From the NCBI RefSeq assembly GCF_964194025.1, contig NC_134482.1, forward strand, positions 39,990,001-40,054,000: a DNA stretch of 64,000 nt, given 5' to 3'. This document shows positions 1-64,000 of the stretch, piece after piece (position 1 is the first letter of the stretch; the number at the start of each line of letters is the position of its first letter). The notes beneath the pieces were generated by a model. It was not told the origin of the DNA. It worked only from the letters and a program-made list of their open reading frames with translations, and ran no database searches. The DNA is from Convolutriloba macropyga. Its lineage: Eukaryota. The position numbers were made by a program, and so were the translations under genes.

Positions 1-2822
1 ATAAATTTTCCCACTCTTCAGCCCACTTTTTTTCTAGCTAACAAAAGCTTACAAATTCCACCATCCTAAAAACGGTAGTGGCAGATGATCTTCACTTAGC
101 TTCCGTTTTTTGAAGTCTGAAATGCTCTTTTGAAACATCTGAGGGTGGAAATTTTCAACAAGAAGAATGAGCTGCCTTTTCAATGTGTAAATAGTTCTTT
201 TAACTGTTCCGATTGTTTACTATTGTTTTGCAACCTCTCAATTCAGTCTGTAGCTCAAACTAAGAGTTTCAATTGGAAATAAAAAAACAAAGGCAAGTAC
301 GGCATAGTGTTTTGAAAGCAGTTATCATAAACTTATGTTCCAATTTTAGAGAAATTGAAATAAATTTGGTTCTGAGTGTTTTTACGTCTCGACGAGAAGT
401 ATTGATTTTTTAAAGTTTTTCTTACCGGAAGTACTATTTGTTCAGGCGGCGCTTTGAACTTATTGTGAAAGTAGGTAAAGTTGCCGTGTGAACTAACTTT
501 TTCTGAGCAAGAGAATTTTGTTGTTCATGAGCTGCGTTAAGTGAATGACTTTTTGACTTTGAAAATAGCTTTTGAAAGATTGGCGCATGTAGACGAGAGT
601 TTTTCGTGATGTTTTCGTCCATTTGGCCCAAATTTTTTCTATTGCAGTTTGGTTTTTTGTAGAAGTAAGTTTTGATCAATGCCGAATGAATATGAACCAA
701 TCTAAAAATGATACCACAAAATTTCAGACAGCTTAATGCTTGAAACGCTTGAATGCGTTTCAAGTGCAAAATTGGCCCATATTTCAACTTTTGGCATTTT
801 TTTATTTCTTTATTTTTGGCCGTTTGAGCGGACTTTTTTAAACAAATTAGTATATATGTCAACATATTAGTATATATGTCAACTCTGACGTGGGTTGATT
901 TTGTTTTGAAGAATTGTAGACATAGCAATCCAATTTTTGTGGTTTTTTTCAAATTTTTCTAGATGTTCTGTTTGTATTTTGGTTTTATTTACCCTAGAAA
1001 ATCTTTTGGTGCACTAGCGCTTTTATCGGTTTTGTTTTGTTGGTAATTGATTTGTTTTTGGTCATAAAGTTTTAAAATTCAGTGAAAATGTTTAGCTTGT
1101 TTTGAACATTTTTTTTCAAATTGTTTTACTGATTCAGCTGTTTTACTGATTTATTGTTTTACATATGAGCTGATTTCACTTTTTACTGAGACAAGAGGAT
1201 GCCTATGTAATATTCCTAAACCTCGATTATCTAACTACAAAAAATCTATGCTTTTTCGCTTCATTTTTTTCATTTTGATTTTTAATTGGAGTTTCTAATT
1301 TAGTTTTTTGATTTTTCAGAAATTGCCAATTAGTTTTTGCAAATTTTTGTCACAATGTATATATTCTCCACATTCTAGCATGCTTTTTTTAGCATTCTCT
1401 TAAGACTTAAAGTTTAACTCTTCCTGCCTGTTTCAAATTGAAAATCATTGATTTGAACTAATAATTTTAATCTTTCTTCCTTTAATTTTTTTTAAAATCT
1501 TTGGTTTGAAGTCAATTATTTTCATTTTAATATGGCACTTGAGTTTTGCTAGCTTCATTTTCACAAATTTTGAGCAAAACCCTTTTTCTGTGAATACTCC
1601 TAGGGCTTGGTTTTGGTAACATACGAATGTAAATGCGCTTGAAATTTGTTCTGCCTCTTCAGTCTTTTTAATGACTAGTTTCGATTTAAAATTTTTTGGT
1701 CGTTGTTTAAATTTTTTGTGTTGATTGTGATTTCAAGCGACAAGTTGAGTTTATGCGTAAACCGAGAAAAATTATTTAAAAACCAATCGATCATGGTTCT
1801 TATATTGTTTCGATTGAGAGAACTTACGGATAATGATAAATTTTGTAATAATTTCGGCCATTTCTTGCAGTAATTCATTTTTTCTTCCAAAATAAAGTTT
1901 TGGAAGCCTAACATGGCTTGGCTGTTGCTGCCTAGGTATTTTGATGCTTTCAAAGGCGTACAAAACTTTTGTTATATATATAAGAGTAATGTAAATTTTT
2001 TTTTCAGTTGTCTTTATGCGCTATTTTCATTTTTTACTATTTTTTTGTGGTCACTTTATTAGAAAACCGTTGATTTAAAAGGTTATAATTTTACAAAGAC
2101 GGCTCTTCAAGTCGTTTCCGGTATTGTTCCGGCTATGCTTTTTATTAAGGATTGATAACTGATCCAATGTTTTTTTAAACAACGCGTTGTTAAGGCGTTA
2201 TTTAAGTAACGCGTTAATTCAATAACGCATTTTTTTTAAAAAAATAAAGTGGTTTTTTAAAAAAATGCCAGGCCTACCATCTCATCAATATTGTTGTGGC
2301 TTGGTTTGGATTGTGTGCCTTATTTGTTTTTGTCAGCACTTGTGTTCCACGTTTGAGAAAGTTAACATGAAAGCGCTTCTGAAAACTTTTCCATTTAGGA
2401 TGGATAATTGATCCAGCATTTTTGCCAATCAAATAGCAGGCACCAGAGGAGTAAAAAACAGCCGAAATACGAGGCCCTAAAAATTTTAAGAATAGTTATA
2501 AAGTTTGAGATCCCATATTCATTGTTCTGGGTTTCTCCGTTAACTAGCTTTTAAAATTCCCAGAAGATCCCTCTTCATCAATAGCGCTATCAGTGATGTT
2601 GAGCCAACTGATGCGTTGAAAAGGTTTCAAGAGAACTCCATCCATGATTTTGTTCATCTTCAATAAAATCTTAAACGGAGGAACACTGGGATTTTTTTGT
2701 TTCGTGTCAGGTATTTGTTTCATTCAGTGTAAAAAATGGTTCACATCAAAAGAGTCCTCTTAAAATTAGCATGCGTTTCCATATTGATAGAGGTCTATGC
2801 AGGTGCAACTACTGTGACAATG

Positions 2823-2894
2823 GACCAGTACTGGATTTCAACCAGCATTTCTTACTTGCAAGCCTAGTGTGCTACCCATTTACACTAACTGGTC
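2823..2894 (-). pseudogene. tRNA-like sequence (pseudo-tRNA or tRNA-derived SINE head), nominal anticodon TGC
   Basis: On the minus strand GACCAGT...ACTGGTC forms a perfect 7-bp acceptor stem; D-arm GTGT/GCAC; T-arm GCTGG-TTGAAAT-CCAGT. The anticodon stem pairs poorly and the T-loop lacks TTCG. Confidence 0.6.
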
Positions 2895-3205
2895 TTACGC
2901 TCTCGAAATTGGGCATCCCCCATAACCCGTTCTCACATTCTTTCTTGTTCTACAAGGCTTCATTTCTCTAGCCAAGTATACGTCGAACAAGTAGAGCTTC
3001 TTGTCAAGTTTATCCTATGCACATTTTACATTAGGTTGTTCTCTCTTAACCTTCTAACACATATGTCGTATTTCCCAATCTTAATAAGATGTATATCTTT
3101 TCGCTTAGTGTAATTTTTGACCATATCACATGCTGTCAACCCTGCTTTTGAATGTTCGCCCATGCTGTGTACGATTGTTCTTTAAAGAAATTGTTGCTTC
3201 TTTGA

Positions 3206-4208
3206 AAAATGTGGACAAAATTTATTAGTTTTGCCTGACATCTGAACTTAAGAGAATGATCAAAGTAATGATCAAAAAAGATCTTGGCAGAGATCCTACC
3301 AGTCGCCATTCTTACCAGATCTTCCAATTTATCCATCCTTCACTGCAATGGATTATTCATTACCTGTTAAGGAGCTATTAATTTAAGCTACTGTTATGTA
3401 CTGGACTTTAGTTTTACCTTTCCTTACAGAAAAGGATGCATATTTGTAATAGATTTGGTTTTCTATTATAGTCTAAACTTAGATTCAGCTTTTCTCACGT
3501 CTGAAATGAATTTAAATTCTACCATTTTTTTCAGAGGTTTATGCTGAAATTTTGAGGCTTTGATTCTAACTTGAGCCTGGAAAATGGTCGAACTATTCAC
3601 ATATGCCCTCATTTTTATCAGCTCGGTTCTGCTTCTGCGGGCTCAGGTTAGAACAAAAGCTTCAAAATTTCAGCAAAAATTCTTTGAACAGAAATGGTAA
3701 AATTAAAATTTAATTCAGACGCGAGAAATGCTGAATCTAATTTAGGACTATAAGAGAACATCAAATCTACACCAAATGCATCATTTTCTGATAGGAAAGG
3801 CACATCTAATGTCCAGTGCATAACTGTAGTTTATTTTAATAGCTCCTCAACAGGTAATCAATCCGTTGCACTGAAGAAAGGATAAATTGCACGGTTATCA
3901 TATAGAATGACTGGTAAGACCTCTGCCAAGATCATTTTTTGATCATTACTTTGATCATTTTTTGGAAAAAAATTTAGATGTCAGGCAAAATCAATACAAA
4001 TTTTTGTCCCCATCTTTTGCGGAAGCCACTTTCTGATATCATGGTAAAGGTATCTAGAAAGTGCAGAAGCAGAACCGAGCTGATAAAAAATGGCATATGT
4101 GAATAGTTCGACCGTTTTCTAGGCTCAAGTTAGAGCGAAGGCCTCAAAATTTCAGCAAAAGTCCTCTGAAATGATATGGTAATATAAAAATTCAATTAAG
4201 AGGCGAGA
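3206..4208. repeat. Foldback (long imperfect inverted repeat) with an extra partial third arm
   Basis: About 3206-3577 is the reverse complement of about 3640-4017 (e.g. GATCAAAGTAATGATCAAAAAAGATCTTGGCAGAG vs CTCTGCCAAGATCATTTTTTGATCATTACTTTGATC). About 4062-4208 is again the inverse of about 3495-3637. Confidence 0.8.
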
Positions 4209-5991
4209 TTATGCGAGTCTCCCATCTTTGAGGATTACATGACTCTAAACTTTTAAGGAAATAATAAAGCAATTTTCTCTTAAATAGGGTAATAAAAAGC
4301 GCACAATTGGTTAAATTTGAAAGGATGGTCTATGCTTTCTTTAAGGCTTCCCTGGTTGCCATTCATACAAATATCGGTAATCAAACAGATTTTTACAGAT
4401 AGTTAAACAACGTGACAGTAATTAGATCTGAAATAATATGGGTTTATAGTGTATCTATCCGTAACATATCTCATTTTTGAAAATTTTCGTACAAGGTAAT
4501 ATATGATTATAACATTTCTTGGTAATAATTTAAGTATCTTGTAATGAAAACATATTTTCTCGAAAGTGCGTCAGAATCATTTAAAACAGGTATATCATTT
4601 CGAACATAGCTCAACAGATTGAGGCCAAATAAATTTGACGCTAAATAGATTGACAGAGTTTTCATTTTTCTTGCTAACCATAAAAGCTCATACACAAGTC
4701 TTGTTCACATTCTATTTTCTCGCTCACAAGCACAGCTTTTCCGGGGCCCTTTTAAAAGATGCTGCGCGTTTGCTTGCCTGTATAAATTATGGCTGAGTTT
4801 ATTTAAAGGTTTAAGTGCTAACCCATTCTAAAAACTTTCGCATAGCTTTTTTGGGGTCTGGCAATAAACCCAAAAATGCCGCCTGTTTATAATAAGAAAT
4901 AAACCCCCCCCCCCTGGAAAAATGTTTTGAAATTTTGGTGGTGATATATAGACAACAAGCGCTTCAGGAATCTACCATGGCACAACAACGAGGGGGAAGC
5001 ACATAGTTAAAGAAAAAGAGAATCACGGCAGAATAAAAGAATTGTTTCTACCGCACACGAATATCAACCAATATAATATTTGGGATCAATTGCTTCAAAC
5101 ATGTCATTTTGAGAAAATGTTTCAATTTTTTGCTTTTTATCTTTGTAATTGTGTAACTGTAATGATTGTGTAACTGTGTGTGGGTTTTTTTTTCGTGGGT
5201 TTTTTTCCTTGGAGTTTTTTTTCTTGGGTTTTTCCGAAACCGCTTTTTTGGGTTATTTCGAGTCTGCCAATGTCACTATCGTGGCAATTAAAAAACAGTT
5301 AGTTTTAATTGCTATCGAAGCAAGTCTAATAATTGTAAAATCATAATTGGCGAACTGACAAGCGTAAAATCTGACTTGGCTCAAGTCTCACAATTGTAAA
5401 ATTAGACTGAATGCAAGTCTGATAAGACAAAAAGGTGACATGAATCACTCTATGCTTCAGTTATGATGAGGAATCGCATTTATACTGGCCCAGTACTGAA
5501 ACGCACTTGGAGTTAGGTACGTGAAATAAGCTGCTGCCTTATCTCGTTATTCAATGTATATCTAACACCCCACCCCCCCCCCCCCCCTTGAACTAGGATA
5601 ACTTTCCCCTTTTTTGAGAACTTCGCCACCAGAAACGGCAATATCATGACTCGAAAAAACAGTTGATGTTGTAATGATCGTATAGTCAAAGTATGTTTTG
5701 AGATTCGCGTTTGAACTCTATATTGGATAATTTTCACAATATTTGAGCCTGCTTTAGCATCAGATATTTGTCTGGTTTGTTTTGGCCTCGCATTTTTTAT
5801 TGCGCCGAAATACAGATGGAAGATCTTAATTCGGCTTTGTGCTCTTTTGGTATTATTTTTGAAACCCAGACAAAAGAAACCTTAGATCCTTTATTTAATT
5901 AGATTCAGCTGAAAAATGGGTTTGCTTTGATCACATCTGTTTGGTTTGGTACACTATGGTCTGGTACACGCAATTAGATTACGTGTCTCAC

Positions 5992-6000
5992 TATATAAAG
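5992..6000 (+). promoter_or_regulatory. Candidate TATA box upstream of the signal-peptide ORF
   Basis: TATATAAAG lies about 180 nt upstream of ATG 6175. Chance matches are common in AT-rich DNA. Confidence 0.3.
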
Positions 6001-6174
6001 CAGAAACAAAGGATAAAATCCATAACTTTATTTTTGATAGATTTTCATCACTAGTTTTGAACCCTAAAAGTAATATAAAGTAATATACATTAAAGTTTTA
6101 TATAAACTTATATAAAGTAGTATAAAAGTAATAATAAATAATATTATTTTAACATAATTTGTTCAAAAAGAACT

Positions 6175-6456
6175 ATGAAAACTTCTATGTTCCTGCTTTT
6201 CCTGATATTCTGCGGCGTGACTATGCTGTTCGTTGAAGCCAGAAATTTGGTTTCTCCGATTACGATGGTGCGAGATTTACCATTGGAAGCAGCAGGTAGG
6301 ATAATTTCTCCACTAAATCATACGCGCAAACCCTTTCCAAAAAAGTTGATCAGGCGTCGCAAAGACACCATGGTGACTGAACACCGTAGGTCCTGGATCC
6401 GAGGGTCGGGTAAGCTATACAAGTTAGAACCGAGTTCTCACAGGAAAACAACATAA
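6175..6456 (+). CDS. Candidate small secreted protein or peptide precursor (93 aa, possibly only a first exon)
   Basis: N-terminus MKTSMFLLFLIFCGVTMLFVEA|R looks like a signal peptide; several basic clusters (RK, KK, RRRK, RR, GK); GC-richer than its flanks; donor-like sites CAG/GTAGG (6296) and CGG/GTAAGC (6410). Confidence 0.4.
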   Translation: MKTSMFLLFLIFCGVTMLFVEARNLVSPITMVRDLPLEAAGRIISPLNHTRKPFPKKLIRRRKDTMVTEHRRSWIRGSGKLYKLEPSSHRKTT

Positions 6457-7777
6457 AAGATAGTGTTAAATTACCGTCTAATTTCCACGAAGATTATTTT
6501 AGAGAATGCATGCATAAGTGAGCATTCGAGAGTCAAGAGGCGACAGACAATGATTATGTAACGCGTGTACACAAATTCAAAGTTTTTGTTACATAATTAT
6601 TACATATTGCGTTACATAACAAATTACGTACGCGATGGCCGAGTACCGCCGAATGCCATCCATCTTAGACACAATTTCTCTAAGCTTCGTCGAGCGAAAA
6701 GAATTACACTGGACTCTAAAAAAATTCTTAAAAAATGGTCTCTCCTTATTTAATTGTTCATTCTGCCTTAAAATATCACGTTTTTGGGCAAATACAAAAA
6801 TTCATTCGTAGCTACATACATTTTTTGGATAAAAACTGACATTCTAAGTATGAAAATTTCAAATAAGAAATTACATGACCCTGGTTGAACTTGAAGTCTA
6901 TATTATTAATGATTGAGATTCTGAGAGATACTTCTTATATATCAGAGACGCTGCAATTCTTCAATTTGTATGATATCAGAGTCATATGAATGTTTTTTTC
7001 AAATGAAACATGAGAAAAAAACATGAATGTTTCATACTCAGAATGTTTTTTTATGTCTTGACGGGTTTTGAATTGGTACTGGTGAAAATTGGACAAGATT
7101 TCAAGCAGTTTTCTCTAACACTTGACGAGCATTGTGTCAACTCATGGTTTCAGAGTTTAAATATTGCCATTTCCTTCCCTTCGATGACAAAATATATAGA
7201 GCAACTATCGTTTGAACGAACTTGCCAGCAAAGCTCTCGGGAGTTTGCAGAGATACCCAAGGAAAAGTTCACTCACGCCCACACTTTTGGAAGAGAAACG
7301 AGACAAAACTGACCTAAAATGAGCTTTAAGGATTTGAGCATTTGGAGTTTGACTTCGAAAAATATGACAGTTTTCTTTAAAAAATTTTCAGTGACTTTAT
7401 TGCTTTATTTTTGCATCCGTTACAAGCGTCTAAAAGTGTCAATTTTTTTCAAAAGTAATGTATATCACTTTTTAATCTGGTTTCAACTCTTTTATCTGTA
7501 TTTGAAAGTAGGCGTTTTTTTGGTACAAGTAGTAAGTTATGAAAATATATATTTTTTTAAAATAATCTTTAATTATAGTTATCAACCTTTCGTTGGTTGT
7601 TAGCTTGACCAAAGGGCATTTTCTAAATTTGGGCCCGGGGAGAAGCTGATTTAATCATTTTGTGAAATTTTTCAGGAACCTCCAAGCGTGATGAGGGGAC
7701 GGGTCTGATCAAAAGGAAGTGTAGACCCCATATGAAAGAAAACTGTAGCACTTCTTGAATTTTTCTTAATTTGATAA

Positions 7778-9760
7778 ATCGGTAATTGTTGAATTACTTG
7801 AAAATATGGTAGTGGTGTTCAATGTTATAGTGAGCTTCTGAAATTACGAGATTATTTATTTATGTTTATTTATTTGGCGTACCTAAGCTAATCAAAACTA
7901 AATTATCTAAAGCTAATTTAGTTTTGATTCCGAGGCTGATTCAGGTCGCTAAAATTTCTCTGAAAATGTTTACTAAAATTTTCCTGAAAACGTTCTGATG
8001 CAGTAATTATAATCTGATACCAATAAAATAAAAGCTCCCAAATTTTCCCAATTAATTTCTACAGCAAAACAACGTGGTGCAATCAATTAAAAAGAATAAT
8101 AAAATTGTTTATAAAAATTTTCAGATAAATTTTCAGTTTAATTTTTAGATAATACATAAGTCCCCTCCAAAGTTCTGTCAGAGCCTGAGTCATACTTGAT
8201 TTTTAACCAAAAAGCAGTTCAATGATAGGCTCAACAAATGACAAACAAATCTATATAAGAGCTACACATCGGGCTTTAATAAAAAATATACTTGCTATCT
8301 TAGCGAGGACAAAAATCATTTTTTTTTGTAATTAGTTTTCAATATGCTTAAAAGAGCATCAATAGCATCGATTTAAAGATGATTAGTTATGAAAAAAATG
8401 AAATTTCTATAACCAAATTAAAGGAGTTTATTTTATTTTCTGAAAACTGCAGTAGCGAAGATAATAGGAAGCATCAACTTCATCTAAAAGTTACAGCTTT
8501 TTAAATTTTTAACAAAACGAAAAAAAAGGCATCATGGAATTTCAAATTTGCCGCCATATCATTTATTTAAAAATTTTTAGTGAGCTTTTCTTCCGAGCCC
8601 TTACTTCAATTCAAACTAAGTTCTAGAAAACTAGAAATCACTTTTTTTTAGATAGGAGAAATCAAAGGAGAAAGCTAAAATATATGTTGTCTTATTGGAA
8701 AAATGAAATTTAGAATCGGTAATTGTTAAATTAGATGAAAATATTGTAGTCGTATTAAATGTGACACTGAGCTTTTGAAATAAGTCAATTATTTATTTAT
8801 GTTTATTTATATCCCATAACTAACTTTAAGGCTAATTCAGTACTAATTCAGAGGCTGATTGAGGTCACCTTTTCACGCTAAATTCTTTTTAATTCAGAGC
8901 CTATTCCAAAATTTATTCCTCTGTTTCACATGAAGTAAGAATATTTTGGCCCTCACTTTACAGTAGATATTGATATGAAAATGTTCTGATTCAGCACTGA
9001 AACCTAAAATTTCTCCGGAAAAAATTTTATTCAGTACTAAAAACAGAAATTTTTACGAAAATGCTTTGATTTACCACTATTACTAACCTAACGTTAGGGA
9101 CGGGTTATCTATTTATAATAAATAGAAAATAGAGCTCACCAATTTTTAATTTTACGCTCTGCAGCAAAACGTTGCGGCACTATCAATTTCTTTAAATAAT
9201 GATTTTCAAAAAAAAATTGTCGTGATAATTCTTAGAGGGGTTAACAAAGAATATAATTTTCAGATATTACAAAGAAGAAGAAAGAACAAGGAGAATGGTA
9301 ATGAGCTTCTGCTCAAAAGTTCAAGCCTATCAACGGATATACAAGGGCTTCAAAGCAGCCTTCATATAAATGATACTAACTAAATTAAGCAAGAATCAAG
9401 TTTTATGTTCTTTCTATAAATAGGTACGACAAAATTTTGAGATTTTTTTTTATAAATAGGCGCGACAAAATTTTGAAAAATTTTTTACCCGTTGAAAGGA
9501 GTTCGTTTTAGTTTCTGGAAATCCGTAGTAGCAAAAACTATATGAAACGTCAATTCTTTCCGAAGTTAAATTGTTCTAACTTTTTTAAGAAAAAAGTCAG
9601 AAAAACATCATTGAAATAAAAATTTACTGTCGTATCACTTTTTTCAAGATTCTTTGAACTTTTAACTCAATTCATATGCATTTCCAGAACACCAGAAAAC
9701 GTGCCTTTGATAGTTCCTCCGCCTAATCTAGGGAGAAAGCCAAAATTGAAGCTTAGAATT
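7778..9760. repeat. Diverged tandem duplication, about 0.95-1.05 kb unit x2
   Basis: AATCGGTAATTGTT...ATTATTTATTTATGTTTATTTAT starts at 7778 and 8716; a later block AAGGAGTT...GTAGC recurs at about 8420 and 9496. Confidence 0.75.
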
Positions 9761-12700
9761 TGTTCACATTTCACTCAAAATTAAATAATTTTCCAAAACC
9801 GTAGAGAACAAAATAATTCGTGGCGGCTCATAATAATTGCTTTCCACAAATTAATTCCATTGAATTTTCCTCTTTTTCATTAAAAAATTGAGAAATGTAT
9901 GTTTTCTATCAGAGCACGTATAAATTGGCGACATAAGTTTAAAAATTGTACAAAAAGAACAGTAGAATTTACTTCCGGAACGGCACGAATGGTTTTTCTA
10001 ACTACCAATTCGGTTTCAGTAAACTAAAGCAATGTATGTGTTTTAATTTTGGTTTCGCAAAATGAAAAACAATGGAGGCAGTTGATGATGGAAAAAGCTG
10101 AAAGTAAGATTAAAAATATTTTTTGATATGGAAAAAAACTTAGACCAGCTCCGAACAAATAACAAATCAAATTATAGCTGTTAATAAAAACCAAGTAAAG
10201 AGTTAAACTTAATACTTAAGGCTGAACAATAGGGGGGTACGGCTTAGTATAGTATATCCAGTTTTAAATTTTTCCTCTTTCAATTTTTTCATTGTGGAAT
10301 TTCTGCCTATTCACATATGAAAAAAGTTTGAAAAAATGATTCGAAAAGTATAAAACAAAAAAAACAATTAGGTTAGTCAGTCATTCAAATTGCGATACCT
10401 AAATAGCAGATGCTCAATTATTAATTGACAAATTGATAAATAAATTGAACTCTAGACAATAAAGCAGTATGTATTCGAAACTCTTCTGCTGAATTTAACT
10501 TTCGAACACTTTGCCGAGCCCGCTAGCGTTTGGTTACCTTATAGCGGTTTGCAATTGATTGAATTCTAATAAACTCAAAAATTTTTCAAAAAAGATCGTC
10601 TGATGCAGTTGTGTTGATGTATCTGAAGTTATCTATTTATTGTATCTATTTATAACTCCTGGTGGATTTTATTTTTTTGGTTGAAAATTAATCGCTGTAA
10701 ATATTTTGTCCACCATTTTACATGCTTAGCTATTTGTATTGATCAGACAAAAGCGAACTTTTTGAAAATTTCATCTTCTTTTTGTATAATTTAAGGGGTT
10801 ATTTTGGGTAACGTACTGCCATTTGATGTTATCAATTTAATGTGGTAAAATAAGTGTTCAATGTTAGAATTAAAAAAACATTTTATGTAGAAATTCAATA
10901 AAGTCAATCTTTTACATGTCAAAACTTTATAATTACATAGTTGTAATCAAAAAACTTTAATTCGATTGGTAACTTAATCAAACTTTGGACAAAGCGCGTT
11001 AAAATTATATTGCTTATGAAATCCATATCTTGCATTATGCATAATTATTAAATTAAATTAATTGAATAAACCAAAGTTCTATTTCTTTAAAATCGTTTTT
11101 GTTTGAAGTTGTAATCATGTACTGCTATTCGAGATTTTAATAGTACAGTATGACAATAATGATTTTCAAAACTTTAAATCTTATCAAAGAATGTCATGTA
11201 AACGAGTTCAAAATTTGAAGCAGAATTTTCAATGAAACTGGTTCTTCTTGTAGGTTTCGAATGGTCGTAAGTATAAAAAATTATCGCGAAAATAACTGAA
11301 TAAGTAGAAAATAAAACATCAATTATTTTTGGGTCAAAAATTGAAAAGAAGAATTGCGTATCAAAAAAAAACGAGCTGTAGAGTTTTTTGTTGACTCTTT
11401 TCCTTTGCAGTTACTTTTTTGATCTTGACTGGAGCAAAACATCGTTTTTGACTTCTGACTGTAATGTTCATGCGGGTTTGAATTCATCTTTGTCTTAGAT
11501 CTTACTAATTGCTTCTAGAGTGGCGTATTTTTTTTGTTTTTGTTACCTCCGGGGATAAGATTAAATGGTGTTTTCTTGAGAAAAAAAACACCCGACGAAT
11601 CGGGCAAACTTGTAAAATTGCCCTGAATTTCAAAGTTTTATCTTATAAAAGCTGCAATTTGAGTAAGAGTAGGAATATGCATTTAATATGTAAGAAGGTC
11701 ATAGGTTTAGATAATTAAAAATACATAAAGAAAGGTCAACTGATAAGTTTATGTAATTTCAGTCCCCGGTAAAACTAGGAACCCTAGTTCAAATTTAATG
11801 TCAAATTTGCAATTATTTATAAAGAAATTTGAAAACTTTGTAAAAGAATGCATTAATTTTACAAATATTTGCAAAGAGGTCTGAATATTTGTGCCCCTTA
11901 AGTGAAAAAAAACGAAGAAACATATGTTGAAAACATAGTTATTTTTTTGAGGCAAACCTGTTAAACGCGAGAATCATTAGATCTTAACATCCTAGCGGAA
12001 CAAATAATGGGAAGAACTAGATAAGATTCAGGAAACAATATTGATAAATTATTGTGCTACTCCAAATTTATTCTCATTCCTTAATCTTGTCAGCTAATTT
12101 AGCACAGTTGACTGCTTAACTTAAGGTCTCGTTTTTTAATCTACTTTTTTCCAATCCATCAGTCCACCGATTTAATTGGTAGAATTTCAAAAATGTTTTT
12201 TTTAATGAAAAAAATTATGCGCAAGCTTAATTGAAATGGCTGACACACTTTTAATTAGATACAAGCAAATCTACGTAATAATGCGAGCACTTCTACGCAG
12301 GTAATTTTACTACCTCAACTGTGAATGTACTCTGGCGTTTCGGAAACTATCTGCACAGGTACTTGAACGTACCTGCAACTGCTGGTGATTTTACTTGAAA
12401 TGTGCATTTAGTCCTCCTAAAAATTTACCCGAATTTTCAGGTAATTCACGTTTACAGTGAAGGTATTGCAAAGTTAAATTGCCTGAACAATTACCTTGTT
12501 AATCTTAAACTTGATCTCTGCAGGTAATTTTTAGGCGTGTAAGGAGCTCTAGGTTGATCGGAAAACTCTAAGAACATGCAAGAAAAAGGAAACTGTTACA
12601 GGTCAACATTCTCTCAATGTCTACATCATGTCCATTCTACCGCGATTATATTTACAGCGTTTCAAATTTTACAAATGGGGAAATTATAGCTATTTCAGAG

Positions 12701-14729
12701 ATATTCTTGAACAAGCCTTATTTTATACTGAATTTTTGAAGTAAGTTATATTCTGAATGAACACTTAAATTTTTTAAAAATGTTTTTTCGACTTGAGTTG
12801 TAAATTTCTGAACAATTATGAGTACCACTAAATTTTGTACTCATAATAGGGGCAAACATTTCAGCGGAATTTAAAAAAAAATCAAAAATTTTTGCTTGAT
12901 AACGATTATATTAAATTTTTCGAAGAATGCACTGAATATACAAAGTCGCACTCAATACAACTTTCTTCAATATATTATATCAAAATCTACATTTAGACAG
13001 AAGGGAAAGGAAATAAGAGTCGATAGAAACGCTGTATTTTTTAAATTGCTAATGAAGAAAAACTATTCTTGAATTCAACTTTTGCGCTAATCGGAGATAT
13101 CTTTGTCAAAAACAGTAAAAAATGTTGATTAAAATAAAAATGAAATGCTATTGTTTCTAAATTGTTCCTGGTTACTTCAATTTACTTAGTTGCGTAAACA
13201 ATACGAGAGGGAAAATTTGTCTTCAAATAATTTAACTTTTTAAGTATTGAAAAAAATTTTTAGGTTTTTAATTTAACTTTACGAGCATTTGGTCAAAATT
13301 TAATTTTAAGAGTAATATATATCAAAAATTCTTCATCTAATTTCATTTTTACACACTATGGCAATATTAGAACAGTTATTAAGAATGGAAAATTTAATCA
13401 AGTTTTTTAAAAGTCCATAAAAAATTGAAACACTTGATAATTATTAATTTGTTTTAACATTTTACAAAGTCTTGAAACAACTATATTTTGTAGTGAATCA
13501 AAGTTTGTTTCCAAAGTCTTCTTCACCCAAATTCTAGATTTGTTTTGACCTTGAAAAAAATGAGCTAATTTATGAACTGAAAAACAGCGTCAGCTTTAGT
13601 TAAGAAAAAACCAGATGTGTGTTCAGCTTACTCTACCCGAGATATGTTCTGTTCGTCAATTTCAGAGAAACTAGGCTTTCACTTTTCTTTTTGATTGATG
13701 TCGTTTCAATGAATTTCAAATACGGTTAGCAATTGATTTCGACACATATTTTATGCTATATTGTACTCCATAAATTAAAACAAGTGAAATAATTGAGACT
13801 TAAAACCTCTTCTCTTGACAAAAAATTTACTTGACTGTAATTTATTCATTAACGGAACATGAAAACTAATTTTTACCTTATAATTCTACTTTTTGGGTTC
13901 TGGTTAGCACTGTTCTCAAGCATGCCAAAAAACCTTGCAGTTCCCGTCAAAATACGAGAAACAAATATCGTTAAAAATTCAGGTTAGTTCATGCCACAGC
14001 AAATATATACCCATATTTCAGACTAAAATTTGGTTTGGGATTTGGGTAATTTGTTCATAAGTGGGCATAGACTTGAAGAGCAATTATACCCATTTTTTGT
14101 CCTGATAGGATTGTGTTTGGATATGATTGTTTGAAATGTTTTTCAAGGCTGTTCAATTGAATTAACTATTTCTACTAATTTTATTTCCAGAATTGACTCG
14201 TTCCACGTAACAATTGAAAAAAGGCAAAAATGTAACGGTGGAAAACTGAAAATTTTCACTAAAAATACACTTTCAATTTTGCTGCTACTGCCTTTTTGTG
14301 TCGGTGTGCATTTGTCTGTGTATATTGTTTGTGTGTGTGTGTGTCTTTGTGTGGGTGTCTGTGTGTTTGTGTGTGTGTGTTTGTGTGTGTGTTTGTCTGT
14401 GAGCTTGTGGGTTAAGATCCGCGATGTTTCATTTTTTGTCCTTATAAATTTCAAAACATTTTTCTTAAAACTTTAGAGGGACAGCCGTGAGAGTCAAGAT
14501 ATCTGGGATATTTGAGTGTTGCAAACCAAGCAGACCAAAAACATTTTGTCCTCCCCAAGATCCAGATGAGCCATTGCTCATTCGATAACCAAACTTCCGG
14601 AGTAGAGTTTTAGTTGTGGTTGCATGCTTGTGTGTGTGTTTGTCCAGTGAGCATGCGTCTGTGTAAATCTGTGTGTGCGCCTGCATGCCTGTGTCTGTGA
14701 GCATGTGTGTGTGCGCATGTGTGTATATA

Positions 14730-15985
14730 CACTATGGTACCAAAAAGCTACGCACACATAAAGATTTTTAAAAAGCAATACAAACATAAAATAATACAAC
14801 ATTTTCAGTTCAAATTTTGTTCTCTAATAACGCGTCATTACACCTTTAACTTTTTTGCCGTCTAGAAAACGTTTGGTATAGTTTTCATACAGATTTCACG
14901 ACGTCTGGGTCAAGTTTATTCCAAATTTCATACACTTTTTCTTCTAAATTCTCCCAAAAAACTGTCTGTTTTCATAATCGTTGCTTCAAAATCACCTATA
15001 AATTTTCAATAGGATTCAAATCAGGACTGTATGCTGGCCAATCCAGTACTCTCCACTCCTTTTCTTGGAAAAAATGCCGATAATCTTTGATTTAAGCAGA
15101 GGAGCATTATCTTTTTGAAAAATAATGTCCAGAAAATGAATTTTTTCTTCGTAAATTGTCAAAATTTCCAAATAACCGACAGCGTTTAGCTTGTTTGGAC
15201 ACTTTATAAGCAATTTCAGTCCATCTGATTGTATTGCACCCCAAAACATAGGTGATCGCTTGTCCGAACTCAAACGTTTGTAATTTTTTCAAGAAATCTC
15301 GTTCCCTTTCTTCGAAAAACTCAAACAATTCCGTCGTTGGAGATGCGCACCCTTGTTTCATCAGTAAAAACAACCTTCTGGCAGAAAGAGAAAGGCTTCT
15401 TTAGCATATTGATACACCATTTTGAACGAAAACACTCGCTTTTCATCTTCAAACTGACTTTTTTTGCAGCATTTCTTGAAAAACGCCAAATTTTTTGAGA
15501 ATTCGTCTAACCTTACCTCTGGAAACTGTATCGTAGCAAGAGAAAGCATTATGAGCCACTCTAATGCGCTCCAGTGAGGTTTTGGGATCTTTCAAAATAT
15601 CAGTAACTAACTTTTTTTCGGATTTTTTTTTTTGACAATTTTGGGGGTCTTCCGCTCGATTTTTGGGCCTCGAAACTGTTATTTTTCTAGTAATGTTTGT
15701 ATGCATATTGTGCACTGGATCTTGACTTCAAGTTGAGTTGCTTTTGTATTTTAGACCATGAAAACCTGACATCTTGTAGCGTAACAACACACTTGGCAAA
15801 CGGTGAAAGAACAAAGCGGTTTAACCGTCTTTTCTGTTTAAGCGGAGAAAAAGAGAATGAAATTTCTCTTAAAACTTCTAAATTTCACGCTTTTTTCACG
15901 CCTTAGCGCAAATCGTGCTTATGAAGCACGAATCATGCTTTAAAAGCAGAAATCGTGCTGTACGTAGCTTTTTGGTACCATAGTG
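14730..15985 (-). mobile_element. Tc1-type (DD34E) DNA transposon relic, 1256 bp
   Basis: Perfect 23-bp TIRs CACTATGGTACCAAAAAGCTACG; TA on the left flank, TG on the right. Frameshifted transposase motifs VFTDE, MFWGAI, FQKDNAP and WPAYSPDLNPIENL on the minus strand. Confidence 0.92.
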
Positions 15986-16000
15986 TGTTTGTGTGTTTAT

Positions 16001-16141
16001 NNNNNNNNNNNNNNNNNNNNNNNNNNNNNNNNNNNNNNNNNNNNNNNNNNNNNNNNNNNNNNNNNNNNNNNNNNNNNNNNNNNNNNNNNNNNNNNNNNNN
16101 NNNNNNNNNNNNNNNNNNNNNNNNNNNNNNNNNNNNNNNNN
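16001..16141. other. Assembly gap (N run)
   Basis: Run of n. Confidence 1.
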
Positions 16142-18249
16142 GCGCAACATTTCTTCATTTTTTGTCCTAATCAATTTCAAGCTACCTTACAGGGACAGCC
16201 GAGAGAAGCGACCGATCTGGTCTATTCGAGGGTTGCAAACCAAGCAGACCAAAAGAATTCTGCCCTCCCCAAGATCCAGATGAGCAATCACTCATTCGAT
16301 AACCAAAAATCCGGAGAAGAGTTTCTCGCGAAAACAACACTTGGATACATTGAGGAGATAAGCATTGACTAGTGGTTGCAGGGTATTTTAATGTAATTTC
16401 AATTTTAATTAATGCAATTTGTGTTTCTAATTTCAAATAAAATTCGGAACGGTACAATGAGCGTTTCTTACCGAGGGCGACAAAACTTGAGGATATGAAA
16501 AATTACTAAACTCTAATACTTCATTACTGTCGATTTAATTTTTTGCAAGAAGCAAGTTTTGTAGCTAGTTTCTATCGAATTTGAACGTTAGAAAGTGAAA
16601 AATCTAATGTATTAAGTTATAGAAATCCTCCGAGCGATAGAAGAATTAAAAAATTAAGAGATAATTAAAAGCCAATCTGATAACCCGTACCTAATTTTCA
16701 GAGTAATTCAGAACTGAATCAAAATCATTTTCATAAACTTGGTAGTACCCAGCTGGCTGAGGTCCCCTTCCCCCAAATAAACTTAACGCCCCCTTGCAGA
16801 CGTGCATTTTTACATAGTAATGGCAATATAGCTACCCAGGCTGAGGTCCCAGACGGGATCAAGTATGTCCAGATCGGAGAAATGGGGGCGTCGTGCGCTC
16901 AAATTTACGTAGTCTGCAAAAATCGAAGAAAGCACAAAAGACTGAAGATGAACGCACGAAAATCTGGACATAAGATTTTTCCGCCGGGGACGGTCTAGGC
17001 ATAGAAACTTTTCGTCTGAGACGGTCTGGTCATAGCGGTTTCCATCTGGCACTGGGATTGAAGTATCGGATGGCTGTTCAAAAAAAAGCTGTTCAAAAAA
17101 GTTGTTGAAAATGACACACCTCGTTGTTTGTACTCACTTTGAACATTATTGGTGATAGGACTTCAGTTCGAAATGAAGTAAAACCTGAAAGAGTAAATTT
17201 GAGACAGAATTGATTCGCGATAAATATTTTTTCTTCAAATGAGCATCTCATACTTTTCATGCAAGCGATATTCTCATTTCCTTATATGGCAACTGTTGAT
17301 CAAAAGCGACAAGAATAGAAGCGTAGGAAAAATCAAATTTGAAATGATCGAAAATGATCTCATGTATCGAAAATCGAACGCAGAAATTTCACTTTTCAAG
17401 TCCAGTAAACTCGTCCGGCTCTAAATTGCGCCAACTAGACCTTGGTAATGTAACAAAAGGCAAACTTTCAATAAGATTCAATAATATTTTATAACAATAT
17501 GAATTATTACAAATTACAATGTACTGCTAGCAAGCCGCGTACTCCCCTTTTTCCGAGTGGGCTGGGGTGCCGTCTGTGACGTAGGATTTTTTTGTTGTAA
17601 TCATGCTGGTGTTTGCCCATATGTTCAACCCATGAAATGGAAGAATTACGACAAAATATTATAAAAATTTGCTTCTCAGATGGTTGCCACCGTTTTACCA
17701 GCGTTGAAATCATGAGTCAGCTGTTGGATGCAGAATTTTTACCAGGAAAAGAAAGACAAGAAAAGACACAAGCTTCCATTTTTGCACGAAGTTTGTGTCC
17801 TATTTACAACAATAAAACTATATAAATTGAGCAATTTTTTCAACCCGACGTTTGTGTTTCAATTTTTGTCTAGCGTGTTCAAAAAAGGTACATTATTGTT
17901 GTTTTAGTCAGAATTTTCTGACCTCTAAAAATTTCGACGAAAACCATGCAATGTGACCCCGTTTTTCGGATGGAATTTTCATTAATGTCTCACCCAAAAA
18001 CGAGAAGCATGGAAAAATAATCGCCAATGACTAAAACTAATGAAAGCGAAAATATTCGTTAATCATCAGTACGAAACCCAAAAAATTTTAGTCCAATAAA
18101 AACAAGCACTTCTCGTCCGCACGAATTTTAAGACCTCGTCCTCTACCCAAATTTACTGTTAATCAGCAGAAATTTGTCCAACCTAAATAATCGCCGAGTT
18201 CTCCCACTCTCAGATTTTGTTAGTATTCATCCAGCACTGTTAGCCACAA

Positions 18250-19033
18250 CCCGGGTCAACGATCATACAACTTTCTTGGATTCCGTACTGGGTCAGATAT
18301 GATTCTTAGTAACCATACTAGGTCATATATGATTTGTATGAACTCTTTCTAGTCATACAAGGACCACATATGATTTCCTAGAAATCATAAAGGGATCATA
18401 CAAAAAGTTTCAAAGACTAAAAACTGTATAATTTTGATTTTCTATTGAAGTCAAAAACATTGACCGGTGCCACAAATTCTCGTACAATGTCGTCAGAGGA
18501 CTCATTAAATTATTATATCTCATTTGCAATCCACAGTTGATTCTTTGTGTGCGCTAAAAAGAATAATTTTGGGGTTTAAACATATTCAGAAAACCAATTT
18601 GAGGTTATATGCAAATTTCTCTCTTGATAGTTTTTTTTTTATAAATGAGCATTTATAAGTATAAACTGGCTTCAGAGTATGTCAAAAATTTTGTTATCTA
18701 TTTGGACTTACCCATTTATTTAGTGCCCAACTTGGCAAATGATATTGTACGGTTAGGGTCTTATGGCGGATCACAATATGTTGCCGTGGTATCATATAGG
18801 TGATGCCCTACCGAATAAAAACATTAAAAAAATATAAATGGTGAAACGTTTGCGAAACATAGATGTATGATACTTGGTATTCGTACTAGGATCATATATG
18901 ATTTCTTGGTAGTCCTACAAAGATAATATATGATTTTTTTGGTTTCATACAAGGATCGTACTAAGAAATCAACTATGGACAGTATGAAATCATATATGAT
19001 TCTTGTATGAAATCACAGAAACTTCAAACCGGG
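18250..19033 (+). mobile_element. Non-autonomous CMC/EnSpm-like element, copy 1
   Basis: CCCGGG...CCGGG termini, AA on both flanks, subterminal repeats of ATCATATATGATTTC...CATACAAGG; homologous to 28700-29489 in the opposite orientation. Confidence 0.7.
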
Positions 19034-22000
19034 AAGTGTTTGACGAATTGAAAAACTTGCAAACATCTTGGAAGCCATATTGCAAGTGAATGCATACGGG
19101 TAGGAAGCCTTCTGGGAAGATTTTTGAAAATTTTTTGCTTCACTTCCGAGAATCTCACAAGCTTTCGATTCATATGCTCGAGAAAGGGGAACACCAGAGA
19201 GGGGGTGCGGATTTATACAGCAGCAATATTGTCTTAGTTTTGCATAAGATTTTTTAGATTCTTTCACAATTAGAGCCGCAAGTTGAATCATTTCAACCAT
19301 AAATTATGCCAATGATGCATTATGCAACAAGAATTGATTTTCACATTGTTAGTTTGTATCTCTAACGTTATTCGACACGAAAGTTTAAAATAATGCTAAA
19401 TGACTTCAAGCTCGTTTACAAAGCATGATTTCAACAAAATGTTTTATAACGGGGCTGACATATATGTTTCTATCTTTCTATTTGTTCCAATCCAGTAGAG
19501 GAGGAACCATATAATCAAACAATTTTTTTTGTTCAGGCACTTTTGGCCGATCGATATACTCATGGTAGAAGGTTGTGAGTGGTATCTTTAGAAAGCCTTC
19601 CAGGATAGAATATAGGAAAAAAGAATTTTCTGAAAATTGTTTTTCCACGAAGTTATTGAGGCTTATAGTTTTGTGAACATTTGACCCATTTTTGTCGTTT
19701 TTGTTCACATTTTTCGTATATATGCTAAATTTTTAGTCGTTTTGCAAAAAAATATATATGATTAAATTGCTAACAGAAGTGTTTTTGTTTATAGCTGCAA
19801 AGCTGTAAGATGAGTGTAGCGGTGTTTGTGTTATTTCACAGCCGTGTTCGTGTTATTTTGCGGTGTTCGAGTGATTTCACAGACCAAAATTTTTGGATTG
19901 TTTTGGTTTGCGCTTTTTTAGGATATGTTCATCGGCTTCTTCAGGTCAGTGAGAAGTAGAATTAGAGTTATCATTTCAATCAGGGCGAAGAATTAAGGAG
20001 AGGGGGAGGCTGAGCAGGTTTGAAGCAATTTTTTTTGTTAAAGTGCCTTCAAATTGAAGTCGGAATTATTTTATTGAAAAAACAATTTTTGATCAAGTGA
20101 GGCAATTAGACTTCTGTTTTCAGCCTTTCATTTATTGAGTGCTATTAGTATGATACATATGTGTTATAATTGCACCTATCTGCATTTAATTGAGAATATT
20201 AACAAGCAGCAGATGCTTTGTATTACTTCGACACTAGTTGTTGTCATAAAATATTAGCTAATTTTTTTTGATGTCAACATTTTTTGTTTTTTTTTCTGTA
20301 GTCTGATTACTCACTATCAAAAATGACAGAACTAACGTGGTCGCTATTGAGGCATGAAAACACCTGAATAATAATTTGAGTTGTTTGTTAGTGATTTGCC
20401 TGACTTTGATTATTGGTTAGCAAAAAAAATTTATGGGCTGTTGCATTTTTCGAGTATTTGTTGCACTTTTTGTTGTGTTACCAATTGATCTCAATTATAA
20501 AAGGTCTCAGAGGTTGCTAATAGTAATCTCTATCAATCCGTTCAATTGTTTTAATTCAAATCTAACACTTTCTATGACTTTGATTCTAACTTGTTGCAAG
20601 AAATAATATTGAGTTCTTCAATTTATCGAGTATTATTGTTCAATTTATTGACTAGACCTTTAGTCTCGCTAATTACAGGTCTCATCTCTTATTAAGGACG
20701 CCTCAATCATCCGAGTTATTATTTCAGTTTTTTGCTAGTGCTTTCTATGACCTACACGCTGTTCAATTTCAGCAAATTTTAGTGAACTGTGCATTATTGC
20801 TTGTTTTTGTTAAACTTATTGCTGTTTTATCCCTTAATCATACTAAAGACAGATTTCATCGCTTTTGTAAGATGACTTAGGAAACATAATAAGTCGCCGG
20901 AGTTCTAGGCTGTTGCAGAACAAATGTTTTTGTTGGCCTTCTCGTATGGCGTGATCTTAGTTAATTTAATGGCTCTATCTTTCAGTTAACAAGTTTACTG
21001 ACTGAGATACCGTTTATTTTGGAAATTTTTAATTGAATTTGTGAAAATTGTATTTTTTTTGTAGTTCTATTGCCTCTTTTCCACTCATCAAAACAGCTAA
21101 AGTTTATTGAGACTGCTGATGTCTCAAAGACAAAATGTGGTTAGGTAATAATGAGACTTTTTTGTTTTGACACCGATGGTTTCAAAAGATATTCTGGTTT
21201 TTGCCACTTCATTTTTTTGCTTCCCCTTTTGCGCATTTTTCATTGCTTAACAAAAGGTTGTTGTATTGTTTAACCGTTCTAACGATTCGAGGAGACAATT
21301 TCTAATAGTTTTTTTGTTTTCTGTATTTCCTGAAAAACTAAATTTTAGATTAAAAACTTTATCATTGTTTACATATTCTCATGGTCAATTTTGCGCATAT
21401 AGTGCCAAGAGATTGTAGATTTTCTTGACTTGATGTTGCTTTACAGATAATAATTTTTACTTTATACAGAAAATCATTTTTGTAATTGAGGATGAGTCCT
21501 GATATGTTTCTTTGTTTCGCCGTTTGACGCTTTTCTATTGTTTCACGTTTGCTCACACAGCAAAGCTGAAAAATTCAAATGTTCCGAGGAGCGACCTCAT
21601 CCTCAAACTAACAGTGTTCTGTACGCTTAACGTCAATTGTTAATCTCTCTATCAAAAATAATAAGTCACATTGATGGTTAGATTTTGATCATATTCATAC
21701 GTGAATGATCTTACTCAACTAAACGAATTTTGCGCTTTAAAATTTAACTTGAATTAGTTTTAGGAAAATCAATAACTGATCAAAAACGCTCCCCAATGAA
21801 AGGACTCCTATGGAAATATCTGCAACGCACTTTCTCATTTCAACAAAAAAAGAATGTTGAAGAAGTGCTTCATCCAAAATTTTGGCTAGCAATTCGGTTA
21901 AGTTTTTAAAAATTCAACCTTCTTTCATTGAAAATGCACCATTTATGGTGCTATAGCAAAATCTATTTAAACTTGCCAAAAGAACAAAGCAAAAAAAATG

Positions 22001-25000
22001 ATGAAGCAATCTTCACGCAATCCAAAGAGGTTTAATTTTACAATCAGTTCCTATTAGAGTTTTCTGGAACAGAAAATTAGCCGGCTCTTTCTACTACAAC
22101 TCTTCAATAATATTCCAAATTAATCATTTTTGATTTAGTGTCTCTTTCGTCAAAGTAAATTTTCCGCTAACAGTTGGAACTATTAACAATTCACAAGAAC
22201 AGGATAACTTGCAATATTATTCAATGATAAATTTAGACCTTATCAGTTGTTTTTACAAAAAAAAGGTATTCTAATTGCTTATTGAGCTGTATTTATTCGA
22301 CTTTCTGGTTTTTTGTCTGGAATGTTATTATAACGGAAAGGTTTATAATCTTGTTCAATTAGTGACAACTATTATTTACATGCCAGTGAGGCCGAATGAA
22401 CAAATATTAAATAATCAATTGAAAGTTCCTTGTTTTTATGATTTCAACACTGTTTTTAAGTAAATATGTTTTCCAATTTTTAGTTATTCTTTTTCAGTTC
22501 GGCATTAGTTGTTATTTTGTGATTGTATGACTTGGTTGAACTGATGACAATTTTCCTGTTTTCCTTGGCGTCTTATGGTGCTACATTATCTAGTGCTTCA
22601 TTTGAAACCTTATTTTTTGTCTTTTAAAAACAGTTGTTCTTAAAAAATTTGATATATGAGATTTTGCCTGACGTTTATTTTGCTTAATATCAGTTGCAAG
22701 GTTGAATTTTCTTCGATTGAATTAAATTTTAGTAGTCACTGTGTTTTTATGTTTTAGGAAAGTGTTTTTGGATTGAAGTTTTTAATTTTTTTTGGTTTTC
22801 GGATATTTTTGCGTTTTTGGGTCCCTTTCTGACAAAATTGAATTAATGGCAGAACAACAAAAGGCGCGGTGGAAGAATGGGGCAATTGAGCATATATGAC
22901 GTTTTTAGTGAATACCTTATCTTTTCATCGGTTACGATACCGTTCCTAGCAACACTTACCTGAAAAAATTTATATTTGCAATTAATCGCCGTTCTTTTTT
23001 ATTTGTTAGTTATAATTTGGACAACCACAAGCCTCAATGGCCTGCTATTGAGTATGAACGAACCTCGTTACGGGTTGTAATCCATGGCTAACGGTTTTCT
23101 TGACTTTGATTAATATATTTGCTTTAAAAATATAATTGTTAATTTGAAATTTGCCCCGTTTTTTAACCTTATTTCTGCCAATGTAAAGCTTAATCTCATT
23201 AGCAAAAGGTCGCTTTTCTGCTACAATTATATTCAAATTTTAGTCTTAGTAGCTGTTTTTTGCTAACTGGTTTTTATTCTACTGGCTTTGACAACAAATT
23301 TGTGATTTTCGAATAGTTGCCGTATTTGAGCTCGATATTTAGTGTTTTCTCACAATAGAACAATGAAGATAAGTCTCACCGGCATTTAACAACTACCTTT
23401 TTAAACATATAATATTTGATCAGTTAACAGCTTATTATTTTATTAGCTTGGGCACTGATTTTTAGAAAACTCTTTTTTAAATTGTGATAGTACTTTTCGA
23501 TCTTTTATCAGTGGTAAGACATGTTCTGGACATCTATATAACAAATTCAACCTATAGCTAATGGTTATAATGTTTTCGAAATCTATTTTATTTGAAAAAA
23601 TTTTTTTTTACTGTTGGGTGTTTTTTGTAAAAAATATAGGCATTTATCTTTGTCGTTTGTCGTTATTAATATTTGTCTTGTTTGCCTTGATTCGTTTTCT
23701 CGTCAATGGCAAATATCATCGGCTCTCTTAAACGGCATTGTTTACGTCGTTCAATGGTTTGAGTTTAAGGCAATTTTTTGTCATTTATTACTTATTTTCG
23801 AAGAAAAATCTTGAAAGCTTTCCATCTCTTCTTCATTTGAAAGAATATCAATTCAAAAATGTCGATGAGCGGGATCAGAACATTATGTGCGAACCCAAAT
23901 TAGCGAGCCTCCTGGTTTAATATCTTTGCATCTCTATAGATTTCTATTTTACTATTGTTTAATATGTACCAGCTATATCTATATAATAAATATATTACAT
24001 GCCAGTATTGCTCATGAAGTTAGTTTCTGTTACAAAATTTTCAAACTGAAAACTGATGTGGAAACGCAATGAAGGCCGAGGAAGTCATGCGAGCTGAAAT
24101 TTTGTTTGTTCATTTATCACTACAAAAAGTTGATTTTTCCATTTTTCAAATTGTGGATGTTGAATTTACTATTACTATGTTTAGTTTTGGACAAAAACAT
24201 TTGCTGGTCAATTTTGTATGGTGTTTGCTCTCAATTAATCTACCCGAAAAGCCCGGTTTCGTCTGCTATTTAGACCCAAAACCTAATTTTGCAAATGTAT
24301 TCAAAAATGACCTTATTCATACCACGCATATGAAGCAAAAGCGAAAAGACATTTAAAATTACAAGACATTATTTCACTTGAATAAAACTTCAGCTGATTT
24401 TCTGTAACAAAAATTCACAAAAAAGTTTGAGTGAACAGAAAAGACAAAAATGAAGTTTTATTTCTATGTGACTTCTCTTTTGGCGTTTTCAAGTTGGTTA
24501 GCATTCTGCGGATCATTAGAAAAAAGCCAAAATGTTCAGAACATGCGGAGAGAAAGTGCAGGTGAGCCAAAAGTTAATTAATTTTTTTTAGAAAAACTTG
24601 TTTTCTGCAAAACTGACACCGGGGGATGGCGGGGGAGGGGGTTATAGGGCAGTTTTCATTTGATGCATATTTCAGATGAAATTCACCAACGTCGATGAAA
24701 TAGTAAACTCACACTGCCGAAAAAATCAATTTATTAAAAAAATAATATTACTTATTGAAGTTAAATATTCTATTCAAAGATGACGCTAAATTTAAGCTTC
24801 CTAATTTTTGGGCATAGGCTGCGACTCACATTTTTATTTATCAGACACTCACCCATTCGCTACGACGAGGCTAAACAGGGCTGTTATTAGTTTTTTGCAT
24901 CGGACCCCCGTCTCTTTAACAAAACAGTATAATGGCTGAAAATTTTAAGAATAGTTTTAAATTGATGTTGCTGCATGTGAAACTGCGAAGAAGTCTTCAT

Positions 25001-27945
25001 ATTTTGTAAACTATTCTTGATATGGTGTACCAAGAGACAACCCTCAGTATCGTGAATCATGATTCTCAGATCAACTAAGTCACGAATTTCGATTTTACAC
25101 TGATCAGTGCTCTCTGATCATGTCATATTTTAAACTTTTCATGAATTCCTGGCTAATAATAAGTGTGGGTATAGTCTGAAATTACTCTGAAATTAGCTCG
25201 AATTTGCACTAAAAAACCTCTCTTAGTGACCTAAAATTCTTCTCTCAAAACTATAATTTTTTTGAGATGAATATAAAAACTGGAATGCATACGGCGCGTT
25301 GCTATGGCATTTTTTCTTCAATTCTTTAGTGAATTCGTTCAGTGAAATGTAAAATGTACTGTCCTGGAATAATTCTGGCAAGTTTGCTAAATAGCACGTC
25401 TTTAGAAATCTAACTACAAAAGTCCTCTCAGTCAAATTAACGCAGCCTCTGTGTGAGCAAAAATTCCTTGCTGTCGGAGAAGGTTTTCGTTTATTTAATT
25501 GCCTTGATATCTTTAAATTCATTCGGGACACCAACAATTTTACTTAAAATTTGATATAATTCTATGTCCGTTGCTCAAGAAAAAGTAGCAATTGTATTGA
25601 AAAAAAATTCTAACAGAAACTAAGTTTTGCAGTTTTAAAAAGGTAATTAAAACCTAAAGTTGCAGCTTATTCATTTTCATAAAAAGTTTTAAAAAATCTA
25701 TTAAAAAAACCAAACAGACATCAGATCATTGAAATTTTTCTACTTATCCCTTCAGAATAAATCGATTTTGTATAGCACACACAGAGTCTTGGGTTATTCA
25801 CTAGGAAGAACAAATCCGTTGTAATTGCGGCTTTTAAGAGAGTTTTCATTACTTCGTTTTTCAAGAAGATTGATAGCCTTTGTAATTACAGATTAGTGAC
25901 TTCAAAGTATATACAGTGATGTTAGCACAATCAATCTGTTTTCTAATAAAAATATCAACTTTGTGTTAATATAGATAGCTTAAGAAAAACTACTCGCTGT
26001 TACTTCTTATTTGTTTTTAATTGTCTTCAAATTCTTACATGAAACAAATTTTACACAAAATTTGAAACATTATAAAAAACCATAATGTCTTTCAGTAATA
26101 ATCTTCTTTTAATGAATAAAAATACATTATATATAGCTTTTTTTGATAATTGCGGTCACTATCTTGCTTAAGCATGTCAAAATTAAGTTTCAACATATTG
26201 ATACGAAAGTTTTTTTTTAATTAAAAGAGGGATATGTCATAATTGTGGTAATTTATATCGTTTTACCATGGAATTGAATTATATTTTCGGGAATTTTTTC
26301 CTTGCATCACAGACGGTGTAATCGACAGACAAATGAAAATCACTGATCTGCAACAACCGACCAATCTTTTTACACCGACGAGCATGTTTTTAATGCCATT
26401 TTTTTTCCGTTATCTTAAATAATTAATTAAATGATACAAGCGGCTAAATTTTAACCCATTTTTTGAAGAGTTTTTGATTTTAAGGTAAGAGACAAGGATT
26501 AAAATTTTTTAAGACATATTAAGCTGCGATTGTGAAAATTGCTTCTACTTTCATAGACTCAGTTAAACATTCCGTATTTGACTGACAACAGACTATACAA
26601 TCAAGAAACAACGCTACAAAAACAGGAAGATTCGGAAGGTTTGTAAGGTGTTCATTCAACTAGAACACTTCTCAGACGATGCTTAGTCCCGCAAATTTGT
26701 TACATTTATATTGATTGTTCACACATTCTGCGACAGAATGATACAAAAATGTTACTCAGAAATTTTTTTAAAAAAGAGAGTTAGAAATTAACTGAAGTTA
26801 ATTTCTACAAAACTTAATATGTGATATTAGAAAGTACCTGTTTCTGAAGCAAAAATGAACAGCCACCTGAAAAGAGTGCCAGAAAATTTTCAGAAAAATC
26901 AAAAAAATGTTCATTTGTTTTTAAATTCATTTTTCACCGGCATTTTGCTTTATTACCATTTCTGCGCCATAACGTTACAACAAAACCAAATTACGCTGGA
27001 AAAGACAAAACAAAAAGTGTAGCACGACCGGAATTTTTACGAGAATAATAAAATTTATCATAATTTTATAAAGTTAGCGCTTTTTTACAAGAAGGTGATA
27101 AAAGCATGTTTTCATGCTTTAAAGTTACATTAGTATCGATTTTCGTCAAAATTTTACAAATGTTTTTCTACTATAGTATTGGAATGAAACAGTTTTGTGC
27201 CCCATGTGTGCACAAATAGCCAAATAGCACTTCCTCCCAAAAAATTTACCAACGAAGTTAACAAGAATACAACCTCTTTACCACTAGATAAGAAAAGGAT
27301 CATATTTTGTCCTTACAAAAATTATAAATTTATTTGGACAAACGTACAGTTTATTCTGTGACAAAAAATGCCCTTTTTCTCATAATGGTAAAAACTTACT
27401 CTACTTTTTTGTCTGTTTTTTTAATTACCATTGTATGTTAGATTGTTACCTAGAGTACCATGTTGTGGATAATAACCATAATAATCAAGTTGATTGCAAG
27501 TTTTCACTCTGACAGAACAATGAAGAGATATATAAATTGTCATAAGCAAATTTGACAATAAAATTGTCAATTTTTTTGGATTTGACTTATTGTGTCTAGT
27601 TTGAGAAATTTGAAAGAAAAACAGTACATTTCGTGTCAAAATTGGCTTTTTTACCTTGTTAGTTCAAGGATTGCAATTTAAAAAAAATTTTGGAAACTAA
27701 ATGCAAAATATTGTAAGTTTCTTTTCTACTTTATAAAAGTGAAATATAAATTAGGCCAAATGAAACTTCATACTATTTTGTTGTGGGCGATATCTTTTTC
27801 ATTAATTGAGGAATTTAATTTAATATCTTTGTAAAAAAAACTAGGTAGTCAGTTTCGAGTAAAATTTGGGAAGGATTTCGGTTTCCACCCGATGTACAAG
27901 TTATTACCATGTTTTTGATCACTTTGCCCCCCCCCCCCCCCCCCC

Positions 27946-28630
27946 CCCCAGCTCTAGTGGGCATATAACTTTTATGCCCCCAAGGTGCACTTGCTATTTT
28001 ATGTAAAATTTGTGTTACTGGTCATATAAAGAAGAACCCTCACCACCTCTGATGACAAACTTGCCACAATGGGGGTGGCTATAAATCCGTGGAGGGAGGG
28101 GGTCTATAACCATAATTGCGTGGGGGGGGCTATGATGGGAAATACCCCAAAGGTTGTCCTGTGCTATGTAACAGCAAGCAATTTGTAATTTGCAGTTTTG
28201 AGCCATAAAAACACTAACGCAGTAGATCGCGAGGTTTTTTTTTGGGGGGGGGGCATAATAGATCCATGGCTTCCATGAATTGGTTGAAAAAATTTTAGAT
28301 TTGGTGAATGAGAGTCCAGGTGAAACCCGTCTGGCTCCACCCAGTGCTCCGGTGGTTCCAAAATCGACAAGTGGCGATGGAACAGCTGACAAACAACGAA
28401 CTACTGCTAGTTTGATAACTGCAGATGAAGGGAAATCAAATTTCACACTCAATTGGTGAAGATGAAAGCATATAATAACTGTTGTTATATAACAAAAAAA
28501 ATAGTTTTTTCCAATAATAGGAGAAAATATGGGTCTTTCCCGTAACAACCCTCCACGAAAATAGAGTACCCATTTTGGTATAATTACCATGATTGATTGG
28601 GGGCAAACATAATATGACCACTAAGCTGGG
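27946..28630. mobile_element. MITE-like element with CCCAGCT.AGTGG TIRs
   Basis: The left end CCCAGCTCTAGTGGGCATATAACTTTATGCCCCCA matches the reverse complement of the right end TGGGGGCAAACATAATATGACCACTAAGCTGGG. A related end lies at about 44650-44682. Confidence 0.6.
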
Positions 28631-28699
28631 GGGCTATAACGCGAAAGAACACAAAACTTACGCATCTGTTAGATAGACTTAAAAGATTATGCAAGACAA

Positions 28700-29489
28700 C
28701 CCGGGTTGAAATTTCATTGATTTTGTACAAAGATCATATATGATTTCAAACTGGCCATAATTGGTTTCATTGTACGGCCCTATTATGAAAACCAGGAAGT
28801 AAAATTTGATCCTTGTATGATTACAAAGAAATTAAATGAATTTATACGATTATACAGAAATCATATACGATCCTTGTATGATCAGCAAGAAATAATTTAT
28901 CATTCTTGTTTGATCAACAAGAATAACGTATCATCCTGGCTTGATTATCAAAAAGTAATTATGGTCCTTGTTTGATTACCTCGAAATAACATATGATCCT
29001 ATTATGATTATCAGGAATAATACAGCTTTTATTCCTTCTTTTTACGTTTAAGTTTTATCGATAAGGCATCAATTACGTGTTTCACGGTCATCATTCTGTG
29101 ATCCGTCAAAAGTGCCTGAAGTACAATAATTTATTGCAAAGTTGGGTACTTAATAAACGAGGAAGTCTATCTAGGGGACTAAAGTCTTCATATTCAAAAA
29201 ATTCCAAATTATTTTCTAAATAGATAAACAATACAAAGTTATTGTATTAGCATCCCCGAAAATCCAAAGAATAAAAATTGTGGACTGAAAATGCGATACA
29301 TTAAACTTAATTTCCTTCTGACTACATTATACGGGATTTAGTAGAACCAGTCAATGTTTTATCTGACATATATAAAATTGTGTTTTTTCTTAGAATTTTC
29401 TCGTATTTCCAAGAAATTCATACAAAGTAATCATACAAATCATAAATGACCATATAAATCAAAGAAAGTTGTATTATGATCGACCCGGG
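28700..29489 (-). mobile_element. Non-autonomous CMC/EnSpm-like element, copy 2
   Basis: CCCGGG termini, AA flanks, same subterminal repeats and homologous interior as 18250-19033; similar length (790 vs 784 bp). Confidence 0.7.
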
Positions 29490-29688
29490 AACCTTTGCAA
29501 AATAAACCAGCGCTCCTTACATATACCAATTGTGATAGGTGTGCAATAAAAAGTAAATGTAACAAAAATTGTTGCTCAATTTGAATGAGTTGTTTAAGAG
29601 ACAACCACCAACGAGGAAAATTTTGGCTCATGGATGGTTGAAAACCCCTAGTTATAGAACCACTTTAGTGCAACACGAGTGATTGATG

Positions 29689-29916
29689 CCCGGAGTATAG
29701 TCGCAGAGTAAAAATGTACTGAACCAGTATATCCCAAGAACAAATCTCAATACGCATTACTGAATCATACTATATGAAGTTTTTTGCGATTAAACATACT
29801 GTTCATACCAAAATCATACAATTAAAAAGTTACATGATCATAATATGGCAACTGTAAAAAAACAGAATTGAAATATCATGATTCAGCACTGATTTACTCT
29901 GAGCGTGCACTCCGGG
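29689..29916. mobile_element. 228-bp MITE with CCCGGAGT TIRs and 2-bp TSD (TG)
   Basis: TG|CCCGGAGT...CAGAGTAAA ... TTTACTCTG...ACTCCGGG|TG. Confidence 0.75.
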
Positions 29917-32900
29917 TGGTTGTATATGATACGCGCCCACTAATTTGGCAAATAATATTCACCCACTAATTTGGCATGTGGGATGATTGAAATTTTTTTC
30001 ACTTAATTGGCTCTAATTTAAAAATTAAAAAATCATTGTTACAAGAAAAGGGGTTCATATTATCTGCCGAAAATAATTTTTCTTGAAAAGTCTCAAAGGT
30101 AGATTTGAACATATTTTGTTTGGGGAAAATAATTTGAAGTGACAAGTATTTGAAATTTATTTTGTCATCTGTACCATATATTAAGAATTAAAAAAATAAT
30201 TTTGTAAAAATTGTTTTGTTTTCTATAAAAGCATGAACGTGAGATTGCAGTAAGTGTTCGAGATAATCCAAAGAGTACAGCTTGGATTTTAATCGCCAAA
30301 GATTTTTGTGAGGTCAATTTCTTCTTGTAATATCTTACAAGGTTATCATCCATTTATAATCAAATTAACAATTAAGGAGATAATACTGAGGAAAAACCCA
30401 ACAAAACCGTGTCTGCTTTTAACTGTCCTAATATTTTACGTGGATTTAAAAGTTTGAACTATGATCAAGCACTGGTTACTTTCTGAAAATTTTTTGTGAT
30501 TACTGAATTACTCTGAAAGTTAGGTATATTATGGGGTAAAAACAAATCTCGCTTAAAAATGCTTTATATTAAATAAGTAAGGGGTTTTTGTTCTAACTAG
30601 GGTTCAGTTTCGAAAATAAGTATGAGCAAATATCTGATGGACACGTTTTAGGGATGACTGAGTCGACTGACGGCCGGAAGAATCCAATTCCTCTAAAAAC
30701 TCTTCTTCATATTGGTTCCGGTTCAAAAAATCAGCAAGCAAAGGCTACTCTCATTACCACAGACCATAGAAAAACATCAAATTTTACAGTAAAATGGTGA
30801 AAAGTTGTAATAAATTGATATAAATATTATAAAGCTGTGAAAGAAATGATGTGATAGTTGTAATTATGAAATTGAAAACAATGTATTTAAACCATCTTTT
30901 CGTTAATTTTGGGGAGAGCTAGCAAATTAAATCAGATGATAAACGGGTCAAGCTGAAATATTGTTCATATAATGGGGGGGGGGGGCTAGGAAATATTAAA
31001 GCTCTTTGTACTTTTTTTCAGGGTTTAAAAAGTTTTAGTGAGTTTATGTTGTTTAAAAACAATCTTGCTGTCTTGTCCTGTAGTATACATTGTAAGCAGC
31101 ATTAGCTAATTGTTGACAGGAGACTAAATTTAACTTCTCTTACTTTCACCTGATACAAGTCAAAAACTTCTTTTAAGCTTCGAAGTTTTTGATTTTTTGA
31201 TTTAAGAAATTTACATCATTCTAGAAAGCAGAAAGATGAAGGGAAATTCATTTCGCAAGTTGAGGCTGCCAAAATATTTGATACCACGCACATTTTTGAG
31301 CCTTTGAAGACGTCTTAAATCTAAAGATTAAAACAAAGACAAAATTAAACATAAATTTTTTCAGAACAAACAGAATCAGAAATTCAACCAGCAACTGGAA
31401 CTGCAAAAAAAACAGGATTTTCACTATCTTGACAAAACAAAAAGTTTACAAAAAATTCAGTGATGAATCCCCGGAACGATTATCAAGTCTTGGCTGAGAA
31501 TTAGCAAGTCTTGAGTCAAGTCTTGATTATTGCGCAGTTACTCAAAGGGGAGTGTTAAGAAGAAATTATTTATATTTATTGCATTTCGAAATTAGCAAAA
31601 TTTAGTTAAAAATTTTTAAGATAAATTTCTTAATCTGACCAGGTTAATTCCGAATTGAGCATCCACCAACTCCAAATATCCCATATTTTCACCCCAAAAC
31701 CATTTTTAGCATCTGGTAGAAAAAAGTGGCCATGACTGGTCTCTTTGGGCGATATCAGAATTTTTTTTCATTCTCTTCCAGGTGAACTTTGTGGAAGTGC
31801 TCGTGTTGTCTTGTGCTTTTTTTTCCACTTTGGAGAGGTTTTAAGGCAGAGCACTGTAAGTGGCGGCCTTCTCTTTTCGTTACAAAAGGAAAGCAAATCA
31901 ACAATAAAATTTGGACAAAACTTGCTCGAGACTTGTCAAGTCTTGGCTAAGACGACTCAAGACTTGCCAAGACTTAAGACTTGATCTAAAACGTGCCATG
32001 TCTAAAAAGTGACATGATCAGAGCTCTGTTACAGTACTGATCCAAGGACTTGCAATTTCACTGAATCAATAGTGATTAAGAGATGACGTTCAGTCCCGGT
32101 CCCGTCTATACAAAAACAGAAAAAAGTCACTTAGGCACTGGCGTCACAAAATGCTGAAAAACATCTAATATTTCAATCAATCTCTTCTACCAAAACTGAT
32201 ATTGTAAAAGAACTGAAACTAATTTCTCTGTCGAATTTGTTGAAACTGAGCAAATTTACATCAACAGCACAATTTATTTGGGAAAAGTGATGATCAAGAT
32301 TTGTAATGTTTTCACAATTTCTGATATTTTTGGAAATTTTGACACTATTTCAAGTGAAGTCATCTCATATAAACTGAAGAGGTCAAACTTTAAAAGCTCT
32401 TTTGCAGTAAAACGAATCTCAAAATTTTGACTTAAATTTTCGAATCTAGAAAAACTTTTGCTAGTTCCGGTTATTAATTGTATTGTTGATGTGGGATTTC
32501 AACAATGAGAAGAAAAGGAGAAAACACAATAAATATTTGTCATAAATCTTGGATAATCCGGATTTTTATGAAAAGTCCATTTCCACACAAGACTTTTAGA
32601 AATATCAAATTGAATTTGCTCAAAAAATTATTTAAAAACAACGCCTGAGTGGACTGAAAAACTTTTAAATATATGCAAACGATGACGTTATAACAAAACA
32701 TAGTTTATAAAAGTGAGTGGAAGCAACTCGCAAGATACTTAAAAGTTAGCCATTCAACTTGCAAGTTCTTAGAAGTTGAGCATTAAAAGTTAAGCATCTT
32801 TTTCGAGATGCAAGTTCTTAGAAGTTAACCATCCGGTTTCGACGATTGCTGCATGAAAACACTTTGCAAAGGATGAAACTGAAAAAATATGGGATTTGGC

Positions 32901-33069
32901 AGTAATATTTAAAATTACTGATTCATGGAACCAATGAGTTTCTAAACGAAGGACATCTTTTGTTTTGACATCAACACTCATGGCCAGAACAAGAAATGAA
33001 ATTTGTTCACGGTTGCGATGCATTTCTAGATGCCGGGCATTCTATAATAGAAGAGTTTTGATATATTTA

Positions 33070-33295
33070 NNNNNNNNNNNNNNNNNNNNNNNNNNNNNNN
33101 NNNNNNNNNNNNNNNNNNNNNNNNNNNNNNNNNNNNNNNNNNNNNNNNNNNNNNNNNNNNNNNNNNNNNNNNNNNNNNNNNNNNNNNNNNNNNNNNNNNN
33201 NNNNNNNNNNNNNNNNNNNNNNNNNNNNNNNNNNNNNNNNNNNNNNNNNNNNNNNNNNNNNNNNNNNNNNNNNNNNNNNNNNNNNNNNNNNNNNN
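33070..33295. other. Assembly gap (N run)
   Basis: Run of n. Confidence 1.
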
Positions 33296-34459
33296 TGAAA
33301 TCAAACGCTGAACTTTTGATTTTATTTACTCTATAGAAATCATTGTTTTAATCTTAAATTGAAATTATTTTTGAGCCTGAAGTACATTTCGTTGTTTATG
33401 AAGTTTTTTTTCTTTCACTTGAATAGTTTTTTTGGTAACGCGTGATTTCGTTAGTTTCCTGTTTAAGTTGAAGGCTTCGAAACTGAAGCCAAAACTGAAA
33501 AATTATTCGAGAGAAGCTTTTAACCAGTTGGTTTGAATTAAAACATTGAACATTTTTTGAAAAATATCTGCCAATTTTTATTAGGAATTGTTTTTAGCAT
33601 TGATATTTCGAAACTACGCAACTTTCTGTGCCGACTTTTGGGGCAACTTTTGTAGTAAAAGATGTCAGTAAAAGATATCAGCGTTTTCGTTTTTCTCTTC
33701 TTAATACGTGGTCGACTTTTTTAAAGCAAAAGTCTTGGTTTGAACAGTTACTGTGCTTCGCACACTAAACCGCGATTTAGGATCAATATTTCAAGTGTTT
33801 TGTAAAAAAACAAAATTTGCTTTTCTCCGGCATCTAGAGGTTGACTATAGTGTAAAGATGTCAGTCTATTATATGTTGTCTGGTTCGTCTGGCTTGTCTG
33901 GAACTTTGTACAAAATCACGTTTTCTACCTAAACGTCTGTATTGACACGAAATAACAAATGTTTGTCTGGTAAAAAAAGTAGGTATCATAGAGAACTTTT
34001 ACAGGGTTTTGTCTGTTCATAAATTGAAATCGGTGCAAACTTTTCATTCGCAAAAACTATTTCCTCGGCAAATTGCTTTTCTATAAATTTTATCCCTTGA
34101 TTGACTTACAGAAGGAAAAATGAAATTTTCATTGCCTTTGGTCGCAATGTTGGTATATTGGAGCACGATGTTGATCTGGGCTGGAGTCGCGGAACCTATC
34201 AAGGTTAAACGGGACCCACCTATCAAGGACAACTTGGGTTAGACTTGAAAAAATTAAAATCACGACTTTTTTTAAAAGAAGTTACTCAGGTCGTCACTCA
34301 GGCAATGATCATTAAACAAGCATTCATCACAATTTACCAAAGTCTACAATAAGTAATGCCATGATTCCCAATGCTATTATGCCCAAACTGCCATTTTACC
34401 TAATGCAGAAATACCCTATGGTAAGAAATTCCCATTTTTTTTCATTTGACTTGAATTAT

Positions 34460-37400
34460 TTGTTTTTCAAAGTTCAAAGCAAAATATGCCATAGGGTCAT
34501 TACACCATTCTTTTGGGCTGACGAGTAGTGCTCGACAAGTTCCCCGTTTAAAACTGAGAAGCGCTGAAAACTTTATTTTGAAGGCGCCATCGCGAAGCCA
34601 CAGAGATGTGTTAGATATCAGGAAGTGATTTTTTTCTTGTTGCAAATACCATTATTTTTCTGCAAATTCATTTCTTCAGAAATTATTTTTCTGCAAATTC
34701 ATTTCTTCAGAAATTATTTTTCTGCAAATTCATTTCTTCAGAAATTATTTTTCTGCAAATTGATTTCTTAAGGACAATCGTTAACTTGATACCTTGTTAA
34801 GTGTTACCGGGCGCCTAAACTCATACTTTGTTAATTACTGACTGGTACTAATTGTACTGGTTCTAAATGTTGGGATAATAATAATAATTCCTACGTAGGG
34901 TGTCTTGGTATTGGGTAATTCGGCATTTGTTAAATTGGCACATTAGTTAAAAGAGATGGGGTAAAACCGAATTGGGCAATTTGTCCTAACACCGTCATGA
35001 TACATCAATAACACAACAATAGTGAGATATCGGATAGTTGCTATCCCTCCTCCTGTTGGCAACGGAATTTTGCCAACAGGAGGAATAGAGGTAAACCCAA
35101 ATGATACTTATTTTGATGAGACACCTATGGGTTATCCATTGCAATTAAAATTAATATTGCCTGAAAAAATTTAATTTGTGCCTGGACCAGAAAAAAAGGT
35201 ACGTTACACTATATGTGAGCTTTTAATGCTGAGGTCAATTTTGGCGCATTATTCATTAGATTTGACCAGAGAACCAAAGGTGCAGGAAAAATTCATCACT
35301 AAAAGCAAAGAGCAGCCCATTGTAGCGTTATAATCTTGCGTTACTTAGTGAACTCGCACGTGGACCAGCATATGCTAAAAACATTGCATATATAGATTAT
35401 TTTGTGTAGTTTTCTGTCATAGTTAGATAATTCTCCATTATCGATTTTCGATCATAATTTTCATCCAAACCTTGTAATTGAATTTGTCAAAACCGAATAC
35501 AAAAACATTTTAGTCTAATGGTCCTTAACGGATTTCTGTAAATTCAACTCTCAATTAAAGATTGATCTATGAATTTTTATTTTGGGCAATACCAACTGCC
35601 TAATTTCCGTAGGCACCGCTTGACGGATCAACGGTGATGTTCTCTAGATTGATCGTAATTGTTCCGACCCACACTTCAGTGGGGAGAGAGGGAGGAACTA
35701 TATACTCAAATCGTTTTTTTTGTTCAGTCAATTTTGGCCGATCGATATACTCATCGTACAGAGTTGTGAGTGGTATCACTGGAAAGCACGTATATCCTGA
35801 AATATGGAATTAAAAAGAATTTTTTCGAAATTCATTTACAGGGAAATTTAAAGTTCTGTGAATATCCGACAGTTTTATTCACATTTTCAGTAATTTTTGC
35901 TAGAATTTGCTTCAATTTTGCTAATATAAAGTTAAAAATGTTAACGAAAGAGTGTTATTGTTACCATAAGAGATAAAAGAGCCTTGCTTAATTGTTTGAT
36001 TGACGTTTTTTGGCTAGAAGTTTGATAACATTTTCAAAATACAGCCTATTTTAATCCAAAATTGCATAAAAATATGCTTCTTTGGAACACTTTGTCTAAG
36101 TTTGCCGAACATGTAGACCTAAAAACCGCTGACACAATCTCCGATAACTCTACAAGAGAGCGAATTGAAAATCGACGCCCTATAAAAGTCTTCTGAAATA
36201 AGATTTTTGCCGCTTTATTTGCAAATTTAGCTCGATAATTATACAGAACGCATCAATGTTTCTAATATCTGAAATCTTTCATTTATCAATTGGCATGATT
36301 TGCAGACCAATTGAGCACTTGGGTGGTTTGCAGGGCGCGCGAAGAAATCAGGGATAGGTTTGATTTCATCATGGATTCTTAGAATCAAAAATTTTTTAAT
36401 TTAATTTTGGTGCTGCCTTTTTTCCAAAATATTTTGCATTATTGTTTTTAATCTTAATTAATGACAAAATTTTCAATTCAAGGCTCCATTATTGACAGCT
36501 ACCTTATACGTAAACCTGAGGTTGAATGTAGATATTGTATGTTTTCAGAGATCCCAATGATTTTATGGCTTTGAAGAAAATTTTTAGCAAACTTTTACTG
36601 AATTCTTATTCTGCCTTCAAATGCTATTCTTTTGCAGTCTGATTAATAAATCCCACCAATCAAAGATTCAAATGATTTCTTCAAGAGCGTATTTGAACCT
36701 GTACAATGCATTAGGTTCTTGTCTAATGTCTTATTGATTATGTTTGCTTTAAGAAAATATTTGTTTTTCGAAGTTCAAAGCAAAATATGCCAGGGTAATT
36801 ACACTTTTGAGCTGACGAGTAGTTTTCAACAAATTCCCCTTTTAAAACTGAGAATCGTTGAAAACTTTATTTTGATGAAGGCGCCATCGCAAAGCCACAA
36901 ATATGTGTTGGTTATCAGGATGTGGAGATTTTTTTCTTGTTGCAAATACTTTTTTTCTGCAAATTGATTTCTTGAGGGCAATCGTTTACTTTATACCTTG
37001 CTAATTTTTGCCGGGCGCACAAACTTATACTTTATTAATTACTGACTGGTACTGATTGTACTGGTTCTAAATGTTGGGATTAAAATAATAACTCCTACGT
37101 ACGGGTATTTTAGTATTGGGCATTTAGGCATTGGGTAACTCGGCATTTGGTAAATTGGCACATTAGTCAGAATAAGATGGGTTATAACCGAATTGAGTAA
37201 TTTGTCCTGACACCGTCATGATGCATCAATAACAAAACTCTTGCCAAAAGGAAAAAAACCTCTATCTCAAAATTCATCAATTTTCATGTGTTTCACACAA
37301 TGTATATTTGATTGCGTAACTTTATCCAGAGAGTCACTCTTTATTTTCAATTTTCCAGGTAACTGGTATCAGTTTTCTTATTTAAATTGTTTACTATTCA

Positions 37401-39345
37401 AAATTGAGTTCTTCGGTCACTGTCTGCTATCTACAAATAACAGAGTTCTGCAAACAGGAGGAACAGAGGTAAAACCAAATGATACTTATTTTCATGAGAC
37501 ACCATCAGATTACCAATTGCAATTAAAAATAATATTGCGTGAAAACATTTAACGGTTGCCGGCAACAGAAAAAGGTAAGTTACACTATATTTGATCTTTT
37601 AATGCTGAGGTAACTTTTGGCGCATTTTTCATTAAATTTGACTAGAGAACCAAAGGTGCTGGAAAAATCCATCACTAAAAGCAAAGAGCAGCCCATTGTA
37701 GCGTTGTAATCTTGCGTTACTTAGTGAACTTGCACGTGGAACAGCATATGCTAAAATTATTGCATATACAGATTATTTTGGGTAGTTTTCTGTCTTAAAT
37801 AGATAATTCTCCATTATCAATTTTCGATCATATTTTTTTCCAAACCTTGTAATTGAATTTGTCGAAATCAAACACAAAAAAATTCAGTCTAATCGTCCTA
37901 AACAGATTTCTGTAAATTCAACTCTCAGTTAAAGTAAACTACATCCGCGCGTTTTCCGAAAGTTTGATCTATGAATTTTTGATTTGGGCAACACCAACTT
38001 TTCGCAGGCACCGCTTGACGGAACAACGGTGATGTTCTCTATATTGATCGTAATTGTTCCGACCCACACTTCAGTGGGGAGAGAGGGAGGAACTATATAC
38101 TCAAATCGTTTTTTTTTGTTCAGTCAATTTTGGCCGATCGATATACTCATCGTACAGAGTTGTGAGTGGTATCACTGGAAAGCACGTATATCCTGAAATA
38201 TGGAATTAAAAAGAATTAAAACATTTTCAGTAATTTTTGCTAGAATTTGCTTCAATATTGCTAATATAAAAAAAGTTAAAAATGTTAACGAAAGGGTGTT
38301 ATTGTTACCATTAAAGATAGAAGAGCGTTGTTGAATTGTTTGATTGGCGTTTATTTGGCTAGAAGTTTGATAACATTTTCAAAATACAGCCTTTTTTAAT
38401 CAAAAATTGCACAAAATATGCTTCTTTGGAACCCTTTGTCTAAGTTTGCCAAACATGTAGACCTAAAAACCGCTGACACAATCTCCGATAACTCTACAAG
38501 AGAGCGAATTGAAAATCGACGCCCTATAAAAGTCTTCTGAAAATAGATTTTTGCGTTTTATTTGCAAATTTAGCTCGATAATTATACAGAACGCATCAAT
38601 GTTTCTAATTTTTGAAATATTTCATTTAACAATTGGCATAATTTGCAAACCTTGGAGCACTTGGGTGGTTTGCAGGGCGCGCGAAGAAATCAGGGATAGG
38701 TTTGATTCCATCATGGATTCTTAGAATCAAAATTTTTAAAATTTAATTTTGGTGCTGCTTTTTTTTCAAAATATTTTGCATTATTGTTTTTAATCTTAAT
38801 TAATGACAAAATTTTCAATTCAAGGCTCCATTATTGACAGCTACCGTATACGTAAACCTGAAGTTGAATGTAGATATAGTATGTTTTCAGAGAACCCAAT
38901 GATTTTACGGCTTGATAGGTTTGATTTCATCATGATAGGTTTGATTTCATCATGGATTCTTAGAATCAAAATTTTTTTTGATTTTCATTTTGATGCTGTC
39001 CTTTTTTTCAAAATAGTTTGCATTATTTTTTTTAATGTTAATTAATGACAAATTTTCAATTAAGGCTCGCTCCATTTTTGACAGCTACCATATACGTAAA
39101 CCGGAGGTTGAATGTAGATTTAGTATGTTTTCAGAGAACCCAATGATTTTATGTCTCTGAAGACGAGTTTTAGTGAACTTTAACTGAATTCTTATTCTGC
39201 CTTCAAATTCTATTCTTTTGCAGTCTGATTGATAAATCCAACCAATCAAAGATTCAAATGATTTCTTCAAGAGGTAAATTTGAACATGTACAATTCATTT
39301 GGTTCTTATCTAATGTCGTATTGATTATATTTGTTTTAAGAAATT
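34460..39345. repeat. Tandem segmental duplication, about 2.3 and 2.6 kb units (junction near 36760)
   Basis: TGTTTTTC.AAGTTCAAAGCAAAATATGCC at 34461 and 36762; highly similar colinear sequence throughout. Unit 2 has an internal ~240-bp duplication (38695-39150). Confidence 0.9.
34651..34768. repeat. 31-bp minisatellite, about 3.8 copies
   Basis: ATTATTTTTCTGCAAATTCATTTCTTCAGAA at 34651, 34682, 34713 and 34744 (partial); single copy in the sister unit. Confidence 0.9.
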
Positions 39346-39630
39346 TTCAGGGATTTTTTGAACTTGTCAATTTTTCAGCTTATTCCTGCCAACTTTCAGC
39401 TTATTTTCAGTAAAAATAGATCAAAATTTCTTTCATAGAATACAAACAAATCTTTGCGGTGGAATTGTTTTGAATATGGGCCAGCTGGTTTTGTTACTAC
39501 GAGTTTTCATTCAAAAACTTTTGATTTTTGAGCATAATTAACAACAAAAAACAATTTTGCTATTTTTTTGCTTCTTTGATAAGTTGTCGCATTACTTAAA
39601 AATATAACGAAGAAAGTGTTGAAACAATTG

Positions 39631-39902
39631 TTTCAGCAAACCACTAAAGGAATAAAATATTGCAGCACTAGATGGCCACTGAGACCTTCCATTTAAGATA
39701 ACATGAGAATAGACAACTCTTAATTTGTATTGTTTACGTTTTCTCTGATGCCATTTTTGATTTTGTTTTTTGACGTTTGGGAGCAATAAATGTTTGTTGT
39801 TTTTCGGAATTTAGAGTTGTCTAGTCTCATGTTATCCTTACTGGAAGGTCTCATCGGCCATCTAATGCTGCAATGTTTTATTACTTTAGCGGTTTGCTGA
39901 AA
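39631..39902. mobile_element. Palindromic MITE-like element with ~90-bp inverted arms
   Basis: TTTCAGCAAACC...AGACAACTCT is mirrored by AGAGTTGTCT...GGTTTGCTGAAA. Confidence 0.75.
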
Positions 39903-40029
39903 AATATGTGAATTTGGATGAGCGGGGTTGGAACTTTATGCGCGAACGCACCTTACCGAGCCCCCTTGTTTGTTAAATGAAAAAATGGTTAAATAGAATT
40001 ATTGTATTTGATCATTAAGAAAGAAACAT

Positions 40030-40196
40030 AAACTGACACTTCAGACGAATTGCTCTCGAATCGAATAACAATAACAGGCGGGACCGTAGCAAAGAAAAAC
40101 TTTTCCTTTTTTGTGCAAAATATGCGGCTAGGGACGGGTTCGAATCCACGAACTCCTATATCCTATCATGAGCGAATTACCACAATGTTATCGGCC
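40030..40196 (-). mobile_element. tRNA-derived SINE-like element
   Basis: Minus-strand head with A-box-like TGTGGTAA and B-box GGATTCGAACCC, followed by the recurrent motif TTCGAGAGCAATTCG. Confidence 0.5.
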
Positions 40197-43100
40197 ACTT
40201 CTAGCCTAGCTTACAATCACTTTTCTTTCCGCAAAGCAGACTTAACTTCTCGATGAGAGTATTTTAGGTCAAGCAAAAAAATCGAGTGCTCTTGCGTGAA
40301 AAATATATTCAAGCGAAAACAAAAAATGTTCTAGAAAAGAAGGTCAAACAATAGTTTTACGTTAGGAAGACGTAATAGTTACTTGAAACTTTGTTCGGGT
40401 GCAACTAAATATTATCATATGAGAGTTTTTCTTTTATAACGTTTTTAAACTTTCTCTAAGGAGTCTCATAAAACTGCATATTCTCAATAAAGATTTTCTT
40501 TTATAATATTCTTCTTAGATAATTACTCGAGACGATATTTGGCATTAAATCCAGTTTGTCCATAAACTGCTCATTTTTCAAATTTTTCTAGAACGTGCCA
40601 GTTTGGTTCAAGTTTAGCTGTAATTTTACTAGTTATACCAATTTCCACTCCAATTTCAATTGTTTGTTAAAAATACCTTGTTGGTTTTCATAAATTATAT
40701 TTCAGGTATACTGCGCTGGAAGGGAATGAGCATGGTAGCTCCGAGCGCCAGTAGTAATCTGTCACCGGGAGCAGTTTAATCAGCCAAAACATGTTCCGTA
40801 GCTTGCTTCTTATGGTAGTGGGTAAAAAAAATGAAAAACTGTGTAGCTGAAAATCTTGATAGCTTCTTTGTTTTCAAAAACAAACGCGAGAAATTGGAGT
40901 TGCTCATATCTTATAACGGCAGCAAAAAAACATAAGTGAGATTTTGTCTATAGACCGAGCATAGTTTTTTCACTGAAATGCCCGAGCATTGAAGAAAAGG
41001 AAATTTGATAACGAAAAATGTTTCAAATCAGTTGGGAAAAATTTAGTTTTGAAGACTAAACAAATTAGTTGTAAATTATCTTTAAAATTTGTAACCCCAG
41101 AAGGGAACATTGTAGTTCGAAAACATACTGAATATGATCCAAGAGCGATTTATTGTCACCTGGCTGATATTTTGATAACAAGGTGCGATAAAATGTGTTT
41201 TTTCAAGATTTGGTGAAACCCAATTCTAATCTAACTTTCGGCAATACTTGCCAGCATAAAACAAACTTAGAAACTTTTCTACCATCTGAACGTTTTTTTT
41301 TTACTCTTTGCATATTTTTTATTTCAAGCGTTATAACCTTCTCCTTGGCAAAAACTTAGCGCTATCTGAATTCCATGACTGTCTGGCGCGCACACTAAAT
41401 AAATTTTGTAGCGAAAGTACATTTTGGGCAAACCCAGATACCCCAAGACATGCTTAGAGTGGTATTTTTTTTACTAAATCCTCGCAACTTTATAAATTTT
41501 AGGCAAATCATTATTCTGTCGAGATTTAACTGAAATTTTAACACTCAAATAACAACTTCGAAGGATTTTAAAAGCTTTGAAATGAAGTTTTTTATTTAAA
41601 TCATAAACATAATTGACTAACGTCGGAATCGCTCTCGAACAACTAGTTGGAGCTCTAATCAATTGCAACCTGCTCCAGTCGGGTTGAGGGGGAGCCTAAA
41701 TTGGACTAAGAAATTCACTAGAGGGCTTCAAATAACATTATAGATTAATATATACCACTATTAAGATTTAAAGATGACACCAATTTCGGCGAACTTTTCA
41801 ATTGACTTTTAGTATTAAATTGCCACCAATTGAGTTCAGCTGCTTGAAATTACGATTGAGAGAGAATTTTAGATCACGCAAAACGCAAAAAGTCAAGGGC
41901 GTAAATGTCACTCGAAGTGTTTTCGTGTTTTTTGGGTTCTCAAGTTGTCAATTACAAATAAAGGTCTGCAACAGCACATCAAAACACGAGAATAATTGAA
42001 ACAATTTTGCACAAGCGCATTCGGTTCATATACTCGAGGCACAAAAATATAGCTGAGCTTTACTACCTAGATTTTGAGTTAGGAAAATAAGGCAGAAATA
42101 AAAATTATGAGACAGCTCAGGTGCGTTGACCTTTCCGAAATTTGCGTTTAAAAAAATGGAGCAGGCGCTTAGCCCAAATGTTTTCTGCGTTTTTCGGAAG
42201 CATTTCAACTGAAATCTGTTAATCCCAAAATGAAATTTATAAAACTGATAGACAGTCAAACAGAAATTAATTCTATAATTATATCTACTACTTATTGTCA
42301 TAACTAGTCTCAGTTTAGAAAAGTCTCTGATTTCTATATCTATGGGGAAATAATCAAGTCTTTAAACAAAAGAATTGTGAGCAGTTTCTATTTACAGAGT
42401 ATCGAACTTTACGCTCTTGTCAAAACTCTGCGCTGAAACTCGCAAAAATTGATAAGATGGTCAAGTTGTATTATAACATACCTAAACATGTGATTTCAAT
42501 TTCCAAATTATTCCAGAGATGTAACAGGTTTCATCACTTTTTAATTAACAAGATTTTTTAACCATTCTTCCATCAAAGTAAAACGACTTACCATTTTCGC
42601 CGTCAAATACTGACCAAACGTAAATTTAGATATAAGTTTAAAAAAACCTTTAAGGAAGCAGTAAAGGGGAGTGACGCAAGAATGCGAAGTGAAACATTGT
42701 TTCTTGAGCAGACCAGCCTTAGGAGAGAAATTGGCCAGATAAATTGAGTGGAATCCAGACACAATACTAACTTAATTGGGCATCCTAGAATTGTTGTTCA
42801 AGGCAACAAGTCTTCCCTAATGACGTCATTTTAGCAGTACATCTTTACACAGTTTAGTCGGGATAAATTACAAAAAGCTGCAAGTGAATTTTAGGGGGAA
42901 ATTGCGGAAAATTTTCTTCATGATTGTATGGAACAAAATATGGCGACTGGAATTAAAAAATGCATGTCTAGCGTAGGAGTAAGAAATAAGTTAGTAACTG
43001 TGCCTCGGAGTTATGAGTAGTTACAGCTAGTTAGTAGAGTAGAGAGCCGGTTATTATTAAATCATCATTCAATCATGCGAAAGTCTGCAGTTGACAATGG

Positions 43101-44901
43101 GGATAAATTGGCAACAAAATGATGGGATAACGGAAAAAACAGGGATATATATGCTTATTTGGTAATAGTTTGACAATCTCAAATAATCATTACACGCGAC
43201 AATCGCCGCGATTTGATTCAACCCTACGCAGGTATAACTACTCTATTTTTCTCTCTTATTCAACTCTTTTGCAGTGGGAAAAACACGCGCTTTAAATGTA
43301 GTTTTGTTATATGATGGAAGCTTATTGCACGCACAAGAACTGAGCATCCCAAAATTAGCGAGCAACTTGAATTGTAATCTAATTTGTAGTTTAAAATTCC
43401 CCCTAGAATCAAAAGCGGCTATACTGAACAACACGCGCTATACAATTGCTGTTCAGTTCAGTTGGGTTGTATTGGACCTCGTTGGGTAAAGGGTCTTTCT
43501 TTCATTGTTACCCTTTTTTCTGATCAGGGCCGCTGGTTAGCTGAGAGACGTATATAGATACGTCACGCTTATTTTGCAAATAGAAATTTTGTTTTTATCT
43601 TACGCGATTGAATTGCGTGACCTTATCTAATCGACAAATTTGGAGAAAGAAACCGAAAAAATTGATAGCTCAAAGAAATACTACTAACTCTTATGCTCAC
43701 TGTATATCCCCTGTTTATGTATGCCAGGCTATTTTCAGCCACTTACCCGGGAACACAGGGTACAAAGCAAACAGCATCAATACAGACAGAAACAAAACAG
43801 CGGGGAGATTTAGAAGGGAAGAAAAAATGGAAAACATACTAGAAGATTTATTGAGCAATCAGGAATCATATCCTGGTAATTACTCTAAGCCCCTTCGATT
43901 GCAAAGGGGTAGTTTGTACGCCTGAGACAATGATGTTATACGTGAAATACAACCCGCTCAAGATGAGAGAGGGCTGAAAAGATTTCCACTCTGATGGAAG
44001 TAATACAATATGCCTGCTATATACTTACTCTTCCGCAGTTCCTTTTTATCAATTCTTGTTGCCTGATTAATGACCGCCAAGAACACGCACATACTTTGAA
44101 GTCATAACTCTCAATTCTTGCAGATGAGTTGAAGAAAGGTCGCAAAAACGAAAAAGGTGAATTGAAATGTGAATTTACAAATTTACATTTTTGTACATTA
44201 TAGTGTCACAAAATTTACAACGTAGTTGAAATGAAATATTTCAGTTATATCCGTCTCTTACAATTTCATACCCCCCCCCCCAGCGAAATTTGACATTTTT
44301 ACAAAAGCTAACAAAAATATGGTGACAAACATTAGCCCATAGACACATCTCCGTGGGTGAAAGCAAAAGTTTAATAGAACGGGGTCTGCAGCTGTAACCA
44401 TTCAATAATTTTGCTACGGTCAAATAAAATAGAATCATTGAAATATTCCAGAAAAGCATGTTTCTTCATCAAAATAAACCCCATTCCTGTTCAGTTCTTT
44501 TCCTGGTAAAATATGGAACTTCTCTACGCGTACGTGACTCTAGCACCTTATATAGCCATCCTAACATACGCTATGCCCCCCCCCCAGTTTACACAGCACG
44601 TGTCATTACATAGTAAATCCTAATGTAAAAATATGGCAAATAAGCTTTGGGTGGTGCAAATATTATGCACCCACTAAGCCGGGGGGGGGGGGGGGCAATG
44701 TAAAAGAGCCATGCATTCTATCTCTGGCCTCCCGGGTTTATTTTAACTTGATCATCTGTAGTGGTTACCATTCAGTTTCCTAGATCTTGCAAGTTTTTTC
44801 TCATGCCATTTTATGCGAAGAATCTTGCAAGATCAACATCCAATCTCACCTGGAGTACTAAATGACAAATTGCAAAAGAGGCAGAATTAGTCTATAAAAA
44901 G

Positions 44902-45048
44902 TTAGTAGTAGAATAGACCGAATACTGCAGCTACACAGAATAGGGAGTCGTTCATGAATGTGTCTTGAGCATAGTTGTCAGTGTCTGCATCCCAGAAACA
45001 CCTGCACCCCATCTTCACACCCTCTCCCTTCTGCTCCCCAATTGCCAC
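44902..45048 (-). CDS. TCTEX1D2: TCTEX1D2/DYNLT2B-like, coding exon 2
   Basis: 48 codons plus TAA; contains the characteristic GEQKGEG and RCFWDADTDNY motifs. Confidence 0.93.
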   Translation of the reverse strand: MAIGEQKGEGVKMGCRCFWDADTDNYAQDTFMNDSLFCVAAVFGLFYY

Positions 45049-48000
45049 CTGTTCAAGCAATTAACCCAACTGTAACCGTCATGACACAAAATTACCTGTG
45101 TTGGGATGAACAACATTTTCACCCTCAATTCAGGAGCGTCTTCAACAAATGCACCAACAATTGGGTCTTTCCCATCATATAACTTATTTTCTTGAGGGAT
45201 AGGGATTACAATGGGAAACACCTTCAATAAATTACCACGTGATTTGAACTAAAAAATCACAATTTCATCTATCGCGGATACTTCCCTTTTGAACTTGAGT
45301 TCTTCTTAAGCATAGACGATCCAAGTCTTAAAAGGGTTTAGAGCAGACATAAAACAAACCGGCCAACGTCGGATGAATTGCTCTCGAACCACAGGTGTGT
45401 GTGTGTGGGGGGGGGGGGGGGTACTTTAATTTAGAGGGTGCAGCTTAGAAACATTTTATGAGTGCAAGAAAATTCCCAGCCTATCAGGGGTCCGAACCCG
45501 CTCCCTCCAGAATGTCAGTCTGACATCTTAACCACTAAATCATAGCGTCTTTGATAATCCCTCGCACACCACCGCTTTTATTCTGTATTCTAGCAACAAT
45601 CTTTATTTTGGGATGAGAGCAACAGATTACGCAAAACCTTAAGATGTCAAACGTGAAAAAGTCACTTGAAAGCAAAGAATGTTCCAGAACAAAAACGATC
45701 AAGCAAAAATTGTGCATTAAAAAAGACAAACAATTACAACAATCGCTTCAAACTTGGTTCGAGAGCAATTAATCACACGCAACTGTTCCAGCTTAACATC
45801 CCGATAATGCAATTAATGAACAAAACCGACTAACGTCTGGCGAATTGCTCTAAAACGACCACCGAGCAGTTGGCTTCAGTAGTAGGCAGCTGGGGCTAGG
45901 TGGTGACCGGAGTGAGTGTGTGAAGAGGAGGGGAAGCGTTGGGGATCTTCAATTTTTTCAAGAAGACTAGAGGTTTCATGGGTATATCGACAGAGAAAAG
46001 GAACTTGTTTTGGTAAAACATGCGTAAGCGTAATGATGGAATGTTTTGACAAAATGGTTCAACTTCTGTATACTCTTTATATTTACATTGATAGTCATTC
46101 AGGTATTCAGCGCAGGCTGCAGGTGATCCAATAACCAAACCTAATACGCGTGTACTTTCTGTAATTTAAATTTCAGTGTCGTGAAAGAGCTCAAACGCTT
46201 CATCTTTCAGATGTAGTTTTGTAATAAGTTGACATTTAGGGGCATTCACGAGGCATCCAAACATGGATCCGCGTTTTTGAGACCACAAACATGTTAAGCA
46301 ATGACAAAAGAGATCTTACAGCATTGCCAACATCTGCATACCATTTACAATATAGAGGAAAGAGGCTAAATGATCCAGGTATTCAAGATCTTAACGTATA
46401 GGATTGATCCTAAAGCTAGCCCAAAAGCCTGGAATTATCAAAAGCAAGAAGTCACCGGAAGCTATACAGTTCGAAGTTTAAAATAAAAGAATAGAACAAC
46501 ATTGGATTACGGAAAAGTTCAAAACTCTCATTTGATGGGAAACACCTCTGTCGACCAACTCTTCATAGGTGTCATTATGAAGAGCTGGTCGAGAGAGGCT
46601 GAAGAACCATTTAACTTGAACTTGTAAAACCCATGCAGTTTCCACAAGGCTCACATACCTTCAAATCACACCTTCCGCAACGCTCTAATAAGTTTCAGCT
46701 CTGATCACTCTATTTTAAGTAATATCCACTCTTCACTAATATCAACTCAAAACCAATTCCAATAAAATCAGAATTTTGACTCAAGGCTTTGAACAAAATG
46801 CGGCCAGTGCGGAATTAAGACGAAAATACAGGCTCTAGATAAGACAAACAACAAAAGTTCAAAAAATCTCAAAACCACACAAAATATACGTGAATATTTC
46901 CCTTGGATAGCATTCAACGTTTTCGGCAAAATCTTAATAAAAAATAACATAGCCGGCAGATTGCCAGAAAATCGCCGCAATAGCTTCGTAGATCTGCAGT
47001 CTCAAAAAAGATTTAAAAAAGAGATGTTAAATTTTGATCAAGAATCTGTATAACTTATTGCTGTTTCTATTAACTGCTCTTAAATACCCTTCAATTAGAG
47101 TGATATACACTCACTTGACCTTATTATAAAAATAGGAGTTGTTCAAAATTTATGGTTCATTTAAGTAAAGATGAGTTTCTTCAAGTCTCTTAAAGTTATT
47201 GAAGCCACACAAAGACGCCAAATGCAAGGGTCTGATTCGTTGTATCGGGATATGAAGAATCGTTTGTAGAGTTCCAAGAGTTTGCTTTTGTGATCTGAAT
47301 CAAGAAGCACATCATATTTGAAACAATCATTGAACATATTTGCAAGGTGACGGGCTCGGTACCAAAAATCTGATCCACTCTTCTGCAACCGCATTTGCTC
47401 GCATATGAAATTTCTAGTGACTTGGACTCTCCGGGTGCACACCTCAGCGAAAGTAACATGGCTTTGCCAGTCAATATCAACTTTTCCAAATAAAATTTTT
47501 GCAAATAGTAACACAACATGAAGTTCTTGATATATAGACAGTGGCAAGATGTTGCTTTTCTGAAGTTTGTCCTTGCATGAGAAAACACTGTTGCTGGTTT
47601 TGGAGATCCAACACATTGCTTTTCGTTGAACACTTTCGAGTAATGATAAGTCGCCTTTGATGGTTTCCACAAGTATGAGCCATAGCTGACACTTGGCACA
47701 ACATAGCATACATAGGAATTTTTCCTTTGCAAAATTTGCCTTGCTAAGGTTTCGTTTCAGTAGGAAGAATGCATTCAAGGCTTTTTCGGTTCTTTTCTTC
47801 GCGTGTAAGGTCCAGTTTAAAGAGTCGCTCACAAGGAGGCCTAAATCTTTGATCGATTGGGTGGCTTCGAAGGTATAATTGGACCGAGCCTTTTATACAT
47901 TGCAGCTTGCTTTTCGTCAGGTTCATTGACATCAGATTATTCTCGCACAACCTCCAAAGTTTTCTGACATCTATGTTGAGCGTCACAGGATTGGTCCCTA

Positions 48001-51000
48001 CAATTTTGTAATCATCTGCATAGCCAAATTCCTTTGACATAACACATGACGTCAGATCGTTTATGAAAACAAGTAAGAAAAGCGATCCTAGGATGGAACC
48101 TTGGGGTACACCGCTAAAGACATCAAGTTCTTTTGAGGTTGTACCATTTATCCGCACTGTTTCTTTCCAATTCGACAGATAGCTTCGAAGCAGTTTCCTT
48201 CAATGCCGAGTACCGCTAGTTTGGCTAAAAGTAGATCGTGAGAGACATTGTCGAATGCCTTCTGGAACTCGATATAAAAGGCTGTGAGGTAGGAAAAGTT
48301 GGAGTCCAGGCAGCTGAAGATCTCATGCAATTACTCTATTAAATTTGTTGTGGTTGATCGCTTTGGCCGAAAGCCATGCTGTGCAGGATTTAGGGTTGAG
48401 TAGACTACTCGGATCAGTTTGTTGAAGATGAGCGTTTCAAAATTTCGAGCCTGCAGAAAAGAGACTGATTGGTCTATAGTTAGAGGCGTCCTGTTTGTCG
48501 CCATCTTTATAGATTGGGACGATTTCGGCTACTTTCCATTTCGCTGGGAAATGATCTTTGCGAGCAATTAAATTGAAGAGTAGACATAGCGATATTGGCA
48601 ATGACATTTGAATTTAAAATCTCGGTGGTGAAGATGACGTGGCTCAACTTAGCGACAACATTCTGTCTGTTTTGACTACGTAGCACATCTGTGTGAACAC
48701 TGACTGAAGTAGTCGTTTAACAAGTCGGCTTTGGCAACGTCAGTATTAGCTGATCGGTGATTTAAGATTTCTGCGGGCACGGAATTTGACTTAGTGACAG
48801 ACTTGAAATCACGTTGTATGTCAGTAAACTTGCCATCTTGGAAGAGTCGAGGTTCGTTCTCATGTTGATCGTGCGTAAGTGTTAGGGCAAGATTAGTTTG
48901 CACGTGCTCGATTTTGAGTTTTCTAGCAGGCGTTGATTTCCGTTGCTGCTTTAGTTGCAGGGTATTCAACGTTTTGATAAGGTTTGACAATCTATGACTA
49001 ACCCGGGGCGCGAGTTCAGATCTGTGTTTTGTGATAATAGACAAGAAATCTTGAGGACTTCATAAAGCCATTGGTACCAAAGGTCTAACATCAAGTCTAC
49101 GTTCATCATAATATAAGGACGAAAAGGATGTTGAACAGTGAACTTGTTTATGTCGTTCCAGTTAGCTTTCTTATATGCAAAGGCTACAAAATCGAACTTC
49201 TGCCTTGGTTTTAGCGGTTGTATATGTGATGGCTTGATATTAAAAAAGACCTAAGCGTGAAACGCATATGATCGCTTTTGAACATGCTTCGAAAATGATT
49301 GTCATGAACAATGCTTGAGACAGTTTGTTGCATGGGTTTGTTGAGGTTTATTTGCTGGGGTTTGTTGCATAAGAAGACGTCCAACAACTTTCCATCTTGA
49401 GATCGAATGAGTTGTTGACCGTTTAAGTCGCAGAGCTAGTTGAGTATCACCTGCTCGTCGGGCGAAGTCGAGGTTATAGAAGGCCAGTGGCTCCTGCTCA
49501 GATTTATATCGCCAGCAATGTACGAACAAACAGCGCCATGTTCATATTGCTTGGACCTCAGAAAAGCCAAAAGTTTTGCGAAGTCAGCAACTGACCATGT
49601 ATAATGACTGTTCCACGGCGCACTGTAGTGACAACAGATCATGACCGGTTTGCTCATCAGCAAACGGATAACACATTCTTTAAAACTTGAGACAGTTTCA
49701 CAACTTGGAATATTTTCAGCAACATCTATGACTGCAACCTCGTGTTTTGTAGCCCCATTTGCACTTAGTCGGTCTTTGTGGCGTACTGTGAAGTTGGTGA
49801 GGAAAGTTGCACTGTCTTTGACACTTTCAGTCAGCCACGGTTCTGTGAGGCAAATGATTTGGTAATGATTTGGTACTGTAATGGCATGATAATGATTTGG
49901 TACTGTAATGAAAAGGTGTTCGTCCATCGTATTCAAGTATAATTCTGGCAATGAGAATAAGAATGTACAAGAAGGTGGTTAGTGAAGAGGACCCATGGAC
50001 TTCGGGTGTCTTGTCCTTGAACCAACGTGTGCCGTGCCGGATGAACAAATTTCCGTCACGAACTCGAAAAATTTTTGGTTCTGTGCCATTGACCTCGACG
50101 TGAGCCATCATCTTTTGAACCTGTGCACGATCATGTTCCTGACGTAGCCTAGCTTCTTTTTCGTTTGATTCAGGGATTCCACGTATTCGTATGCCGTCAA
50201 TCTCTTCGACAGGTTTTGGTGGCGTTTCAGGTCTTGTAGTTGGTATAACAGCGCAGATTGCTTCTATTGGAGGGCTTGCTTGAATGATTTGATCTCGAAG
50301 ACAGCTTTTTTGAGGTCGGTCCTTTCACTTCGATAGCGAGTATTGTGTTTTGCCATCTTTCAGTGGCTCAGAGCAAGAGGATCAATGAGCGCGCCTTAAA
50401 AGATTGATAGTTTTTCAAATGAACAAGAACTAGTAGGGGTTCAGAGCCAGAGACTCGATAAGCAAGCATACCTGATCTAGAGTTTTCTTCGTTTGGCTTC
50501 TCGACGTTCACCAGCCGATCGTCGCTACGTACCACGTGTCTTGAAGATTCGCTTGATATCTGGGTAATAGTGTAGCACTCATGCCAAGCTTTGCAGTTCA
50601 ACGTCTGGGTGTTGATGGAGCTCTCGCTATTCTGCTAATACCGACTTGTCAGTTTGTCCAGAGGCACTAATAATGTGTTTTGTCACGTCGATTCGTATCA
50701 TTTCAGAGCCTTTCCGAGATAGTCAAAGATGAAAGGCGCTCCTTCGCTTTGGCAGGTGACAACACAAAAGAGTATGGGGATAGTCTTCAAAGTTTCGATC
50801 AGTTCGTCAACCGTTTGAGGGATGGTTTTCTTCCTGGGGTGTTAATTCAGAGTATTATTCTATTCAAGAGGTCGTGCCAAAGAATAATGTTCCGGTTCCT
50901 CAGTGGAGCTGACATAAGATAATAGTAACAATAATTTGAAGTCTTTGGGTCTAGATTAAGGCCAGGGTAAGAGTAAGCAATGCCAGAGAGTTTCGCTTGT

Positions 51001-53479
51001 TCTGATAATTTTAACTTGCTGATGGAAAGATAAAGGGAAATCTCCGTAACTATTTTGATCATACGTATAGAAAGGTAACATACAATATAAAATAAATTGA
51101 AAGGAACTAAGCTGATTGAAGGAGGGTGATGACTACAGTGTCGAGTTATGACCTCCTGACTGTAAGTTCAACCAAGGATCTGGGTAAATCTAATCGATAT
51201 ATCGTCGTGATAAGCTCTTCCAGGAATCAATGGGACTGGGGGCCACCATGGCTGCCCCGCGCATTCATTCTAATAATCTATTCGAGTGACCAAAAACTTA
51301 ATCACGCGAATGAAAAAAAAACTCGATCCAGTAAGAGTGAAAAATTACGTGACACACGCAATTCATTTGAAATTGTATGAACGAAAAGCAGATGTGAAGT
51401 GATTGTGGCGTCATATGGTCGTAGCAAAATTCTTGTCGACGAAATATGAAACATAGCAGGACAAGTCCTGCCATACAACTCTAAGAATTTTCATTGACAA
51501 AAACTAGACCTAAAACGGACTAACGGGAACGAACGGTAAATTGGGAAAAACATTTTAAAACACTAAAAAAATTTTGAAAAACTGCAAATCGATGTCCAGA
51601 TGACGCATGTGAACAAAAAACCACAAGCAAGAAAGAAATTTGATTCAATCAAAAAACTAGGCCTATAATGAACTATAAATGGATTGGGAAAACCACTTAG
51701 AAACAAATCCCATCCAAAAAATCGAGAAAAACAAAAAAATACTCGTATAGGTTTACGCACCATTTACAAACTCAGAAGTGCTTTCAAAATTTCAAAATCA
51801 AGTATTAAATAAAAACAAGTTCTCAGTTTTTTCCGATAATCAAACCTCCGATAATGCGGTATTAGTTTCATTTGAAAAGTCAATTTATTACATTCGAAAA
51901 GAACAGCAAAACTGAACGATCTCCGCTCAAATGCAGTTGTGACATTGAACCTTCAAATTGTACGCATATTGGCCTCTAGTCACCTTATTAGGTTCGGAAA
52001 ACTAATGCGCCAAGATACATCTGAATTCTCCAAGGATGTTGAACCAAACGGTGACCAAATAATAGAATTTTGTAGAGGACACGTTGTTTCATGGGTAGCC
52101 AATAAATCTCTTTGATATAATTTGCTGTTGATGAACCATGTGATAGCCGAAAAATGGGACATGCTGAGTTCATTATACGCTGTAATTTCTGTATAATATA
52201 CACAGGTAGTCCACAGTAGCGAGTTGCAGTAATCTAGTCGCGAGAGAATCATTACCCGAACTAACTCGATCAACACCTGTCGACTGTATCTCTGATTGAA
52301 TAAATTTTTTGCAGGAAATACTAACATCTACGACACAGAACTAACTTGTTTCGTATATGAAAGTCTGGAATCTAAGTTGAAGCCCAGCAAAGTAACATTG
52401 TTAGAAAAATTGGCATCTGCTGGAAGTTCAACATCGCTATTTAAACTATTCCTTCCACTAATAAACATGTACTCAGTTTTATTCGAGTTTAATTTTGAGC
52501 TTAGTGCCACTGAACCTCTTTTGCAGAGTCGTAAATATCAAATCAAAAGCCCCCTGATTTATCGAGGCATGGTAAACAATATAGATAACAGTGTCGTCGG
52601 CATAAAAATGATAATTGACATCAAGACGTTCAAAAAAACTTCCAGATGAACAAGATAGCATGAAAAAAGAACGGGACCTAGAACAGAACCTTGAGGAACA
52701 CCCGTTTTTACAGTTCTTGGCATCGAATATTCATCATTAATCAACACTGAGATCTACTACTCAGGTAACTATTTAAAAAGCTAATCACTTTATCTTTGAA
52801 ATAATAACGTGTTTCAGGATTTGAAAGAAGTAATTCATGATCGAGAGTGTAAAAATCGAAGTCAAATTGCCGCATGTGAACAAAGAATAACTAGCGAGAA
52901 CGCGAATTTTCGTTCAAACACCGTTTTCTCATTCTACTTTAAAATTAGAATGCAAAAAAAAATCACGCGGCAAAAGTACTCGCTTTTTCGCTCCACTTCC
53001 TATTTCGGCGTGACCATAATCACTACTCCAATTTGACTTCAAAAATCATGAACATGCGTGAATAGATCTAAAGACAACGCCCCAATACAATTCAAATTCT
53101 TTGAATTGCAAAAAAAAACCGAGAGAAGGCCAATAATAGCCTCAGCTATCGCGGCTATTAATAACAAATGTTTTTCAAATAGCAGCACTGTTTGCCACGG
53201 TGCCACCACTTTTTTTGCCAATAATGATATACAAACCTGAACCATGAGACGATATCTGTCATAGCCCAAATCTTTAACTGCTTCTTTGATCTTTTCAGCT
53301 AGATTCCGAGTAAGATCAGGAACTTCTTCTGAATTATACGTTTTATCAGTGAGGTTCTGAGATAGAACAGTGCTTATGACTTCCCGTACAGCAACTGGTC
53401 GGAATTTGTGCTTGAAGTTCGGCCGAATAACAAAAGTGTTTCCCGAAAAATCAATTTCAGTACTCGGTGCAGCATCCAT
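44902..53479 (-). CDS. TCTEX1D2: Tctex1 domain-containing protein 2 / dynein light chain Tctex-type 2B homolog; two coding exons (53479-53237, 45048-44902), 129 aa
   Basis: Exon 1 ...NTFVIRPNFKHKFRP...DLGYDRYRLMVQ ends at CAG/GTTTGT. Exon 2 begins after AACAG/ and reads VAIGEQKGEGVKMGCRCFWDADTDNYAQDTFMNDSLFCVAAVFGLFYY*. Phase-0 intron of 8188 nt; AATAAA at 44742-44737. Confidence 0.93.
45360..45548 (-). mobile_element. tRNA-derived SINE-like element
   Basis: Head TAGTGGTTAAGATG-TCAGA-CTGACAT-TCTGG...GGGTTCGGACCCC, downstream GTTCGAGAGCAATTC motif shared with 40047, 41625, 45757 and 45841. Confidence 0.55.
46200..46620 (+). mobile_element. Decayed 3' fragment of a CR1-type LINE ORF2
   Basis: Broken motif resembling L.YRR.RG.MIQVFKIL, typical of CR1 ORF2 C-termini. 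Confidence 0.45.
47120..51062 (-). mobile_element. Decayed CR1-type LINE with the same ORF0-ORF1-ORF2 layout as the young element
   Basis: ORF0 relic (YSYPGLNL, IILWHDLLN, basic tail RREAKRRKL*), ORF1 relic (DGIRIRGIPES), APE (ICLTEPWL, GDINL), RT (GVPQGSILG, GYADDYK) and C-terminal PCIWRL; many frameshifts. Confidence 0.9.
50477..51062 (-). pseudogene. ORF0 (SGNH-like accessory protein) homolog 2, disrupted
   Basis: MIKIVTEISL...IAYSYPGLNLDPK...RNIILWHDLLN...HQHPDVELQSL...RREAKRRKL* aligns by eye with ORF0 at 59285-59923. Confidence 0.75.
51800..52800 (-). mobile_element. 5'-truncated L2-clade LINE relic (RT and C-terminus)
   Basis: GVPQGSVLGPVLF, FYADDT, KLNSNKTEYM, ILSRLDYCNSLL, KLQRIMN and YWLPMKQRVLYKIL motifs. 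Confidence 0.88.
53237..53479 (-). CDS. TCTEX1D2: TCTEX1D2/DYNLT2B-like, coding exon 1
   Basis: 81 codons from ATG 53479; preceded 3 nt upstream by the acceptor-like GCTAATTTTAG/. Confidence 0.9.
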
Positions 53480-54249
53480 TGCCTAAAATTAGCAAATCAA
53501 AAACAGGTTTCCACATACAAAAACCAGCACACACATTCGCATTAACGTGATGGTAATCCGACTCTTGTTCACGTTATAATCTATTAATGGTATATTATGC
53601 TCACATAAAGACCTTAAAAAAATCGTGATTTACTCTGGACAATAACAAAAAACGTCGTCTTTCTCTTTTAATAGTCCCGTCCCCAAATATGGTATAATTA
53701 CGATAATTAATATAAATGGAAAAAGGGGGGTATGATTCGCCCAATGCGTGGAAGTGAACCCCCACTATGAAAAATCAGAGCTGTTTATTAAAATTTATCG
53801 CATTGCATTTTTTAAAGTACAGTAATATGATAGGCTCTAGGAGTCGCGTCAAAAAAGTTGGAAATATCACTATATTGTTGTTGTGGATTTGCTGAACGCA
53901 GGGACATGATCCCAGTCATCAGATTTAAAAAATATTCAAATTGTTTCTGAACACTGTACAATCGCAACCCAATTGCCAAGTGCAGACACTGTTTTCTAAG
54001 AAATTTCTATGGAAAGCAATGTTGGTGTATTAAATGTAGAAGAATATTGAATTGAACGTCAGATCCCAAAGACAAATTTACAAATAGTATTTAAAATATC
54101 AATTATTTACAGTGTAGTTGTTTCATTCAATTTGTGCGTTTATAATACTTTTGAAGTGGTGACAGTTTTAAAAATGAGGCGGAATAAAGCATATGATCAT
54201 CTGATATTTTTTCGCAAAATCTGCAGACGCAAAAGCTTTCCTCCCACTT

Positions 54250-55068
54250 GTAATCAGCCTTCCATGTAACAGAAAGTTGTGCAGACAGTTTCCATAAAAT
54301 ATCGCAACCACTCTTTTGTGTTTGGGGGGGGGGGACAATCTTTCAGCCCATGATGGTCAAAGAACAAACTTTTGAAGACAATTTCTTGTAATTACTCACT
54401 CCGCATCAGCAATTCTTCCAACTTTGCGGTAGTGTTTCTTTATCTCTATCTCAAATAGAGCGTCGGTGCATTTTGAGGTCATAGGTTGCCCGCCGGAAAA
54501 ACGATTGAATTGAACAGAAGACTAGCAGAATTAAAGTTGGTTTTGCGCAATTTGAGTTTTTGATTCAGTTTGCCGTCTTTTACTAGTCGACCTCTTCTGA
54601 TTTTCATGGCTTTCGGTCTTTGCGATGTTAACTTTCAATTTGTTTCCAGAACAGTACAATTTGATTTTGTTTATACATTGTTGTAAATATGACTGCTGCC
54701 ACCGAGTACTAGATCGTCGGTATAGAAAATTACCTCTAATTCATCCCGTTTCAATTCGTAGCATCGATCAGCAATAAAAAGACCAAAAAGTAAAGGTGAT
54801 AGTTTCTCTCCTTGGGCACACCAGTTTCTTGCTTTATTTCATCTGATAGTGTTTCCCCATCTAATACATACTGCAGGTTGCACCTAAGCTCTGATTGCAA
54901 TGTTGTTAGGATGTACCTATGGAGTCCCATTTTAACAAGTTTTGATATCAACAGATTCCGACCAATAAAATCAAATCTCTTTTCGTAATCAATAATGCAA
55001 GCCAAGATTATTCCAGATTGTTTCACGTTCATTTTGATCACTTCAAGCATTATCGATTCTGCAAGCAT

Positions 55069-55070
<2 letters not shown>
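54250..55070 (-). mobile_element. Older decayed LINE, RT and 3' part (host of the nested insertion)
   Basis: ACIIDYEKRFD, TGVP(Q)GEKLSPLLF and FYTDDL motifs; the reading frame rejoins 59942 onwards across the TSD. Confidence 0.75.

Positions 55071-55152
<82 letters not shown>
55069..55152 (-). repeat. (CTA)28 microsatellite 3' tail of the young LINE
   Basis: Perfect (TAG)n on the plus strand, 39 nt after the ORF2 terminal TGA (55194-55192). Confidence 0.95.
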
Positions 55153-55191
55153 GAGAGTCTTTAGGGTCGGAGCCCTCGGGTGTGGAACCCT

Positions 55192-58077
55192 TCAGTTTTC
55201 GTTTGGCACGAGTTTTTTCATTGGATTGCAGATTCCACAGTTGCATAGAAGTCTCCAGGTGCAGCTGTCGAGTTCGTTGTAGCTTCTGTGGAAATAGTTT
55301 TGGTACATCTCTGTCAGAAGTTTCTTCGTCATTGGCTTCTCCGTTGTCCTACTGATGATGTTGAATAGCTTTGTGGCTCTGAAGAAAAAATTTTCGTCTG
55401 ATTTATGTAGTCGGTGTTTGGGGAGTTCAAATTCCTGCTTTTGTCTTGTTTCGTTTTCTTTTCGCTTTGGCAGTTTGTCTTCGGGGACGTAGTAATTGCC
55501 TTATAGGATTGAGAGGAGATAGAGGACATCGTGCATTTCCATGTACATGGAGAGTGGGAGTATTTTCAGCGTTTCGAGTCTTTGATGGTATTCGTCGTTT
55601 CCACCGCATATCCACTTTGTTGCCTTTTGCTGGATCTTCTCGATTGATTTCATGTCAGTCTTCGAAGGGTACCAGACTTGGGAGGCGTAAGTGAGTACGG
55701 GCACTACGTATCCTATGTAAGCGTTCAGTTTCGTTTCCATTGAGGTTCTGCTCGAAACATTTCGTTTGAGTGTGTAGAAGGCTTTCCACGCTTTGGTTGT
55801 TCTAAGTTGGCAGTTTGCGCTCCAAGAGAGATTTCGAGACATTACGACTCCGAGATCTTTTTGGGTGGCAACGGTTTCAAGACCTGCTTCGTCACGCTGG
55901 GCTAGATCCCCTCTGATGAGGAGGGTTTTACTTTTGCTAACATTTAGGTCCATATGGTTTGCTTTGCTCCATTTCTGTATTTCCCCGAGAGTGGTCTCGC
56001 ATTCGTGTTCACCGTGGGTAATTGCTTTGAAATCATCCGCGTATCCGAAGGCCGGGATGTCTGAGATTTCTTCGGGGAGATCGTCAATGTAGATGATGAA
56101 CATCAGAGGCCCCAAAATTGATCCCTGAGGTACTCCGCTGGTTACATTTCTGGTCTTTGATTTGCTTGTTCCAATTTTGACGCGTTGCGTTCGGTTTGTG
56201 AGATAGCTTTCGAGTAGTTGGAGTAGCTTTCCTCCGAGGCCAATGTTCTCGAGCTTCTGGATGAGTCTTTTGTGCGCTACTTTGTCAAAGGCTTTTCTGA
56301 AGTCAACATACAGAGTTCGAATGTCATTGCATTTTTTCGATTCAAGTTGCTGGTATAGTTCGTCTGTGAAGAGGATGAGTTGAAGTACTGCTGATCGTTT
56401 CTTTCTGAAACCGTGTTGGGAGTCAGAGAGGGTTCTTTCTATTGGTGGGTAAAGCCGTTCGAAAATGACTTTCTCGAAGACTTTTGAGACGTTCTTCAAT
56501 AGACTTATTGGTCGATACTGTGTGATGTCTGCTTTGTCGTTTTCTTTGTAGATCGGGGTGATCTCACTTGTTTTCCAGCTCTCTGGGAATTTTCCTTTAT
56601 TAAGGCAGGTTTGGAAGATAAGTTTGAGAGATTTTGCCAAAGCTGGGGCGTTTTTTAAGATTATATTTCCGATGTTGTCTGGGCCGCACGCTTTGTTTGC
56701 CTGGAGGCCCAACAGTTGTCTTTCGATTTCTTCTTCAGAAATTCTGAGGTAGTTGAGTCTCTGTTTTGGGTAGACTGAGGGTTCGTTGATTTTAACATCT
56801 TTGGTGAAAACGTCGGAGAAGAAGTCGTTGAAGAGATTGCACTTTTCACTATCGGTTGTGGCTGTTTTCTTTGTTTCTTGTCCATTTTGCACAACATTGT
56901 AGTACATTTCATCAGGGAAGTGTTTTGATTTGCGTAGGGATTTCAGGTATTTCTGTAGATCAGACATTCGGCGGCTTTTGAAGAGTTTGTCTTCGTAGAC
57001 TGCCTGATCTGTCAGGATTTGCTCATTGAGGAGTTTTTCGCGTCGTTTTATCTTTATCAGGAGGTTGAGGGTCGGTGCTCTCTCGTATTTTCTTTTCATC
57101 GTTCCGAGGATCTTGAGTTCGTGTGATGTGGCAGAGGAAATCCATGGGGGAAGGTTTGCTCGGTGCTGGGTGACACGGGGGATTAGTATCTCAATTATCT
57201 TTTCGATCCATAGGTACCATTGGTCAACAAGTTCATCGACGTTGCTGAAGCAGTAGGGTGAAAAGGGATGGTCTCTGATGTGGCTGTTAAATTCTTTCCA
57301 GTCCACCTTGTGATATGCATGTTTCACTTTGGGGGCTGGTTTCGTAGTTGATATGTCGATGGAAATGGTTGTCCGGAATGCTTGATGGTCGGAGCATCTC
57401 TTTCCGTTGATTGAGTATTCCCGTGTTAGGTTTTTGTCGACTTCGGCAAGTTCAATGCTGTCAGGAGATTGGGTGAGGCATACATCCAGTGATTGATTTC
57501 GTTTGCAAGGCAGAATTTGCTGAAGTTGGTGGGTTTCAAAGTTGTTGAGAAGCGAAAGTTCGTAGTCATCATCTGAGAGCATGCTGTTCCAATCAGCTCC
57601 AGGGAGGTTGAGATCGCCGCTGACAATTAAGGTGTAACTATCCCGTTGTTTCATCTGTTTTTCGATTTCTTCCAGGGTTTCGTGGATTTGACTGGCTGGT
57701 GCCCTGTAAGGGCAAGATTTAGGAGGGTTGTACATGCAGCAAATTACAAGTGATTCAGTTGGAGTTTGTAACGCAATCGATACACTTTCCGAGTGCGTTG
57801 TGTTTTTCAGTCTGTAGTGAGGAATGTCTTTCACCGCAATGAGAACTCCTCCGTGTTTTGAGTTATGGTTTTCAGTAGGTCGGTCAGTTCTGTGGATTGT
57901 GTATCCAGTAAGGAAGAGTGCATTGTCAAGTACATCGCTTGTTAACCAGGTTTCCGTGAGACAGAGTACATCGTAGTTCCTCTTTGCTATTTCATTGGCA
58001 AGGATTTGTCGCCTTTGGAAGTCAAGCAGACTTCGCACATTGAAACTGAGTATTTGGAGTTTGTTTTTATTTTGTAG
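55192..58077 (-). CDS. LINE ORF2: AP endonuclease + reverse transcriptase, no initiator AUG; one premature TAA at 55503-55501
   Basis: ILSFNVRSL, LCLTETWL, SGDLNLP, SDH, YRPISLL, QHGFR, DFRKAFD, GVPQGSILGP, YADD. The same frame continues after the TAA to ...SCTWRLLCNCGIC...EN*. Confidence 0.95.
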
Positions 58078-58919
58078 TCAATTTTGTTCCGGAGGTGAGC
58101 TGCTGCCAGTAGGAGTGACATCAACGTCAATCCATTTCTTGTTTTCTTTTTTCTGCAGTTTCAGATTGCGAATTCGCAAGTCTTTTAGGGCTATTTTCTC
58201 GACATCTATGAGGTATCTGCGCTTGATCAACAGAGCATTTTCAAGCTTTTTCTCGTCCGGACTGAGTTCTCGGCTCGCGAAAATTGGTTTATCGTAGGTT
58301 GCAAGTTTGTGGGCGGACAGCAGGACAAGTCGCCGATGATGTTCACTGGAGAATTTTGCAATTATAGTTCTCGTTTTCTCATTTTCGTAGGTTCCAACGC
58401 GTTTTACATCATCCATTGGGCAGTCGATATCCATGTGGGCGAGGATTTCCTTTACTTTCAGAACATCTTCATCATAACGCTCTCTGGCGGTTTTTCCGTA
58501 GGATTCGGGAATCCCTCGGAAGCGTACCCCATCGAATGTATGATCGGCTGTGCTGGTTGACGCACGGCTGGTTTTGTCGGCTCGGGCGGAGGGGACTTGA
58601 TTTCCGCTCGGATTTTGGATATCTCAGATTTGACTTCATCGAAGCTCTTTGCTATTTCCGCCACGTCCGGGGATTCTCTGCTGGATGCCAAGTTGTCTAG
58701 AACTCGGTCTCGTTGGTTGTTCTGCACACAGTCGTTACATATGAGCAAAACATTTTGTCGGATTTCCTGTAGTCCATATATGGCTTTTTCACTCATTCCA
58801 CTGCATTTCGGGGTCAGGTGCATGGAGTCGCCACACGAGACACAGTTGAACACTGCACTTTTGTTACTGATGGGGAGGGAGCACGTTTTGCAGGTGCTTT
58901 CAGGTTTTGATCGAGTCAT
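58078..58919 (-). CDS. LINE ORF1: PHD finger, coiled coil and RRM-like domain; one frameshift near 58545
   Basis: CKTC...CVSC...H...C...CNDC PHD pattern from ATG 58919. The -1 frame continues FDGVRFRGIPES...RVG...RTIIAKF...IFASRELS to TGA 58080-58078. Confidence 0.88.
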
Positions 58920-58930
58920 CTCGGTTGCTT

Positions 58931-59240
58931 TATAAACCAGTCGCAATTCCGAGGTAACAATTGAAACCTCCGGATTCACTGACGGGTTTATACCTCAACC
59001 GAGGGGGTGACTTTCCAACACAGATCCGCGATCCCAAAGCAAGCTAATTGCTCCTGGATTCACAGGATTTGATAGGAAACTACGAGGAAATTACACAATT
59101 CCGCGATCCTAAGACAATAAATGTCTCCGGGTTCACAGGAAATGTGATTTAGGGGAACGTAAGTACTATTACTGAGGTTTCCTTACTAATTTCTGATTGC
59201 GATCCTGAGATAACAAGACCTCCAGGTTCACTAACCAGAA
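58931..59240 (-). ncRNA. Cis-acting structured RNA: array of four hairpins with the same predicted fold in the ORF0-ORF1 spacer
   Basis: Hairpins at 59240-59191, 59146-59094, 59071-59021 and 58992-58931, each with lower stem, 1-nt bulge, GUGA/UYGC, A.A mismatch, 3-4 bp, G bulge, upper stem and loop. Stem sequences differ but pairing is kept. Confidence 0.8.
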
Positions 59241-59284
59241 AAAAGAAAAGAAAAAATCAGAAAAAAAACAGTGACTTACTCTGT

Positions 59285-59923
59285 TTACTCATGCTGTTCT
59301 GCTTTCTTGCTTTCCCGCTTCTTCTTTCTGTCCTTTTGGCGTTTGTTCGGTTTCTTCTTTGCCGGCTTCTTCGATCGCTTCTTCTTGATCAGCTTTCGAA
59401 GATTTCGACAGTTTAAGAGAATAGTGGTGACCAACTTGAGATCGATGTGGGTTTCGGGGTGTACCTGGGTTAACTGGTAAAGATATTCAAAATTTGCCTG
59501 TTTTCTTCTTGAGCTCAGGTTTTTGGTAGCTTCTAGAATGAGGATGCCGGTTTGTCGGAGGTCGATGGATAAGTCAGGGGTACCAGCTCGGCGGGTGTAG
59601 ACTATGGCCTCAATCTGCCCGTTTGAGTTGAGCTTCTTGAGGATTTCGATCAGTTGCTCGGGGGAGAGGGGTCGATTGTTGTTACTTCTGTGGGGGGTGA
59701 TGCTATTGTTGATCACGTCGTGCCAGATGACTATTCGTTTTCGATTTAGGAGCACAAATTTGTTTTGAAACAGGTGTTGCACTGTCTTGTACTTGTCCTT
59801 CGCTCTGGTGTTGAGAGAGAGGCCAGGCTTCGAGTAGGAAAGTTGTTGAAATCTGCGTTTGTCCTTGTGATCCAAAGTTCTTGTCAGATTGGCGAGACAG
59901 CTAGCTCCAACCAGGTAAACCAT
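59285..59923 (-). CDS. ORF0: 212-aa accessory protein, SGNH/GDSL esterase-like pattern plus a K/R-rich C-terminal tail
   Basis: Intact ORF inside the TSD-bounded element. VYLVGASCL, SKPGL, VIWHDVINNS and QVHP fall in the order of SGNH blocks I, II, III and V. Two diverged homologues lie elsewhere in the window. Confidence 0.8.
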   Translation of the reverse strand: MVYLVGASCLANLTRTLDHKDKRRFQQLSYSKPGLSLNTRAKDKYKTVQHLFQNKFVLLNRKRIVIWHDVINNSITPHRSNNNRPLSPEQLIEILKKLNSNGQIEAIVYTRRAGTPDLSIDLRQTGILILEATKNLSSRRKQANFEYLYQLTQVHPETHIDLKLVTTILLNCRNLRKLIKKKRSKKPAKKKPNKRQKDRKKKRESKKAEQHE

Positions 59924-59934
59924 GGTTTTCAATT

Positions 59935-60810
59935 AGCATTAATCCCATCTGAAACTATTTAATAAGAGAAGACGCACCGCAAAGTACATTGGCTTGACGG
60001 TAGTTTTCCAATTTTTCTCTTTTCTTAACCACTGCTTTCAGCAGAAACGGCTGCTGGTTCATAGATGGCTTTTGAGAAATGTGAAAACTAATTGTTGATT
60101 TCACTAGGTGTTGTAGTTTTTGCGCTTCTTCTACCACTTTTGACAGCTTACCGCTTTCTGTTTTGCGTACTTGCTTTCGTGTACTTTCTACTGTTTCCAG
60201 TTTGCATTTTAGGTCAACACTGTATACTACCTTCTGTGTTTCTTTGAGAACGTTCCCTGTATTTTTATTCCTGTCACTTGACTCACACCTCTGTCGCTAA
60301 CGAGGATTGAGTTGTTTCTTTTCGTTTAAGCTTAGTTTTGTCCCAGTTTTTCAGGAACTTACAAAGAGAATCACTGCGATTCGTGGTATCGATTCTACAA
60401 GTGAAGTCACCACCGAGTACTTTTTGTCTACTGCCAGGGCAATGCTGCATAACTTCAGATAGTTCCTGGTGAATTAATTGCAAATCCGTTTTCAATGCAA
60501 GATAGCCGACAATAACTATGAGGTTAATCTCATCTATCGCTACGGCCTTCTATCTATCATTCTGTGAAAAATTTGCAGGCGGTTTTTAAATGCTCACTGA
60601 TAGCTACTGATATACCATTTTCTTGTCTGCCTCGGCTTTTATTTTGGTAATATAATTACACGATAAAATTCTCTATTTGTGGTGTTTTCGTAACGAATAT
60701 TTCGGTCAGAGGAAGAAAGTAGTGTATTAGAGCCTCATTCAAGCATGATTCCAAAAGAGTTCCTGCTCCTGCGACCTCCCAAAGACATACGGTTAATCAT
60801 GCTACCTGTT
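59935..60810 (-). mobile_element. Older decayed LINE, APE to RT N-terminal part (host of the nested insertion)
   Basis: LTVCLWEVAG...LTEIF, VLGGDFTCRID and KLENYR motifs; continues into 55063 when the insertion is removed. Confidence 0.7.
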
Positions 60811-61019
60811 TTCTTTTCGTTAAGAACGTGTTTTTTTTCTTATTGGTGTGAATTGACTCAAACTTTTGCTGCTTTTGACGATTAGGTCGATTAATTTTTT
60901 ACCGTTTTTAGATTCGTACGTTGGTTCGTTGATTTCGTTTGTGCCCAATTTTGCGTCCCAGTTATTCACGAACCAAAGAGAGAATCAACACAATTGAAAT
61001 CAACTCGAAGTATACTGCT

Positions 61020-61400
61020 CTTCTTCCATGTCTTTTCTGCATAACTTCGGTAACTTCCTGGTAAATGAATTCCAAATCCATAGTCGATGCAAAATAGGCT
61101 TAGTTAATTGTGAGATTACGTTGTTCTAGCGCTACGTTTATGTAATTATCGTTCTGTGGGAAAACTTTGCAGCAGTTTTCAGGTATTTACATAGTCCAAT
61201 TTATGTACCACTTTGTGGTCTGCATCTGCTGCTGTTTTATTAATGTACTTAAACAGATAAAAATCTGTATTTTCAGTATTTTGGGTACTGAACTTTTCTG
61301 TCAGAAGAAGAAATTATTGTGTTAGAGTTTCATTCAAGCATGAATCCAGTTCCTTTGGCGTTTCCTTTGGTGTTTAAAAAGCATTTGATTGTTCATGGGG
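61020..61400 (-). mobile_element. Second diverged copy of the host-LINE APE N-terminal segment
   Basis: Colinear similarity to about 60440-60760 (GCATAACTTC..TTCCTGGT, CATTCAAGCATGA). Confidence 0.6.
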
Positions 61401-61940
61401 ATCTCGTCTGAGCAATCTGATTACCTTTATTTTGAACTTCTGGGATGGGTTTTGCCACCTTTTGTTTTTTTTTCTGAAAGGAAATTTTTGTCTTCAGCTT
61501 CTACATTAGGATGATCGAGCTGAGTACTATCAGGTTTTTTAATGAGTACTACCGGAAATATCAGGTTTTCAACCGCTTCCTCATCTCTATCTGTTCTTAA
61601 ATGGAAATAAAATGTTGTGAACGTAACTTTAACTTTAAATGATTTCAAAATTTTTTAGCTAATTTAACGCATTCCGTAGAGTTTAATAGATATGGTCAAT
61701 GGTAAATATATTTACCTTGTAATTAATTTTAGTCAATTGCAAATCTGTTTTATTTAAAAGTGACGATGTATGAAATATTCGAAAACGTTCTTTTTTTAAA
61801 TTAAATTATTTAAATAATTTACAATAATTTTTCCCTGCAGCTTTAACCACTCTCAATTCGATCCTTAAGGGGCCCTTAAAGGGGATGAGAGAAAGCAAGA
61901 ATCGAAAAAATGTGTGGAATTTTATCACAGATAATGGAGG

Positions 61941-62561
61941 ATGGTTCATATTTTAGTAGCCATCTCACTGAATAAAGCGCTAAAGAGTGTTCAATATATA
62001 GAAAAAGGAGGAACTTCTGCCAAAAAAACAACAGTAGCTGCACCTTCCTTTAACCCAAAACAAAAATGAAAGAAAACGCGCAAACAATTCTAGTCAAAGG
62101 CCAATTGAGCACAAGAACTAGCATAAGGGTGTGGCATGATCTAATAAACAGCTGAATCTCAAGCCACAAAGTGGAAAACTGCAGACCAAGCAGTGTACAA
62201 GAGCTGGCGAACTACTAGACAATGATTGAGAACAAACATAAAGCGCTTCTATGCTTCCAGAATATTGAAAACCCTGTCAATTTGTTTCCTAAACAAAAGC
62301 TTTTGAGCACTGCAGTACTGGTTCTTAAGCTGACAAAGTTTCCGATTTAAAAACAAAAACAGAGAAAACAGCTGGAAAGGTACAGTTTGCTCCACAAAGA
62401 ACTGGCACGTGAGATTGAATCACTGGAGATTGTTCTGCGCCACCAAAGAAACCTGAAAGAAAACTGTACTCCAGGAAAAAGGGAAGAACATAGGGAAACG
62501 ACAGAGGAAGGCAAGAGCCAAAAGTGACACTTGTAGAACGAGAAGAGAAAGAGAGCGTTAG
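61941..62561 (+). pseudogene. ORF0 homolog 3, disrupted, upstream of a Penelope-like ORF
   Basis: MVHILVAISLNKAL...SFNPK...IRVWHDLINS*ISSHKVENCRP...LLHKELAREIESLEIVLRHQRNLK...GKRQRKARAK...RRERER*. Confidence 0.72.
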
Positions 62562-62649
62562 TCCCTGACCTGTCCTTGTCCCACTGCCCTTCTCCCTAAG
62601 CAAGCTTTCTTGATTTGCAAAATTCCACCACAACCATAGCTCAAGTACC

Positions 62650-64000
62650 TTTACATGCATATCAACTGCCTAAAACAATACCTAAAAAGCGTTAAATATT
62701 CAAATATACAAAATAAGCATCAAATATGAAAAAAAGATTAAAAAAAGTTATATTGCAGAGTTTTTTGCAGTTTCGAATTCTGAAAAACAAACTTTTTCAG
62801 TACTAGCGGTGGACAATCTTCAGCAGAAGCTCTTAAGGAAAGAAACAAATCGTAAAGAGTAAGGCCGTAAATTATGCGATAAAGAATTTGAGAAGGATAG
62901 GGACATTCTCAGAAATTATTTGAAACAAAATTTTACTATCAATTCTGTGCAACATTGGAAAAGAAATGATGGGCTAGAGATTTATCAACAAACCGGTGAA
63001 GCTGTCTTAGGGAAAAGACAGGCCTTTGAGTAATGGACCTCACAGAAATATTGTTACTTTGGACGGAGTTGAACTGCCGCAATTTGACCTGGACGTTTTA
63101 TCACCATGACCAATGCATCTAATGAGAGACAAATTTAATTAAATGCGGCTGCCCCTTTATTTAGTCTGATTAGACCCCGCGTTACGGGACCGTCCATTTA
63201 GTTTGTCGAGTTACAACACTGACTGTAAAATGCTATGTGAAGTAGAATCGTCGGCGAAATGGTACGCCAAAAATGTGTATGGGGTTAATTGATAGAGGGG
63301 TTAAAAAAATGCATCATTTATGACAAACCAGAAGTTTCTAGTTGTTCCATTTCATAAATGGCTTAGTTCTTTTTTGATGAGAATGACAACAAAAATTTCT
63401 TAGGGACAGTCAGTTTGAGAGGCTCGTAATGGAGAAAGTGACAAACTAACCATAAAAACGAAGAAACAAATAAATAGCAGTTAACATCAACTATTGAAAG
63501 AGGGAAAGACCAGTGAAAAGATTTGGTACCAGACTTTTTGGACGTGCTAAAGTACATAAAAGCTGTACTCCGCTTCGGCCTGTTCTGTCAATATCCGGTT
63601 GCGGTTATTAGGACCTCAATAAATATCTGTCTCTCCTTTTCCATAATTTACCAGGTGCAAGTTTTGAGACTAACTGGAAAGATTCAGAGCAACTTTAGAG
63701 ACTATCATTTAGGAGGGAGATGAGCAAATAGTATAACTCGCAAATAGTATCCCCCGATGTTAAAAGGTTATACACCAATATACCAGTGGACGAGCCATGA
63801 TTGAAATTGCCTTTAAAGAGCTATACTAAAGTGACGGGGCCCAGAAACTCTCAGATCGGTTATGAAGAGTTTTTTGAGACTAAACATGACGAATGATAAA
63901 ATAAGGTGTAATAAAATTTGGTAAGCACAATGGGACAGTTTAGCCATGGTTGCTTCAATGGCCGTAATTTTGGCAAATTTGTCGATAAAATCTTTTTGAA
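62650..64000 (+). mobile_element. Penelope-like element relic (N-terminal region and RT), runs off the window end
   Basis: RLFGRAKVHKSCTPLRPVLS, IVSPDVKRLYTNIPVDE and SLAMVASMAVILANL match PLE RT motifs; upstream FLQFRI...QQKLLRKE and FLVVPFHK segments. Confidence 0.78.

Follow-up and report, generated by a model that had tools for sequence, protein, structure and literature searches.

An in-frame UGA-C(UA) junction between ORF1 and ORF2, shared by LINE lineages of an acoel, is a candidate signal for stop-codon readthrough

Introduction

In Paramecium, UGA is the only stop codon. It is in this ciliate that a close counterpart of the elements reported here has been described: for the Group 3 LINEs of Paramecium tetraurelia, of which 12 are given as having an 'in-frame stop', readthrough was proposed from consensus sequences (Guerin et al. 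2017, PMC5405496). Like the LINEs of the present study, they encode an APE endonuclease and a reverse transcriptase (RT), and a single stop codon separates their ORF1 from an in-frame ORF2. They belong, however, to a ciliate-specific clade, and their junctions, as given for 3 of the 12 elements, are TGA-TTC, TGA-GTG and TGA-GTG rather than TGA-CTA. Neither a conserved stop context nor a test was found in the parts of that paper drawn on here.

A related arrangement exists in the Ty3/gypsy elements Tj1, Tcry1 and Tosmo1-3 of fission yeast, where an in-frame TGA followed by CT(A/G) lies between the structural and enzyme genes and was read as programmed readthrough; the stop codon of Tj1 was reported to be essential (bioRxiv 10.1101/2022.12.06.519325). 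These are nevertheless LTR elements, with a Gag-Pol that includes a protease, and the GAA preceding their stop is conserved, whereas no upstream base is conserved in the acoel LINEs.

The hexamer itself recurs outside retrotransposons. In alphaviruses, the readthrough stop precedes the polymerase protein. Sindbis virus, ONNV, PSIV and cellular UGACUAG genes share their hexamer with the acoel LINEs, and UGACUA, also present in mammalian readthrough genes, is classed as a type II readthrough hexamer that has basal activity and needs structure only conditionally (PMC13517186), which agrees with an earlier note on this DNA that had called UGA-CUA an established readthrough context. Compared to type II readthrough in viruses, the acoel LINEs differ in being host-encoded, in having no conserved 3' stem-loop, and in leaving base +7 free.

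The underlying problem, that little ORF2p is to be made from a multi-ORF LINE RNA, is shared with SART1 (UAAUG), mammalian L1 and the 2A-bearing CR1, L2, Crack and Ingi elements, which are also the worked mechanisms in the consulted parts of the reviews (PMC5972666, PMC5009743, PMC3708506); how ORF2 is translated from such RNA has been described as unclear (PMC3708506). Those elements produce separate proteins by reinitiation or StopGo, whereas a fusion is predicted for the acoel LINEs. Single-ORF LINEs with 2A-like sequences also occur in the genome of Convolutriloba macropyga (L059/L322, L327). Regarding domain content, CR1/L2 elements with PHD and esterase domains are alike in having a PHD-like ORF1 finger, an SGNH-like esterase, APE and RT, and a microsatellite tail (PMC4120745, PMC3905857), but there the esterase is a domain of ORF1, while in the acoel LINEs the esterase-like domain is encoded by a separate upstream ORF0. 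The main text of the 448-element CR1/L2 survey contains neither 'stop codon' nor 'in frame' (PMC4120745, PMC3905857), and no LINE readthrough was found in the parts used of the reviews of recoding and reinitiation (PMC5972666, PMC5009743). A search of the open-access literature, with Repbase Reports and most subscription journals, in which a junction of this kind may already be recorded, outside its scope, found no LINE readthrough in animals. Within the open-access literature found, readthrough for LINEs has so far been proposed only in a ciliate.

Methods

The genome was searched from the endonuclease side, where 150 matches out of 3590 candidates were scored, and from the ORF1 side, where 40 of about 58 new places were taken. 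Endonuclease-side matches outside the family of the window element (family A) were taken in 117 of 126 cases, the nine left out resembling further copies of one young family. Further searches used the generic Pfam endonuclease (top 30), the two decayed elements of the window and members of two distant lineages as queries. Families are clusters at 80% nucleotide identity, and 31 of them have a readable junction; representatives were chosen as majority-junction copies, and seven families are based on one or two copies. Four degenerate singletons (L169, L287, L374, L395) gave no junction call. The clade names CR1 (family A), L2-like (D) and RTE-group-like (H, J, S) are provisional, being based on motifs and, for H, J and S, on their grouping in the tree rather than on named reference elements. 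In the first RT tree, row c9_L303 was disregarded, its RT being that of a neighbouring element, and c13 was left out for low coverage. The p-values of the junction statistics treat families as independent; since the families are related, these values overstate that independence and are too small.

Results

The window (the whole stretch analysed, 64,000 nucleotides) contains an APE-type non-LTR retrotransposon (LINE) of 4.9 kb on its minus strand, from 59966 to 55070, which sits inside an older LINE (Table 1). Its ORF2 matches PF03372/PF14529 and PF00078 above the Pfam cut-off, a PDB search with the endonuclease profile finds the L1 endonuclease (E 1e-6), and the best protein match of ORF2 is a RefSeq model of the acoel C. 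macropyga (99%). The Cys/His pattern of ORF1 is conserved, with weak PHD Pfam matches, below cut-off, in ORF1s of sister families only. While ORF0 of family A itself has no Pfam match, its homologue in family c0 matches Lipase_GDSL_2 with E 7.7e-6, below cut-off, and ORF0 has an Atlas feature score of 0.92 to a GDSL cluster. Family A is dispersed, with 24 matches in the genome and a (TAC)n simple-repeat 3' tail, and contig depth over it drops about 20-fold from 3' to 5' (5' truncation). These contigs, from four runs, behave like DNA and, among the matches listed, show no variant or joint at the junction.

Table 1. Features of the LINE in the window and of two decayed junctions nearby
Feature	Position	Strand	Remarks
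Element 5' end	59955..59966	-	Final 12 nt of the spliced leader of the host, identical to the 3' part of the acoel SL (PMC9911081); boundary 59966 from alignment to L204
ORF0, predicted SGNH/GDSL esterase-like protein with basic tail	59285..59923	-	AUG 59923, TAA 59287-59285
ORF0-ORF1 spacer	58920..59284	-	Starts GTAAGT, then pyrimidine tract, AG
ORF1	58081..58919	-	In intact copies 283 aa, counted from AUG; conserved C-terminal part preceded by a PHD-like Cys/His finger
TGA CTA junction	58075..58080	-	Stop of ORF1 followed by the opening codon of ORF2; predicted signal for readthrough
ORF2, APE endonuclease and reverse transcriptase	55192..58077	-	961 codons in intact copies; family stop TGA-AGG 55194-55192
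3' UTR of about 40 nt and (TAC)n tail	55070..55191	-	
Decayed junction TCA CTA, family B copy	49980..49985	-	Intact B copies: TGA CTA
Decayed junction TGA TTA, old host LINE	60794..60799	-	Intact relative family H: TGA CTA before LTICLWNVEG

The acoel spliced leader begins many copies; its full 31 nt, allowing one mismatch at most, are present in 19 distinct contexts. Full-length copies start with this leader, placed before ORF0 or ORF1, in lineages with and without the junction motif alike.

The window copy is a dead element. A private 13-nt deletion after 58540 shifts ORF1, so that its AUG at 58919 and the junction lie in different frames, and a private premature TAA at 55503-55501 cuts ORF2; both lesions are missing from other copies and from matching contigs. 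Due to the frameshift in ORF1, this copy itself cannot make a fusion. The frame following the junction TGA is open for 858 codons and carries Pfam EEP and RVT_1 domains. Intact copies of family A have all three ORFs.

The earlier note had described ORF1 and ORF2 as lying in one frame, separated by a single UGA followed by CUA. The minus strand from 58092 to 58036 indeed reads this way, with TGA at 58080-58078 and CTA at 58077-58075, and intact copies have the complete in-frame layout (L002-L007 and L009, with 309 codons from stop to stop; L203/L204, with the full-length ORF2). The two decayed junctions on which the note had also drawn are present, TCACTA in a decayed copy of family B, where 15 of 21 junctions are TGACTA, and TGATTA in a decayed relative of family H, where 20 of 24 are. 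The proposed tabulation across copies confirmed that frame and TGA-CTA are kept: all 21 junction-spanning copies of family A read TGACTA, as do divergent families whose flanking codons are unconserved. As the copies of family A are 86-100% identical, their agreement says no more than that the motif was present in the master element.

The absence of an AUG from ORF2, likewise claimed before, applies to 27 of the 31 junctions as far as the first endonuclease strand; in the other four (c1, c2, c3, c10) an in-frame AUG follows 5-12 codons past the stop, and three of these four Met lie at, or right next to, the point where the first hydrophobic strand starts. When CUG, GUG, UUG and ACG are counted along with AUG, 13/31 junctions have such a codon in frame before that strand. 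In the window element, the first in-frame AUG does follow two endonuclease motifs, but it is codon 115 (57735) and not about codon 100. In alignment with the L1 endonuclease, N13 and E42 of family A fall on its TLN and QET motifs and presumably have a catalytic role; a protein started at codon 115 would lack both. RefSeq models of family A begin at precisely this first Met (847 aa), and the junction thereby exposes an annotation error, in which half of the endonuclease is dropped.

Across the genome, an in-frame TGA-C junction is found in 31 of 31 families, 24 of which belong to the main lineage, four to the L2-like and three to the RTE-group-like lineage; 27 read TGACTA, three TGACTC and one TGACAA. 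The same junction results when starting from the ORF1 side. At the level of single copies, 231 span the junction (a few places possibly being counted twice), with 172 TGACTA, 20 TGACTC, and the TGA kept in 222; the 39 copies that differ from TGACTA/TGACTC mostly do so by scattered single changes. The internal deletions in L091 and L166 were considered as spliced copies and rejected, having no GT-AG ends. Five metagenome contigs were found as well. Three of these span the junction, all three with TGACTA, one begins within the endonuclease, and in L339, which is degenerate and whose contig begins there, no stop occurs in the 24 codons before the Asn. The three junction-spanning contigs come from one metagenome and represent one more genome, which is probably related: L335 has no match in the C. 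macropyga genome, and L338 is 84% identical to one of its families. None of 51 candidates in IMG/VR had the junction, and no annotated ORF1-ORF2 fusion protein of 525-2000 aa was found, which is a weak negative.

The conservation is confined to a few bases. Over 31 representative junctions (28 from the genome and three from metagenomes), positions +1 to +4 carry 2.0 bits of information, +5 carries 1.79 and +6 carries 1.65, while all other positions between -12 and +21 stay at or below 0.47 bits; base +7 varies freely, being A in 9, C in 9, G in 7 and T in 6. The spacing between the stop and the first conserved Asn varies among 13 lengths, from 7 to 20 codons, all of which keep the frame, and identity among the endonucleases of the 12 families that were compared is 11-48%. 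In 12 ORF2s, CTA makes up 2.0% of all codons and 17.5% of those for Leu, yet the Leu codon following the junction stop is CTA in 28 of 30 cases, which indicates that the codon, and not the Leu residue alone, is selected. As an internal control, 24 other ORF ends of these elements (ORF0 and ORF2) were counted: 13 are TAA, 7 TGA and 4 TAG, and none is TGAC. Judged on these sequence comparisons, TGA-C(TA) is a real and strongly selected recoding-type signal, common to whole LINE lineages of an animal.

No excess stability was found downstream of the junctions (+4 to +103, in 100-nt windows; mean z -0.28, p 0.145, n=31), with family A alone at z -1.8 and -2.1. Since no structure is conserved downstream, the signal would be one of context only. 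In line with type II readthrough, the UGA-CUA hexamer is followed by an in-frame ORF and is conserved against diverged flanks. Furthermore, the ORF1 tail has the composition that a linker would have: 70% of its last ten residues are polar or flexible, while the figure for the endonuclease core is 47%.

In quick RT trees, the motif occurs in three lineages, with lineages that lack it in between. It is absent from lineages M, N, Q, K/P and RTE; the junctions of M, N and Q are out of frame or have TAG, and among the motif-less lineages in between are also single-ORF elements of 2A-like type, as well as an RTE-like element that has an AUG of its own. Families H, J and S group with an RTE-like element that has a single ORF (SH-aLRT 92-94, long branch). 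The maximum likelihood trees need three changes for the motif, but an AU test does not reject a single clade (p 0.0596; 15 versus 7 rows, quick tree), and therefore we do not claim that the motif originated independently. Exchange of ORF1 between CR1 and L2 lineages has been reported (PMC4120745), and could be a further way for the junction to spread.

Discussion

The reading that we regard as very probably correct is that ORF2 is made by context-only readthrough of the UGA, as an ORF1p-ORF2p fusion. ORF1 and ORF2 would be kept in one frame across the conserved UGA-C(UA) stop so that programmed readthrough yields ORF2. Most ribosomes would terminate at the UGA and release ORF1p, while a few percent would insert an amino acid and continue. 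By precedent, the residues put in at UGA are Trp, Cys or Arg. A single leaky stop would thus set a high ratio of ORF1p to ORF2p, and the fusion would keep the enzyme attached to the ORF1p particle, by analogy with Gag-Pol, with the variable polar tail of ORF1 and the spacer of 7-20 codons as a putative flexible linker.

So what else could have placed a stop codon so consistently between two ORFs in frame? If ribosomes terminated at the UGA and restarted at the adjacent CUA or at a nearby near-cognate codon, a free ORF2p would be produced as in L1 and SART1, and both the adjacency and the frame would be accounted for. Caliciviral reinitiation tolerates non-cognate codons and loss of the AUG, and needs stop and start close together (PMC5972666), mammalian L1 is considered likely to initiate without need of an AUG (PMC5009743), and the four junctions with a nearby AUG, as well as the 13 with a strong near-cognate codon before the first strand, are candidates for such a restart. 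However, reinitiation offers no reason for a UGA with C as the next base in 31/31 families, while 17 of the 24 other ORF ends are TAA or TAG, and the families that have an AUG nearby keep TGA-CTA all the same. Moreover, CUA is two changes away from AUG, no SART1-like structure lies downstream of the junctions, and the TURBS core UGGGA is not enriched upstream (2/31, versus 3/31 control windows). We consider reinitiation, the one serious rival, improbable as the general route to ORF2.

Highly unlikely, in our view, is that TGAC serves as a splice branch point, or as part of a cis- or trans-splice acceptor giving an ORF2-only mRNA, even though it fits the URAY branch consensus. Acoels do trans-splice (PMC9911081), and these elements carry the leader. 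But no YAG occurs between the stop and the first strand in 16 of the 31 junctions, including family A, and in the others it falls in all three frames. The 31-nt leader contains no AUG and lies at least 975 nt upstream of the endonuclease start in the 26 leader matches with a located start, and a branch point need not coincide with an in-frame ORF1 stop.

That the junction stop is always UGA would also fit its being read as a sense codon, either through selenocysteine or a change in the host code, with ORF1-ORF2 as one ordinary ORF. This, too, has very little probability: UGA terminates 7 of the 24 other ORFs of these elements, intact ORF2s of 889-963 codons have no internal TGA, and the host eRF1 motifs GTSMISL, TASNIKS, YLCDNKF and GGQ are intact. 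Against selenocysteine in particular, the 16 Rfam matches with E up to 1, from eight loci that span whole or nearly whole elements, include no SECIS, and the 3' UTR of family A is only about 40 nt. Reading UGA as sense would moreover leave the bias towards C and CTA unexplained. Finally, that the hexamer is a functionless inherited relic is barely credible, for although the lineages with the motif may share one origin, which the AU test does not reject (p 0.06), the neighbouring bases and spacer lengths of these diverged elements are unconserved, and old copies do lose the hexamer after insertion.

Readthrough of the UGA may have wider consequences, on which we are more hesitant. CR1-like, L2-like and RTE-group-like LINEs could have reached UGA-CUA readthrough independently, or could have traded an ORF1-junction module, with an RT that would work only as an ORF1p-ORF2p fusion, a protease-less analogue of Gag-Pol, made from SL-capped and possibly promoterless RNA; this might then be a main route by which animal LINEs make ORF2, and one that has gone unrecognised. 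Extrapolated from sequence, this scenario is a serious possibility, but we lean somewhat against it as a whole.

For LINE biology, the acoel elements would constitute a fourth, testable ORF2 route in an animal, one that comes with 31 natural replicates and a signal of six bases. If it is true, the fused ORF1p-ORF2p would explain both cis-assembly and stoichiometry in these lineages.

Organization of family A and its surroundings

Because ORF0, a predicted esterase-like frame, lies separately upstream of ORF1, the LINEs carrying it are three-ORF elements. This holds for the young CR1-like LINE of the window (family A), and ORF0 of the same SGNH/GDSL type was also found in LINE copies elsewhere in the genome (L295, L298, L300, L301, L304, L308, L311, L315, L317, L324) and on a metagenome contig (L335). 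ORF0 falls into two subtypes, the distribution of which departs from the RT tree.

Features of the window, all on the minus strand
Feature	Positions
Spliced-leader match at the 5' end of the LINE	59955-59966
ORF0, SGNH/GDSL esterase-like, separate upstream frame	59285-59923
GTAAGT directly 3' of the ORF0 stop, then pyrimidine tract and AG	59230-59284
Family H-related LINE, old and decayed, that hosts the young family A insertion	54000-55070 and 59967-61300
Decayed family B copy	47100-50800
Open frame, 201 codons	28015-28620
Open frame, 174 codons	434-958

Donor-like GT(A/T)AG or GTAA sequences, about 10 nt or less from the ORF0 stop, also occur in families B, c2, c7, E1 and F. In several families the spacer between ORF0 and ORF1 contains tandem repeats 40-120 nt in size (L298, L300, L317, L335:860-1170), and a leader-like 13-mer lies inside the spacer repeat of c2.

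RefSeq lists family A ORF2 as host genes (P0001, P0121-P0124), with models that are mostly 847 aa long and start at codon 115, the first in-frame AUG. Among the neighbors, the old family H-related LINE has a local duplication near 61147-61348, and the decayed family B copy has lost about 220 nt within ORF1 compared to intact copies. For the 201- and 174-codon frames, a Pfam search at E 0.01 returned zero matches.

Other LINE lineages

In lineage N (L072, L075, L076, L080, L325), ORF1 and ORF2 are in frame across a TAG-TCT junction, and the 69 codons read 3' of the TAG are without Met; this is possibly a second, different readthrough or reinitiation junction. The same genome harbors single-ORF LINEs with 2A-like motifs (L059/L322, L327, L328), namely GDVEKNPGP and GDIETNPGP, downstream of which lie a PHD-like finger, APE and RT.

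Spliced leader at LINE 5' ends

Full-length LINE copies open with the host spliced leader (L062, L064, L068, L080, L082, L275, L307, L343-L366 and others). Exact 12-mer leader matches were found in 39 distinct contexts among the 401 loci searched, against 0.8 hits expected, and over its 31 nt the leader on LINE copies matches the start of the published S. roscoffensis spliced leader without a difference (PMC9911081). The leader's last three nucleotides are TAG; speculatively, a genomic copy might thereby itself supply the acceptor site used when trans-splicing next occurs.

Follow-up and report, generated by a model that had tools for sequence, protein, structure and literature searches.

An array of same-fold RNA hairpins between ORF0 and ORF1 of a CR1-like LINE

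A LINE with three protein-coding reading frames

The window analysed here (the whole 64-kb stretch of DNA) carries on its minus strand a CR1-like LINE that consists of a short leader, ORF0, a spacer, ORF1, ORF2, and a 3' UTR. All of the parts of the element described below are on this strand. ORF0 (59285..59923) encodes 212 amino acids from its AUG and ends with a stop codon at 59287-59285; its predicted product resembles SGNH/GDSL esterases and has a C-terminal tail that is rich in lysine and arginine. A spacer of 365 nt (58920..59284) separates it from ORF1 (58078..58919, with its AUG at 58919-58917), which has an N-terminal PHD-like zinc finger. The Pfam matches for this ORF1 are weak and to zinc fingers only; matches to PHD were recorded for ORF1 of related loci. 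ORF2 (55501..58077) encodes an AP endonuclease and a reverse transcriptase (Pfam Exo_endo_phos and RVT_1). It has no AUG of its own and lies in frame with ORF1, from which it is separated by a single UGA followed by CUA. The 3' UTR (55071..55500) ends in a (TAC)n microsatellite at about 55071. The host clade is a group of CR1-like LINEs that code for three proteins: an esterase-like ORF0, a PHD-type ORF1, and an endonuclease/reverse transcriptase ORF2.

The ORF1 frame of the window copy is broken near 58539, where there is a 13-nt indel relative to other copies, and the window copy has private base changes at 59142 and 59291. Read depth in runs X1-X4 was raised across ORF0 and the spacer and fell at about 59950-59963. 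Because copy depth is raised up to that point, we consider ORF0 to be part of the element and place the 5' end of the element there. The depth gradient suggests that about ten copies reach the 5' end and that there are a few hundred 3' ends. The runs look like DNA: depth is even in the flanks, and it rises toward the 3' end as is typical of 5'-truncated copies.

The ORF0 protein (ORF0p) has no match in Pfam. Its AlphaFold model (pLDDT 88.7) has its best matches in the PDB to GDSL lipases and PAF acetylhydrolase (TM about 0.5), which points to an SGNH/GDSL-esterase-like fold. An esterase is known as a domain of the ORF1 proteins of CR1 and L2 elements (PMC3905857, PMC4120745); in contrast, the putative esterase is encoded here by a separate cistron, ORF0.

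Structure and conservation of the hairpins

The sequence-only reading had claimed that the 365-nt spacer holds four minus-strand hairpins of the same fold and that the last of these ends 11 nt before the ORF1 AUG. The coordinates and sequences agree with this description, and all four hairpins fold as it had stated. Hairpin A (59191..59240; -20.7 kcal/mol, z = -4.2) begins 45 nt after the ORF0 stop, and its 5' arm overlaps an AG at 59232-59231 that resembles a 3' splice site. It is followed by hairpin B (59094..59146; -23.1 kcal/mol, z = -4.6), in which the private change at 59142 yields a U.U mismatch, and by hairpin C (59021..59071; -19.2 kcal/mol, z = -2.7). Hairpin D (58931..58992; -24.7 kcal/mol, z = -5.0) is the one adjacent to ORF1. 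Each unit folds on its own to the proposed structure (-19.2 to -24.7 kcal/mol, z of -2.7 to -5.0), and the entire spacer has a folding z of -7.9. The core pattern occurs 4 times in the 64-kb window, while 0.01 occurrences are expected. We also built a covariance model (R1), whose seed comprised the window's four units and three units from relatives. When the 64-kb window was searched with R1, the four hairpins scored 56-66 bits (64.8, 66.3, 56.2, and 62.9 bits for A to D) and the next best match scored 12 bits. In this search the motif was absent from the 3' UTR (55071-55500), and there was no R1 match after the Penelope-linked ORF0 that lies further up the window.

To find relatives, loci were fetched from public assemblies via ORF0 homologues. 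The sequence-only reading had proposed that the array be looked for in other copies, and the same four units are present in a sister copy (L001, ORF0 98% identical) and in two decayed copies (L006 and L007). The ORF0 proteins of related families with arrays are 45-56% identical to the window's. Two of these families come from Tara Oceans contigs: L253 (ORF0 about 54% identical) has five units and L254 (about 56% identical) has four, so array sizes are 4, 5, and 4 in three diverged families. L133 (about 50% identical) has two units, and L008 (about 56% identical) has one, which lies about 120 nt from the ORF1 AUG. In all of these loci, the units are located between the ORF0 stop and the ORF1 AUG, and 4-23 nt separate the last unit from the ORF1 AUG in the window, L133, L253, and L254. 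The linkers between units vary in length and sequence across families and are pyrimidine- or C-rich. L133, L253, and L254 are outside the seed of R1, and their R1 matches score 36-64 bits.

Across 16 units, the base is an outer stem of 7-12 bp whose sequence is free, followed by one unpaired A, C, or U (never G). After this 5' bulge, the core consists of G-C, U.G, G-C or G-U, A-U, A.A, Y-R, C-G, and C-G, and then a purine bulge; above the bulge are a variable stem of 5-7 bp and a loop that varies in both length and sequence. The U.G wobble is invariant (16 of 16 units), as are both A's of the A.A mismatch (16 of 16). The consensus around this mismatch reads GAAUC on both strands, so that the core is nearly twofold symmetric. 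The stability of individual units ranges from -16 to -27 kcal/mol. The common core had been described in the sequence-only reading, and it stands with two small amendments: the third YCC/GGR pair of hairpin B is a C.A mismatch, and the bulged G of hairpin C is shifted one position further in. The unpaired purine is G in 10 of the 16 units and A in the other 6.

Covariation was computed on 7, 9, and 16 units, with slid pairing partners as the control. In these three sets, 89-92% of the paired cells can pair, versus 28-43% with slid partners; for the 16-unit set, 88.9% are standard pairs, versus 28-41%. Both sides have changed in 15 of 21 pairs, and none of 500 shuffles reached the observed covariation score. 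Furthermore, RNAalifold independently yields the same structure. Within L253, the units are near-identical to each other in the core and the upper stem, and the same is true within L254; these units are recent duplicates or were homogenised, so there are fewer than 16 independent events. The covariation signal comes from comparing the window's four units with one another and from comparing families. Relative to the window, the sister copy L001 has changes at three positions in the stems: at two of them a C-to-U change preserves pairing as G.U on the minus strand, and the third falls on an existing mismatch. We conclude with high confidence that the array is a structured sense-strand RNA element under selection. 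The compensatory changes and the invariant core bear out the view that selection acts on RNA structure and that this is not simple tandem duplication. The strand had been assigned from G-U pairs, and both the invariant U.G and the folding energies agree, as the sense strand folds better than its complement in 4 of 4 units.

We rejected a function at the level of DNA or of the antisense strand in view of the invariant U.G and the weaker folding of the other strand. We also considered a K-turn or SECIS reading of the GUGA sequence. A K-turn or SECIS element has tandem sheared G.A pairs, by a 3-nt bulge in the K-turn and as an AUGA...GA quartet in SECIS. The GUGA of the hairpins instead pairs canonically with UYGC (G-C, U.G, G-C, and A-U), and there are no opposed GA dinucleotides, so we rejected this reading. 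The 5' strand of hairpin A presumably resembles the 3' end of 18S rRNA, but the family consensus differs and so does the structural context, and we treat the resemblance as a coincidence.

The sequence-only reading did not recognise the hairpins as a described motif, and neither did our searches. No family in Rfam 15 matched at or above its gathering threshold; the best scores over the hairpins were for miRNA models, at 15-21 bits (the gathering thresholds are 64-117 bits). With permissive thresholds, Rfam gave nothing for L253, L254, or L133. In full-text literature searches, we found no description of the motif, of a three-cistron esterase/PHD LINE, or of an AUG-free path in a LINE. The hairpin module is previously undescribed, and it would be a new motif for libraries such as Rfam; cis-acting LINE hairpins as such are already known (3' stem-loops and the 5' RNA of R2).

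An AUG-free path to ORF1

The spacer contains no AUG in any frame (6.6 expected, P < 0.001). The absence of AUGs extends into ORF0: no frame of ORF0 contains an internal AUG in the sister copy L001. The window's ORF0 has a single extra AUG at its very end, which is absent from L001 and overlaps 59291, a position at which all of the compared contigs differ from the window. Between the AUGs of ORF0 and ORF1, L001 has 1001 nt that are free of AUG (14.8 expected, P about 4e-7), and L253 has 1131 nt (16.3 expected, P about 8e-8). The AUG-free interval is 681 nt in L002, from a more distant family, and there are one or two internal AUGs in L254 and in L008. AUG depletion is absent from ORF1 and ORF2.

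A short upstream ORF (uORF) precedes ORF0 in the window, L001, L253, L254, and L008. It has 13-20 codons (15 in the window, at 59901..59948) and two in-frame AUGs in weak contexts, the first of which is immediately 3' of a conserved "tttcag". The uORF is in a different frame from ORF0, whose AUG it spans, and its stop codon falls 20-40 nt into ORF0. In the window, L001, L254, and L008, the ORF0 AUG itself is flanked by A at -3 and G at +4; its context is weaker in L253 (U at -3 and A at +4).

The AUG-free zone and the overlapping uORF suggest that ribosomes arrive at ORF1 by linear scanning from upstream, and not through an internal ribosome entry site (IRES). Judging from these sequences, then, ribosomes seem to scan through the hairpins to reach ORF1, and the pattern is replicated in three families. 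In this scheme, 40S subunits would leak past the ORF0 AUG or resume after the uORF, and would scan about 1 kb, through the hairpins, to the ORF1 AUG. Hairpins of -16 to -27 kcal/mol are below the stability that blocks scanning ribosomes away from the cap, so an unoccupied array is compatible with the scanning path.

Possible roles of the array

The sequence-only reading had offered two roles for the array: a multivalent protein-binding platform or an internal translation-initiation element for ORF1. An IRES has in its favour that there is structured RNA immediately upstream of an internal cistron and that the linkers are rich in pyrimidines or C, and IRES activity has been discussed for the intergenic regions of LINEs (PMC3894237). 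However, internal entry has no need of AUG depletion in all frames of ORF0 or of a conserved overlapping uORF. The units are also independent of each other, number from 1 to 5, and are variably spaced, rather than forming one compact and fixed multi-domain fold, and they do not match any IRES family in Rfam. We consider an IRES to be very unlikely and do not favour that part of the earlier proposal. If ribosomes scan, as the AUG-free zone and uORF suggest, then the hairpins could act as RNA alone: they might slow, pause, or shunt the 40S subunits that leaked past the ORF0 AUG or resumed after the overlapping uORF, and so set the ratio of ORF0 to ORF1-ORF2 without any dedicated protein. The closeness of the last hairpin to the ORF1 AUG (4-23 nt in the window, L133, L253, and L254) fits this explanation, as does the finding that families of the L002 type carry a single long hairpin running up to the ORF1 AUG. 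There is also a precedent in SART1, another LINE, in which RNA structure affects initiation at the downstream ORF (PMC3894237). On the other hand, a requirement for stability alone does not call for an invariant core with fixed unpaired residues. Also, to our knowledge, hairpins upstream of an AUG do not aid its recognition. A shunt of the type found in CaMV requires a short ORF whose end is just a few nt from the base of a single large stem, and a landing site beyond that stem; here, the ORF is 212 codons long, 45 nt lie between its end and hairpin A, and the stems are four separate ones. Overall, control by RNA alone seems unlikely, although we rank it ahead of the other alternatives.

The hairpins, or a protein bound to them, might instead keep the genomic RNA unspliced or aid its export, in the manner of the RRE and CTE elements of retroviruses. 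In five families, a hexamer that fits the 5' splice-site consensus (GTAAGT or GTGAGT) is located 0-8 nt past the ORF0 stop. In the window, GTAAGT lies 5 nt after the stop, and after it come a CTGAT that resembles a branch site, a long run of pyrimidines, and the AG at 59232-59231. Together these make a candidate mini-intron of 49 nt (59231..59279). The GUGA of hairpin A starts with the G of the candidate 3' splice AG, so hairpin A would mask it, and the first downstream AG is inside the first hairpin in L254 and L008 as well. But in L253 the nearest AG is well upstream of hairpin 1, and in L002 the candidate intron measures just 27 nt. There is also no joint at the candidate intron in runs X1-X4, which are DNA-like by their depth. 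Furthermore, only the first unit could mask a splice site, which leaves arrays of 4-5 units unexplained, and we regard a role in splicing or export as improbable. That the array is a functionless tandem repeat, or a precursor of miRNA- or piRNA-like small RNAs, is the least probable explanation and is very unlikely. The unit is indeed repeated, and there are weak matches to Rfam miRNA models, but these are far below threshold (15-21 bits versus 64-117), the conservation is in a basal or internal core and not in a 22-nt arm as in a pre-miRNA hairpin of about 60-70 nt, and stems have changed in a compensatory way around an invariant core across families whose proteins are about 50% identical. 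Finally, the same structural evidence that points to a protein-binding platform would serve for a platform that binds the reverse transcriptase (ORF2p, as in R2) or ORF1p rather than ORF0p, or a host RNA-binding protein. Any of these could equally be the ligand. The 3' UTR, which is where the reverse transcriptases of stringent LINEs bind, lacks the motif, and we think this version of the platform distinctly unlikely.

The fixed unpaired residues, the fixed wobble, and the indifference to the loop are what we would expect of a site that is recognised by a protein, and not of a mere stability element. In combination with the multivalency, which is kept in arrays of 4, 5, and 4 units, and with the location 4-23 nt before the ORF1 AUG, this fixed core is best fit by a docking platform. 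We favour a multivalent protein-binding platform, most likely for one of the element's own proteins, while regarding it as not quite probable. Each unit would dock an element-encoded protein, and the array would tie that protein to the RNA that encodes it. The near-twofold symmetry of the core (GAAUC opposite GAAUC) suggests a dimeric or symmetric ligand. As an observation on the other side, the single unit in L008, about 120 nt from the ORF1 AUG, is a point against reading the array as a platform.

Among the element's proteins, the leading candidate for the ligand is ORF0p, through its basic tail. Schneider and colleagues described esterase-type LINE proteins as lacking structural RNA-binding domains (Schneider et al. 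2013, PMC3905857), and basic peptides of these proteins were proposed to target a specific structured RNA, as lambda N does (PMC3905857). In the families that bear this type of hairpin, the tail shares a core of KKPNK-x-QKDR-x-KKR and is 58-66% identical, versus 48-56% for the body of the protein; families without this type of hairpin have different tails. Because the link between the type of tail and the type of hairpin follows the phylogeny, it is not independent evidence, and we treat it as a lead only. The basic tails could simply be nuclear localisation signals. That the tail of ORF0p is the ligand is possible but doubtful.

If a protein does bind the array, it could also block scanning ribosomes upstream of the ORF1 AUG, as expected for hairpins that can be scanned when they are free and that lie near that AUG. 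Occupancy might thereby switch the RNA from the translation of ORF1-ORF2 to the assembly of RNPs. In its most complete form, the model is that the ORF0p tail reads the GAAUC/GAAUC core with its A.A mismatch 4-5 times over and that occupancy of the array acts as a switch from translation to assembly, on a tricistronic RNA with a uORF-set, 1-kb AUG-free path. This model is somewhat more doubtful than that of the tail as the ligand. Still, the array, the AUG-free path, and the uORF together give a compact and testable model for the expression and assembly of a three-protein retrotransposon. They touch on two open questions: how the proteins of LINEs locate their own RNA (cis preference), and how these elements translate more than one cistron. 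The array is also a concrete candidate, backed by covariation, for the RNA structure that was speculated about in 2013, and none had been pointed out before. The core is small and well defined (the A.A mismatch, the U.G wobble, and two bulges), which makes it amenable to mutation and compensation.

The proposed platform has parallels in several known systems. It resembles lambda N/boxB, Tat/TAR, and Rev/RRE in being a small hairpin with fixed unpaired residues and, as in pairs of the boxB type, the same element encodes a basic peptide (here KKPNK-x-QKDR-x-KKR) in a gene that adjoins the hairpin. In boxB-type hairpins, however, a conserved GNRA-like loop is recognised, whereas here the loops vary and the internal core of A.A, U.G, and bulge is conserved. 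Furthermore, arginine-rich motif (ARM) peptides are rich in arginine, while this tail is rich in lysine, the site is repeated 4-5 times, and the binding is putative. Among non-LTR elements, the 3' stem-loops of UnaL2 and ZfL2 and the 5' RNA of R2 are cis-acting structured RNAs that are recognised by the element's own protein; the R2 protein, for example, binds a structured RNA of its own element. The UnaL2 and ZfL2 stem-loops are at the 3' end, in the 3' UTR next to the terminal repeats, the R2 RNA spans the start of a single ORF, and all of these are in single copy, while the motif described here is repeated and is found between ORF0 and ORF1, with no copy in the 3' UTR.

Other parallels concern translation. 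SART1 (with UAAUG and a downstream structure), L1 reinitiation, the CaMV shunt, and RTBV all involve polycistronic RNAs of retroelements, as does the present case, in which a short uORF and stable stems are in the path of the ribosome. RTBV relies on leaky scanning through AUG-poor ORFs, and likewise there is a stretch of about 1 kb without AUG before the next cistron here. Our element has neither a stop-start overlap nor one large shunt stem that follows a short ORF, and none of these devices needs a sequence-specific invariant core, which the hairpins have. In the MS2 translational operator and in retroviral packaging signals, protein-binding hairpins near a start codon could couple translational repression to packaging, and retroviral psi has several stem-loops, as the array does. 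Here, though, the start codon is outside the hairpin, which ends 4-23 nt upstream of it, there is no capsid, and the function is putative.

A DNA pattern scan of metagenome and viral contigs returned about 240 loci; the pattern was too loose, and among the first 91 of 120 metagenome loci from that scan, none scored above chance with R1. The region between ORF0 and ORF1 was also compared across other LINE families with an ORF0. In L130 and L132, the stretches tested after ORF0 fold no better than shuffles. In L002-L004 (ORF0 42% identical), the spacer is just 64-94 nt and folds as a whole into the single long hairpin next to the ORF1 AUG, which has a different core (z = -3.1). In L005, a stable hairpin (z = -4.7) is located some 270 nt beyond the ORF0 stop. 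Given these other hairpins at the same place, the requirement may be for a stable stem here and not for a specific ligand site. Structured RNA just before ORF1 may be general to LINEs that bear an ORF0, with the GUGAAYCC type as one lineage's version.

Translation of ORF1 and ORF2

Between the AUG of ORF0, which encodes an esterase-like protein, and that of the zinc-finger cistron ORF1, about 0.7-1.1 kb contains no AUG in any frame. This is true of the window LINE (58920-59923, minus strand), of its sister copy L001, of the Tara Oceans contig L253 and of L002, a more distant ORF0-bearing LINE (P = 1e-5 to 1e-7). Internal methionine is absent from the ORF0 protein, and the window copy's sole extra AUG within ORF0 arises from a private change (59291, minus strand). 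The AUG-free path and the methionine-free interior of ORF0 together suggest, at the level of sequence, that ORF1 is reached via leaky scanning or reinitiation. The window copy is also distinct from all other copies in the sequencing runs at two further minus-strand sites: a mismatch position of hairpin B (59142) and a 13-nt indel at which ORF1 is interrupted (58539).

ORF1 and ORF2 share one frame and are parted by a lone UGA, followed by CUA (58075-58080, minus strand), with no separate AUG for ORF2. Such an arrangement is consistent with expression of ORF2 by stop-codon readthrough.

Sequences flanking ORF0

A short uORF of 13-20 codons (59901-59948, minus strand) is conserved at the equivalent place in L001, L253, the second Tara Oceans contig L254 and the related locus L008. 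Two AUGs in weak context mark its start, and it runs across the ORF0 AUG in a different frame before stopping 20-40 nt into ORF0. Just upstream, the leader sequence cttattaaatagtttcag (59949-59966, minus strand) is kept ahead of ORF0 in L002, L008, L253 and a further ORF0 locus, L009 (the version in other families is longer), although ORF0 is merely 42-56% identical between families. This leader looks like a 3' splice site directly ahead of the first uAUG, and the ORF0 stop is followed by a hexamer that resembles a 5' splice site, so that ORF0 appears to be framed like an exon. The stretch from the ORF0 stop to hairpin A contains a candidate 49-nt mini-intron (GTAAGT, CTGAT, a pyrimidine tract and AG; 59231-59279, minus strand), whose AG reaches into the core of that hairpin.

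Upstream of the sister copy (L001:5885-5975), the element leader's opening ~12 nt ("atattaaatag...") recur several times, which may be a trace of 5'-end formation at insertion.

Hairpins and linkers in related elements

A comparison of L008:819-1025 with L254:726-1108 shows different sequence following an almost unchanged ORF0. Downstream, L254 has four hairpins and then a window-like ORF1, while L008 has one hairpin, an unrelated spacer and a different PHD-type ORF1. The ORF0-plus-hairpin module appears to undergo recombination between LINEs. The more distant L002 (6697-6789) and L005 (7000-7090) each have a single long hairpin, with the apical sequence GAGGUUUCAUU... common to both; in L002, the hairpin's end coincides exactly with the ORF1 AUG.

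A C-rich linker motif, GGAA/GUAG and then a run of 4-9 C, recurs behind the first hairpins in several families (window 59001-59012, minus strand; L253 906-920; L254 809-840; L008 about 915-935). The L253 linkers are 70-80% pyrimidine.

Within the 64-kb window, the sole above-threshold Rfam match is a tRNA gene (2822-2894, minus strand).
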